DNA of 63,990 nucleotides, the filler included, from Basidioascus undulatus (Eukaryota): NCBI GenBank assembly GCA_000826855.1. It is 3 parts of 3 records of this genome, joined end to end, with 100 filler letters (N's around TTAATTAATTAA, not from the genome) between each part and the next. Parts side by side here need not be neighbours in the genome. Positions count along the whole stretch, not along the records: positions 1 to 21,476 come from JTLS01000330.1; 2 more parts are not named here. One strand, written 5' to 3'. The translations under genes and the position numbers were made by a program. The notes beneath the pieces are model-generated. The model did not search any database, was not told the origin of the DNA, and saw only the letters and a program-made list of their open reading frames with translations. Shown piece after piece: positions 1 to 63,990 of this stretch (positions are counted from its first letter, which is position 1; every line of letters starts with the position of its first letter).

Positions 1-378
1 CTCGTCCTTCTTCCTCACGTCATCCTTCTTGTCCTCGTACTTGTCCTCGTACCGCTCCTTATTCTCCTCCTTCTTCTTCTTCTCATCCTTTTTGTCCTCA
101 TACTGGTCCTCGTACTTGTCCTCGTACCGCTCCTTCTTCTCGTCCTTCTTCTTCTCGTCCTTCTCGTCTTTCTTCTTCTCGTCCTTGTCCTTGTACTTGT
201 CTCCGAGGTTGATGTACTTCCCAGCGTAGCGGAGGTGGTCCTGGAGGTTGTCAAAGACACCCTTGAGCTCGTCATTGATGTATTCCGCCATGTCGTTGCG
301 GCGGCTGTGGGCGGGCGCGGCCGAGACGCCGAGGCTGACAAAGAGGAGGGGGATGGCGGTGTAGAGGGCGGTGCGCAT
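1..378 (-). CDS. Secreted K/D/E/Y-rich repeat protein (3' end runs off the window)
   Basis: Open frame from the ATG at 378 to the window edge, absent from the ORF track because it has no stop: MRTALYTAIPLLFVSLGVSAAPAHSRRNDMAEYINDELKGVFDNLQDHLRYAGKYINLGDKYKDKDEKKKDEKDEKKKDEKKERYEDKYEDQYEDKKDEKKKKEENKERYEDKYEDKKDD. It has a hydrophobic signal peptide, an RR site and a charged repeat region. Confidence 0.8.
   Translation of the reverse strand, partial: MRTALYTAIPLLFVSLGVSAAPAHSRRNDMAEYINDELKGVFDNLQDHLRYAGKYINLGDKYKDKDEKKKDEKDEKKKDEKKERYEDKYEDQYEDKKDEKKKKEENKERYEDKYEDKKDDVRKKDE
31..135 (-). repeat. Exact 30-bp direct repeat (31-60 and 106-135) encoding KERYEDKYED
   Basis: gtcctcgtacttgtcctcgtaccgctcctt occurs twice, 75 bp apart. 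Confidence 0.9.
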
Positions 379-1380
379 TGTTGGCTGTTGGTTGGTGTGA
401 AGGAGTGTGAGTGTGGGTTTGGGAGTGGGTTGAGAAAGGAGAGTGAGCTGAGGAGTGTGGGAGTGGGGATGGGATTAGAAGCACTTTCGAGGAAGACTGC
501 AGCAGCTTATGTATCTCCACAGAAGTGTTGTGAAGAACGCCTCTTTACGCAGGAGACAGGTGGGTGACAGTGTCTGCTCCCGCGCGAGGCAAGTGAGTGA
601 CAGCCATCTCACTGCCTTTACGTTGAAGAGCAAGGCTGAGCCGTGGGAGGCTTAACACAAACAGACCAAGGCGTTGTGGGCCTCTGGAAGAAATCAATGC
701 GAGTTCAGGGAGAATGCCGGCTTCCCGGATGGCTGATGATGTGACGATCTGCCGACATGGAGCTACAGGAGCAGACTGCCCTCTTCCGCCTCCCGGAGCG
801 CTTGCCTGCCACCGCTGCGGAGCCAGTACGCCCCGGGGTATTTTTAGGAATGACAAACAAATAAGGTGAAATAGTTTGGTCAGATCAGAGGAACCGGAAG
901 AACGCGCAACGGGCACCGAATGCAGCATGCAGCGCTGCGGTGAGGATCCCGGTCGACGGCCGAGGCAAGGCAGCATACGGGAATGAAACGGCATCGTGGC
1001 TCGTGTCAGTGGCTTAGAAGAGAATAAATAATGCAGCAAATAATGCATTTACTGATTTGAATGCTGGGCAACGTGTGGAGAGGACATTTGAACGTGGTCT
1101 GGCCGCCAAAAACGCAAACGAATGTCGTCTCGCTCACCTCACTACGCTTCACCGGATCTGATGTACATCTGCTTTTACCCCCCTTCTTTACCCGGTTAAT
1201 TTGACGAACTTTCATCGGGCCATATCGCCAATTGATGAGCGCCCCGCAAAGGCGACAATGTAGTCCCAACCGGTGCCCTTTCAAACGACACCACGCACGG
1301 GAGAGCCAACAACAAATGTAGTTCTATTGTTCATTGTCATCTTTCATCATCCCTCAAAGTCATCTATCCCGGCCCCCTCC

Positions 1381-2303
1381 CTATTCCGGATGGATAGCCG
1401 GGTCCTTCCGATGCAGCTCCTCCGCCCACTCGGGCGGCTCGTCCTTGCCCGCCTCTTCCAGCTCGTCGCCCTCCTCCTTCGTCTTGTGCACCGTATCAGC
1501 CTTGTGCTGCCCAATCCATTGCCAAGAATGTCAGAATTCGGGATGGAGCGTGAGAGAAGGGGGAGCGCACTTCCGCCGGCGCATACACCGTGTAGAGGAT
1601 AAGCGGCGTCGCGCCCTTGTTCTCGAAGTTGTGCTTCGCGCCCGCGGGGACCTGTTCACACCATCCCATTGGCGCTTTCTCGGGAAGAAAAGAGGAAGGA
1701 GGAGATGGGAAAAGAGTTAGGGAGAGGACGCACGATGACCACGTCCCCCGACGTCACTTCCGCGCGCTTGCCGTTCACGATTGCGAGCGCGGTGCCGGAG
1801 AGGAAGGTCAGGTGCTGGTCGACTGTGTGGATCTCTGTGCGCGGGCAGGGAGTCAGTACGCGTCAGCGGTCCATGCTTGAAGGTATGACGAAGGGGACAG
1901 ATAAGGGGGAAGAATAGGAAGGTACCTTCGCCAATCTCGCCGCCGACGGGAACTGTGGGGTGTCAGCGGTGAGCGTGTATTGGTAGGTAGTATGAAGAGA
2001 GGGAGACACGCACTAGTCATGAGCACGAACTGCGAGTTCCTCCCCGTCCAGAGTACCCTCCTGAACTCGGGCGAGTTGCTATCCCCACCGCCCCTCCCAA
2101 CACTCAGCTCCTGTTCCCTCCTCCCCATTCCCAGCCTCCAATTCCCGCACTCACGCAGCGATCGCATTGATGTTCTTGAGCACCGCCATGTCCTTCGGCG
2201 GCTCGGTGTTTGGCTTAGGGACGGTGACGGTCATCTTGGGTGCGGTGTAGTATGCGCGGGGTGCGAAGGAGCGGAGGAGGGGGATGGGCAGGCGGGGTGG
2301 CAT
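1381..2303 (-). CDS. Cupin (RmlC-like, cupin_2) domain protein, multi-exon
   Basis: Spliced exons read ...MAVLKNINAIAA / NSPEFRRVLWTGRNSQFVLMT / VPVGGEIGE / EIHTVDQHLTFLSGTALAIVNGKRAEVTSGDVVI / VPAGAKHNFENKGATPLILYTVYAPAE / HKADTVHKTKEEGDELEE...HPE*. Both cupin motifs are present. In-frame ATGs at 2303, 2234 and 2189. Confidence 0.85.
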
Positions 2304-2559
2304 TCAGTGGTGGGGATGGATGGTAGTTGCGGAAGATGGCGAGGGCGAGGGGGGATGCGGGCTCGAATAAGGAGCTGAGAAGATGACGTCGGCAGGTTGG
2401 GACGCGACGATCGCTCCTCCGCTTATTCACGGCCGTCCACCGACGCGTCCAGTCGCGGGTGCGAGTGCAAGAAAATGAAACGCGTCCATCGCGCAGCCGT
2501 AGAGCTCAATCGTGCACAACAGCGGGCAAACAGCGAGCGATAAATGTACGGGAATGGTC

Positions 2560-2995
2560 GAGGGTAATAGCGACCATACCGCCCTCATCGACACCCGCGA
2601 GCCCTCCGCTCCCAGACCACGCCCCCCGCAACAAGCACGGCCGCGATAAGTAAGACGGGCAATATCCATTTTCCGTAGCACTATCTCCCTCAGAACTTTC
2701 CCTCGTCAGCAGCTTCCCCGTCTTGTCCTCCCAGCGTTGCACCCACCTTGATCTCCGCTACCAAGCACTCCCGCGTCACTTTGGGGAGCCCGTCCCGCCT
2801 CAACCGTCCGCCTGTGTCTCCTGCCGCACTGCCCCCTGCTCCGGTCTCTGATGGGGGGTGTGCTGAGGTAGCTGAGGAGGGGAACGAGATCCGCGAGGAG
2901 GAGGGCGCGAGGTTGTGCGAGTGGTAGACGTGCGAGGGGAGGAGGGGGGCGCGGCCGCTGGCGCCCGTGCAGCTACCGCTGCGACGGGGGGGCAT
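2560..2995 (-). pseudogene. Possible decayed RMD1/Sif2 (DUF155)-like fragment
   Basis: A low-complexity N-terminus ending ...RRDGLPKVT resembles the LP(K/R)VTAYCTA start of the RMD1 domain. No clean donor follows, and the downstream similarity (RV-DE-AVW) needs frameshifts. Confidence 0.25.
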
Positions 2996-4210
2996 CGTTG
3001 AGAGGGAAGACGAGGCGGTTAAGAGGGGAGGGTGCGAGGGCGCGAAGGGAGATGGGCGATGGATCGAAGCGGGAAGGGGGATGGCTGAGATGCACAGATA
3101 GGGCAGGCAAAATGACGTCGTCGGCCTTATCGCAGCGACGTGTTTTCAGTCTCAAAACTCAAACACGAACAACGACTTTTAACATTACATAATCTCACGA
3201 AAAGGCTTGAACAAAGTTAACCTCATAGGTAGACCAGCACGTCCTCTGTCCAGGGAGAAGTGGCACAGTTGGTGAGTTGCAAACGATGAAACACTGCACG
3301 CCTCTTCCGATGCACCACTGGGCTAGCGTGCAGGCTATATCTCCATGTGGAGAAGATCCTCTATCCTCAACCAGGGGAATTTTAACTGTTCAGGTCATGT
3401 GCAGCCGACCAGCAACGCGAAGACAGCCTTCGTGTATGTACAGCAAACACTCCATCGCCTGGCTCGCCCGGCTCGCTCCCGCTCCCGCCGGCACCGCAGT
3501 CAAAATAATGCATTCCATAGTTCTAATAGATATAAGCCTCGCTGTGGGCAATACATACCGGCTGCAAACTCAGGCGCTGCGAAACAGAGTGTTGTTCAGG
3601 GCCTGGCGTTCCGCATTGCCCGGTGAGGTGTCAAAACTTCCAAGGGACCCGGCTGGGCAAAATGGAGTGTAAGAGATGTGCTGGTACTCGTCAAAGAGTT
3701 CTAGGAATGGTGGCAAGACAAGCATGCTAGAGGGTGTGCATTGGGTCGTACCGTTCCGTACGTATACAGATTGACGGACTGGAAGCGGTGATTATACTAA
3801 AAAGGCACGAGGTGCCTGAAGATCCCCCTCATTTACACGTGCTTCCGTCGATCCCTTGGGACCTGGCTGCTATGCGCGAACTGCCTTGCCCATTCTGTCC
3901 CGCACGGAGACAATGAGTGTAATAGGCGGATGGAGGTGGCGGGCGCTACGGGTTCCAGAAGAACGTTTTAAAGACACGAGGATGAGAGTACAGCCTGAGC
4001 TTCGGGCTGAGGCTCTCGCTCGCCGATGCGCACGTAAGCAGTCGTCTTCCCAACTCAGTTTAGCCGTGTGGGACACGACCTGCTCAAGTTGACGACTACG
4101 CAGGCCAGGCGCACATAAAGATGAGTCGGTGTTCGAATGAACTGCCCCTCCAGCCCAGTCTCCAGCATTACCCCTCCCCCCCCCAAACTCGACCACTCAC
4201 CCAGCCGCCA

Positions 4211-4671
4211 ATGCTTGCCCTCCGCTTCTTCGCCTTTATCCCGCTCTTCGCTCTTCTACCCCTGGCCGGGGTGACGCATGTGACGCTCACAGGCTACCTC
4301 GCACGCCGACGAGCTACGAGTGCTCCGCCTGCACGTCGTGGGCGACGAACCAGGGCGTCAACCTCGTCGCTACGCTGGGCACTGCCGTGTACGTCCAGGC
4401 CCTTTTTACTGGGTATTTTAGAAGAACAGTGCTATGATGGGTGCTACGGTTCCGCAGGCATGCGGACGTCGGGGGTCAGACGGGCCACCTCACCTGCGAC
4501 GCCTATCAGGGCGAGAACAGGCGCGACCCGTTCAGCTCGACGGGGGAATCAGCCTCAACTGCCCCACCGGACGGATGGTGGGTGTTTGGGTCCAGTGCTA
4601 GGGTGTTAGAACGGGTTCCAAAAGTTTGCGGCCGGGAGGAGGGCGGCCTGGCAGTCGATGTTTGGTTCTGA
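4211..4671 (+). pseudogene. Small secreted Cys-containing protein, apparently frameshifted
   Basis: Signal peptide MLALRFFAFIPLFALLPLA, then in a different frame SYECSACTSWATNQGVNLVATLGTAV, a GTACGT...CGCAG intron, then HADVGGQTGHLTCDAYQGE. Confidence 0.35.
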
Positions 4672-5013
4672 TTCATTCTGCTATGAGCTCGCGAATACGC
4701 TGCGCAGTAGGAAATAAAGACAACTATCTCAGGATGTACAAAACCTTATGAAAGTTAATTATGGACAAGGTTTTAGAGGTAATCTCACAAGCGGACGTCT
4801 CTCCGAGCACGCTTTTCATGAGAGGTGACGCGGTTGATAATTTGGAAATCATGAAGGACAGCACGCATCTTCTGATACATCACTAATGATCAATCGGGAA
4901 GTTAATGTCCGTCTAAAAAGTCAAAATAGCCGAAGCGTACTGCCCTGGACAAGTGGAACGGGCAGCAAAGCGAAGACAACCTCCGCAGGGCACCGTTGCA
5001 CGAATCGCACACA

Positions 5014-5590
5014 CTATCGCTCTTGGAGTGAACGTCGCCCAGATGTCGTAAAACAACAGCTTTTATGAAAGCGTATCCGGGTTTTCAATGAGACATCAGA
5101 CGCGGTATGCGAGTGTGACGCAACATGCATGCGCTGTGCAGACTGCAAGATCCACTCATCAACAAGCCACTGCGAACCCCTCAACCGCTCCCAATCTCCC
5201 AAAGGGTACCATTGCTGATGTGCGTTTGCAACCAACCACCCTAATGGATGGGTCTCGGAAGCTAAGATGGCAACACGCTCAACGTGCTGATGAAGGGGCG
5301 GTCGCCGCATCTGAATGCCCTTATCGAGCGCAGCTTCGATGTCCTTGATGTCATAAAGAAACGGATGCTCTCTGCGGTCTACAAGGATGATTTTCCTCAA
5401 GGCCGGCGCCAATTCAGCAAAACTCTGAGCCCGCCTTACCTTTAAGGAACTGCGTTGGCCGCTTGCGGCTCCTCCGCTGTACGGTGCCAACTTCAGGGCT
5501 TCAAAACCCCAACTGTTCCTCGTTGATCGTCACAGTTGTTATATCAGTCTTGAGGGAAAAAATGGACCCAAATAAGCGCAAACATCCTTC
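5014..5590 (-). pseudogene. Protein-like remnant of unknown family
   Basis: Protein-like stretch AQSFAELAPALRKIILVDRREHPFLYDIKDIEAALDKG...WYPLGDWERL with no convincing start and stops upstream. Confidence 0.25.
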
Positions 5591-5706
5591 TTCAAACCAA
5601 GGAGAGCGTGCATGCAAGACCGAACCATTTCCGCACATATGCCGTCTCGCAACACAAACAACCCCACTCTATCAAAGAGTCCAAGGGTCGGCATCTCTCC
5701 ATAGCA

Positions 5707-8200
5707 TCAGTAACCCCCGCACATCCCCTCCAACCTCTCGAACTCCACCCCAAGCGCAGCATAGAACTCCCATGCGTCCCTGTCCGCCAGCCCAACACGC
5801 TCGAAGCCGCGCCTTGCGGCGCCGCCTCCTTCTTCCTGCCGCGGCGCGGGCGACGCGGGCGGGGAGGGGCTGGCGTGGGTGCGGGAGAAAATCTCCGAAA
5901 GAGCGTGGGCGACGTTGGCAGTCGCGGAGGGGGTCGAGGAGGACGGCTCGGGCTGGCTGTCGACGGCGGGCAGCTCGAGGACTTCGGGCAGCGGCGAGAG
6001 AGGCCCGGTGTTGCGCCTGATGTGCGAGGGCGCGAAGCGCACACCCCCGGCCAGAGCCTCCTCCCCCGCCCGGCTAGTGTCCGCCTGCGTCTGCGTCCGC
6101 TGGACCTCCGCCTGGAACACATCCAACTTCTCCTGAACCTTTTTATCGAACTCCTCCCAGTTCCACTGCGCTCCACTCTCGTCGCGCCACGCTGCCAGAG
6201 CCGCGCCCCACGCGCCCTCGGGAGTCCGCCCGCCCTCCCGCGCGACGAGCACGTCCGCACCCAGCACGTCTGCTGCGAGCTGCGGGATCTGCGAGCTGCG
6301 GGTGGGCGCGCCGGTGGCGTAGATCCGGTGGAGCGTGGGCGGTGGGCGGGTGGAGTTGGCGGATGGGAGGCAGAGGGAGAGGCGCCGGCGGAGGGAGAGG
6401 AACTGGGATTCGAGGAGCGCGCGAGGGTTCGCACGGAGGTCCTGCACCGAGGAAGGGAGGCCGACAGTCAGCGGAGACGAGCAAGGGGACGGGTGAAGAG
6501 GAATGTACTAACCCCGAACTCGATGACTCGCACGCCCGTCTCGAAGCGGTACACGCCGTAGGCGGCGGCGGAGCTGTTGCTGCGGAGCTGCTCGGGCTGG
6601 GGAAAGACGAACAGGAAGAGCTTGTCGTCGAGCCTGTCAAGGGTAGTGATTGTTCAGGCAATGATTTCCGGGGAAGGGGAAGAGACGTGAATACTGGAAG
6701 AGACGCACCCGACGCTTCCGCCCGGTGGGACGGCGGCAATGAGGACGTCGAATGCTGACCAAGACATCGCTCCAGAATGTTGCTGAGCAAGGAGCGACGA
6801 GGGACTGGGTCAGTAACCGTCGCCGAGCGCACTACAGTCGCGTACTCATGGACCTACTCTGATTGAAGTCCTCGCCGGCCCAGCGTTGATGTTCTCGATC
6901 ATCACGACCCTCTCAGCTCCCGCTTTCCGGGGATCCGGCAGCACGCGCGCCATCGCCTGCGGTGGTGGGACATGCGCCTGCGCAGGGTCATCCTGGGAGA
7001 GGGGGAGAGGGGCTAGGAGGAAATCTGAGGTGCCAAGTGATAGGAGGGCGTCTTGGGACGAGAGGGGTGGACGCAGAGCAAGGAGGAGCGCGAGGGGCTG
7101 GGGTAACGCAGGGGGAAGGAGACAAGTGGGAGAAAAGCTGTCGTGGGCGGGGAAGGTCAGTTGAGAGATGGAGGCTGTGAGGGCATGGGAAGATGCACGA
7201 GTACCGCTCGACCAGGTACGGCCCTACGAACTGTGTCTTCTCATCCCCAAACTTCTCGACATTGCCGAGCATCTCCTGCAAGCGCAATCCGCCCTCTTCC
7301 GAGCCGCCCATCACCGTCTCGCAGGCTTCCTCCACCCATTCATCCTTCCTTGGCCAGACATTCCACAGCCCCATCCCAGCCGCCTCGCCCTCCCCCATAT
7401 CCCTAACGCATCCCGCCAGCGCGCTCACCAGGAACGCGCCCGGCCCGCGCACGTGTGCGGCGCGGTGGCGTAACGCCTCGTGGACCTGCGCGAGGTGCGC
7501 CGGCGCTGACGCGCTCGACGGGCGCGCGCCGGTGAGAGTCGTCCAGGTCTCCGGCGGGAGGGCGCGCTCCAGGGCGTGCGTGCGCGGGAGGCCGGAGGAA
7601 GCGAGCGGGGAGGGCGCGTATGGGTTGGCGAGAAGCGATGGGGAGGGTTGCGCAGGAAAGAGTTGCGGGTGCAAGGGCAGGAGAGGCGAGAGGGAAGAGA
7701 GGAGTTTCCGGGCGGATGGGGAGAAGAGGAGCGGCAGAGGGAGAGGCGCGGCGGTCGTCAGGGCTCTAACGGTGGAAAAGGGGAAAGACATCGATTGCAG
7801 CTTTTCGAAAAGCACATCTGGTGATATAAGGTACGAGAGAATGTGAGGAACATTGGATGGGTGATTGGAAATGGATGAAGAGAGGGTGTGGAAAGCGCAC
7901 CGATTGCCTTTATCCACATCTCAGGCGGTATGGTCTGCGCCTCGCTGTGATGCACACCTCCATGCGTGCTGTCCGAGCATCCCACCAATGCATCAGAACC
8001 CTCCATCCCGCCCCTGCCAGTGCCCACCAGGGGACCCACTTGAATTCGAGCTGCTCCTTCCCAAATTCGACGCGCTCGGTCCTCACGACCGCCAGCGAGT
8101 CCGCATCCACCGCGAGCGCACTGAGCCGCTCAAGCGAGAGCTCGAGCGAGAGAATGAGCGGCCGGCTAGAGCTGCTGCTGCTACTGCTGCTGGTAGACAT
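5707..8200 (-). CDS. Xylulokinase-like (FGGY/actin-fold) protein with degenerate active site
   Basis: Exons joined by canonical introns: LILSLELSLERLSALAVD...GGVHHSEAQTIPPEMWIKAIDVLFEKL...SWSAFDVLIAAVPPGGSVGLDDKLFLFVFP...RALLESQFLSLRRR...RIYATGAPTRSSQIPQLAADVLG...GAALAAW. The blocks are collinear with fungal XKS1. Confidence 0.75.
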
Positions 8201-8604
8201 GGCCGCCTGGAGAGCGAAGATGGTGATAACCGGTGAGCAATCCTCACCGAAGAGAGCGCTGAGCTGGAGGGGGCAAGCTCGAGTGGCACGATCTGCGGAG
8301 CAGCGGCGGGGATTGTTGAACGGGATGCCATGGTTGACAAGTATTCACGAATAGGCGTAGAAATTGAACTCATACGTCTTCAATATGATCGAGGTAATTG
8401 AGTCAGGGGTTCTGGCGCTGTCAGCGCGAAAGGCACGCGACGGCCCGCGAGAAGTCCCGTCGCGGGGCCGACGGTGGACAGGTGGGAACTGCCGGTCAGC
8501 GAGCAGCGTGGAGCTGGGAGGCAAACAGCGATTCGCCATTCATTGCAGGTCAGTTAGGCAGGGCAGGAGTGATTGAGGGTCGAAAGAAAAGAGGGAAGGC
8601 ATAG

Positions 8605-9040
8605 AAGGCACGGAAAAAACGAAACCACTTCACCGTGACCCTAACCTGAAGTTTGGCCAACTCCCACCTGTTACGCAGCCTTTCAACATCCCTTTCCAGT
8701 AGCTGGGGGATGATCTAGCTATACATTTCAAATTGCAGATCCCTTGGCGACACACGGCAGGGGAGCCCTGCACGGTGCGATAACGCCTTGCCTGGCACGC
8801 AGCCTGGCACAGTCGTGAAGTGCCGGCGGAGGCCTTTCGGGCACAGATGATTGATCTCGGCGCAGTGTCGCGGTACTTTCTAGCAGTTACACATTACAGA
8901 CACGATTGCCTACTCGCCCTTTCAACCTCCAAGTCTGGTGTCAAGTAGGACTTTCGGCTGCCAACGCCTGCAAGCCGGCTAGGGTGTCCCCATTATTTTA
9001 AATTTTTGAATGTCACTCGGGACTTGTCGGTGGGCGCTCG
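8605..9040 (+). ncRNA. Candidate structured ncRNA (Sm-class or telomerase-RNA-like), unproven
   Basis: ORF-free region with several helices, mostly with G-U pairs on the + strand. ACCCTAACC at 8638-8646 and AATTTTTG at 9001-9008. Confidence 0.25.
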
Positions 9041-9090
9041 GCCTCTTTGACGTGGAAAGCTTCAGCAAAAGATTCAAAGTTAAAAATAAC

Positions 9091-9163
9091 TGGACATTCC
9101 CGGAATTGAACCGGGGACCCCCTCAATGCGAATGAGATGTGATAGCCCCTACACCAAATGCCC
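9091..9163 (-). tRNA. tRNA-Ala(CGC), intronless
   Basis: Reverse complement GGGCATTTGGTGTAGGGGCTATCACATCTCATTCGCATTGAGGGGGTCCCCGGTTCAATTCCGGGAATGTCCA folds as a cloverleaf with a CGC anticodon, the G3:U70 Ala identity pair and a TTCAATT T-loop. A T5 Pol III terminator follows. Confidence 0.97.
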
Positions 9164-10097
9164 ACATCAATGTAATTGAACTTGAAACACAATTAAGATT
9201 CCAAAACTTACATGGACCTTGAGAAGCTATAGGCAAAGTTGCAGAGGCCTCTAGGAAGCCAATGCCGAAAGATTAGCAAGGAAAGGTTTCGAAGACATTC
9301 CCCCATAAAGCATGAGGTTTCTTAAATTTCCGGCATGGGGTCATGGTGCGTTGTCTAGCAGACTAGCAGTCTCTGCAGTTCCCTTTTGCATATAAGTCCT
9401 CTTGTGTCTCTCGGTTCAAAATTATCTCAGGTTAGTCCCAGGTCTGAGTCGTCGGACTGTGAGCGTGCTCGGCTCCGCAACGCTCACGGCACCGGATCTT
9501 CGCGCCAGCAATGTACGGCATTTCAGGTAATGTTTTGCTGTACAAATCAATGAACGGCAATACCCAGCCATTTTGTGTAGTGCTTGGTCTCTTCAACCCA
9601 GAACGGGCCCGGCCGTTGAGAATTCGCTGCTGGCAGCCTCGGGGAGGACCAGTTGTCGAGGGATCAGCCAGGCCTATAAAGCACTGTGTCACCTCAGCTG
9701 CACCCTGCACGATTTTATTGTCTCCGAGATTTCATCTGGACTCGTTTCGAGAAATTTTGGCTTCTGGTCTTATGTTGAGCAAGTCGACAACCTTCTCCTG
9801 GCGATGCCGCGACACGCGACGGAGAAATGCAGTTTTCTGACTGGCTGGCTAGAGTTGTCTATTGGTCCGTTTCTCTGTCTCCATGAAAAATAACTATTTC
9901 TGTAGAGGGACTCGCCGGCTGCTCCTACATCGTATAAAGGAGAGCTTTTCAGTGGACACAGCTTGAAAGTGCGACTGCGCTGCGGCGAGGTCCGGTGAAC
10001 TGACGTCACTTACTCCGCTCGGCAAGCCAACTCGCTGCTCCTTCTTCCCTCCTCTTTCTTCCACAATCACCATCCATCACAAGACACAACCACAACG

Positions 10098-10606
10098 ATG
10101 TACTCTCTCGAACGCACCACCCGCTTTGTCCACACCTTCACCCGCAGCCTGCAGACGACCGCTGCGCGCTGGGCTAGCAAGGACAACGCCGTGCCGCACA
10201 TGTCGCAGGAGGAGGAAGGAGGGCGGTTGGATGCTGCTGAGCTCTCGTACGTCCATCCCACTCTTCTCTATTGTGGGGCCGCGAGTCACTGACGCTGAAG
10301 GACGCCCGTTGGAACGTGGGTTGACTACACACAGGAAGCACGGGCGTGCGCGGGCGTTCGCAACAGCTGATGCGAGCAAGGATAGCCCGCAAGAAGCTGA
10401 GCAGGCCGCGGACAGTGCAGTGGCGCAGGCGCTCCAGGAAGATGTGAGTGAGGTTAAGAAGAGCTGGGTGGTCGTCGCCGGGGTTAGCGCTGACGATGAG
10501 GTACTGCGGGTTGCTGTGGACGCCACAGGATGGTGGACGTACGGACGCTGCGGAGCTGAGTAAGAAGGGCCGCGAGGAGACTGTGGGAAACGCGGAGTGC
10601 CGGTGA
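10098..10606 (+). CDS. Small hydrophilic protein with mitochondrial-type presequence and a duplicated GGRxDAAELSKxGR motif (3 exons)
   Basis: MYSLERTTRFVHTFTRSLQTTAARWASKDNAVPHMSQEEEGGRLDAAELS / KHGRARAFATADASKDSPQEAEQAADSAVAQALQED / DGGRTDAAELSKKGREETVGNAECR*. Donors are GTACGT and GTGAGT, with CTGAC/TTGAC branch sites. Confidence 0.7.
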
Positions 10607-11303
10607 AAGAAGATGCCGAATGGAAGCAGGAAGGGGCGACTAGTAACGCGTTCTTGACTTGACTTAGCTCCCACGGTCTTACCTGTATGTTTTGGTGGAT
10701 ACCCCAGAGATTCGTGCCCTACCTGATGGAGGACGTAAACGCAGAGCAAGAAAGAGGTGGTCTTGCAACCAAAGGCGAGCACGTCGCCTGCACCGCCTGC
10801 CTGACTATGCCTGGTACCTTGCATGTTCACGCGCATTTTTGGAACCAATCGTCTTCAGATATGCAGGTCGGAAAGACCGCAATGCGGAGATGAGGTACTC
10901 TGTGGGAGGGAGGTCTTGTGACGGTACAACCGTCGTGCACGCATGCACGCCTCTATCGTCGCCGACGTTCGCCGCTTGCGGCTTAGCATTGGTGTCTCGA
11001 ATTTCCTGACTGGTTCAAGAAAATCAAGGACCTTCTGCGGAAAACCATTCACGTTCACGAAGAGGGGTCGAGTGAAGGCATGCCTGGCCGCCGCTGCGAG
11101 GCTGGATGTGTGAGGTCGTGTTGATGCAGCACAACGGTACACGGCCTAAGAAGTGCAATTGACGCCTTTCATAATTGTAGCAGAGACCTGGTGGATCCTG
11201 GCAGTCCCTAGTGCTCTAGCTGAAGGCAAGTATCCCGTCCCAAGATGAATTTAAAAAAAAAATTGCAATTCTATCTCTCCTGTCTTCCTCTTCCGCCCCC
11301 CCC

Positions 11304-12760
11304 TTACGCTGCCGAAGCTGGAGCACGCGGGCTTGCGTCCGCCGACACGGTCGACGCTGTGGCAGTCGCAGGCGTCGAAACGGACCGTAGCGACTGCGAT
11401 CGCCGCCCCGACAGTCGCCGCAGGGAGCGTGCAACCCTACCACATCCCCTGCGATCAGCCTTGCATTCTTGCCCTCAAATCTACCCCAGAATTCACGCAC
11501 CTGGGCGGCCAGAACAGCCTGCCCTCCCTGCTCCGCGGACGCAATCTGCGTCTGCCGTTCTCCGATCAGCGCGCTCAGCTGGTGGCTCGGCGCGGTGATA
11601 GCGCCCAGCATGGCCTGCACAGCGGCAGCGATGGACTGGATGCCTTGGGCGACGAGGGCTTGGTCTGTAGGGGAGGGGGACGCGTTCGCCTGTGGAGGAC
11701 GGCGTGAGGAAGAAGGGGTTCGGGACGAAGGGACTAAGGGAAGTGGAAAAGGAAGGGACCCACTTGGATGGAGGCGGCCATCGCAGAGAGGCCAGTCCGG
11801 GCCTGAGAGAAGCCGACGTCTGCCTGGGAAGTGAGGGTGGAGAGGTTGGGGTTGCTGCATGGCATACGTCCTTCAGCTCGTTACCATAGGGGAAAGGAGC
11901 GAAAGGTGGAAGCCCCGACTGCTTGACGCTGCGAGAGTCTTGACTAAGGAACCGAGGGTCATTCAGTAAGGGAAACAGATAAGTACCAGTGAAAGAAGGT
12001 ATCCCAGAAGAAGAACGCACTCTGCGTGCTCGCGTTGAAAGCGCCCTTCAGGCCTGCACGGTCTGCCCGCGCGCCACGTCGAGCGCGGGGTTTTCAGGCG
12101 GGGGTGTAGCGACTGGGGCTTGCCCGGGGACCGACGACTGCTGCCCAGGGATTTGCTGCCCGGGAATCTGCTGCTGGGGTATACCGACCCCGACGGCCCC
12201 GATGGGAGGGGCGGTGTTGGGCGGGAAGGTGTTGATGCCGTTGACGTTGATGCCGTTCACGCCAGCGCCGACGCCAGCGCCGATGGGGCTGATACCGATG
12301 GCATTGAGCACTCTGATCTGGTTTATTCCGGTCTGATCATTCCCAGGAAACGTCAAAGCGGGTAAGCGCTCGGTCGTGCGTTTTCCGGCTTAGGGCTAAG
12401 GGATCGTGAGACAACAGAAGGTGGAAGACCTGCCTGGCCGATGCCAAAACTTGATTCAAGCCGGCGACGCCGATGCCGCCCACTCCTCCAACCTGGTTCA
12501 CCCCCAGCCTGCTTATCCCAAGCCCCCCAGTCTGTCCCAGATCTACATCCAAGTCAGCCTGCGAGGCCCTCCCCGGTCGTCTGCATCCACGCACACACCT
12601 GCAGTCCCCCCACGCCCTGCTGCCCGATGGGGTGGATCCCCAGCTGACGGACTCCGCCGAGAGGTACAGTCCCGACCCTGCCGATCTGGGGCAGCGGTGC
12701 CGAGGCGGAGGACGTTGCGAGGGCCAAGAATAAGAGGATGAGCGAGAGGGAGGAACGCAT
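11304..12760 (-). CDS. Secreted G/I/V/Q/N-rich low-complexity protein with apparent frameshifts (pseudogene or assembly indels)
   Basis: Signal peptide MRSSLSLILLFLALATSSASAPLPQ, several canonical introns, a G/I/N/Q-rich middle, a helical Ala/Gln-rich part and a Ser/Thr/Ala tail. The frame breaks at ~12050 (CAG GCC TGA versus the expected ...LKGAFNASTQ) and near 11380. Confidence 0.6.
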
Positions 12761-14020
12761 TGCGGCGAGGAGATGAAGAGGGGTCGGCCAGCGACGGGAA
12801 TGTAGGTAGATCTGAAGAAGGGGTCTTTTTTCAGTCATTTGAGGTCTGGTGGTTAAACAGTGCACACGGCGCACAGGTAGGGAAGAAGGAAGCCTGTCGG
12901 AGGCTTGCAGTGAGGAAGATCAAGAAACTTCGTAGGGTTGAAAAAGCAGCCTGAGGGTAAGATGAGAGAGATCAAGCAATTCACATATCGCTTTTTCGTT
13001 GCCGACCGGAAAGCAGGGATTTGCATCGTCCGCGAGAAGGCAGTGCAATGCTGCCGAGATGTTGTGCGGCGGTTGCTATGGCGAAAGGCAGCGCTTGCGG
13101 TATCTGACTGTGAGAGGCTTGCTATTAGCAATGACTTCCCGGCAGCATCTGGATAAAACACAGTTACCGGTTCGCAGCATTGAGAATACCGCCCGCGAAA
13201 CGTTGCAGACGAGGAGCACGGCTTGCACTCAAGTCCTTGCAATAGCCGTCACTCTTCTTATCTCTGGGATGTATGTGGGTTATGGATTTTTTTCATGAAT
13301 TGGTCTTGCTGGTCCAAAATACAGCGGGTACGATGAGCTCGAATTTCTGCGTGATGTACTGACAGCGCGAGCGGACGCTGAAAACACCCACCATGGAGTC
13401 TTCGTGCCATTTCCTCTGATTCTGATAAACTGCTTATTTTTCTCCTTGGTTGGATTGTACTTGATGTGATTATGAATAACGTACGTGCCGGTGGGTTCTG
13501 CCTTCGCAGATACCGTGGGCTGCGGAAGGCCACTGAACACCTTGGAAAGTCCCGGGACCCGAGGGTGCTCAGCTGACGACATGGCTTCAAGCACGACTAC
13601 TGTTATCTCCATACAAATATTCTGAGATATGAATTCGTTTTGGGAGACAAGCAAAGCTGTTACAGCGGTATGCGAGAGCGTCTGATGGGCTGTCCCTCGA
13701 TACAGGGACAATGTGTCCTTGCAGGTCGCAGCGTCGAGCCCACCTGCACAGTGAATGTTTTGTTCCAAGAAGACCCAAATACTTTGGACCAAGGAAGAAG
13801 CAAATTTGAACGTACCAAAATCAGGTTTCAACAGTCCAAACGCAAGCGAAAGCGACGCAGTCTGTCCCAACGTCATTTGGGGTGGCCTTCATACTACAAC
13901 TATGTAATTTTGAGAATGTCGGCGTCCGGCGGAGCTCGCTTCGCTCCCTGCTCTTCTCGCTTCAACGACGATCCTTGAGCGTCTTCTTTTCCTTTTCCCC
14001 TCGCCGCCTCGCTCGCGCCT

Positions 14021-16549
14021 ATGTCCACCTCAAACATCCCCGGACCGCCGCCGCCCCCTCTGACCGAGCGCATAGCCGACTGGGCCGCGCGCCACAAGGC
14101 ACTCATCGCCGCCGTCTCGGCAGGCGCGATCGCAGGCGGCGCGGCGCTCTACCTCTACTCGGCCTCGCGCGACCACCCGAACGCGTCTTTGCCGGGGCCC
14201 GGGGGCGCCGTGGGCAAGGGAAAGGGAAAGGGAAAGAACAAGAAGAAGGGAAAGAAGGGCGGGGCGAAGCGGGTTGGCGACGATGATGGGCCGCTGTTGG
14301 AGGAGAGGAAGCCGAAGGAACAGGCTGGGAAGCCGGCGCCGGGCGGTGCGTCTCTCTCTTTTGGTGTCTCGGTGCGAGAGGAAACTGGAAGAAAGGGAGG
14401 GTTTCTAATGTGTTGAGTGTGCGGGCCAGCAGAGGCCGACTTCCAGCCGCCCAAAGACCTCTCCGCGTTGACTGCCGCCGAGCGGGATACGCTCGCGCAG
14501 CAGTACAAGAGCCAAGGTAACAAGGCGTACGCCGCCAAAAAGTGGGCCGAAGCCGCGGAGCTGTACACCAAGGCGATCGAGGCGAGCGTCAAGCCTGAAG
14601 CCGTCTTCTGGTCCAACCGCGCTGCCTGTGCGTGCCCCCATCTTCCTCCCCCTCCTTCTCTTCCCAGCGAGCTGACACTAGATGTGTGGGGGTGAATAGG
14701 CTACAACAACCTCAACGACTACCCTGCGGTCATCCGGGACTGCGACGAGGCGCTCGCGCTCGAGCCCGAGTACGTCAAGGCCCTCAACCGCCGCGCGCAG
14801 GCCAAGGAGCACCTCGACGACGAATTTGGTGCGCTCTGCGACTTCACGGCCGCGACGATCTTGGACAAGTTCCAGAATGACCAGGCGAGCAAGAGCGTGG
14901 AGCGCGTCCTCAAGACCATTTCTGAGAAGAAGGCGAGAGAGATCTTGGCTGTGCGTCCTTCCCCGACTTCCCTCTTCTTCCTCTCCATTAGGACCCACGA
15001 TTGACAACGTTGTGGTGGGTATTCCAGGCCCGCGAGCCCCGCCTCCCGCAGTCGAACTTCATCCAGGCGTACCTGAACGCCTTCCGCCCGCACACGCCGC
15101 CCGCGCTGCCTGGGAGCCCGACGCAAGGCGACCAGACGCTGCTGCTCGCGCTGTCCGCGCTCGACGCTGCGGACTATGCGCACGCGCTCAGCCTCACGCA
15201 CGAGGCGATCGCGCAGGGCTTCAGCTCGCCCGAGATCGAGGCGGAGGCGCTCAACCTGCGGGGGACGTTCTAGTGAGTTCGTCCTGTTTGGCGTTTGCAG
15301 TGGAGGGAAGGGTGCGGAAGGGAAGGAAAGGGGAGGCGAGGCGAGGCAAGGAAGGAAGGGATGAGGCAGAAACTGATGAGCCGATGGAAATGGAATGCAC
15401 AGCTTCTTGATCAACGACGCGCAAGCAGCGATCAAGGACCTCGAGCGCTCGGTCGAGCTCAAGCCCGACTTTGTGCAGAGCTGGGTGAAGGCTGCGTCGG
15501 TGTACATGGAGCTGGGTGCGTTTCGTTCTCCGTCCTCCCCACTTCCCCTACGATACCTTGCGAAGCAGAGCGACATTGCTGACGGTAGTTGGTATTGCTC
15601 ATTGAAACAGGCAACCCCCAAGCCGCCTTCTCCGCATTCGAGACCGCCATCGAGAAGAACCCGGCGGACCCTGACACGTACTATCACCGCGGCCAGGGTA
15701 TTCACTTCTCCCACCCTTTCTCTCAACCTCTGGGCTCGCGCGGTTGACAGCATGTTGTGGCATGGGCAGTCTTCTTCATCCTCTCCGACTTCGCCCGCGC
15801 GATCGAGAACTACGAGCGGTCCGCCGAGCTCGACCCTACGTTCATTTTCAGCCACATCCAGCTTGCCGTCGCGCAGTACAAGTCGGGCAACATCGCAAAG
15901 TCCATGTGCGTCCTGCTTTCCAGTTTCTTCATGCTCATCTTGATCTTGATTGACGTCGTGGGTGTGGGTGGGGTACAGGGTCGGCTTCCGGACGGCGCTG
16001 CGCACGTTCCCGGACCGCAGCGAGGTCTCAACGTACTATGGCGAGCTTCTCATGGACCAGGGCCGGTTCGAGGATGCTATCGAGAAGTTTGACCGGGCGA
16101 TTGAGCTGGATGCGAACCGGTGCGTTGGGTGTTTTCGTTTATTGCTCCATGCACCTCGGCGGCGAGAAGATCAATTACTAACCCCTCAATGGCTCCGGTG
16201 TCCCTACAGGAAGCCCCCTAACGTCCTCCCCATGATCAACAAGGCGCTCGCGATCTTCCAATGGAAGCAGGACCTGCCGCTCGCGGAGGAGCTCGTGCGC
16301 AAGGCGGTGTCGGTCGACCCGGAGAACGACGTCGCGGTGGGGACGCTCGCGCAGCTGTGTCTGCAGCAGGGCAAGATCGACGACGCGATCGACGCGTTCG
16401 CGCGCTCGGCCGAGGTCAGCCGGACCGAGCCCGAGCTCGTCAACGCCATCACGTACCAGCACGCGACGATGGCGCAGAGGGAGTTCATCAGCAAGTACCC
16501 GCAGGCGGCGCAGGCGCTGGGCCCGCTCGCGAGGCAGATGAGCGCGTGA
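14021..16549 (+). CDS. TOM70: Mitochondrial import receptor Tom70
   Basis: N-terminal anchor [20 protein letters not shown], a basic stretch, then TPRs: [24 protein letters not shown]...[69 protein letters not shown]. Confidence 0.96.
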
Positions 16550-16933
16550 GGCGGAGTGGGAGTCAGGAGGGACGAAGGCAGGGAGGTGATCATGCTGGGG
16601 GGTTGGAGGGCGGGAGACGATCTCATCTCCGTTTTCTTTTCTTTTCCACCTTTGCATTCTTTCTTTACTTGCTGCTGGATGATTGTAACGATAATCAAAA
16701 CCTGCATCACCTCTACTTCTGTTCTTTCCTTTGCTGTGTGGCACTGTGCGGATGCCGGATGACCCGCGGACAGGGGCTGGCCCACGGCTGGCCTCCGAAC
16801 CGCCACCGCCCAGCAGCTGCACCATCTTTGTCTAGCGTTCGCATTGATCGTCCATCTGCACGTCCGCGAATCTCTTTCCATCTTCTACACAGCAACCTAG
16901 ACGACGCCCAGACGACCCGACACCAGTGCCATC

Positions 16934-18625
16934 ATGTCGGCATTCACCGACGCCGACGCGACAGAGCTCGTCGAGACCTATGGCGCGTCCGCGATCCGAG
17001 GGGCCTGACCTCATTTGGGGTGATAGGCCGCTGGGCTGACTGGCTGGCTTGGGTGTCTGGTTGGATGGAATGAAAACAGACTTCTTGCTGAAATTTATTA
17101 TCATTGGTACGTCAGTGGCGGTGCAGGTATGGAAGATGCGGAGGAAGAAGGCTGACGGGCGGAAACAGGCGAGGCGGGGACGGGCAAGTCGTGCTTGTTG
17201 CATCATTTCGTGAACAATCAGTGTGCGTCTTCTCCTTCGTCATCCTCCTCATGCTCCCGTCTCACAACGGACATGCATCTCTCCAGTCAAAGAACGATCA
17301 ACAGTCTGTCTCCGTCTTCTCGCAGTCGTCGAAGGCAGAGGCAGGGGCGGAGCTGATAGGGGGCGATGGGCGGTGGGTGGAGCAGCATACGATCGGTGTC
17401 GAGTTCTCGTCGACACGGGTGAACATTGGGGATAAGAGCGTGAAGTTGCAGGTACGTTTCCTCTGCTTGGAGGTCTTGAGTGAAATGGCGCTGAACTGCC
17501 GGGCGCGTGAACAGCTGTGGGACACTGCCGGGCAGGAACGATTCCGGTGCGCTGTCTCATTGGGCATGTCAAGCTTGGCTTCCGGTGTTCTGATGAGGAG
17601 GAGGGATCTGCGCAGGAGTGTGACCCGATCTTATTATCGCGGCGCAGCGGGTGTCCTCCTCGTATTCGACCTGACATCGTCCGTCCACTCGCCTCCCCAG
17701 CCTCACGAGCTTTCCCTTGCTCTCCCCTGACCGCCGTCCGAATGGGAGGACAGACGAGATACGTTCAACAACCTCTCCCGATGGCTTACGGACGCCCGCG
17801 CGCTTGCCTCGCCGGACGTCGTGGTCGTGCTGGTGGGGAATAAGCTGGATCGAGAGGAGGACCGCGAGGTGGAGTACCTCGAGGCGAGCCGGTGGGCAGC
17901 AGAGAACGGTGCGTTGCGCGGTTGCCGAGAAGAAGGGTCCTGAACGGATTGGAGGATCTGATTTGGTATGGGGGCGTGGGTGTGTGGTACAGATGTCGTC
18001 TACGTCGAGACGTCGGGCATGTCAGGGGAGAACATCGAGACGCCTTTCCTCCTGGCAGCGAGGTCGATCTTGCTTAGCATCGAGAGCGGGCGATTAGATC
18101 CGGTGCGTTGGCAGGTTGATCTCGCCCAAGGAAAGGCCCGAGGCTGAAAATTGCCCTATTTCTCTGCCTATCACCTCAAATCGCACGCGCAACTCGATCT
18201 ATCCGCATACCCCTCCCATCTCTTTCCAACCGCCTCGACCAAATCTCGATATATATATTCCTCCCACTCAACCGTATTACATCTCTCCACACTGCAACGC
18301 CTCCATGTTCCCCATATTCACCACGACGTTCCTGCGCCCGCCTCCCTGGCCTCTGTCGCCCTGTCCCAACCCCTCCCAAACTCGACCCCGATCTCCGCCT
18401 CCTCGCTCGAACCCCGCCATATACCGCCGCCTTCCACCGACTTCCCCACGCGCTTCCACCTACCAGGAGAATCCCGGCTCGGGCGTGTCGTATGGCGATC
18501 GCGCCCTACGGCGCATCGGCAGCGTACGGTCTTTTGGCTGGGGGAGCAGCGCGTCGTCGTCCCGCCGGCGGGGGAGCGTGCGGCTTTCCACGCTGCTCGG
18601 CAAGGACAAGAAGCGGTGCTGTTAG
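16934..18625 (+). CDS. YPT4: Rab4/Ypt4-type small GTPase
   Basis: [68 protein letters not shown] and a C-terminal CC prenylation motif. Intron 1 (16983-17079) is GC-AG. Confidence 0.93.
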
Positions 18626-19488
18626 ACTCGCAGCTCCCCTTACTCCCTACTATCCCTCGTTCTTTCCCTTCCCTCCCTCACTGCGCTCCCTCCTTTCTTC
18701 GTCCCTCACCCCTTCCTTATCCACGCTCATATTATACACGACCTCCTACAACGCCCTCACGACTCAACGAACTTTACGACCCGCCATGCCCTTCCTCACG
18801 AGCCCCCGTCCCTCCTATTCCCCCTTCTCTTGCCTTGCCCACCCAGTGTCCCCACGCTACCTTACCGCCCCACCCACTAAACTAAGCGCCCTGTACTTTT
18901 TCCTCTTGCGCTTCCCACGCACTACCTTCTTCCTTCACTCTTACGCGCCCTGAGGGCTGCGCCGGGTCAGATATTACAGATCAGATCGTGTCGCTTATGT
19001 TTGTACTTGCACTTTTCGTTCGGGCTGTTTTACTTTGGTTGGTACCTTGCGTGTGCAGGCTTGCAAGCGTGCTTCGTGCGGGAGATGGCGGAGAGAAAGG
19101 AGAGAGGAGTGGTCGATGAACGTGTCAAACCGCCTTTCACGCCCCACGCCCTGCTTGGCCTCGGCTACCACGCGAAGCAGGAAGACGCCGGCGTACGAAA
19201 GGCAGTTCTGTCATGACTGATTTCCCCCCCTGCTGCGCAAGTCCAGAGGCAGTGAAGGTGGAACCTTCGACCCGTACCTCCGACATGCTGCGCCTCCACA
19301 TAATAATAGGGAATCTTCCATAAGCCTGGAAAAGCACCGCTGCTGCATGGATGTTGCTGAGGCCGCGACCATCATTGCTGGAGCGGGCATAGCAATCTTA
19401 CAGGACATGAGGTTGCGGGAAGGAATACTTGAGCATTTGTGAACATCCCTAATGCTGCATGCTGCCACCCCAACTAGATCCGGCTGAT

Positions 19489-21476
19489 TTAGCCACAGAT
19501 GTTCGGGTACTGGCGCTCGCCTGGGTTCTGAGGGATGAAACCCAGCTGCAGGCCGCGGCTGTAGCCCCACTGCGAAAGGAAGAGCAATGTGAGAATCTGA
19601 AGGAGAGTGGTATGCAAGACAGCATTCGAAGATTGACATCGGCGGCTCGTTCTTCCAAGTCCGGCTGCAAGGGGGAAGCACGTCAGCTCTGGGGAATGCG
19701 TAACAGTCTCGGTTGATGACCCACTAGAACCAGCCGCGCCCCTGGTCCCAGGTGCTTGTGTGGGCCTCGAAAACTGGTGCAAAGAAAGCCTTGTAGCTGT
19801 CGCTGAAGTTGTCCACGTTGCCGATCCAGGCACTGCAGGAGTCGATGTGGTAGGAGCCGCTGTACGAGCCGTCCTGTTGAAGCGACGCGTGTCAAAATAC
19901 TTACCGCCATGAAGCAGACTTGCAGGAACTCACCCAACGCGCGCCGATGCCGCGGCCGTTGAGGTACCTCGCACAGTCTGTCTTAGCCAGAGTGAACTGC
20001 ATAGAAAAGATGGTGCTGGTGCCATCAAGACTCAGGCAGAGCCCCGAATTTCTGGGGGAAAAAAAGACGCACCTCGCCAACGACGACCCATTGTTGGTTG
20101 TTGGAGTGCCACGCGATGTCTTCCGCTTCCGAACAGTGACTGAGTGGCACACACGTGAGATACCCTTTACCTCAGTGTTGGAGATTAACTCACCTGGAAG
20201 TGCTCCTGGTCCGAGCGGTCGAGCTCCGGCGAAGAAAATACTTGGTAGCGGTACGCGTCGAGGTAGACGTTCTCGTACTGCGGCGCGGTCATGAAGCCGT
20301 TGAAGCTGCTGACCGGCTCGAACAAATCGGCAATGACAACTCTAAACCGGCCGCCAATCACCTGTCCATGAGAGCGGTGCATTCATCACCAAGCACAGCT
20401 CAGACAATGTTTGGCGCTCACGTTGTAGCCGTTCTGATAGTAATCCCGGGTGACAGGGTTGCTGGGGGTTCAGAAACCCTGCAGGCTCATCACAAGCTCG
20501 ATAGCTGTGAGGGAGCGCGAAGTCAGCATGTCTAGGTAGACGCATCGACATATACTCGACAGCCCCACCGTAAACCGGCTGACGAAGGGGTGTTATTCAG
20601 CAAACTTTGGATTGGAGCAAAATGATTCATGTTAGAAAACTCGTTGTCCAAGATGTTGATGTAGTTATAAGACCGCTCGATGTTGGATTGTTGCTGGAAC
20701 CAGTTCGCGTCCTGCAGCCAGTCCGGCCGAGGTTTCAGCACATTGCCTGAGCATGAGGTCTGCGAAGAAGCCCCAGCTTACGCCACGACGTCCACTAAAC
20801 GGGGGTTGTATTCAGCTAGTTTGCAATGGAAGTTTGACACAAAGACACCCACCTGTTGTCAAAGCCGTTTTGCGAACCCGGAACGCCATGAAGGTCAACC
20901 CAAACTTTGAGGCCAACCTGGAAGATACACGCTCAATGCTAGTTGCTAGACTTTTTTTCAGAAAAGGAAAGGCCAACGTTAAATCCCGAGCCCAATCAAC
21001 CGCGTCCTTCAAATTGGCGCCGATGTAAGGGGTACCGTCGGACGTGTTCAGTCCCCCTGTACGAGCAACATCCTCAGATAAGGCAATGATCAAGCCCTAT
21101 GAATTCCTTGGACCCACAGTACGGGAAGGGAACTATTGAAAACCAGGTTAAAGTTTACGTGCAACGAGAAGGCAAGAACGGTCCCACCTGCTTACCGTGG
21201 ACGTGAGTGAGGCCCACGGCCTTGATAGCGTAAAAGTCACCGATGCTGTAGACTGCACCACAAACGAGTCCGATAAGAATAGTTTTGGTAGCGAGCAGGG
21301 GTCAGCTTACATGAGCGAAGGTGGTTATTGATCGCAACCTGAAGCGGTGCCGGTTGTCAGCGTTGCCTTCAGAAAGTCAACGTAGATGCACCTCGGCAGT
21401 AGCGTGATCCTGATACTGACCGAACGTCCACTCGTCGACAATCGCGTCGTTTCCAGTCGCGTCGAAAATCTGAGGG
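19489..21476 (-). pseudogene. GH5 (subfamily 9-like) exo-beta-1,3-glucanase, disrupted; 5' end lost in the gap
   Basis: [35 protein letters not shown](N)EPAGF, ENVYLDAYRYQVF, VVVGE...TDCARYLNGRGIGARW, GFIPQNPGERQYPNICG*. There is a frameshift inside the NEP motif (~20490), a dead donor ATGAAT (20625-20630) and further indels/stop near 19725. Confidence 0.85.
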
Positions 21477-21576
21477 NNNNNNNNNNNNNNNNNNNNNNNN
21501 NNNNNNNNNNNNNNNNNNNNTTAATTAATTAANNNNNNNNNNNNNNNNNNNNNNNNNNNNNNNNNNNNNNNNNNNN
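21477..21576. other. Artificial contig spacer N44-TTAATTAATTAA-N44
   Basis: Exactly 100 nt, with a central 12-mer giving stops in all six frames. Identical to the second spacer. Confidence 0.97.
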
Positions 21577-22665
21577 CGACCTCGACGGCTCGTACGCAAG
21601 CAGTGCAGCTAGTGAGGAGAGCTCTGCCTCGCTCAGGGACACTCCGTAGTAGGTACTCAGATACTGCAGGGCAAGTCGAAAAAAATAACCAGTAGATTCT
21701 GACTACTTCACGTGGATAAAGGAACACGGCGGGGAGAGTCAGGAAGGGGGAGAGCTCTGGCTTTCCGAGAGGTACGCCGTGGTCGATTCGAGACTTCGAC
21801 AGAGTGAACGTGAAGGGCGAGCTGATGCGATCGAAGTGCGCAGGAGATGGGGTGGGCAGTGGGTAGAAATGAGGAAACAACGGCGAGACGAGCATGTACT
21901 GATGATCGCACGCGAAGGTTAGCAAGCGCCCGAAATGCGTCGCAGATGGTTCTGACCTACCGGCTCGAGCTTGCCCTCCTTCCACAGCGTCTGCCACGAG
22001 GATCCTACGGGCGGGGCAGGTACAGGTCGTCGTCGACGCCGAGCATGTTGAGCGCGTCCCAGCTGTTGTCGCCCTGCAGTTCAGCATCAGTCCACCGATC
22101 GAAAGTTTCCGCCGATAACGCTCACATCAAGATTCGAGGGATCCCCTTCCGCATGATTTTCTGCATCGGAACCGTGTTGTCGCGGCGGGCTTCTATGAGT
22201 TGAAACAGCAGGTCCATGCAGACGCCGCACGGAGATGACAGCATGGGGATGCGCGTTCTTAGAAGGTGAGAGACGGAATGGATGGAAGAAGACGCTGTCA
22301 TCGATAGGTTCGTAGCATATGATTTCTCTGGGCGCCGTGCCGTCTCCGCCGTCCTCCGTATCATCGTAGAAGGCGAGCGCGTCCGCTGCCTTCTTGTCAC
22401 CGAGCAGGAGGGTTAGACGAGCGCTGTTGGCGTTCACGAGTCTCTGCGGCCCCTCGGAGGACGTCGCCTGAGGCAATCCGGTAAGCCCCTCAAACCAGTC
22501 CTGCGATTCCTGGTCTTTGAGCACTTTCAGAACGCGGACGTGACCAAGCGGTGCGAGAGCGTCGCGGCGGAAGAGGTCGAGCGCTCGGGCTGCGGCTGCT
22601 TCCCTCAAGCGCGGCGGAAAGTCAGGGACACAGCTGGGAAGGCCACAGATGGAGCAAAATAGCAT
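21577..22665 (-). pseudogene. Fungal F-box family gene (CxICG N-terminus), frameshifted, 3' end in the gap
   Basis: MLFCSICGLP... with frame changes, then AHFDRISSPFTFTLSK...GKPELSPFLTLPAV, a candidate F-box start. Homologous to 38391-39060. Confidence 0.55.
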
Positions 22666-23524
22666 AGGCTTCGACGGGCCTGCCTGAGCGTCGTCGGCCT
22701 CGGAAGCTTCGAGGTCTCCTTGATGAGCCGATCGAGGGACGTCAAATCAAGCTGGTCTGTCAACATGGCGATGCCGAGCACGATACGTCAAGAGGCAGTA
22801 GTGGATAGATGTTCTGGTTTGGAAATCGGATGCGGTTGGGAGTCGAGAGCAGCTAGGGATGCGGCGGGGATGATGGTGGAATGAGGACAAGAAAACGCGG
22901 ACGGCGGTTTCCGAGAACGCCGCGGTGAGAAGGCTGTACACTTTGAGTACCGATTGGCCTTATGCCCTTTGCAGGTTCGGTCGACAGCCTGAAATCAAGG
23001 TGAATTGCAGAGCTGTGCGGCAATGAACACCCTGGGGTCTGGAGCTCGTCACGGTCGTGGTGTGTCTACGTACAGCTCGTTTAAGGCAATTGCTGATGAT
23101 CTACCGGCAGTCTCTACCGGTATCTTGACGAGGTCTCGGAACCACTGTCAAACACATGCCAACACTGAAAACGTTGAGGGTTCGCCGTACGGAGTTACCC
23201 AGTTCGTCATGCGAATCGCCAAGGGGCACCGCCGCTGTGCCGACCCGGCTGCAGCGTTCGGCGCAAGTACCAAGAGGACAAGCATACCTGCTCAAGTACT
23301 ACAAGTTATAGGGATCGGCCAAGGCGGGTAGCATGGTTTTCAGCTGCGCCAGGGAAACTGCCGACCGAGCGCCCCAGCCTCCATCGCACGCTCTCCGCCG
23401 CCCGAGCCCATCGCACGCACATCAAGCATTACCGCAAGCTGTTGATGCAATGCGAGAACATCCTCCCCACCCCTGACATCCCCAGCGTCCCTCTATCATT
23501 CTCCTCTGCAACCATCCATCCAAT

Positions 23525-24604
23525 TTACTCGTCGTGAGAGCCGCCGTGGGCGAGGTGACCCGCCTTGGAGTTGTTGAAGGCGTTGGTCTTGTTACCCCAG
23601 GTGTAGCTGTACAGGAGCCGGGATCAGTTGTCTGTTTGTGAGGGATCAGGAAGGGTAGCGCGCACATGAAGTAGCCTGTTTCGATGGAGGGGAGGGGGAG
23701 GGCGAGACGAGACACAGTCAGTATCACGTGTCAAACATTACAAGTGCCTCATGATTCGTGACCGGTGAGTGAGAGCCATTGCCGTATGATTACCGCCTCC
23801 GACACGACACCTCCGCCCAAACCCAACGATCGAGCGTCCATGACCCGTTGCGGCCATCAGCCCGCTCAACCGCCTCATCGACCTTGACGTTGTTGCCCAC
23901 GTTGCAGCTCTGGATCAAGACTCACCGAGGCCGAAGGCAGGGAGGAAGTAGGGAACCTGGCGGATGATGCGGGAGTAGCCGTTGAAGATGTACCCCTTCA
24001 GCGCGCCAGCGAACGCCTTCTGCTGCATGTGGGACAGGCCTAGGTGGGTGAGAACACCGGGGTCAGCATAACCAGCCACATGGATACTGCTCGGTCTCGC
24101 TAGATACAGAGAGAGCAACGGCTGTGGAGATGCTGCAGAGTGTGGGTACCTGCGCCGGGGAACAGTCGCAGATCCCCAGACCATCGGTGCTCTGGTGACC
24201 AAGCGGGCCGCATACACCCTCCCGGCCCACTCTTAAATAATCTCCTGGAAAGCACCGCATGTGCAAGGGGTACCTCAAGACCACCGCAACAGGTAATCCC
24301 TCCCGCCCCTCACCCTTCCCCCCTTCTGACGTCCGCGAAGCAGCAAGACTCACTGTACTGGACGACACCCTTCTGCTTAGGACCACCCATGTCACCCCAC
24401 CAGCCGATCTGCACCCACCAACCCCGCCGCAATCAGTGTCTGGAGCCTTTTCGCGCTCCTCCCTCTGCTCGCGCCCAAGACGCACGTAGGCCTTGCCTGC
24501 CCACCCGAACCCGCGCGGTCAGCATAGGCCCCCCACACGGAGCTGACGCAGGGACGGCGCGCACCAGTGGGCATGCCGCTGAAGTTAGCGCTAGTAGCCT
24601 TCAT
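23525..24604 (-). CDS. QCR8: Cytochrome bc1 complex subunit 8 (6 exons)
   Basis: MKATSANFSGMPT/GKAY/IGWWGDMGGPKQKGVVQY/SLSHMQQKAFAGALKGYIFNGYSRIIRQVPYFLPAFGL/GYF/IYTWGNKTNAFNNSKAGHLAHGGSHDE*. Microexons at 24486-24496 and 23666-23675. Confidence 0.94.
23676..23925 (-). ncRNA. Structured 250-nt QCR8 intron (candidate cis-regulatory or intron-hosted RNA)
   Basis: Helices GCGGTTGAGCG/CGCTCGATCGT, AGGTGTC/GGCACTT, CGTG/CACG and ACGTG/CACGT on the pre-mRNA strand. Confidence 0.4.
24040..24353 (-). ncRNA. Structured 314-nt QCR8 intron (candidate cis-regulatory or intron-hosted RNA)
   Basis: Nested helices TGTTGCGG/CTGCAGCA, GGTACC/GGTACC, CGGTGCTTT/AGAGCACCG, GTGGGCCG/CGGCCCGC and GGGGA/TCCCC, plus a second hairpin CCACA..TTGCTC/GAGCAG..TGTGG. 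G-U pairs form on the transcribed strand. Confidence 0.5.
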
Positions 24605-25009
24605 GATTAGCGAGCGAGCGTGAGGAGGGAAGCGGTAGTGATGAGGGCGAGACGGCGAGCGCCTCGCGAGGGCTTCTCGCGCTGAATCGGGCGCAGCCAG
24701 TCGGCTTTGGCGGAATTTCGGCCGTCGCGTCGTCGCAGAAACCGCTTCGCCTCTTCACTTACTCCACTGGCGTTCCTTTGTAGACATTCATTGAAATATG
24801 CATATACAAGATTCCAGGAACGTTGTCTTGTCCCAAGTAAATGGTAAGCGAGACGGGAGGCGTGCGCTTTGTCGATCTTCCTCGGCCAAAGATGGGTTCG
24901 GAATGGAGTGTCATTACAGTGCGAATGCGACTATTGCGATTGCGGTTGTACAAGCGTGATACGGAAAGGAAAAGAGTCCAGCAGCAGCAAGTCGAACCAC
25001 CTCTCAGCT

Positions 25010-28000
25010 TCACCGTTTCCTTCCCACCTTCTTCGGCGCCGGCTCGAACTCGTCCGACCCGCTTGAGATGTCCATCACGTCCTGCGAACGCGTGGCTCCA
25101 GTTCAGCAAATGTCGAAGGCCTGGAGCCAGACAAGTAGGTGACTTACCGGCTCGTCGCGGTGCTTCTTGGGCGCCGTGGCACGTGTGCTCTTGCGCGCCG
25201 CCGGTTGCGAAGGAGCGAAGGTAAGCTGGCTCTGCCTGCTCAACGAGGCGGGTGCCTTCTTGGTGGTCGTCTTGGCGGGCGCCTTCTTCGTTGAGTTGGA
25301 ACTATCGACAGGTGCGATGAGAAAACGTTTAGATCCGAGAACTTTGAATTTAAACGCACACAAGCGCAGCGGCACGGCCTGTCTTCTTGGGCGGAGGCGG
25401 GGGCTCGTCCGACACCTCGTCGTCGTCCGAATCTAAGAACTGCCATAGGGACAGCTTTAGTGACGGCTCAGTTAGTAATGAGGTGCATGGACGCACCAGC
25501 TCCTCCTTCTTCTTCTTCCCACTGCCCGTAGCCGGCGCTTTGCCCTTCGCTGGCGCTGCCTTCTGGCCCTTGCCCTTGTCGGCCGAAACGACAGACTCGT
25601 CGTCGTCGAAGTCGTTTTCCTCCATCGAGTCGACGCTCCTGGATCATAACATTCTCAGCGAACGTACGCTGAAGGTCACCAAATCTATCCAGTACCTGTC
25701 CGACTCTGAACCCTTCGCGCGACTCTTGCCCTACAATCGCCAGCGGATGAGCACATGCGACGCAGCAGTCGACGGACGGAAACAGGCGCACCTTGCGTAT
25801 GCGGCCGCCGAGCTCCTCGTTCCACATCTGCACGCCCTGCTCCTTGGCCGCCGCAACCTGACAGAGCCGAGTCAGCGAAGCCGGAGCTGAAAAGATGCGC
25901 CGGCGTCACTCCCACCTTGTCGTCCAGGTCGTCTTCGTCCGCATCAGCGACGTTCTGCCTCTTGAGGTTCTTCGTGATCGATTCGAGCGACTCGGTCACG
26001 AAGCTGTACATCCCGTGCTCCGCGCGTCAGCTTTTTGCATCCAAATGCCCGGCTGACGCTGCGACAACCGTACTCGGTGATGGCGTGAATGTCTTCCTTG
26101 TCCACGAAAGCGAGGACCGCCTCTTCCAGCCCGTTCTCGACGAGGACCTCGAGTTTCTGCGCCTGAAGGTACTCCTGCACGAGCGTCTGGACGCGCACGC
26201 GCCTGAGTTTCTCGGACGGGAGCGAGTCGTCGATCTCGAAGTCGGGCAAGTCGGCGGTGACCTTGGTCTTGCCTGAGCGTCGAACAGTGATAATCAGCTC
26301 TGAGAGCGTAATACATCAGCAATCACAACGACGCACTGCGGTCAGGTGCCTTCTTCCTCTTGTAGAACTGGATGAGGTCTTTCGGGTTCGCGACGCGATC
26401 CGTGAACTCCTGGCCGAGGCGGAGAGGGTTGCCGGTGGGGAAGCCGGTATACTCGACCTGCGGTGGGACAGTGCTAAGCAACGAGCGGTGAATGTTGACT
26501 GATCGACATACTCTCAAGCGAACGAGCGGCAGCATCCGCTCTTTCGGGGCGTCTTCGTCCGAAAACTTGGCCTCCCACTCCGAATTCGCCCTCTCGATGA
26601 GCTCCTCGATCTAGTTGTTACGGGGAATTTTTCAGCGACGGCAGTGCAAGACGGAAAAGAGTGCAGCGCACCTTGGCGCGGAGATACTTGTTGACCTCGA
26701 CCTTGTCCTTGAACTCGTGCCCTTCCTCCTCCTGCACTATGGACAGGTTGACGTCGTCGTGCACGAACGGGCGAACCGTCTTGAGCGGGAGGGGCACCAT
26801 TTCGTAGGCGGTGCCCTGGACCTTGAGGAGGCCGACGTGTCTGCGAGCAATTGACCGTCAGCATGAACTACAAGGATGACGCAGTGAAGCCCCCGTACTT
26901 TTGAATGCTCTCGCCTTCGGACAAGCTCGTGGCGATGGAGCTTCCGGGCTGCGTGATGCGGTACTGCTTTTCGGGGACGGTCTCGGGCTGGATGCGGCAG
27001 TCGTGCTCGTGGCCCCAGACGACGAGGTGGACGCTGTCGTCGAACATGCCCTCGGGAACCGAGTTCTGCGGGCCGTGCGCGACGCTGCCGACAATTGCTC
27101 TCAGCCTCCTCGCATTGAGTTTGAACAACTACGTCGGGACGAACCGGTTCTGATGCACAAGCAGGATGTTGAACCAGTCGTCCTGGTCCTCGCTCGGGCG
27201 GTACATCCTGACCCTGTTCGCGCGGAGCTCGTAGTGCAAGCGCTGGTCCTTGATGTTCCCTACGCCGTATAGCGCGAGCTTCGTGTCGCCCTTCTGCAGA
27301 AGGACGGGCTTGATGCGGATGCCCATGTTCTCTGCATCCGGTCCCTCCTCGGTCGGCGCGATCTCGACCTTGCCAAAATAGTTGACGAGACCGGCGACCG
27401 ACAGGACGTCGAGAGCGGACAGGGCGCCTTCCTGGTTACAGGGTTTTGGGTCAGCACTGAGCGCTCCAAAAAGACGGCGTAGACGGACTGGGCCGGCACC
27501 CTGCGGGTCGTCATGGTTGCCGTGGATGGAGAAGACGGGTATGGAGACGTTGAAGTTTGGGTCCTCGTAGTTGACGGCGGGGAAGCTGCAAGACCTCGAT
27601 AAGCGTCCGCGCCTGGCATCAGGATGGCGAAACGTCTTACGTGAACCCCGGCGCCTTCCCCTCATCCGGGTCGCTGATGAGCTCGATAGACACGGGCTTG
27701 TCGCCGAGCGTGTACTCGCGCAAGAGCGCCATGACCTGGTGGAGCGTCCCGCGAGACGGCTTGTTCTCGTGGAAGAGGTCGCCCGCCATCAAGATGAAGT
27801 CGACCTGCGGAGGTCGTCTGCGGGTCAGCAGTTGCCGCGGAGGACTGTAGTTTCTCCCATGCTCCCAACCATCCAGTCCGCCTGCAATACAGTATTTCAA
27901 GGGAACCCTCACCTCGTGCTCCTTCGCCAGCTCCAGGATCTCCCTGAACGTGTTGATACTGTCCAGTCCACGGACAGGGTCGCGCTCGGCGTAACCGACA

Positions 28001-28260
28001 TGGCAGTCGGTGCAGAGCAGGATCTGTCACATGGCTATGAGTGGATGTTCGATTGACTAGTCCCATTGAATGTCACCTTTATCAGGTCGTGCCGGTCTGC
28101 AAGCCCTGTCAGCGGGATATCGCTTGTGCGGCGTACGGACGAAACGAACTGGTGTTGGGGATCGAGGGCGCCGGCGCCGAGGGAGACCTTGCACCCGCAC
28201 CATCAGCCTGCGCGCGATGATTACAACGTGAATGGATATAACTGACTGGTCTGGGTCCAT
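25010..28260 (-). CDS. MRE11: Double-strand break repair nuclease Mre11
   Basis: [120 protein letters not shown]; ends ...KKVGRKR*. Confidence 0.97.
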
Positions 28261-28722
28261 CTCGGGTAGAGGAACTTGCCGATGAATGAAGCGAGGCTAG
28301 GAGAACACGACGAGGCGCGGAGGCAAAGAGGCGACGCGTCGGCAGCGCGTCGGAATCCACCTCGGCAGGGCACTGGCTTTGGTTGGCATAGACGACAAAC
28401 AACTGTACAACGCAGATGACAGAGTTAGGCTTCTCGAGTCTTTACGACCTGACAGTCATTTTCAAATCAGTTGCAAGTTTGTTCATTTCCAAGACGCGCT
28501 TGGCCGTCAAGCCAAGCTGATCATGAAAGGCGTTTGAGAAAATTTAGCGATGTAGTTGCACAACCAGCGTAACAGAAACACGAAGCCTTAAGGTAAATGA
28601 CAAGGAAACGAGAGGAGGAGTCTAGAGAGTAGAATAACCAGGCATGCACCGAATGCAAGTGTCCGTGTGCCATCCCCGCACCATGCCACGCCATGCTACT
28701 TCCCGCAACAGCACCGACAGGC

Positions 28723-31274
28723 TTACTCCCGGGAGACGTCGCGCCCGAAGATCGCAACCTTGAGCCAGTCGGTGACGACTACGTGGGGTAGGATGGGGTG
28801 AGCATATGCATGAACAGTCGCGCAGGAGTTGACATACCGAGGGTGCGGTTACGGAGGGAGAAGAGGGTGGAGAGGTACGCAGAGCGCCAGAAGAGGTACT
28901 GTAGGCAGAGAATGTCAGACCTTTGCAATAGTAACAAGAGGATGTAATGTCTGCGCACAGTGGCTTGGCTGTAGACGGGAACGGGCAGCGAACGAACATC
29001 AGCAAGCTGCCGGCAATTTCTGGATAGTTGCAGAGACTTACCCTCCGCTCGCGAAGTTGCCGTTCCAGAACGGCAGGTCGGCGATGGCGCGCTCAGAGCC
29101 TGTGTTGGCAACAAGTCAGTACGGCAACAACACAACCATGCGTATGCGACTGGACGTACCGATGTAGGCCAGCGAACCCTGGTGCGAGTAGTGGAACTTG
29201 CGAATGCGAGCCGCGCGGTTGAGCGCCTTGACGGTCTTCTCGATCTCGTCCGGCTGGGCGTTAGCGTCTGTGCGCTTGGCGAGGAGCTCTGCCTCGAGGC
29301 GGTCGCGCTTGGCGATCTGCTGGAAGGTGCGCGCGAGGTAAATGCCCTGCTGGGACGCGACCTGCGCCGTGGGCGCGTACTCGGTCGCCGTGCAGTCGCC
29401 GACGGCGTACACGTCCTTCGCGCCCAGGACCGCGAGGTGCTCGTCGACCGCGAGGCCGCGGCGCTGCTTCTGCGCCTCAGGGAGCTGCGCCATCAGGTCG
29501 CGCGTGAGCTTGCGCGCGGTGTTGCCGGTAGCCTGAGGAAACGGAAGAACGGTTCTATCAGTCCAGTCCAGGAGGGGAGGGAACGCTCTCCACGCACCCA
29601 GACGAGGAGACCGTAAGGAATGTCGCGCATCTGCTTGTCGGCGTCCTGGACAGTGATTGACTTCTCGCCGACGCCCTTGACCATCGTGCGGGTGAGGACG
29701 TCGATCTGGTTCTCCTTGAACGTCGACTCGGTGTACTGGATGAGCTGCTTGGAGAACATGGGCAGCACGTTCGGCAGGGCCTCAACGAGCGTGATCTTCA
29801 GGCGGTTGGCGATCTCTGGAGGCCGGAGCGCGAAGGTCAGCTTCACCAGGAGATCGCTCGGTGCACTTGAAGCAGGACGAACCGGGGTACCATGCCTGGA
29901 GGTCGGCGTCGAGGAAGTCGTGCAGCTCGCCGGCGTACTCGACACCGGTGGGACCGCCACCGACGACCACCATGTGGAGGAGACGGTCGATCTCCTCCTG
30001 CGCCTGGCCCTTCAGAGCCGCCGTCTCGATGCCTACCATCCCATGCCTGGGCATCAGCGCTCCTCAGGAGCTTGCCCATATCGCAACGTTTGACACGCAC
30101 AGTCCATCAAGCGCGTGCGAATCTTGCTCGCGTCCCACGCCTCCTTGAGGAAGCACGCGTGCTCGCTAACACCGGGGATGCCGAACGTCGCGTTCTCGGC
30201 GCCAACGGCGTAGACGAGGTAATCGTACGGCTGCGTGACCTCCGCGACCGCACCCTTGATCTCCGAGTTGTCTGCGTCGCGTTGTGGGTTAACATGCGTC
30301 AAGACAAGCTGTGCATTTGACTAACTCACCAACGAAGGTGACCGTCTTGTTGGCGACGTCAACAGACTTCGCCTCCGCCTCATAAACCTGATCATGCGCC
30401 GAAATAAGCTATCGTGCTCGGTACAAATAGCCAGACTCTGCGAAGCGCACCTTGACCTCACGCTCCTTGTGCCGAGTCAGGAAGCGAGTCGGCTGGATGA
30501 TGCTCCGGACGTCCAGGGTGCCAACAGTACTGTAGCGTAAGTCAGGGGATAAGTGCGCGTCCACTCAAAACAAGCGTTGTACGAAGACTGACACAGAGGG
30601 AAGGAGGGGAGAGAAGAGGAAGTAGTTGCGGGGGCTGACGACGACCTGTCCACCACGAGTCTCGTGAGAAGCGGTACCTTCGCAGCGCAGTCTAGGAAGG
30701 AGTCAAGCACGCACGACGTTGTAATCAGAGGTGTCAATCGTCTTGAGGAAGCTGGTCGCGCCCCATCCCGAGCCGAGGACGACGATCGTCTTCTTGGACG
30801 GGTCGTGCGGGAGCTGGGGACCAGGGTGACGCTGCTCGTAGGTGTCTGGTATCGCTCAGTATTAGCCAAATATTCACCAAGCGGTATGCGACGGAACACT
30901 CACACCACCCAAAGACACCAGCCGCCGTCAGGATCGACACGAGCGTGACACGCCCAAAGGTCTGCACGCCGCGGCGCCATTTCCCAGGGCGCGAGGGCTG
31001 CCGCGATGACTTCACGTCAACTCTCACGGCCACGATAAGGACGCAACCAGCTGCACGCTACGAACGTTGGTGATGTCCTCAGGCTGGGGAGCCTGGCTCG
31101 CCCAGCGCCTAGTCGCCGGCACGAGTGCCTTGGGCTGCGCGGTCGAACGGAGCGCGGCGCGCGCAGCGGACGCCTGAGCGGTCGCGCGGAAGACTGAGGT
31201 CCGCACCAGAGCATCAGCAAGTGGGAAAACAGCAGAACAGAAAGGGCACTGGGCCTACCACGTGAAAGAGTCAT
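28723..31274 (-). CDS. NDE1: Mitochondrial external (type II) NADH dehydrogenase
   Basis: Presequence [129 protein letters not shown]. Confidence 0.95.
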
Positions 31275-32873
31275 GACAGCGGGCGGTGCGATAAAGGGCA
31301 GCTGGAAAGCGAGCTGAGTCGACGAGATGAAGAAGACGCAAGGACGAGCCTCGCGAGGCTGAGATTTCGGACGCCGGCGTCCGACGAACTAGCCTGATCA
31401 ATCGATCATCTTCTCCGCGGACCTGTTTGACTCCGGACCAAACAGCCACACTTTTTTGGATCAAATTCATCTGTATTTCCTCAGTATTTGAGGCAGAACG
31501 GCCGGTCTACGGGGCCTCACAGCGAAACAGGCGGGCGCACTGAGCTCTTCGCCGCTCAAGTGCCTCGCCGGTTCACTTTGACAGACCTTGCCGGCGGTTC
31601 GTGTGCGCATGTGTCCAAGCCTGAGGCGTTGCTCAGGCACAACTAAAGAGTAGGCACAACGGGTCGGGCCGGAACACCGGAGCTGTCAAGGTGTTGCACG
31701 ACAGCTGCGAGCATGCGTGCAGCCAGTTTGTGCAGCCCATTTCTTTCCGACTCTTGCTCGTCTGCATGAACCTTGAGGGCGCGAACTGGCGAGAGGTCGT
31801 CGTCGACAACGGCATCGGAAGCGGCCTCCTGGAGCACCCGAATGCGAGTGCCCGTGAAAGCATGACTGTGCTGTACAGCTTACGGAGCCTGCCGGAGCGC
31901 TGCCTTCGGTCTTTGTTCATGCGGAACACGAGATATTTCGCACGAAGCAAGCGGCAGACATACTTCGTACGGACGTCCTACTGGCCAAGCCGGTCTCCTT
32001 TCCGGGGCGTTCCGCAGCGAGGCTCCATCAGCGAGGCTCCATCGGCCGTCTGCGCTTTCTGCTCAGAAGATGGCTACGTTATTTGGGCTGAGTGCATAAT
32101 TGTTTGTGGGCAGAAAAACACCAAACAGGGGAACTTTGTGTAATGAACAAGTCGCTCATGATTACTTCAATGTCGGAGAACCGCTGTGTGTGCACACTGG
32201 TGGGACGAACCGACAGATGGCCTTGACTGGCCTGGCGCGGCATTGCCTTGCGGAGGCTCTTGACGTTTCTGTCCGATAGGCCTCAACAAATTGATGACTA
32301 CTTTTCATATGCATGTGGAAAGGGCACATTCCTGATAGGACAGGACGCTGGCGTGCTGCGGGCGTGCAGCGCCAGCTCGGAACAGCCCGGCTGTCGCCAG
32401 CTCGCTGATGGTTGCCACACCGCATGGGAATCTACTTGGCCATTGGCTGCTCATTTGGAGCGAAAGAATTGATACAAGTAACTATTTCGATCCCAGTGCA
32501 GGCGGTCAAGAATCCGTCCAGCTGTGTAGCTGGGGCGTACAAACAGACTTGTCAACACGAAGGCTTTTTTCTCTCCCATATTCTTTGGGTTCAGGCGCCT
32601 TTGATCGATACAGCACTTCAAACATTCGCGAGTCGCAGAGCTGTCAGACTATTTGTCTAAACTCAGACAGCACAGTTCCGCGAAAATCAATTAATTGACG
32701 GCTCGCGCGCTTTCATTTGACGCCTGCTCATCGACGCGTCTCGACTTCCAACTTCGACTCGCGACCACCCCGCGACCACCTTCCCGCCTCAATCTTAACT
32801 TTGTATACCTACCTTTCGATCCTTACTTCCGCACACCGCACTTGAACGCCGCTGCTGCATCACGCGCACTGCC

Positions 32874-35800
32874 ATGGTGGACGACGATGGGTCGGTCAGC
32901 GCGCCCGAGTACACGCGGCGCGAGATCTACCATGAGCCGATCGTGAACCTCGTCGCGGCGTTGGGAGGAATGGAAGTGGACGAAGGCCCGGACGGACAAC
33001 CGCTGGAGGTGTACAAGTTGGGTGACGAGTGTCTCGGTATGTCTGTCTTCCTGATTAGGAGGCGACGCGGAGAGCGAGGGCGGCAGCGACTCACCCGGCG
33101 GCGGAACAGGTTGTTTGAAGGACCTCAAGAAGTTCTGGCGCAAGGACGACACGGACGAGTCGCGCACCGTAGCCCGAATCCTCTACGAGACGAACGTGCT
33201 CCATAACGACCTCATCCCCATCCTCAAGATCACCGCTGGCCGCGGCGAGGTCGGCGACCGTATCGCTCTTGCAGCTGGTGCGTGTCCTACAACTCCCCAA
33301 CCTCAGCGCGTGATCTGATGATATCCTCCCGCTTTCCCCCCACGCGTAGCCGACCTCATGGGGAGCTTTACCTGGCCGATCTCGCTCTCCGAGGAGCTGC
33401 AGGAGCTGGCGGAGGCTGAGGAGAAGCCCGACACGCTGCCGGAGCTCACGACGCTCATTCAGGCGCAGTACGAGTACAAGCAGGCCATCCTCCACGCGGG
33501 TGCAATCGACACGCTCTTCACCCATCTGCTCCTCCCGCGTCTCTACAAGACACGAATGTGCGTTTTGTTCGGCGGCTGGGTGGATGTGAGGATGCGGAGC
33601 TGATCGGTTGGCGGGTCTTGACGATGCAGGGAACGCTCGGAGCGGGACAACCAGGTCATCATACTCATCATGCATATCTTCCGTAACCTCGCGGCGGTCA
33701 AAGAGCCTGTCGACCGGCCTGGACTGCAGGTGCGTTCCAGACCATGCCTATCTTGCACCCCGATCGAGGCTCACATTCCGGGCGTGTGTGAGAAGTCGGA
33801 CCTCATCATCCAGTTCGAGGCGTACAACGTCTTCGACACCCTCGCGACGATCGCATCCTCGTCCGACAAAGTCGAGTTCAACCATCTCAACGTCCTCGCG
33901 CTCGAGATATTCCATCTCCTCTATCGCGGCGTCGTTCCGGAGGACCTACTGAAGGAGCCAGGCAAAGTACGTCCTGGTAGATATCACATGCTTGGGTCAT
34001 AGAGCTGATGTGCTGACGTTTGAAACAGGCTCCATCGGACAATCTCTCGAAGCTGCTGGCGATGGAGGAGAATCAGAAGCGTGCGGAGGCGCGCAAAGGC
34101 GTCTCGCGGCATAGTCGCTTTGGTACGACTATCAGTGTCGTCGCGGTATGTCTTGGGCTGCCGTCATCTGCGATGCTCCAAGTGTTCTGACACTTTGCAC
34201 ACTGGCTCAAGGGCCAAGACCGCTATGTTATCACGAAGCAGCGCGGAATCTCCGCCTCGACGGACAAGACGATGGACCTCATCAAGAAGAAGAAGTGGAC
34301 GAAGCCCAAGAACCAGGTACGACTCACCGACCTTGCAGCTGGGGTCCCCGCGCATTGACGCCACAACGCACCCAAAGGACGAGACTGTCTCGGTGGTGCT
34401 TTCACCTCCGGCCATCACTGCCCTCCGCGAGCTCGCCAACGTCTTCCTCAGCTCCTGCTTCAACAGTGCGCTCCCCCTTCGCTCCCCTCCCACCTCTCAT
34501 ACCTCGCCGCTGACTCCCCGCCTCGCGCCCTCCTCCATTCAGCGTTCTTCGCCACGCTCCTCAAGGACATCCGAATGGAGCGCGCGAAAGTGCGCGAGTC
34601 GGACAAGGCGCGCTTCCTCCACCTCTGCGGCTTCTTCCTTCGCTACTTCCTCGCGTGCGTCAAGTGGGACCGCGAGCACGGCGTCGACCGCAAGAGCGAC
34701 GCGGGGCGCGACTTTGACCTCATCGCCGAGATGGTCGAGACGGGGAGCGTCGGGTTCGTGACGGCGCGCATGAAGATTACGATCGACGACAAGGTTAGTC
34801 TTTTCAATCAAGTCTTGCACCGGACCCGCAAGGCGCTCGACTGACACAATCTGCTGTCGCCAGCCTCCGTCGTGGAAGGAGCTGCACGCCGGCATTGACT
34901 GTTTCACCCAAATCGTGCGACCCTGCTCAACTTTCTGCTCTGTTGGCGTACGCTGGGACGGGATCTGATGCTACTGTCGTTGTTGTTTTCAGCTGCTCGT
35001 CGTCGACGCCATGGCCGTAACAGGCGAGGAGGAATATGTCGAGGCTGCTGAGATCCTCCAGGACCAGATCTACTACAACGGCGACGTGCTCGACCTCGTC
35101 GTGCAGGTCGTGAGCAAGTACAAGGAGCAGAGCATCAAGTCCGTTCCTGTTCTCTTTGCAGTCCCCCTGAAGCTGTGAACCGCGAATGCTGATGAACGTT
35201 GGGCTAGATACCTCGACTCGGTCATTCACCTCGCCTATGTCATCCTCCGCATGCTCGAGAAGTACAGCAAGACGAAGGCCTTCATGTTCATCCGCAAGCG
35301 GCGGGCGAAGCGGAACAAGAGGAAGAATGGTGCGTCGACTTATCCCCAGCCTCAAAATCGCGCTTGTTCGCTGACGCATACTCGGGCTCCCTGTCCTCGC
35401 TTACAGACCAGTCGGACAAGGCGACGCAGGACGTGGAAAACCTCATCCCGGACGCCGAGGACGAGGACGACGCTGGGGCGGACCGCGAGGCGCCGAGCTT
35501 CGCCGAGCACAAGTTTACGTTCGCGTCTTTCGAAGGGGTCAGTCCAGCCGCTTCGCCATATGTTGTTGTTACTTCCCGAGCGCTCACACTTTCCGATTCA
35601 CAGCGGTTCGCCAACGAGAACGTCGTGCAGACGTGCTTGCAGTACCTCCAGCGCCATCAAGAGTTCGAGGAGCCCGAGCAGCTCAAGCGTGTCGTCGGGC
35701 TCCTGCACCGCGCTGCTGTCAAGGCGCAGGCGGAGGGCTTGTTCTTCAAAGTGTGTTTTCCCGAGAATATTTGTCGTTCCGACCTTGGTCATGTTCGGCT

Positions 35801-37774
35801 GACATTCTGACGCCTGACACCAGGTTTCCACGCTCAACGTCTTCCGCACCGTTCAAGAGCAGACGGCGCTCCAGCCCAAGACGGGCAGCTACAAGGACCT
35901 CGACCAGCTCATCACGTTCGTGCTCCGCAAGTTCTTCAAGGCTGCCGCGGAGAACCCGCTACTCTTCATCGAGGTGAGCAAGTCGTCTGACGACAACAAA
36001 AGATCGCCAAGGTGCCTTCCCTGAGCTGACGCGCCGGACCTTCGCTTGGCCCATTCTAGGTCTTCTACCCCAAGAGTCACGGTAAGTGGAAGGAGTACTC
36101 GAGCTTCGTGCCGGACGAGAAGCCTCGGGCCGGCGGCCGCAGCGCGGAGCCGAAGGTGCGTTGTCGCCGTTCGAAGTCGAGTCCTGTGCGGACGGCGGCT
36201 TACTGTTGGGGTCTTATGCAGGCGAAGCATCTTCCCGCCGAGGTCGAGGTTGTACCCGGGTTCACTATCACCCAGCAGCTCGGCATCGCCATGGCTGCCC
36301 TGCAGGAGGAGGGTCGCGAGGAGCTCATCCATTGGGCCCGCGAGGTGAGCCCTTCCGCGTTTCCGGTACCGTAGCTCGCTGACTCCTCGGAACAACCTAG
36401 ATCCTCGCTCTCGTCGCGGCTCAGCGGCAAGAGATCATCCTCTCCACCGACGGCCCGCCTGAAGAGGCCGAGGTCAATCCGTACGACGTCGAGCCGACCG
36501 TCGCGAAGGGACCGTCCGAAGCCGCATTGGCGAAGTTCGAAGACTATGGTGCGCGATGCAGAGTTTTTTACTATCCCTCGCGGACAGCAGCTGACTTAGC
36601 TCTGCTCTGCAATTTCACAGCCATCCCCTGCGATACGAAGGAGAAGAAGGACGGCACGATCAGGAACCCGCATCTCAAGCTCATGTTCCGCATCCTAGAC
36701 TTTAAGGCGTCGGAGTCAGGTGCGTCTTAAACTCTTCGTTTCGCAGGAATGAAATAGGAAGCTGAACCGAGAAGGGCGCGCTGAGGATCCCGAAGACATC
36801 GTCTGGACGGTGCCCTCCTCGCTGCTGCCGAGCGCGCTCGAGTCCTCCATCAACATCATTGACGGCTTCCTGCGCGAGCCGCTTGACATGGATGGCGAGA
36901 AGGCGTCCGACCGTCTGCGCAAGAAGCGCCGCCCGCCGCGCAGGCGCAAGCACGTCGCGCGCCCGACCGTCGGCTCCGACAGCGAGCTGGTCGACAGCGA
37001 GGAGGAAGCGCCGCGCCGCAGGAAGAAGAAGCAGAAGGAGCAGCAGAATTACTTGTCTGCGCAGTTTATCGAGGACTCGGATGAGGGTACGTACCTTGCC
37101 CACGTTGGCTTGCGGATGCCTGCTCACGAAGACCTCTACAGATGAGGAGGCTCTGGCCGCGTTCTTCGCCCGCGAGGAGGTGCGCACGCGCTCCCCGTAT
37201 CTCGATATAGTCAGACTCGCGCTAACGCGGCCCCCATTTACAGGAGATCCGCAAGCAAGCCTTCGCTCGGGCTGCTTCAGCGGCTACGTCTCGCGAGAAC
37301 ATGGGCGGCAAGAAGAAGCGCAAGCGAGGCAAGGCCGCGGCTGCCGAACCCAGCTCAAGCATTTCGGCGGGCGACGGCGACGAGGATGGCGATGGCGACG
37401 CAGCTCCGCGCGAGGGCTCGAGCAGCCCACGGCGGCGCGGGTCATCGAGCACTCCGCGGGACGGCGACGGCGGTAGCGATGACGATGCGCAGTCTTCGAG
37501 GCGCTCGGAGACGCCGCGCGCAGACTCGCCCGAGCGATCCAGGCCAAGACCAAAACCACGACCTCGCGCTTCTCCGGCTGCCAAGGCGGCGATGTTGAGC
37601 GACGAAAAGATCCACGGACTAGAGCCAGAGCCCGAGCCCGATGCGATGCAGGTGGACGCTACGTCCGGGACCGCTGAGCGGGAGGAGGACGAAGAGGAGG
37701 GTGCGGCGTTGGCGCCTACGACTGGGACGCAGGCGAAGAGGCGCAGAGTGATCGAGTCTGACGACGAGAACTAA
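32874..37774 (+). CDS. TOF1: Replication fork protection protein Tof1/Swi1/Timeless
   Basis: IVNLVAALGG...YKLGDECLGCLKDLKKFWRKDDTDESRTVARILYETNVLHNDLIPIL, TWPI, SRHSRFGT, WKELHAGIDCFTQ, LHRAAVKAQAEGLFFKVSTL, YLSAQFIEDSD and an acidic tail. Confidence 0.94.
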
Positions 37775-38390
37775 TTTCATACACGCTTATGGGCGTTCTT
37801 TGCTGTTTTGCCTGTTGCTCGCCGTGGCAGCCTGTACTTTCTGGCGCAGTTGAGAGTCGGCAGACGACTTGCCATATGGCCAGTTGAGCTGACCAGCTGT
37901 ATCTTCAGCCTACTGTCCCGCATGAAGGTGAGACGAGCGGCACAGTACTTTCCGCAGGGCTTAAGGAACGGGAAGGGCAGGCCAAGCAGATGATCACATG
38001 GAAAGTGCGAGTTTCTCGTGGTTTGTCACGGGTGGGAGGCTGGGTGGAGAATTTTGCCCGCAATGGCGCGAATGTCAACATGCCCATGACCGGCGGATGA
38101 GTGCATCTTGAACAATGGGGGTTGTGCCACGCGTGTCGGAGCATACGAAAAGGAACCCCCTCACCCGCAATTCTTTGTCGCACGGGACACAGGTTCTCAG
38201 TGCGGGAGGATGAGCATTTGGCTGGCCACTAGGTAATGTAGCTGTCTACCCAGTTGTCCACAGCTCTTCAACCCTTTGTTTGTCTGATGCCAGACAATAC
38301 GTAAGCTCATAACGTGAGCTTGACTTGTCATCGAATGTGGCGAAAGAACAAGCCTGGCTAATGCAGGTAGTATACATCATCGCTGCATCA

Positions 38391-39060
38391 TTACTGCGAG
38401 CAAGTACATCTTGATGCGTTCCCAGTGTCAAGCATGAGCATGTTAACCCTGTCCACCAACTTCATGAGCCGGTCGTTCAGCATCCTCCTCACCCTGACCC
38501 CCCGGTCGCTCACGAACCGCGCCCAGACGCGATGCCTACCGTTTGGCTCATTCTGCTTGCCCAAGCGGAGAACGAGGCGCTGGCGCGATTCAACGCGCTG
38601 GAAGTCCTCGTGTATAGCACGGTGCAAGGCCCGAAAGTCTGGGAATGTGATGAACGCTTGGCACATAGTCAGCGCCTTCCACAGGGTAACAGGATAGACA
38701 CAAAAGAAAAAAAGAGCAGCTGTGGCGCAGAGCGTGAAATGAATGTGAATGCCGAGGGATCTCGTCCTCGAAGAGGTACTCGACAAACGAGTGAAGGATC
38801 TCCGCGGGCAGAGTCAGGAGGGGGAGCTCTGGCGTTCCGGGAGGTGCGCAGCGGTTGGGGCTTCTTCGGCAGCGTGAATGTGAACGCCGAGGTGGTGCAA
38901 TCGAAGTGCGTAGAGATGGGGTGGTAGTCGAGAGCAGCTGGGGATGCAGTAGCAGTGATGGTGGAAGGAGGACAAGAACGCGCGGGCGGCATTTCGACGT
39001 CCCGTCCCAAGACCACTGCAGCCGGCTGAGAAGGCCGTAAACTTCCAGCAACTTCGAGCA
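38391..39060 (-). pseudogene. F-box gene remnant, paralog of 21577-22665
   Basis: THFDCTTSAFTFTLPK, then GTPELPLLTLPAEILHSFVEYL (F-box), then NGRHRVW (NRRRIW-like terminal motif). The three blocks lie in three different frames. Confidence 0.6.
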
Positions 39061-39379
39061 CCGGTTTGCGTTGTGCGCTTTATCGCCTCACGCGCTCAAA
39101 AGACAAGTTCAAGCTGTTGTCTACAACATAACGCAATCAAATTACAGCAGTGATACACACTGCAGGCTTTCGATCGACTTGCCGGTCTCCATTGTCTCCA
39201 TTAACCGCCAGCGAGGATTTCAAACCCAATTTTTAGTCCTGCTGAAGAAACAAGGGTATAAGCGTGTGCTTTCAGAGGCAAGTCGATCCGGGACTTAGGG
39301 TGTGCTCTGTCAAGCAGCCTCATCGACGAAATCACCATGCTGCATAGTGCCGTCGCTTTTCTGCGTCTAAGCGTCCGCC

Positions 39380-40090
39380 TCGCCCATGGCCACGGTGGAA
39401 ATAATGGAGAGTAAATCTGTCAGGTTTCCCTCCAGAATGTGATATCTCTAGTGTTTAGGACGCACTGGTGACCTTACGATCAGGCTCGCATTCCCAACGA
39501 AGCAAGGCGCCAAGCACCATTGATGTTCTGTCTTGTGGTTAAGGAAAAAAGACACTAGGGAAGATAAACAGATGCGTTGGAATATTGGAGACTAAGAGGT
39601 CTTGAAAGGGCCTGTCTTGATGAAGCCTTGCGGCGCAAACCATATTGCATTGTCACCGGCATGAACCGTGACAGGGATCAGAACAGCAATATGGCTCCTC
39701 AAACTTGATACGGATGTTAATTTTGATTATATTCAGATTGCCCACAGTACCTTAGGACTCCGCATTAATCCTAAGCAGCGCAGATGTGTGGCGCAGCGAG
39801 GTCTCAGGAAGGACCGACCTCGTGTTGTGAAATCTTGCCTACAGGCCGCCATGAACGTGCCCGGTATACTTCGCAGAGCACAGTCTATGCTATGACCAAC
39901 CTTTTCCTCAGCCGTCATGCAGCGATAAAATCCAGCGCAAGGTCCGATGTCAGCCTGGCACGCGTTTGTGAATGCACGCAACGCCTCTTGCTCTAAAGAA
40001 CCAGCTTTATCATACGCACTCTGCTCATTAGGTGCTTCTTTCTTATAGTAATCTGCCTTTGCATCCTTACATTCTATACGAGAGAAAGCT
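39380..40090 (-). pseudogene. Possible decayed SET-domain gene
   Basis: In SET order with frameshifts: MTAEEK/ARFHNTRSV...ALLRINA, then LFIFPSV..FLNH (~39545), then TRDI..G..LT (~39445). The region is lower in GC. Confidence 0.35.
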
Positions 40091-40236
40091 AGTTGGCAGT
40101 CTGAAATTTGACATCCTAGCTGCGCTGGCCTCGTCCGCCTCGTCCGCACTCATCCGTGGGAATCCCTGAAGTGCCTCGAGCGATACGTCGTCCGAGCAGC
40201 TTCCCCTTACCCTTCATCTCAATCTCTACCCTCAGC

Positions 40237-41163
40237 ATGGCACGGATAGACCCACTCCCACCGTCCCCGCCCAGGAAGCCTAATCCCGCGCTGGACATGT
40301 CGGAGGACGAGATCCGGCGTCTGATCGGTCTCTCGGGCGCAGGAACGATCCTCAAGTCCGTGGCCCCAGGCCTGCCGCCGTCGAAGGCGCCACAGGCTAA
40401 GAAGGGCGAGCTCAAGCCGTCTGAGGTGCCGGTGACGGGGAACCCGACACTTCTGGCCCAGCTGGAGGAGCGTGAGCGGGCGGCCGCGGCGGCGGCGGCG
40501 GAGGACGCGGACGAGCCGGGGGAGGTGTTCCAGGCGATGCTGCTCATCATCCCATTCTCGTGCGCTTTACCCCCCCTTTGCTTTGTCAGGAGCGAATGCT
40601 ATATGTTATGGAGAAGAGTGTGACTGATTGCGTGTGCGTGGTGTGGTCGAAAGGTTTCTGTATCTCCTCATGGACCTGCTCGTAAGGCTGCAGTACGGCG
40701 AGACACCCACCGTGGCCGGTGAGGCGGGCCGCATGGCACAGTCAATTCCTCGTGAGTTCCCATCAGATCTGCAAAATCGGTCTTCCGTGCTGACTTGAGA
40801 GCCACCCGCAGTCCTGTCCATCATGATCTTCTACTGTCTGTACCTCTCAACCTCACCCTCCAGCACCTTAGATCCCAGTGGGCCTCCGAAGCTGACTCCC
40901 CTGATCCAAACAAAACTCTAGCGAGCCGCCATCTCTCCCACATCCTCACCACGGTCCTCCTCTTCTTCGTTTCGCTCGGCAGCGGCATCTACCTCATCCA
41001 CCTGATCAACCACGGCGCGTACGGCAAGGTGATCCAGTCCGCGCCGCCGCTCGGCACGCTCTGGGTGTACACCGTCGTGCAGCTCGACCTCAAGTGGGCC
41101 GTCGCGGCGCTCGTAGGCGTCGGCGCGTGGGTGTGGAAGAGCGGGGAGAAGATCGTCTTTTGA
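40237..41163 (+). CDS. Fungal multi-pass membrane protein of unknown function
   Basis: DMSEDEIRRLI...EVFQAMLLIIPFS/FLYLLMDLLVRLQYG...IP/LLSIMIFY/...LLFFVSLGSGIYLIHLIN...APPLGTLWVYTVVQLDLKWAVAALVGVGAWVW; three canonical introns. Confidence 0.8.
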
Positions 41164-41674
41164 GGGGCGAGGGAAGGAAGGATTGGGCCGAGCTTGGGTC
41201 TCACGTCGGACTTTTACATTCTTTGCAATCCATTTCACACCTACTTTCGCATTTTGCATGGAACACTCTGATCCTCCTTGTTCGATCCGCTATGCTTGTT
41301 GGAGGCTTGATGATTCCGGGGCTGGCCGCCAGGCAGCATTCTGCAAACTGGCCAAGCACCGCTCAGACGGTCTAAGCGCTAGTTCGCATCGTTCGATTCT
41401 TGGGGTCTCAAGCCAGTCTCCTATCACTTATCCAGACCTTGTTGCCTCCTCTGCACCCGCCTCCAAACCCATCGCCTTCGCTGCATGCTCCTCGCACCCA
41501 GCTGCATAGTTGTCGTTCCACGAACGAGCAATCCGCTGCCGCACCAGCCCGTAAATGGTTTTCAAACGAACGCCCGTGGGCTGCCAGCAAACGCCAGTCA
41601 ATCAAATATGCGATTGACGTCCCGATCCCCTTATGGCTCTCGACGATTCCAACACCCTTTCAGCCAGCCCGAGC

Positions 41675-42967
41675 CTACTCCTCCCCATCCTCCCCATCCT
41701 CCCCATCGCCCTCATCCTCCTCTCCCTGCGCGCTCGGCCCCTCCGTAGTCATCAAATCGTTGATCCTGCAGTCCGCCATCGCACCACATGAGCCAACCTC
41801 GTCGGAAACAGCCAGTGAGAGAGAGACGCAGAGAGGTAGGGAGGGAGACGACAGACGCACAGGTGCACGAACGGCCGCATCACGCCAATCACGCCCGCGA
41901 CCTTGTCCGCAAAGTCGGGCTGGACGACGTCGGCATCTTTGAAGCTGCACACTCCTTCCCACGTACTCAGCAATGCACAAGTGGGAAATGCGAGAAGGTA
42001 AAGGGGGAAAGGAGACGCACTGGTACATCACGACGAAGTTGCGGAGCTTGAGGAGGTCGATGTCCCTATCCACATCCACCACGCGTCCGGATCAGTCCTG
42101 CCCCTTCCCACTTTTCCCCCAAAGCAACGAGAAACGAGGGCGCACTTGTGGTTCTTGTCGAACCCCTTGGGCGCGACTTTCTGTGTCCCTCCCCAAGCCC
42201 GCGCCGATCAACACCAACCAAGCAAGCAAGCAAGGAGGGGAGGGGTGGGGAAGACGCACCAGCTCCCCCTCGTGCCCAAAGACATTGCACGGCTTGCCCT
42301 TGCCCTTCGCGCCCGGATTGGGTTCCCCAAAGTGCTCGACGAACGCCGGGGCGGAGATGGTTGAACGGAAGGGGGTGGCGTCAGTCGTTAGGTGATGCCT
42401 TCGGAAGGAGGTACGGGCTCAGTGGGGCAGGAGGGGAGAGTGGGGAAGGAAAGGGAGAGGGAGGAGCGGGAGGACCAGGGACGGAGGGAGGATGTACCGA
42501 ATCTGGGCGAGCTCGTCCTTCCCCGCTCCCCATTTTCCGCCGGCGATCAAGCTCTTGTCGCCCGGCTGGACTGCGGGAAAATCCTGGAGAGTCAGTATGA
42601 TGCAGGCGCAGGCCGTAGGGAAGGGGGACGGGAGGAAACGCACTGTGCCTGTTTTCCACGCAAACCCGCTCTCAGCCTCTCCCGGGATCCCGGACCCAAC
42701 TCCCAAACTCACATGTAGTCTGCCCACCTTCCCTCTGCGTCAGGTACTCTTCAACAAAAGCAGCAGAAGCGAAAGACGGGGAGAGGGAACGCACACCCCG
42801 CAAACACCCCCTTCCTCCCGCTCCTGCTCAGGCTGGCGGAAAAGTTCTTCTTGTAAGGCGTGCGGTCGTTCGAGAAGCGAATGTCGCGCGCCAGCCGGTG
42901 CACGAGGTCGCGCGAGGGGAGGTAGGGGAGGTCGTCATCCGCCTGTGCGGGGGGTTGAGTGAAGTGG
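41675..42967 (-). CDS. DUF2461 (TIGR02453-like) protein, 5' end in the gap
   Basis: ARDIRFSNDRTPYKKNFSAS, QPGDKSLIAGGKW, KDELAQIR, PRGFDKNH..DIDLLKLRNF, VMRPFVHLINDLM and an acidic tail. Confidence 0.85.
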
Positions 42968-43067
42968 NNNNNNNNNNNNNNNNNNNNNNNNNNNNNNNNN
43001 NNNNNNNNNNNTTAATTAATTAANNNNNNNNNNNNNNNNNNNNNNNNNNNNNNNNNNNNNNNNNNNN
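42968..43067. other. Artificial contig spacer N44-TTAATTAATTAA-N44
   Basis: Same 100-nt structure as 21477-21576. Confidence 0.97.
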
Positions 43068-43186
43068 TCCGATCTCTCCGCCCTTGGGCGGCGGCTCCCC
43101 CCTTTCTCGCGCTTCCCTCATCCCCCCCTTTCCATTCCTAATCCTTTTCCGACCCTCCCACGCTCGTTACCCACACCTCCGCTACA

Positions 43187-45016
43187 ATGATCGCCTCCGC
43201 CGTCGCCCTCGCCGGCCTCGTCAGCTTCGCCTCTGCCCAGGGCGTTGCGACCACTTATCCCGGCGTCCTTCCCAGCGGAAGTACGTGATATTTCGGCATT
43301 CAAAAAGAACGGCATTCACGGCTGACAAGCGCATCCATCCCCCCCCTCGTCCCCATCTCGTCCCCCTGCCCGTCTCGTCACCCCTTCCGTCTCCCTCTCT
43401 CTTTCCTCTCTTCTCCCTCGAAAAACAGCAATGGGCCCAACGAACCCGCCTAAGGCAACGGAGGGCACCCCGATCAACCAGGAGTCCGAGGCTCGTCTCG
43501 TCTCCCTGAATAGCGTTGATGTATGTCAACCCTCTGGCGGTCTGAAGCGGCCGCGGCGAGCTGACCGCAAGTTCGGCACGTCTCCAGGACTTTTGCCTGT
43601 TTGGTCCCAAGGAGCCCGGGCACACCATCGGCGACACCGAGGCGGAGCAGGTTGCGTGGTGCACGCAGCCCCGCAACAACGCTCGTGTCATTCCCGACGG
43701 CACCATCACCGCCGCGCACTTCGTCAAGACGCCCTTCTACGTCCAGATCCAGGGCTTCGGCGACTTCACCAAGATCGTCAGTCGCCCAGCTTTGTCATCT
43801 TGTCCATGGCATCCGAGCTCTGACGTCTTCGCTCTCTTGATGCGATCAGGGTATCACGGAGGGCGACTACGGTGGGGAGCTCGACCCTCACGGTGCGACC
43901 AACAAGGGTAACCCCATCGGTGGCAACGTCACCTCGAACGTGTCCGGTACGCTTCAGTACAGCGTCGAAGGATTTCGGTGGCTGTTCCTGACCTGCCCTC
44001 ACATTCAATGCAACGCTAGGCGAGGACGTTTCCTACCAGGAGTGGATGGTGCGGCGCATAGTGCTCATTCCGCTCTTGGCGCTCCAAGCTTGACCGCTCC
44101 ACTCCCTTGCACATCTTCTTACAGGAGTTCATCTCGTACGAGCAGTTCTGCCTGCGTATCTGCACGGCCGCGAACGAGACCTGGAACACTGGCGTCATGT
44201 GCGAGCACAAGGTGGGCTTCCTTGTTCTCGGGTTTGAAGGTCTTCCGCACGGAAGCTGACTTGGCTTCGGACTGCAGCTCGACATCATGGGCTGCCAGTT
44301 CGTCATGCCTGGTGACTACACCCCGGACACCTTCGACTCTTGCGAGGGCGAGCCTGCCTACCCGCCCGGTGCGTCCCTTCGTGAGCTGCAGTCGTGCGAC
44401 TGTGCACGCTGACGTTGCCTCTCAGGTGTCTACCCTATCGAGGGTGGCGGCTACTCGACCTTCGCGCAGCGCTTCACCGGCACCTAGTAAGCTGCTGTGA
44501 TGCCGCACGAGAGCCACGGGAACGGTACTGACAAGCCTTCCATAGCACCGCTGACGGCACCGCTGTCGTCTACACTGTCGGCCAGAGTGAGTGCTCTGTA
44601 ACGGCTCTCCCTTTCACCGACATGTGCTGATGCCGCGCCCATCATTGCTAGCCGTGACGCCCACTGCTCCCTACATGGTCCCTGCTACCTCCAACTGCGT
44701 CAAGGCGACCTCCATCAAGGCCAACGGCCTCGATCTCCCTGGCGCGGCCGCCTCGACCGGCGCCGCAGGCTTGTCCTCCCCAGGCGTGCGTTCTTCCCTC
44801 GCTTCCCGGTCACCGTCAGCGTCTTCGACTGATGACTCGTCTACGTCCTCGTCTCAGGCCAAGGACTCCGTCAAGGCGTCCTCGGGCACCAAGTCCTCTT
44901 CCCAGACTGGCACCACTGAGCCCACCAGCGGCACCCTGTCGTTCGGTGCGCCTGCCCTCGGCCTCGCCGCGACCGCGGGCGTCGTAGTCCTATCCGCCTT
45001 CGCTGTTCTGCTCTGA
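43187..45016 (+). CDS. MP88-like secreted/GPI-anchored mannoprotein
   Basis: Signal peptide, RLVSLNSVDDFCLFGP, IGDTEAEQVAWCTQPRNNARVIPDGTITAAHFVKTPFYVQIQG, GGELDPHGA..GNPIGG, EWMEFISYEQFCLRIC, CEHKLDIMGCQFVMPG, a Ser/Thr-rich stalk and a hydrophobic C-terminus. Confidence 0.88.
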
Positions 45017-45244
45017 GCATGCACGCCTCCTTTTGCATTATTTTCGTTCCTTTTTAATGGACATTCGCGTGGCACTCGTTTCTCTTCCCTCATTGGCATA
45101 GGATGGACTGTATCCCTTGTAGCGTTGCAGTCCATGCATCGCACCCCACACATAACGCATAGAGCCTTCACGCTTTTTGATTCCGTGTGACGCCTGACTT
45201 AAGTCAACTGCCCAGCTCTGCCGGCCTCTGCGATACTTCATGAG

Positions 45245-47454
45245 TTATGATGGCGCTACAAGAGCCCTCTTCGCCTCCTCCGGAACTCGATCCTTCTCGA
45301 GCTCAGCCTGGACCCAAGCGCTCGCATTGGCCGCGACCTTGAGCCGCCTCTTTCGCCTGCTGCGCGAGGAGGTAGCTTTGCAGCTGTCCAGGGTTTGAGC
45401 TCGTCAGACAAGTAGCGTTGCGTCAAGGAGAAGGATTTGTACGCACTCGGGCAACACTGAACTTGCGTTCAGGGATGGCGTCCGCATACTGCTTGGCGAG
45501 CTCGCCCTGGTCCACCGCACGCGTTTCACTGCCCTTCTCGCCGCCATCTTCGGACGGCTCAAAGAACGTGCGGAATAGCTGCTCGGCCTGGAAGCGAGAC
45601 GCGTGCTGGTATTCTACCCACTGCTCGCCCCGAAAAGGTTGCTCAGCTTAGAGCGACGGCTGCGCTGGAAAGGATACGCACGACATCGAAACGTCCTGGA
45701 CGAGAAAGCGCTTCATTGAGATGGTCGATTTTGTCAGTCTTTGCGCAGACAACATGTCCCTCCCCGGAAAACACCCGATCGAGCGCCTGCAGAAGGCCGG
45801 AGAGTGTCACGGCAGACGGGCCGTCGTTCTTAGGTCTAGTCGGTATCGGCGGCGGCGGCGGGTGCCGCCCATGACGACTGGTGGCGGAAGAGAAGAGCTA
45901 GAGGAAGACTCGGTGTTCTTATCTGGCTGCCGGGAGCGGTCGTCGAAATCGACGTCGAGGTCCTCGTTGAGGATGAGAGAGTTCTGCCCGCACTGGGTCA
46001 CGAGCTCTTGCAGGAGCGTGCTGATCCCCACTCAAAGGGGTTAGAGGCAGTAGATCAGGGACGACAGGGTAAAACGCACTCGTCGAGGCCCCGTGAGCTG
46101 ACGTTGAGGTAGAAGACGCTGAGATTGATGTGATGGGAGGCAAGAGCGAGGATGGTGGAAGTCTTCCCGGTCCTGCATGAACCTTTCAGCTGCTCCGCCC
46201 CTTTGTACTGCGAGAGGAGAGTATGAGGGCAAGGGTGACGTTCCGTGAGAGGCCGTATGGCAACCAGTCAGTTTGCTCGGCTCGTCATCGCGGTTCGTCA
46301 TGAAAGAACTGACTTATGCCCCAGCAGAGCCGCAATTCAACTTCGGTACAGTTTTTTGTGAGCGACAAGCTTCCTGCGCTCACTGACGCGCCCGTCGTGC
46401 AGTGTTTTTGGATTCCGTCCCACAGCCACCGAAGAAGTCCTTCAGGAGCCCGTAAGGCAATGTACGCTCTGGAGGTTCGCCGTGTTTCCCTTTCATACAT
46501 AGACGTCTTGTGGGTGCTCTCTCTCCGCTCAGGCAACCATACCGCGGGCAGACCTGAATCTGTTCCATCCCTGAAGGAAACGAACATGGCTGCGCTCGAC
46601 CTCGTACGCGCCGCGACCGCTCTCTTCCATCGAACTGGACGAGGGAGCATTAGAATCGCTGGTGAAGGATATGGAATGCTCCTCACGGAGTGGTCGAAGC
46701 TGTGGTATCAGAAAAGGTTGTCGTTCGTTCTTGCCCGTCTCGCCTGCCAGAAAAGTTTCCGCACAGCGCTGACTGTGTATGAGCCTGACCTGCGTGCAGA
46801 TCGATGCCGTGGCGCCGGGGATACCTCCTACACGGCCGCCAGGCCCTTGAAGAACAATGACTTGGGGCGGTCTTTGAAAGAAGTCAGTGTCAAATCCACC
46901 CCCTGCAAGAAGGAAGGAAGAGGAAGTGGCACGCACTGCTCAGAGGTAGGCGCCGGGGCGCCTTCGTTTCCGGATCTCAGTTGGCTCTCACCGGCCGCCC
47001 TCTCCTGCAAGTAGAAGCATCATTCAGCAAGTCTAAATGAAAAGTCTCCTGAAACCAAGGAGTCCCTTTTTCCCCCGCGCATCGAGCTCCTTCTGGAGCA
47101 CACGTCTACCAGCACCACTTGGGTCAACATTCAACCTCTACACCATCGGAGCACAACATGACTGCACGCACCCTCGACCCGGTGCACCACCCACGAGTAC
47201 GCCACGTCCGGCTTCTCGGTCCATATCTCCGAGTACCCTACCTACCCCAGCCAGCCGATGAGACTGCTCGTGGTGTCTTTGATACCTGTAGCGATCGCGT
47301 TGATGTCCGTCCAGCGCAGCGCGTCGACGATCTACCGACTCGAGAGGATGCTGAGCATGAAGAGCGCGAGCTTTAGTGCGGGATACTCGCGCCCCTGCGC
47401 AGTGACGCGGGCTGTGAGCGCCTTCAGTGTATTGGGAGGCTGCGAGGACGACAT
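45245..47454 (-). pseudogene. BCS1-like AAA ATPase, disrupted
   Basis: DVAYSWV (BCS1_N), WKRAVAARTRS, TGKTSTILALA (Walker A), LILNEDLD (Walker B), VTLSGLLQALD, ALSRPGRFDV, WVEYQHASRFQAEQLFRTFF, ELAKQYADAIPERKFSVA. Premature TAG at 47332-47334 and several frame changes. Confidence 0.8.
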
Positions 47455-48124
47455 CGCGGGGACGGTTCAAAAGCGATTCCAGCGATTTTGAGACGATGTT
47501 AGCTTTAATACAACTCATAACACCAACAGCTCAGAACACAAAAAAAGAAGTACGGCGGAAAACCCGGCTGCGGCACGTGGTAGCCACGCTGATGGCCGTG
47601 GCAGCGGTATCAATGAAAGGGCGGGTACGCCAGATGCGAACTTGCGGCAACTTGCCTTTCTCACTGACCGCTCCAGCATCCCGAGACTGCCAGTACCGCC
47701 GGCGGACAGCCACACGATGAAGACTGTCAGACAGTATTGCTGAGCGTCAAACGCGCCAGCCACTCGCAACCGGCCCCGACCGAACTTTGCGAAAATAGAG
47801 CCTCGAATGGATAAGAACGAGTCAGCAAGTCAAGCCAAGCACGAATGGGTATGTCAAAGCGGAAAGTGCGGAGAAGGGGAAAATGGGCATGTATGCGGAA
47901 TAGCGAAGTATGATGAAAGCTGCTAAATGCGAGTTCATGCGAGGTATCAAGAGGGTGTATGTGTAAGAGAAGCGGGCGAGGTTGGGTGAGTGGGAATGGG
48001 AGGAGAATATGCGTGTTATTGTGGCAGGGAATGGGGACCAGGTCAAGAAGCGTGCGAGGTGAGAGCAGAACGACCGGGGGGGCGGGAGATGGGGAGATGA
48101 GGGGGTTGGAGGACAGAGAACCCG

Positions 48125-49746
48125 TCATGCCTCGACCTTCCAATACTTGCGCCGCGTCTTACGGGTGACGTGCACGGCCGTGCCCGAGCCGCCGCCGCCG
48201 AACGCGAGCACGACCGTCTCTTCGGGAGAGGACGGGGAGAGGCGCTTGCGCCTGTGGGCGATGATTTTCTTAGCCTGCGGGCGAGGCCAAAACGGATTGG
48301 TGTCAGGTTGACTTGGAATGAAAGGTGATGGAAAGTGGGCAGCGCACGAGGTTGAAGCGGAACTGGTCGTTCGGTGCGGGGAAATGCGGTGATTCCAAGC
48401 AGTGCCTGAAAGCGACTGTCAGCCCCCCTAGCAGGACGAGGACGCAAGGGATCAAGCGCACTTGAAGACAGCGAACGGTAAAGACGCATAAAGCTCCGCA
48501 AGCGCCGCCTCGCCCTTAACCGCCCGTCCCTTATCGGGCCCAAACACGCCCAGCTCCTCCGGGACGTTGACGACCAAGAACCTGAGGACGTCCGCCCTGA
48601 GCTGCGCGGAATAGCTGCCATACAGGAGGTTCCCCGCGCCGAGCTCGGGGCTCAGGCACGTCTCGGGCTCGCCCTTAGCGCCGACGAAGCCGGCCGCGTG
48701 CGTCGTGCCGTGCCCAAGGAGGGAGGAGACCGAGCCGGCCGTGTCGGGCGGCTGCTCGACGAACGACACCCACTCGAGGATGGACGACAGCGAGAGCGAG
48801 GCCCGGCAGATGTGCAGCGCTTGCGAGCACAGGTCGTCCAGCCCGCCGAGGAGGGACGCCGACGCGAGGACGGCGCGCGCGTTGGAGAGGTTGATCAGGG
48901 AGGCGGAGAAGGTCGCGGAGTAGAGGTGGCCGAGACTGGGGTGGGAATGCGGGCGGGCGGTCAAAATGGGTGGGAGTGTGACAGTGGCGCAAGGGGCTCA
49001 CGCAATGCTGAAGGCCTGAGGCAAGAGAAAGGGTAAGTCAGCCGGCTGCGACAGGCGGTGTAAAGAGGATCGGGGCTGCCACACACTTCTTCGGTGATAT
49101 TTGGGTCGTCGAGCGGGATGTAGATGTCGGAGGAGTCAGAGAGGCGGAGGAGGTGGGCGAGGAGGGGCGAGCGGGAAATGATGATTTTGTGCAGAAGCCA
49201 TATTCGCTCGCCAACGTGCAGCTTCACGTCGCTGTACGCCTGTGCCCCACACCGCCGTCGTGAGGCTGATCAGTGCGCACACTCCCTAGAGAGCACTATG
49301 ACTTACCCCCGTGTTGAAACCCGCCATGTACAAATGTGCAGCTATCGCATCGTTGCTCATCAAATGCCCGCTGCGTCACCCAGCCCACGGTCAGCTCCCA
49401 CTTGCTCCTCTCTCGCCAGGATAGAAACCGAGATAACACACTACCCCATCGGCCAGTCCCCATGTCCCCCAGCGCTGCTCGTCGGACTCGGTGGCGTCGG
49501 CCCCGTACCGGTGCCCGTCCCCGTTCCCGCGCTGTTCGAGTCCGCGCCGCTGGAGCTCAAGCTCGGCACGGGCGCGGAGAATATGCTCGGCAGCTGACCG
49601 GCCGCGCTGCGGTGGTTGTTGGAGGGGTATGCTGGTAGCGGGTGTGGCGGATGCGGGTGCGGGTGCGAGTGAGAGTGCGGGAAGGCGTTGCCGTTGGACT
49701 GGGTGGGCGGTGGAGGGGCAGCGGAGGAGGAAGACACCTGCGGCAT
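48125..49746 (-). CDS. BTB/POZ-like domain protein
   Basis: IAAHLYMAGFNTG/AYSDVKLHVGERIWLLHKIIISRSPLLAHLL...DDPNITEE...LGHLYSA...NARAVLASASLLGGLDDLC...EETVVLAFGGG...RRKYWKVEA*. Confidence 0.85.
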
Positions 49747-50308
49747 CGTGCTTCGAGGGTCGCCTGAGAGTCGAATAGAAGGGGGGATTTGATGTAGATT
49801 CGGTTTGTACGGATGTGTATGCGCTTGCGGGTGCGTTTTGGAGAGTTGGAGGAGGTGAGCGAGCCGAGGCTGGCGGTGGTGGGAGTCAAGGAAGGAAGCA
49901 ATTCAGGCTGAGGAAGCGAGCTTCGAGCGCGAGCGCCCGGCATGTCAGCCCTCGCAGCGGGCCGTCAAATCCCACCGCGGTCAATTTGACCGGTGTGGGG
50001 ACGCAAGGCTGCAAGCTGCAAACCATTGACATATCTTGGAAAATATGGACAGCAACTGCTTTCCAGTACTCTAGTCCATTAAATGTGGCATGTTCAGCGA
50101 CAGCAGAGCCACGGCATTCCCACATTAGCACAGCAGCTGATGTGGCCCACAGTCCGCGCCCGCAACAGCCACAAAAATCAATAAGCAGTCTGTATCGTGC
50201 GACAAAAGGTATCAAAGCATGTGCAATGCACATCGTCCTCGAAAACCCCAAGCAAAAGTCCACCCTGCAGTCACCCCAGTACTCCATTGCCGCTCAGCGC
50301 CGCCGCTC

Positions 50309-52186
50309 CTATGACCCGCTCCGCAGCACGATCTGCTCTACGACGTGCTCCGAGTCCGCGTAGCCGAGCACTTCTGTGATCCTTGAGCTGCATCACCAGT
50401 CGCCAGGAGTGTCAGCGCTTTGCGGAGCCGAGGAGGGGAAAGGGAATGTCGAGAGAAAAGGAAGACAGCGACGCACCTCTTGAGGCCCTTGACCCGATCG
50501 ATATCCGCCGAATTATAATTCGCCAGCCCGCGCCCGACCTCGATGAGCTCCCACCCATCCGGGACAGCCGCAGGCGGGTGCGCGGCCGGGACAGGCGGGG
50601 GCGTCGGGACGGGGAGGGGCGGCTCCTCGACAGCCGCTGCGGACGGGCCGTCGCTGAGGGACGAGACGGACGCGGTCATCTGCACGGGGCCGAGATTGGG
50701 CGTGCTAGGACTCGAGACGAATCCCGGCGTCGTCGCGCCCGACCTCGGCCCCGCCGCCGGACTCGGCATGCACTCTCCCGCGCGCCCATATTCCGCCTCC
50801 CCCTTCCAGCGGAGCACGACAATCTTGACCGCCTGTCCGCCGGCAAAAACGCCCTGGACCTTCACAACGCCCGCGGCGAGGAGGCGCCCCCCGCCGCGGA
50901 GGACGGCGCGGTGCGCGCCCGCGTCGATGATGATCTCTCCCGCGGCGTGCAGCCCGTGCAGGATCCACCACTTCCGGTCGCGCAGCGGGTTGGGCTTGGG
51001 GGTGAACGTCGTGTGCGGCGGGATGTCGGAGGGGGACGCCGTGGATGGCGTGACGATGGAGAAGATTCGCGTCGGGTGGGCGCCGTGCGTGATCACCGTC
51101 GTCACGCCTGCGCCCGTAGCGAGCTCCGCGGCGATCAGCTTCGTCTCCATCCCGCCTGTGCCTAGCGCAGAGCCGAGCGTCGCGGTGGACACTGTTCGGT
51201 GGTGGTGTGAGTTCACAAGCAGCGTGGAAAGGGTTGGCTGTGAGGAAACATGGGGATGGCAGTGACGCACCGGTCTTCCGAATCTCGCCAATGTCCGTGA
51301 CGACCTTGACAGGTTGGGCGTCGGGGTTCTTGCGCGGGTTGTCGGTGTACAGGCAGTCGACGTCGGTCATGAGGAAGAGGTAGTCGGCGTGGACCATCGC
51401 GGCTGTGACGGCCGACAGCGTGTCGTTGTCGCCGAATTTGATTTCCTGGAAAATGAGCAGCGTTTAGCACGCAGCATCAGGAAGACACAGTAGCCTGTAT
51501 ACGAATCAAGGGGAGGAAGGGGAGAGGTCACTGACAGAAACGGAGACTGTGTCATTCTCGTTCACGATCGGCACGACGCCCATGTCAAGCAGCTCGGCGA
51601 AGGTGTTGACGGCGTTGAGGTATCGTGTTCGCTGATAGTATATCCTAATTTTAGCATCATGCATCAGCTTCGTAATGTGATCACGCGAACCCACATCTGA
51701 AATGTCGCCGCGAGTGAGCAGGATCTGTGCGATGGGCTGCGAAAGCTGGGAGAAGAGGTTGTCCCACAGCGCGATCAACCTGCCCTGCCCAATCGCCGCC
51801 AGGGCCTACCCGTCCCTCATACTCACCAGATCAGCACATCCACGCACCCACTCCATTCCAGTCCCACTCACTTGCTTCTTCGCCAGCCCCTTCGGTCTCT
51901 TCACCAACTCCATGCGCTTCAATCCGATGCCAATCGCGCCCGAGCTGACGATTACGACCCGGTGCCCGAGCGCGCGGAGATGGCACACGGTCTCGACGAT
52001 CGCGGAGAGGAGGGCGATCTTGGGGAGGTGGTGCGCGTCCTCGGTCACGATGCTTGACGTGCCGAGCTTGATGACGATCGTCAGGTGCTGCAGCGGCCCG
52101 GCGTGGCGCGGGTTGGTGCGCAGCCGCGGGAGCGGGGAGGGCGTAGGCGCTGGAGGGGGCGGCTCGGCGGGGGGAGAGGTCGGCAT
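50309..52186 (-). CDS. PRO1: Glutamate 5-kinase with PUA domain
   Basis: [113 protein letters not shown]. Confidence 0.96.
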
Positions 52187-52634
52187 TGCGTAGGGAAGAT
52201 GGGACGAGATGGATTGGATCAAGGAAGCGAGTTGGAGAAGACACGACACGCCTTCTCGAGTCAGTCCCTGGGTGGTCTTTCGGCCGGAAGAATACGCACA
52301 TTTCGGCGTTAGTGTCTCAGAGATAAGATAACAGATCTCAACCGACCTCCTATGTCTAAGGTTCCTGGGTTTCTTACTCTTCCTGGCGTCCCATCATCAC
52401 AACAATTCAGTCGGATGAGCATGCTATGAGTTTCTTGTTCTTACGCCGTGGACGTCTGCAGGCTGGGCATCAGGAACGGGCGACCGGGACGGGGATCCGG
52501 GACGCCTGCCTCAGGCTCTCACCCATCGGGCCGTTCCCGTGATTGCCTTCATGCATGGCGACACTCAAATAGCGGCCGCTGTCCGTCTTCTTCCTCTTCG
52601 CCATCTCCATCTACCCTCGTCGTTCATACTGACC

Positions 52635-55496
52635 ATGTCGTCGCTGCGCACCGTCTTCACGCGCAGCGCTCGCGCGTCCCCGCTCCAAACCGTCACTCGC
52701 ATCGGCGGGCGTCGCTATGCCTCGACCGCCGCGCCCCCGCCCAAGACGTCTTCCTCCCGTCGCTGGGCGGCCTTGCGGACCGCAGCGTTCGTCGGAGCGG
52801 GTGTTGCGCTTCTTGTGCGTCTCCATCCATTCCTTTCCCCTCCTTATCATCGCTCAAAGAGGACGTCGGTACAGGTCCGGGAAACTTCCGCATCCAAGCA
52901 GCAGCAGCCTCCACCGGCCAAGGCGCTGGACGAAGCGGCGCAGCGCGAGTACTTCGGCAGGCCCTCGTACGGCTCGGCCAAGGACGCCGAGGCGGCCATC
53001 GCTGAGCTCCGTGCGGTGCTGCCAGAGGGCGCGATCACGACCCTGAAGGAAGTGCTTGAGAACCAGGGCAGCGGACAGTGGAGCTACCTCCCTGAGGTCG
53101 CCCCGACCGCGGTGGTGTACCCGGTGAGTCCTCCTGCCTTGCAGGTGAGATGTGAGGACAGGCAGGATGCTGATGCTGGTGGGGCGGAGCTGGCAGAGTA
53201 GTACAGAGGAGGTGGTAAAGATCGTCAAGGTGCGTGCCGTCGATGATAACTGAAAACCGCTGCAGCGCGCTGAAACTGGGATGGGCCCAAACAGATCGCA
53301 GACAAGTACCGCATTCCGCTCATTCCCCGCTCAGCCGGTACCTCCCTCGAGGGCCACTGCTCAGCGGAGCACGGCGGGATCCTGCTCGACTTCGAAGAGA
53401 ACGTGCGTCATTGCCCCCGCCTTTCACCTCCGCCGTACCCTGAACAATGCAATTCCCGCACCACTACAGATGAACAAGATCCTCGCTGTGCGGCCTGACG
53501 ACCTCGACGCGACTGTGCAGCCAGGTGAGCGTCTTCTCGCTCACTGCACCGCAGGCACTTATACTCACGAATGCCGGGGGGATGTGCGGACAGGCCTGAA
53601 ATGGGTCCACCTGAACGAGTACCTCAAGGAGAAGGACATCCCGCTCTTCTTCCCGCTGGATCCGAGCCCGGACGCAGCGATCGGTATGCCTCTGCATTAT
53701 TCATGCTCCAGAAGCGGGCTTTGACCGCTTGTCTGTTTGGATACTGCAGGCGGGATGCTGTCGAATGGTGCGTGACTCGTGCTCGCCCTGAGCTGGCTGT
53801 TGCTAGATCAATGCTGAATTGCGAGCGTTGCCTAGGCTGCTCAGGAACCAATGCATGCTTCTATGGCACAGCGAAGGGCGAGGTGCGTGTTGGGCTGCGC
53901 AAAACTCACGAGCGACTGAGGACTGAACCGTCTTGCTACTGCAGTGGTTCTTGAACATCACAGCTGGTGCGCTTTTCCTTCCTCGCATTTCCGTTCGGCC
54001 TGATGCTTACTGTCGCCGGCCCGCTCCACTCGCAGTCCTCGCCGACGGAACAGTAATTAAAACGCGCCAGCGCGCGAAAAAGTCCTCCGCGGGCTTCGAC
54101 CTGACGAAGGTGCGTCTTCCGCCCTCCGCCCTTGTCTCCCCTCACCCTGACTTGGGCTTGGGATCCATCAAACAGCTCTTCACCGGCGCCGAGGGCACGC
54201 TGGGGATCATCACGGAGGTGACGCTCCGTCTCACGCCCGTCCTCCCCGTCTCCGTCGCCGTCACGGGCTTCAAGACCGTCGAGGAGGCCGCCAAGGTCGT
54301 CTCGGAGGTCGTGCGCAGCGGGGTGCGGGTGAACTGCGCGGGTGCGCCCCCCTTCCCTAGGCCTCGCTTTCATTCACTGGAGCGCTTTTACTCATTGTGT
54401 GATTGAGTGGGGCTTCAGAATTGCTTGATGGGGTAGGGAACTCTCCTTGGATAGAATACTGGTTGGGGAACGTGACGCTGACTGCTGACTGCGCGCCGGA
54501 CAGACCGCCATGCTCGCTACGAACCGCTCCGGCCTAGTCGACAAAGAGTTCCCCGCGACGCCGCACCTCTTCTTCAAGTTCGCGGGTGGCGAGGCTCAGG
54601 TGCGATCCGAGTTCCAACCGGCTGTCGCACTCTAACAGCGCGTTTGCTGACCTGCTAAGGTGGGATCGTATAGCGCAAGGAGGACGCCGCGAGGACGGCG
54701 GCGATCGTGAAGAAGTACGGGGGCACGCCGCTCGAGTTTGCGAAGGCGGAGAAGGAGGCGGAGGACCTCTGGGCAGGGAGGAAATGGTGCGGCTCGACGA
54801 AGAGATTCGCTCGGGGGTGATGGCTAAATGCAGGGTCTGAACAGGGCTCTCGCTTCGGCTCAAGCGCTCAACTCCAATGCGAAAGTGTGGACGACCGGTA
54901 CGTCTCATCCTTATTCTCGTGCTATACGCTCTGACGCATGCGACTGACATGCGTGGTGGTGGAAAATAGACGTCTGCGTCCCTATCTCGCGCCTGCCCGA
55001 GCTGATCGCGCGCATCCGTGCGGACCTGGACGAGCACGGCGTCGTTGCGCCGATCGTCTCCCACGCGGCAGACGGGAACGTGCACGCGCTGATGCTGTTC
55101 GAGGGCGACGAGGAGCGGGCCAGGGTCGAGCAGTGCGTGGAACGTATGGTCGACCACGCTATTGCGCTCGAGGGGACGTGCACTGGTACGTCTCCGAACG
55201 ACCAATTGGGGAGGGTGGATGGAAGGCTGATGAGGAGTGGGGATGGGATGGGGCAGGCGAGCATGGTGTGGGCAAGGGGAAGAAGCATCACCTCGAGCAT
55301 GAGCTCGGGCGGACGACGCTCGACACCATGCGCAAGATCAAGATGACGCTCGACCCCAAGTATCTGATGAACCCTGAAAAGGTGTGCCGCTTTTATGCCT
55401 TGCCTTGGAAGGGACGAGTGGCTGACGATTTGCTTGCTGTTTCTGCAGTTGTACCCCATCCCCGGGCAGAGTGGACACCATGGACACTCCCATTGA
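52635..55496 (+). CDS. DLD1: Mitochondrial D-lactate dehydrogenase (cytochrome)-type FAD-linked oxidase
   Basis: Presequence, [126 protein letters not shown]. Confidence 0.9.
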
Positions 55497-56066
55497 GGGT
55501 TGAGGACTGAGAGAGAGAGGCGAGGGGGTGCATGACATATACCTTGACACCTTGAATGAACATTTTATAGCGCTCGAAGGCCGGGGTGTTTCGCAGCTCA
55601 ACAGGTTGCGATCGTGAGGAAGACAAGATGGGTGAATGAAAGTGACAGGCACGTACATAGCTTGGTGGCTGCATGCGTCGTTTGCTTTAGATGCTGTTCC
55701 GCTGTTCCTCTGCTTTGCAAACACAACCCGTCAGACTCAATGATCAGTTTCCCGCTGAGCGGTGTGGAGAAAGGTCGTTTAAGGGAATCGCCTGGAGCGA
55801 CTTGACGAGGATCTGTCGCGGCCAGGCCGTTCCGACGGCGCGAACTCTCGGCCATGTGGAGTGAGTGAAGGCTACAACATAACATCTCTTAAATCTCGGG
55901 CTCTAATAACTCTTTAAGGAGCTCAAGCGCAAGGAACGCTACGGGATCCTTCTTCACATGCCAGTCGAGCAAGGCTTGATTTCAGACGGTACAAGCAGTA
56001 GGATCCGTTGTAAATTATATTCCGAAACGGATATGTAGTGCTCGATAGTCTCTCTGCCCATCTCCC

Positions 56067-57717
56067 TCAGTTCTTCTCGTCTGCATCCCAGTCGTGATCG
56101 TCGCCATTCCAGTATGCGCTATGAACCCACACAGCGAACTCAGTACGACTGTGAACCCAGTGAGGCAATCAACTAAGCAAGAGGAAATAACATACGGAGG
56201 TAGATCGACGGCAGGAGGTGGTCCCAGAGGCTCATCAAGAGCGGGAGCACTGGACGGCCCAGTGGGCGGAGGCCGTGGGGACAGTCCGGAGGTGATGGAG
56301 ATGGGGACGTTGGCCTTGAGGCTGTTTCCGATACCAAGGAATGGTACGTAGAGGTGCATGCAGTACTTCGAATCGACAAAAAACATTTCAGTAAGTAAGG
56401 GTTGGTGGGCCGCAGAAGGCAAAGGCGCGAGGAAACGACGAGCCAACGTACCTGATTGCTCAAGATCCGCGTGTTGAACGAGGGGGGACAGGTGAAGGCC
56501 ATCGACGACTCGAATACCACCACACGCTTCCACACACCCTTGCCCTTCTCGTCCTTCTCCCCGAAGGCAGGAATCCACTCCATCTCATCCTGCCGGACCC
56601 GGACAGCGCTTCCCCATCCCGGCGCAGAGTGCGACCTTCCCATTCCGCCGAGAAGCGTCACGTCGTCCTCGACTTTTCTCTTGCGGCCGCGCGCTTGGAT
56701 GCGGACGTGCCGGTCGAGGCGGAGCTCGATCTGCGAGGGGTGGGAAGGCGGCGTGGGAAAGAGGGGCTTCTTGGCGTTGTCGACGGGCGTTTCGCTGCGC
56801 TTCATGGGCTTCGTATGCGTCGTGACGTGCAGTCTGAAAGGTATGAATACCGAGATGGGGAAGGACGCCAAGGCTGGAAGGACGACCTGAAGGGCACGAG
56901 AACAGGCGTCAGCAAGGCGCCACGACGAGACGGCTGTTCGACGTACCTCCGCCTTCACATTGGCGTAGCTTCCCCAGAGTCCCTGCCGGATCTTGTCCTC
57001 GAGCGTGATGCACTTCCACTCGCCCGACCACCCCTGCGTCAGCGCTGTCCGAGCGTTCAGCCCGCCCTGGTCGGCGACGGGGACGACGGGGAAGACGCTC
57101 CGGATCCGCCTGTTGGTCTTGAAGATGCCCGAACGCTCTCCGACGATCTCGACCCAGTAGGTGATGATCCCGCTGCGGCTCGGGTACGAGCTCTTATAGT
57201 GGAACGACGGCGGAAGGGTGAGGGGTAGCTCGAAGCGGAAAGGTAGTCGTAGGACGTGCGAGCCTGGCGGAGGGAAGGCGCTGCCCTGGGTCCAGAGAAT
57301 CGCGTCGGAGCGCACGAGTGATATACTCTCTTTGTACGTGGTCGCCGATTGGCCGTTGCTCTGCACAAATTTACTTTTGGAAAAACAGGAGAAGGTCAGT
57401 ATCGGAGGTTCGTAGTACGGCAGTTTAAGCTCGCAGCCGAAATGGCACCTCGAAGCTCGCTCGAAGCTCGATGTTTGCAGCCCACCTCGCCTCCCGCGCA
57501 AGCGCTGGTGGGGCTTATTATGCGGCTAAGTTGGAAGTGAAAAGACGCACGCTTGAATAGAGCCGCGCAACTTAACGCGTACACGCTCGATGCCGTCTTC
57601 TTGCGCGAGCGCGAGATTGAAGTCGATGTCGCCCTCGAGGGTCTCGCCCGCAACGCGCACGGCGTTCGAAAAGTGAAGAGTGAGCGGTTGCGAACTATCG
57701 CGAGCAGTTTGAGTCAT
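56067..57717 (-). CDS. Alpha-arrestin-like protein with C-terminal PPxY
   Basis: LTLHFSNAVRVAGETLEGDIDFN...VRVKLRGSI, LRLPFRFELPLTLPPSFHY, ITYWVEIVGERSGIFKTNRRIR, VPFLGIGNSL; spliced end DLPPAYWNGDDHDWDADEKN*. Confidence 0.88.
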
Positions 57718-58513
57718 AATGGTGAAAGGAGTTGGTCAGTGTGGGGGACGAGATGAGCGAGTTGATGGTGAAAGGACAACGAGCGAACGCGTTGCGTAGG
57801 TAGGACTTAAATAACAGGCGTCGGTGCGTGACGAGGCGGTGTGGGGGCTGCAGAGGGCTGTGCGGCTGTGCGGCTAGTCCCAAAAACTCTCATGGGCAGC
57901 TGCTTTGGTCTGATCAAGATACGTGTCCCAAGCACCACGAAAGACACAGCCACAGAATACCTGCGTATCAGCAGCACAACTTGCTAGCAGCGTTCCGATA
58001 ATTCGATAATAATCTGTCGACATCGTTGCGACCACAGGGCCTCGTCAGCACCTTACAGGCCGAATCTGTTCACAGAGCCTATAGAGAAACCTTTCGGGAG
58101 TTCTTTCTCGATAGAAATGCGAAAATCCCCAGACCGAGTCGCTTTCATTTGGCCGGTTGATCCCCGCTCAGGAACACACATCCACATTAGTTCTCCCCGT
58201 GAAACACACCTTTTGTTTTTATCATTCTCTTCGAGTTGAACACAGTCGAGTGTGTTCAGGGCGAGCACCATCTCAGGGTCGTGAGCAGACCGAGGCGGAC
58301 ACTGCGAACGTGCCCTCTCCTCGCCGAGGTTCATAGGTGTATGTAACCGCTGCTCCTGTTCCGTGCCCTAACAGTGATTCTAGCAAGAAAATCAAGAACT
58401 TGCTCCAAGCCAAATCTTCCTCTCCTCTCCTCTTGCACACCTTACTCAGGCGTTCAGGGACTTTCAGTCAAATGCTCTGAAATTCCTCCAAGCGACATTG
58501 CTACATTGCTATA

Positions 58514-59956
<1,443 letters not shown>

Positions 59957-60497
59957 GTGGGACGTTTGTACAGTAGGTAGGGGGGCACTGTGTTGACACA
60001 GAAGAAAGAGTGGTTTAAATACAAGAGCGGTCGATATCCGCAACTACTGGGGCTGGCTTTGGCAGAGAAGCTTCAGGAAAGTTATGTATGAGGCAACAGC
60101 GGCCGGGGCGGACGACAGCTCCATACCCACCTCCAGGATCCCGGCGCGCACAATATGGGGCGGCCGTCGGAGCCCCTGAATCATTCATCGGTACAATGCT
60201 CTCTTATGATTTGATCTGGCCACAGCAGTTTGGGAAGAAAGGAAAGGGACTCAGGTCTGAGACTGCGTCGGCGATAAGCCATGTGGGAAGCACAGCCAGA
60301 AGTTTGATTGACCGAAAGCCTCAAGCCCAGGACTGGGCCACCCTTCCCTCGATTCCACTCTTGACCTTGCTCGCACTGTTTTAGAGGTCCGCCACCGGCC
60401 GTTGAAGCGTTTACTCTCTTCACCGCCGTACATCAACCACCGATACCTTCAATCACATCTGTTTATTCCCCTTCCGCCGACCCCCGCCACAGCCACC

Positions 60498-63103
60498 ATG
60501 TCCGGTGCTCCTCGCACCTCATACGCCTGTGCGTCCATCTCAGGCCGCCTCACAGTCTCAGCGCAGTGGGCTCATTATGGGAGTGGGATATGTAGTCCGG
60601 GCGCAGAAGTCTATGGGCGTTGTTCTGGCCGCGCCTACGTACAGTCCTTTGGAGACCTTCGACAAGTACGCCAGCTCGCCTGTGTCTTCTCTCTTCGCTT
60701 GCTCACCCGTTTCGCGTACACCCCAGGCCTCAAGAGCACGTTCGCACCTACCAGTACAGCCCTGATGGGCGCTACCTTGCCCACGCGATGGCCGGATCGT
60801 GCGTTCTGCGTCCATGCTCGGCATTTGTGGCGGTGTCTGATCTGCTAGCCACCTGCAGTGTCCGCATAACCCAAGCCGACAGCGGCGAGCTCGTGCAGGA
60901 TCTTCCCGTGCCGAACGTGTACGAGGTTGGGTTCTCTCCGAAGGGCACTTACATCTCCACCTGGGAACGACCTTGTGCGTTTAATTTGGGCTGTACGTGC
61001 CAGGGGGGACGCGTGGCTGACAGGAAAGCCGTACTCTTCAGCCAAGTCGGAAGACGGGTCGCAGGTGAAGAACCTGCGCGTGTGGAAGGTGGAGACGGGC
61101 GAGGATCTGGCTGCCTTCACGCAGAAGTCTCAGGAGGGATGGTGAGTCCTACCTTCACACGCTGCATGCGGGTGGGCGGGGAGGCTGACCATGGCTTCGT
61201 TGGTCTTTCCAAGGAATCTGCAATTCACCTCGAATGAGGCGCTGTGTACTCGCTTCGTGTCTGGCGAGGTCCAGGTCTTCGATCCGTCGGCGTTCAGCAA
61301 GGGCGTCGTCCAGAAGCTGCGGGTGGAGGGCATGACGAGCTTCTCCCTGAGCCCGGGTCAGAACCCCAGTATCGCTGCCTTCATCGCCGAAAAGAAGGTG
61401 CGTCTCGGAATGGGGCTTTCAAAACTAGGGGTGCATGCTGAGATGCGCTCGCGTTTCCACAGGGCGCCCCCGCCTCTCTCCGCCTCTTCTCCCTCTTCTC
61501 CCTCGGCCCCAACTCCACCCCGACCGCGCAGAAGACCTTCTTCAAGGCCGACAAGATCCAGATCAAGTGGAACCCCCTCGGCACCGCCGTCCTCTTCCTC
61601 ACTCAGACCGATGTCGACAAGACCAACAAGAGCTACTACGGCGAGACGAACCTCTACCTGATGAGCACGGTGGGCGGCTTCGATGCTCGGGTCACGCTCG
61701 GTGAGTTCGCCTTGAGTGGGAGTCAGATATACTGCAATTGGCTGAAACGGTGACTGCGAACAGATCGGGATGGTCCCATACACGACTTCGCCTGGTCTCC
61801 GAACTCGAAGGAGTTTGGGGTAGTCTACGGCTGTGAGTCTGCACGCCGGTGATGCTGGAAGGAGGTATCTGACAGTCTGGATACAGACATGCCCGCGAAG
61901 ACTGTCCTCTTCGACCAGCGCGGTAACCCCGTCCACGACTTTGGTACCCTCCCCCGAAACTTCATGTGCGTATCGAAAACCATTCTTTCCCGAGGACGCC
62001 CGACTTCAAGCTGACAGCTTTCCATTCCACAGTCACTTCAACCCCCAAGGTCGCCTTATCTGTGTTGCCGGCTTCGGCAACCTCGCGGGTACGATCGACG
62101 TCTGGGACCGGCGGACGCTCAAGAAGGTCGCGACCATCGAGGCGTCCAACTCGAGCCACTGCGAGTTCAGCCCCGACGGGCGCTTCCTCCTGACGGCAAC
62201 GCTCAGCCCGCGACTGCGCGTCGACAACGGCGTCAAGATCTGGCATCTGACGGGCAAGTTGATCCACGTCGACCTTGTGGAGGAGCTGTACCAAGTACGT
62301 TTTCTGGGGTGGGTTCAGCATGTGGTCGCGAAGCTAATTGGAGATATCTTGCGATTTACAGGTCTCGTGGAGACCAGGAAATCCGGACGCCTTCCCCGCT
62401 TTCCGCCAAGAGCTCGAGCCCGCACCTGCCCCAGCACCCAGCGTCGCGCTTGCCGAGGCCGCCGCTAAGCCTGCTTGTATGTTTCAAGTCCCCAACCTCA
62501 CCGCGCCCGGCCGCTAACGACACCCCCTCCCACAGCCGCCAAGCCTGCCGGTGCCTACCGTCCGCCCCACGCCCGTGGCTCCGCGACGCCCAACATCTAC
62601 AAGCGCGAGGACGAGGGCGGGATCGCGCGGCTGCCGTCGAACGGCGTCTCGACGCCGCCGAACGGCCAATCAAACGGCGTGTATCAGGCCCGCGGGCAGC
62701 GTCGGCAGGTCCCCGGCGCGCCGCCGCCGAGCTCGCCCGGCCCCGACCAGGAGCGTAAGGGCCGCAAGAAGGGAGGCAAGAAGGGCGGCGACGAGTCGTC
62801 TGGTGCGCCGACGCCTGTCCCTACCCCGCCGCCTGTCCAGGCGCCCGTGCCCCAAAGTCCCGGCGGCGACGCTATCGCGCTCGACAAGAAGATCCGCAAC
62901 TTGACGAAGAAGGCAAGTCCTCCTTGGTGCAGAAAGAGCCCGGATTCCGTTTACTGACTTCGCTCGTGTACCGTCCACAGCTCAAGGCTATCGAAGAGTT
63001 GAAGGACAAGCGCAAGCGCGGCGAGAAGCTCGAGAAGACGCAGTTGACGAAGCTCGACAGCGAGGCCGAGATCCGCCGGGAGCTCGAGGCGCTCAAGCTC
63101 TGA
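60498..63103 (+). CDS. EIF2A: Eukaryotic translation initiation factor 2A
   Basis: FSPKGTYISTWERP, AQKTFFKADKIQIKWN, QTDVDKTNKSYYGETNLYL, DGPIHDFAWSPNSKEFGVVYG, VAGFGNLAGTIDVWD, TATLSPRLRVDNG, GAYRPPHARG, KKIRNLTKKLKAIEELK. The last intron (62913-62980) is GC-AG. Confidence 0.96.
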
Positions 63104-63371
63104 ACCAACAACCCGCGGCGCTGCGCGCTGAAAATTGCATTATCCGAGGGGAAGCGGAAGGGCACGGCTAGTTGCGGGAGGAGGGCTGCCGGGTTCGCCT
63201 CACGATCTCGTTTTCCTGCCTTGTCGTCACTTGCATTGCATCATTCTTATGCTGGTACACGCTGGACTGCCGGATTGTCTGTGGTGGAGTGGGTCTTTCG
63301 AGAGTCTCGCTTGTTTTAGAGAAGGCTATATCTTCGAACATCTATCGGTCTATGATCCGCTCCATGAAAGT

Positions 63372-63990
63372 TCACGAAATGTCCAGCCCCATCTGCCAGA
63401 ACCCGGCCTCGAGGTCGCAACACCGCGTGAAGATCTGGGAAAGCTTCTTGAGGCCTTCGGGAGAAGGCGGGTCGAGAGCCGCGCGTCGCTCGAGCGAGGC
63501 TGCGGACAGGAAGCGAAGGCGGGACTGAGCAGCGGAGTAGGGGAAGGCAAAGCTGCGGAGAACGTACCAATACCGGCCACAAGCGCTTGCTGGTAGTCGT
63601 CCCCGGCGTAATCCTCGATCCATCTGCGCACCCACCCTCCCGCAAGTCAGACGGAAATCTTTCTGGTCCAGGCAAACAGCACCGCAAGCGCGACGCACCG
63701 CCAGTACGGGTTCCCCTCCTTCTTAACTTTCACGCCCGGCGCGATCTCGCCGCCCTCCTCGCCGAGGCGCTTGAGCTTGAGCCCGACCTCGCCGTACCCG
63801 AGCAGGCAGGACGCGACGGCGACGAGGAGGTCGAGGAGCGTGCCGCTGTGGCCGACGTCGGCGAGGTAGCGCGTGTACGCGATCGAGTGCGTCGACTCGG
63901 GCGTGGAGAGCAGGTCGGGCAGGGTGATGCCCCAGGTCGCGCAGAACTGACGACGAAGAGAAGGGGGGGGATGAGTGAGAAGGCGGGAGG
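63372..63990 (-). CDS. TenA/THI-4 (thiaminase II) domain, probably the C-terminus of a THI20-type thiamine biosynthesis protein; 5' part outside the window
   Basis: FCATWGI...TPESTHSIAYTRYLADVGHSGTLLDLLVAVASCLLGYGEVG...EGNPYW/RWIEDYAGDDYQ...FTRCCDLEAGFWQMGL. Confidence 0.88.

Follow-up and report, generated by a model that had tools for sequence, protein, structure and literature searches.

The Rab4 gene and its last intron

The window, by which we mean the entire stretch of Basidioascus undulatus DNA that was analysed (63,990 nt, filler included), carries on its plus strand a Rab4 gene with the following layout:

16934..18625, plus strand: Rab4 gene, an open spliced frame of 10 coding exons encoding 243 aa with a C-terminal CC
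16934-16982, 17080-17106, 17169-17222, 17287-17303 and 17386-17451, plus strand: Rab4 exons 1-5
17515-17546, 17616-17678, 17754-17908, 17993-18102 and 18467-18625, plus strand: Rab4 exons 6-10
18103..18466, plus strand: Rab4 intron 9, the last intron of the gene, 364 nt, phase 0, GTGCGT...CCAG

Exon 8 gives a Pfam Ras match and shares 73-87% identity with its best basidiomycete homologs, and exons 9 and 10 join without insertion or deletion relative to homologs—with LDP at the junction—so that both ends of intron 9 are supported by homology. A self-trained gene model containing no branch term called the same intron, which by homology is genuine. Its 364 nt compare with 62-97 nt for the other eight introns of the gene and with a median of 67.5 nt among the 704 confident introns (of 1591 predicted) in the same genome, which figures bear out the statement of the sequence-only reading that the intron is several times longer than the local norm. 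An Rfam search with intron 9 returned no family, the sole hit (11 bits, E 4.8) lying outside the intron, and thus gave no indication of a snoRNA or other noncoding-RNA host; a mobile or repeat origin was likewise set aside, the region matching only itself in its own genome.

Elsewhere in the gene, intron 1 (16983-17079) is a GC-AG intron, GC donors making up about 4% of the predicted donors in the genome sample; exon 4 (17287-17303) is a micro-exon of 17 nt; and introns 5 and 6 are stop-free with lengths that are multiples of three, so that their retention would keep the frame.

The AG-free zone and the candidate branch sites

The internal features of intron 9 on which the argument turns are these:

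18143..18464, plus strand: AG exclusion zone, 322 nt, C 46%, G 11%, A 19%
18143..18148, plus strand: branch consensus GCTGAA, 8.3 bits, with A18147 as the predicted branch (donor distance 45 nt, acceptor distance 319 nt)
18152..18181, plus strand: pyrimidine-rich stretch just 3' of the branch motif, 73% pyrimidine, 37% U
18435..18442, plus strand: weak proximal branch candidate CACCGACT, A18440 (CCGAC), 26 nt from the intron end, 1.8 bits

The dinucleotide AG occurs in intron 9 only at 18113, 18129, 18134, 18141 and 18465—that is, four times within the 40 nt before the branch motif and then not once until the acceptor—and the 322-nt gap reported earlier between 18141-18142 and 18465-18466 is accordingly confirmed. 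From composition 7.1 AGs would be expected between 18143 and 18464; mononucleotide shuffling left such a stretch AG-free with P=0.0002 (20,000 shuffles), and none of 17 composition-matched non-coding windows of 322 nt was AG-free (median 6 AG, minimum 1). The observed-to-expected ratio of AG in C-rich non-coding DNA was 1.08 over 592 intergenic tiles and 0.85 over 250 intron tiles, and upstream of ordinary branch sites in C-rich introns it was 1.03 (98 short introns) and 1.47 (21 long ones). That composition alone does not account for the depletion of AG in the intron 9 tail is supported. Less could be made of the recurrence of the reverse dinucleotide GA, which had been counted as about eight: GA does recur, nine times in all, yet eight of these occurrences lie within CGA—the ninth being the TGA of the branch motif—and CG is itself over-represented (26 against 17 expected), so that the comparison of GA with AG is a weak argument; the matched windows served in its place.

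The gap is the longest between AGs in our sample of this genome (833,692 bases, both strands, 109,327 AGs), the next being of 303, 300 and 258 nt. Genome-wide it is not extraordinary; four non-intronic gaps in the sample have a higher expected AG count (7.3-8.3). The significance of the intron 9 gap comes rather from its ends, which are pinned to a branch consensus on one side and to a homology-supported acceptor on the other. As to the individual gaps, the 258-nt one at 42963 is an artefact of an N-padded linker between contigs—such linkers, at 21477-21576 and 42968-43067, carry stops in all frames and join separate contigs—and a 222-nt AG-free stretch at 32674-32899 (plus strand), lying mainly 5' of a predicted gene start, has the top expected AG count in the sample (8.3).

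For the branch site we used a model learned from 640 short introns of the same genome, with a consensus of about NGCTGAY, the branch adenosine of these introns having a median distance of 45-46 nt to the donor and of 21 nt to the acceptor, the latter with a 99th percentile of 45 nt. The GCTGAA that the sequence-only reading had placed near 18143-18148 lies at exactly those positions and is the top-scoring site of intron 9; a score of 8.3 bits arises by chance within the first 66 nt with a frequency of 0.025 (shuffle), and the distance of A18147 from the donor (+45) is the typical donor-to-branch spacing of this genome. Within the last 50 nt the top site is A18440, whose 1.8 bits put it among the weakest 3% of best proximal sites in short introns (21 of 640; in C-rich introns, 7 of 122). 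The stretch at 18152-18181 falls near the 90th percentile of ordinary branch-to-AG tails, and the whole tail is itself 65-75% pyrimidine. When folded, the AG-free tail was predicted to be unstructured (z +0.74; 77 of 100 shuffles folded equally well). Intron 9 presents three features of the distant-branch class: an AG-free zone exceeding the required length of at least 100-150 nt, the top branch motif at the 5' end of that zone with none good proximally, and a normal AG frequency upstream. From these sequence features, the branch point of intron 9 is probably distant, at the predicted A18147.

If, alternatively, intron 9 were a conventional intron branching at the weak CCGAC (A18440), the AG-free tract would be only the extreme of a C-rich and G-poor composition, and the GCTGAA a chance or vestigial match. 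The position of A18440 would suit this explanation, 26 nt being a typical distance from the acceptor, as would the 21 of 640 short introns whose best proximal site is no better, the scarcity of GG in the zone (1 against 4.2 expected), and the existence of equally improbable gaps outside introns. Three coincidences would be needed, however: that the proximal site be so weak (about 3-6%), that an early motif score so highly (2.5% by shuffle; 1 of 21 control introns), and that a zone with 7 expected AGs contain none. Moreover, the AG-free introns with a proximal branch are mostly A-poor (7% A in the long C-rich set), whereas the intron 9 zone has 19% A. We accordingly hold a conventional branch to be quite unlikely.

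A comparison across the genome bears on both explanations. Good donors were present in 92 long introns, of which 31 lacked YAG beyond +66, and these 31 carried the early motif only in 5 instances, the proximal motif only in 22—a preponderance that the conventional explanation can claim—both in 1, and neither in 3. The two motifs thus nearly exclude each other (Fisher p=0.0018; 0.0058 without Rab4), in a comparison where the motif-score thresholds for the two classes were chosen after an initial look at the data, some of the 31 introns may be mispredicted, and the background introns come from a purpose-built gene model in which one micro-exon was merged and the stop of Rab4 itself went undetected. 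In an annotation-free survey of tails of at least 100 nt we found no genome-wide excess, 11 of 874 donor-plus-branch pairs comparing with 42 of 2140 controls. The early-branch layout, as counted in the 834-kb genome sample, is rare in this genome and is no general trait; C-rich introns whose proximal branch is of the ordinary kind can, for their part, lack AG over 110-217 nt. The clearest further early-branch cases, on the model, are two: a second candidate within the window at 43281-43428 (plus strand), an intron of 148 nt that has GCTGAC at +45 and lacks a proximal motif, its pyrimidine-rich tail being 103 nt long; and the predicted intron at C2547 5781-5962 (plus strand), with a tail of 126 nt. 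Another predicted early-branch intron, at C2547 26257-26382 (plus strand), has a tail of 85 nt.

Ordinary predicted introns skip AGs lying more than 10 nt past the branch (60 GAG, 13 CAG, 8 TAG and 7 AAG), which counts indicate that scanning is leaky, chiefly for GAG. In the genome sample GAG acceptors are rare (1%), and GAG is often skipped after the branch site. A nested intron of 40 nt ending at the AG of 18142 was considered and rejected, since so small a unit would lie outside the usual range of intron sizes (5th percentile 56 nt), and no donor consensus would be left.

The preferred explanation, then, is that intron 9 is a U2 intron with a distant branch point. The spliceosome would pair the donor at 18103 with A18147 over the normal 45 nt, the first step proceeding as in any short intron, and a search downstream would then settle on the first AG that can be used, the acceptor 319 nt off; the C-rich tail, which is predicted to be unstructured, would be tolerated only for want of AG, with selection purging new AGs as they arise. 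We give this mechanism as a whole—the first step at A18147, the search for an AG, and the selection against AG—a probability of about 0.68, as modelled. The long-range acceptor scanning proposed earlier thereby gains computational support from the typical spacing, the top-scoring motif, the weak proximal site and a lack of AG beyond what composition explains.

The tail might also contain transcript ends, through polyadenylation within the intron after the TGA at 18145, or through a promoter at the TATATA of 18250 giving a short transcript from the ATG at 18306, in frame with exon 10. That ATG begins an open stretch of 105 codons reaching exon 10; the tail resembles the C-rich 3' UTR of Rab4 itself, and among the other long AG gaps several come after stop-like codons. 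Against transcript ends within the intron, the tail lacks TGTA, a tetranucleotide that the real 3' flank has twice and that 76% of 400-nt flanks contain; 3' flanks are not depleted of AG (0.99), which would leave the gap unexplained; all three frames are open because the zone holds no TAA, TGA or TAG past 18148; and the codon model scored the tail as non-coding in all frames, with no Pfam match, on which grounds a coding tail or an alternative start was rejected. We consider such ends very improbable. The Rab4 3' UTR (18632-18802), too, has no AG over 167 nt, against 2.0 expected, and is C-rich, far more C-skewed than 96 other sampled 3' flanks.

A predicted hairpin over the donor and the possible retention of intron 9

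Folding of the region revealed a feature that the sequence-only reading had not contained, namely a predicted hairpin between exon 9 and intron 9 that covers the donor. The segments concerned, together with a weaker and speculative alternative partner, are:

18035..18087, plus strand: exonic arm of the predicted donor hairpin, in exon 9, core 18042-18074
18097..18141, plus strand: 3' arm of the predicted hairpin, with donor positions -4..+4 and the core 18110-18137 paired, stopping a few nt before the branch motif
18478..18498, plus strand: exon 10 segment, alternative pairing with 18122-18142, -29.2 kcal/mol

In the predicted fold, intron positions 18110-18137 pair with exon 9 positions 18042-18074, and 18077-18085 is the partner of the donor (-4..+4), the pair probabilities being 0.9-1.0 for 18122-18137 and 0.87-1.0 for 18099-18106; the first 35 nt or so of intron 9 read as an inverted, imperfect copy of exon 9 sequence. 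The duplex, at -47.2 kcal/mol, ranks second among 913 donors, and with 36 cross-junction pairs it ranks first, so that, as a prediction, the stem over the donor is stronger than chance. Its energy was matched by 2 of 5000 dinucleotide shuffles, by none of 3000 synonymous recodings and by none of 912 other exon ends, and the fold of the whole region had a z of -2.5. Random exon–intron pairs reach -46 at the 0.1% level, from which 1-2 such donors per thousand would be expected; a coincidental hairpin is nevertheless unlikely, because intron 9 had been picked for another reason, and on these folding models a non-random origin of the hairpin seems fairly probable. The stem has 5 G-U among its 41 pairs, and codon usage in the exonic arm is ordinary (0.50 versus 0.53), with no sign of codon adaptation. 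If either arm was copied, the copy would be the intronic arm, because the exonic arm codes for conserved residues; most simply, the inverted copy of exon 9 would be a relic of the origin of intron 9. Were the hairpin to form in vivo, it might slow the recognition of the donor.

Stems between exon and intron sequester the 5' splice sites of MAPT exon 10, SMN2 exon 7 and yeast RPL30. The Rab4 donor is paired in a predicted exon–intron hairpin, as those sites are in theirs; unlike them, its predicted stem is long (about 36 cross-junction pairs) and resembles an inverted copy of coding sequence.

Retention of intron 9 has the consequence that had been claimed for it: the TGA at 18145-18147, inside the branch motif, becomes a stop codon, and the product of 205 aa ends in QGKARG without the CC prenylation motif. 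Transcripts in which a premature stop precedes an extended 3' UTR are typical substrates of nonsense-mediated decay (NMD), and the transcript retaining intron 9 is probably an NMD target. One may therefore ask whether the donor hairpin tunes the amount of prenylated Rab4, retention leading either to NMD or to an unprenylated GTPase of 205 aa, which proposal would be compatible with the distant-branch mechanism. The predicted fold engages the donor (-4..+4) in pairs and leaves the branch motif just beyond the stem; in Ceratobasidiaceae a Rab4 intron of about 95-187 nt lies two codons downstream; and exons with distant branch points in vertebrates are reported to be enriched in alternative splicing (PMC1431707). 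Retention removes the CC for seven of the nine Rab4 introns, however, so that the stop is generic, and this fact, together with the probable targeting of the retained transcript by NMD, leaves the switch between anchored and soluble Rab4 that the sequence-only reading had suggested without direct support. Furthermore, the shape of the hairpin is unchanged from 15 to 45 C, which excludes a thermometer, and two other early-branch candidates have no such hairpin (ranks 165 and 780 of 913). A regulated switch is thus unlikely.

The pairing of 18122-18142 with exon 10 suggests still another arrangement, in which after the first step this segment would exchange exon 9 for exon 10 (18478-18498), loop out the tail and deliver the acceptor with no long scan. 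The inverted repeat brackets the AG-free zone, and few controls attained its -29.2 kcal/mol (shuffles, 7 of 1000; other exon starts, 3 of 900; ordinary introns, 6 of 433); but the pairing with exon 9 is stronger (-37.8), that with exon 10 is absent from the predicted folds, the repeat was one among 8 inverted repeats listed, comparable pairing is lacking in three other candidates (-3 to -10 kcal/mol), and looping would make the exclusion of AG needless. We regard this delivery of the acceptor as exceedingly improbable.

Known distant branch points and a search for intron 9 in relatives

The distant-branch mechanism that we favor for intron 9 has its closest counterparts in the vertebrate exons with an AG exclusion zone (AGEZ), for which Gooding et al. 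(2006, PMC1431707) give an AGEZ of about 380 with the branch at -351 for PTB exon 11, and of about 288 with the branch at -275 for GABBR1 exon 23. Intron 9 resembles these in its size, in being AG-free over at least 150 nt with the best branch motif at the 5' end, in the normal frequency of AG upstream, and in having no good proximal site. Those exons also have a pyrimidine stretch next to the motif; in intron 9 the corresponding stretch is 73% pyrimidine within a tail of 65-75%. Intron 9 differs in being fungal and short, with a predicted branch at the normal 45-nt spacing from the donor, so that nearly all of it is tail; in being C- rather than U-rich; and in preceding a terminal exon. Human AGEZ tails are reported by Gahura et al. 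(2011, PMC3239191) to be unstructured, as the intron 9 tail is predicted to be.

The same paper describes introns of Saccharomycotina (COF1, UBC13 and K. lactis ACT) with distances from branch to 3' splice site of up to 166, 471 and 185 nt, in which stems shorten the distance and hide internal AGs, S. cerevisiae being said not to scan. Intron 9 is like these in being fungal and in the predicted separation of branch and acceptor by hundreds of bases, and unlike them in having no internal AG and a tail predicted to be unstructured (z +0.74), with no stable stem to bridge the distance. Distal branch points of consensus sequence also appear in lariat sequencing of fission yeast (LaSSO, PMC4079972), in the accessible part of which the set is described by position only; intron 9 would share with those cases a fungal host, a branch far from the 3' end and a consensus sequence. 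The earlier generalization, by which the branch points of fungi usually lie near the acceptor, holds for the present genome (median 21 nt), but long distances are already on record in Saccharomycotina (PMC3239191), as are distal sites in fission yeast (PMC4079972). A literature search, thin on subscription journals, yielded no report of AG-free distant-branch introns in basidiomycetes or of fungal Rab4 retention isoforms, and the part available of a 2026 review of fungal splicing (PMC12861292) contains nothing on AG-free distant-branch introns.

If the branch is A18147, intron 9 would serve as a small test, supplied by nature, of whether 3' splice sites are reached by linear scanning in a fungus rich in introns, budding yeast reportedly needing RNA structure; and branch or intron predictors confined to the neighbourhood of the acceptor would fail on such introns. 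As a single case with a predicted branch and without an ortholog, it carries limited weight. A far broader proposal—that basidiomycete introns are defined by the donor and a branch at about 45 nt alone, the first AG then being reached, in the manner of vertebrates and not of budding yeast, by scanning hundreds of bases without structure, with the Rab4 donor hairpin gating that step and setting the dose of membrane anchor—seems to us quite doubtful.

We looked for intron 9 in relatives by means of a metagenome scan, which gave 67 fungal loci, of which 26 were examined (L072-L096 and L099) and 21 had a visible junction (18 genomic, 3 cDNA-like or intronless). None of the 21 had an intron at the exact site of intron 9, for which reason the intron appears to be lineage-specific. 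A search with the last exon found two fragments, both without intron 9, and a read-through search found none; among the 49 proteins from a search of the profile library, none read through at the exact site. A lineage-specific intron that carries an inverted copy of the upstream exon would be a candidate trace of intron gain. Within Rab4, the start of intron 8 (17907-17924) and that of intron 9 (18101-18118) are identical at 15 of 18 positions, a likeness found in 1 of 1046 adjacent intron pairs, and a local duplication at the time of intron gain is possible on this comparison; such a duplication sits uneasily with the reading of the intron start as an inverted copy, as both cover 18110-18118.

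In the Ceratobasidiaceae, the Rab4 models break two codons downstream of the intron 9 site. The intron so revealed in Rhizoctonia, of which 105 of 111 bases were fixed by two read-throughs in different frames with no mismatch (at least 18 in shuffles), is about 187 nt long and C/T-rich; it has 0-1 AG against an expected 2.4, and a YTRA stands 9 nt before its end. Its layout is conventional, and a conserved distant branch is not supported by it. The models of this type (P0149, P0173, P0151, P0134, P0139, P0153 and P0172, those with names being from Rhizoctonia solani and Ceratobasidium) break after LDPEK and lack the CC, which breaks apparently reflect a misannotated pyrimidine-rich intron with a GT or GC donor.
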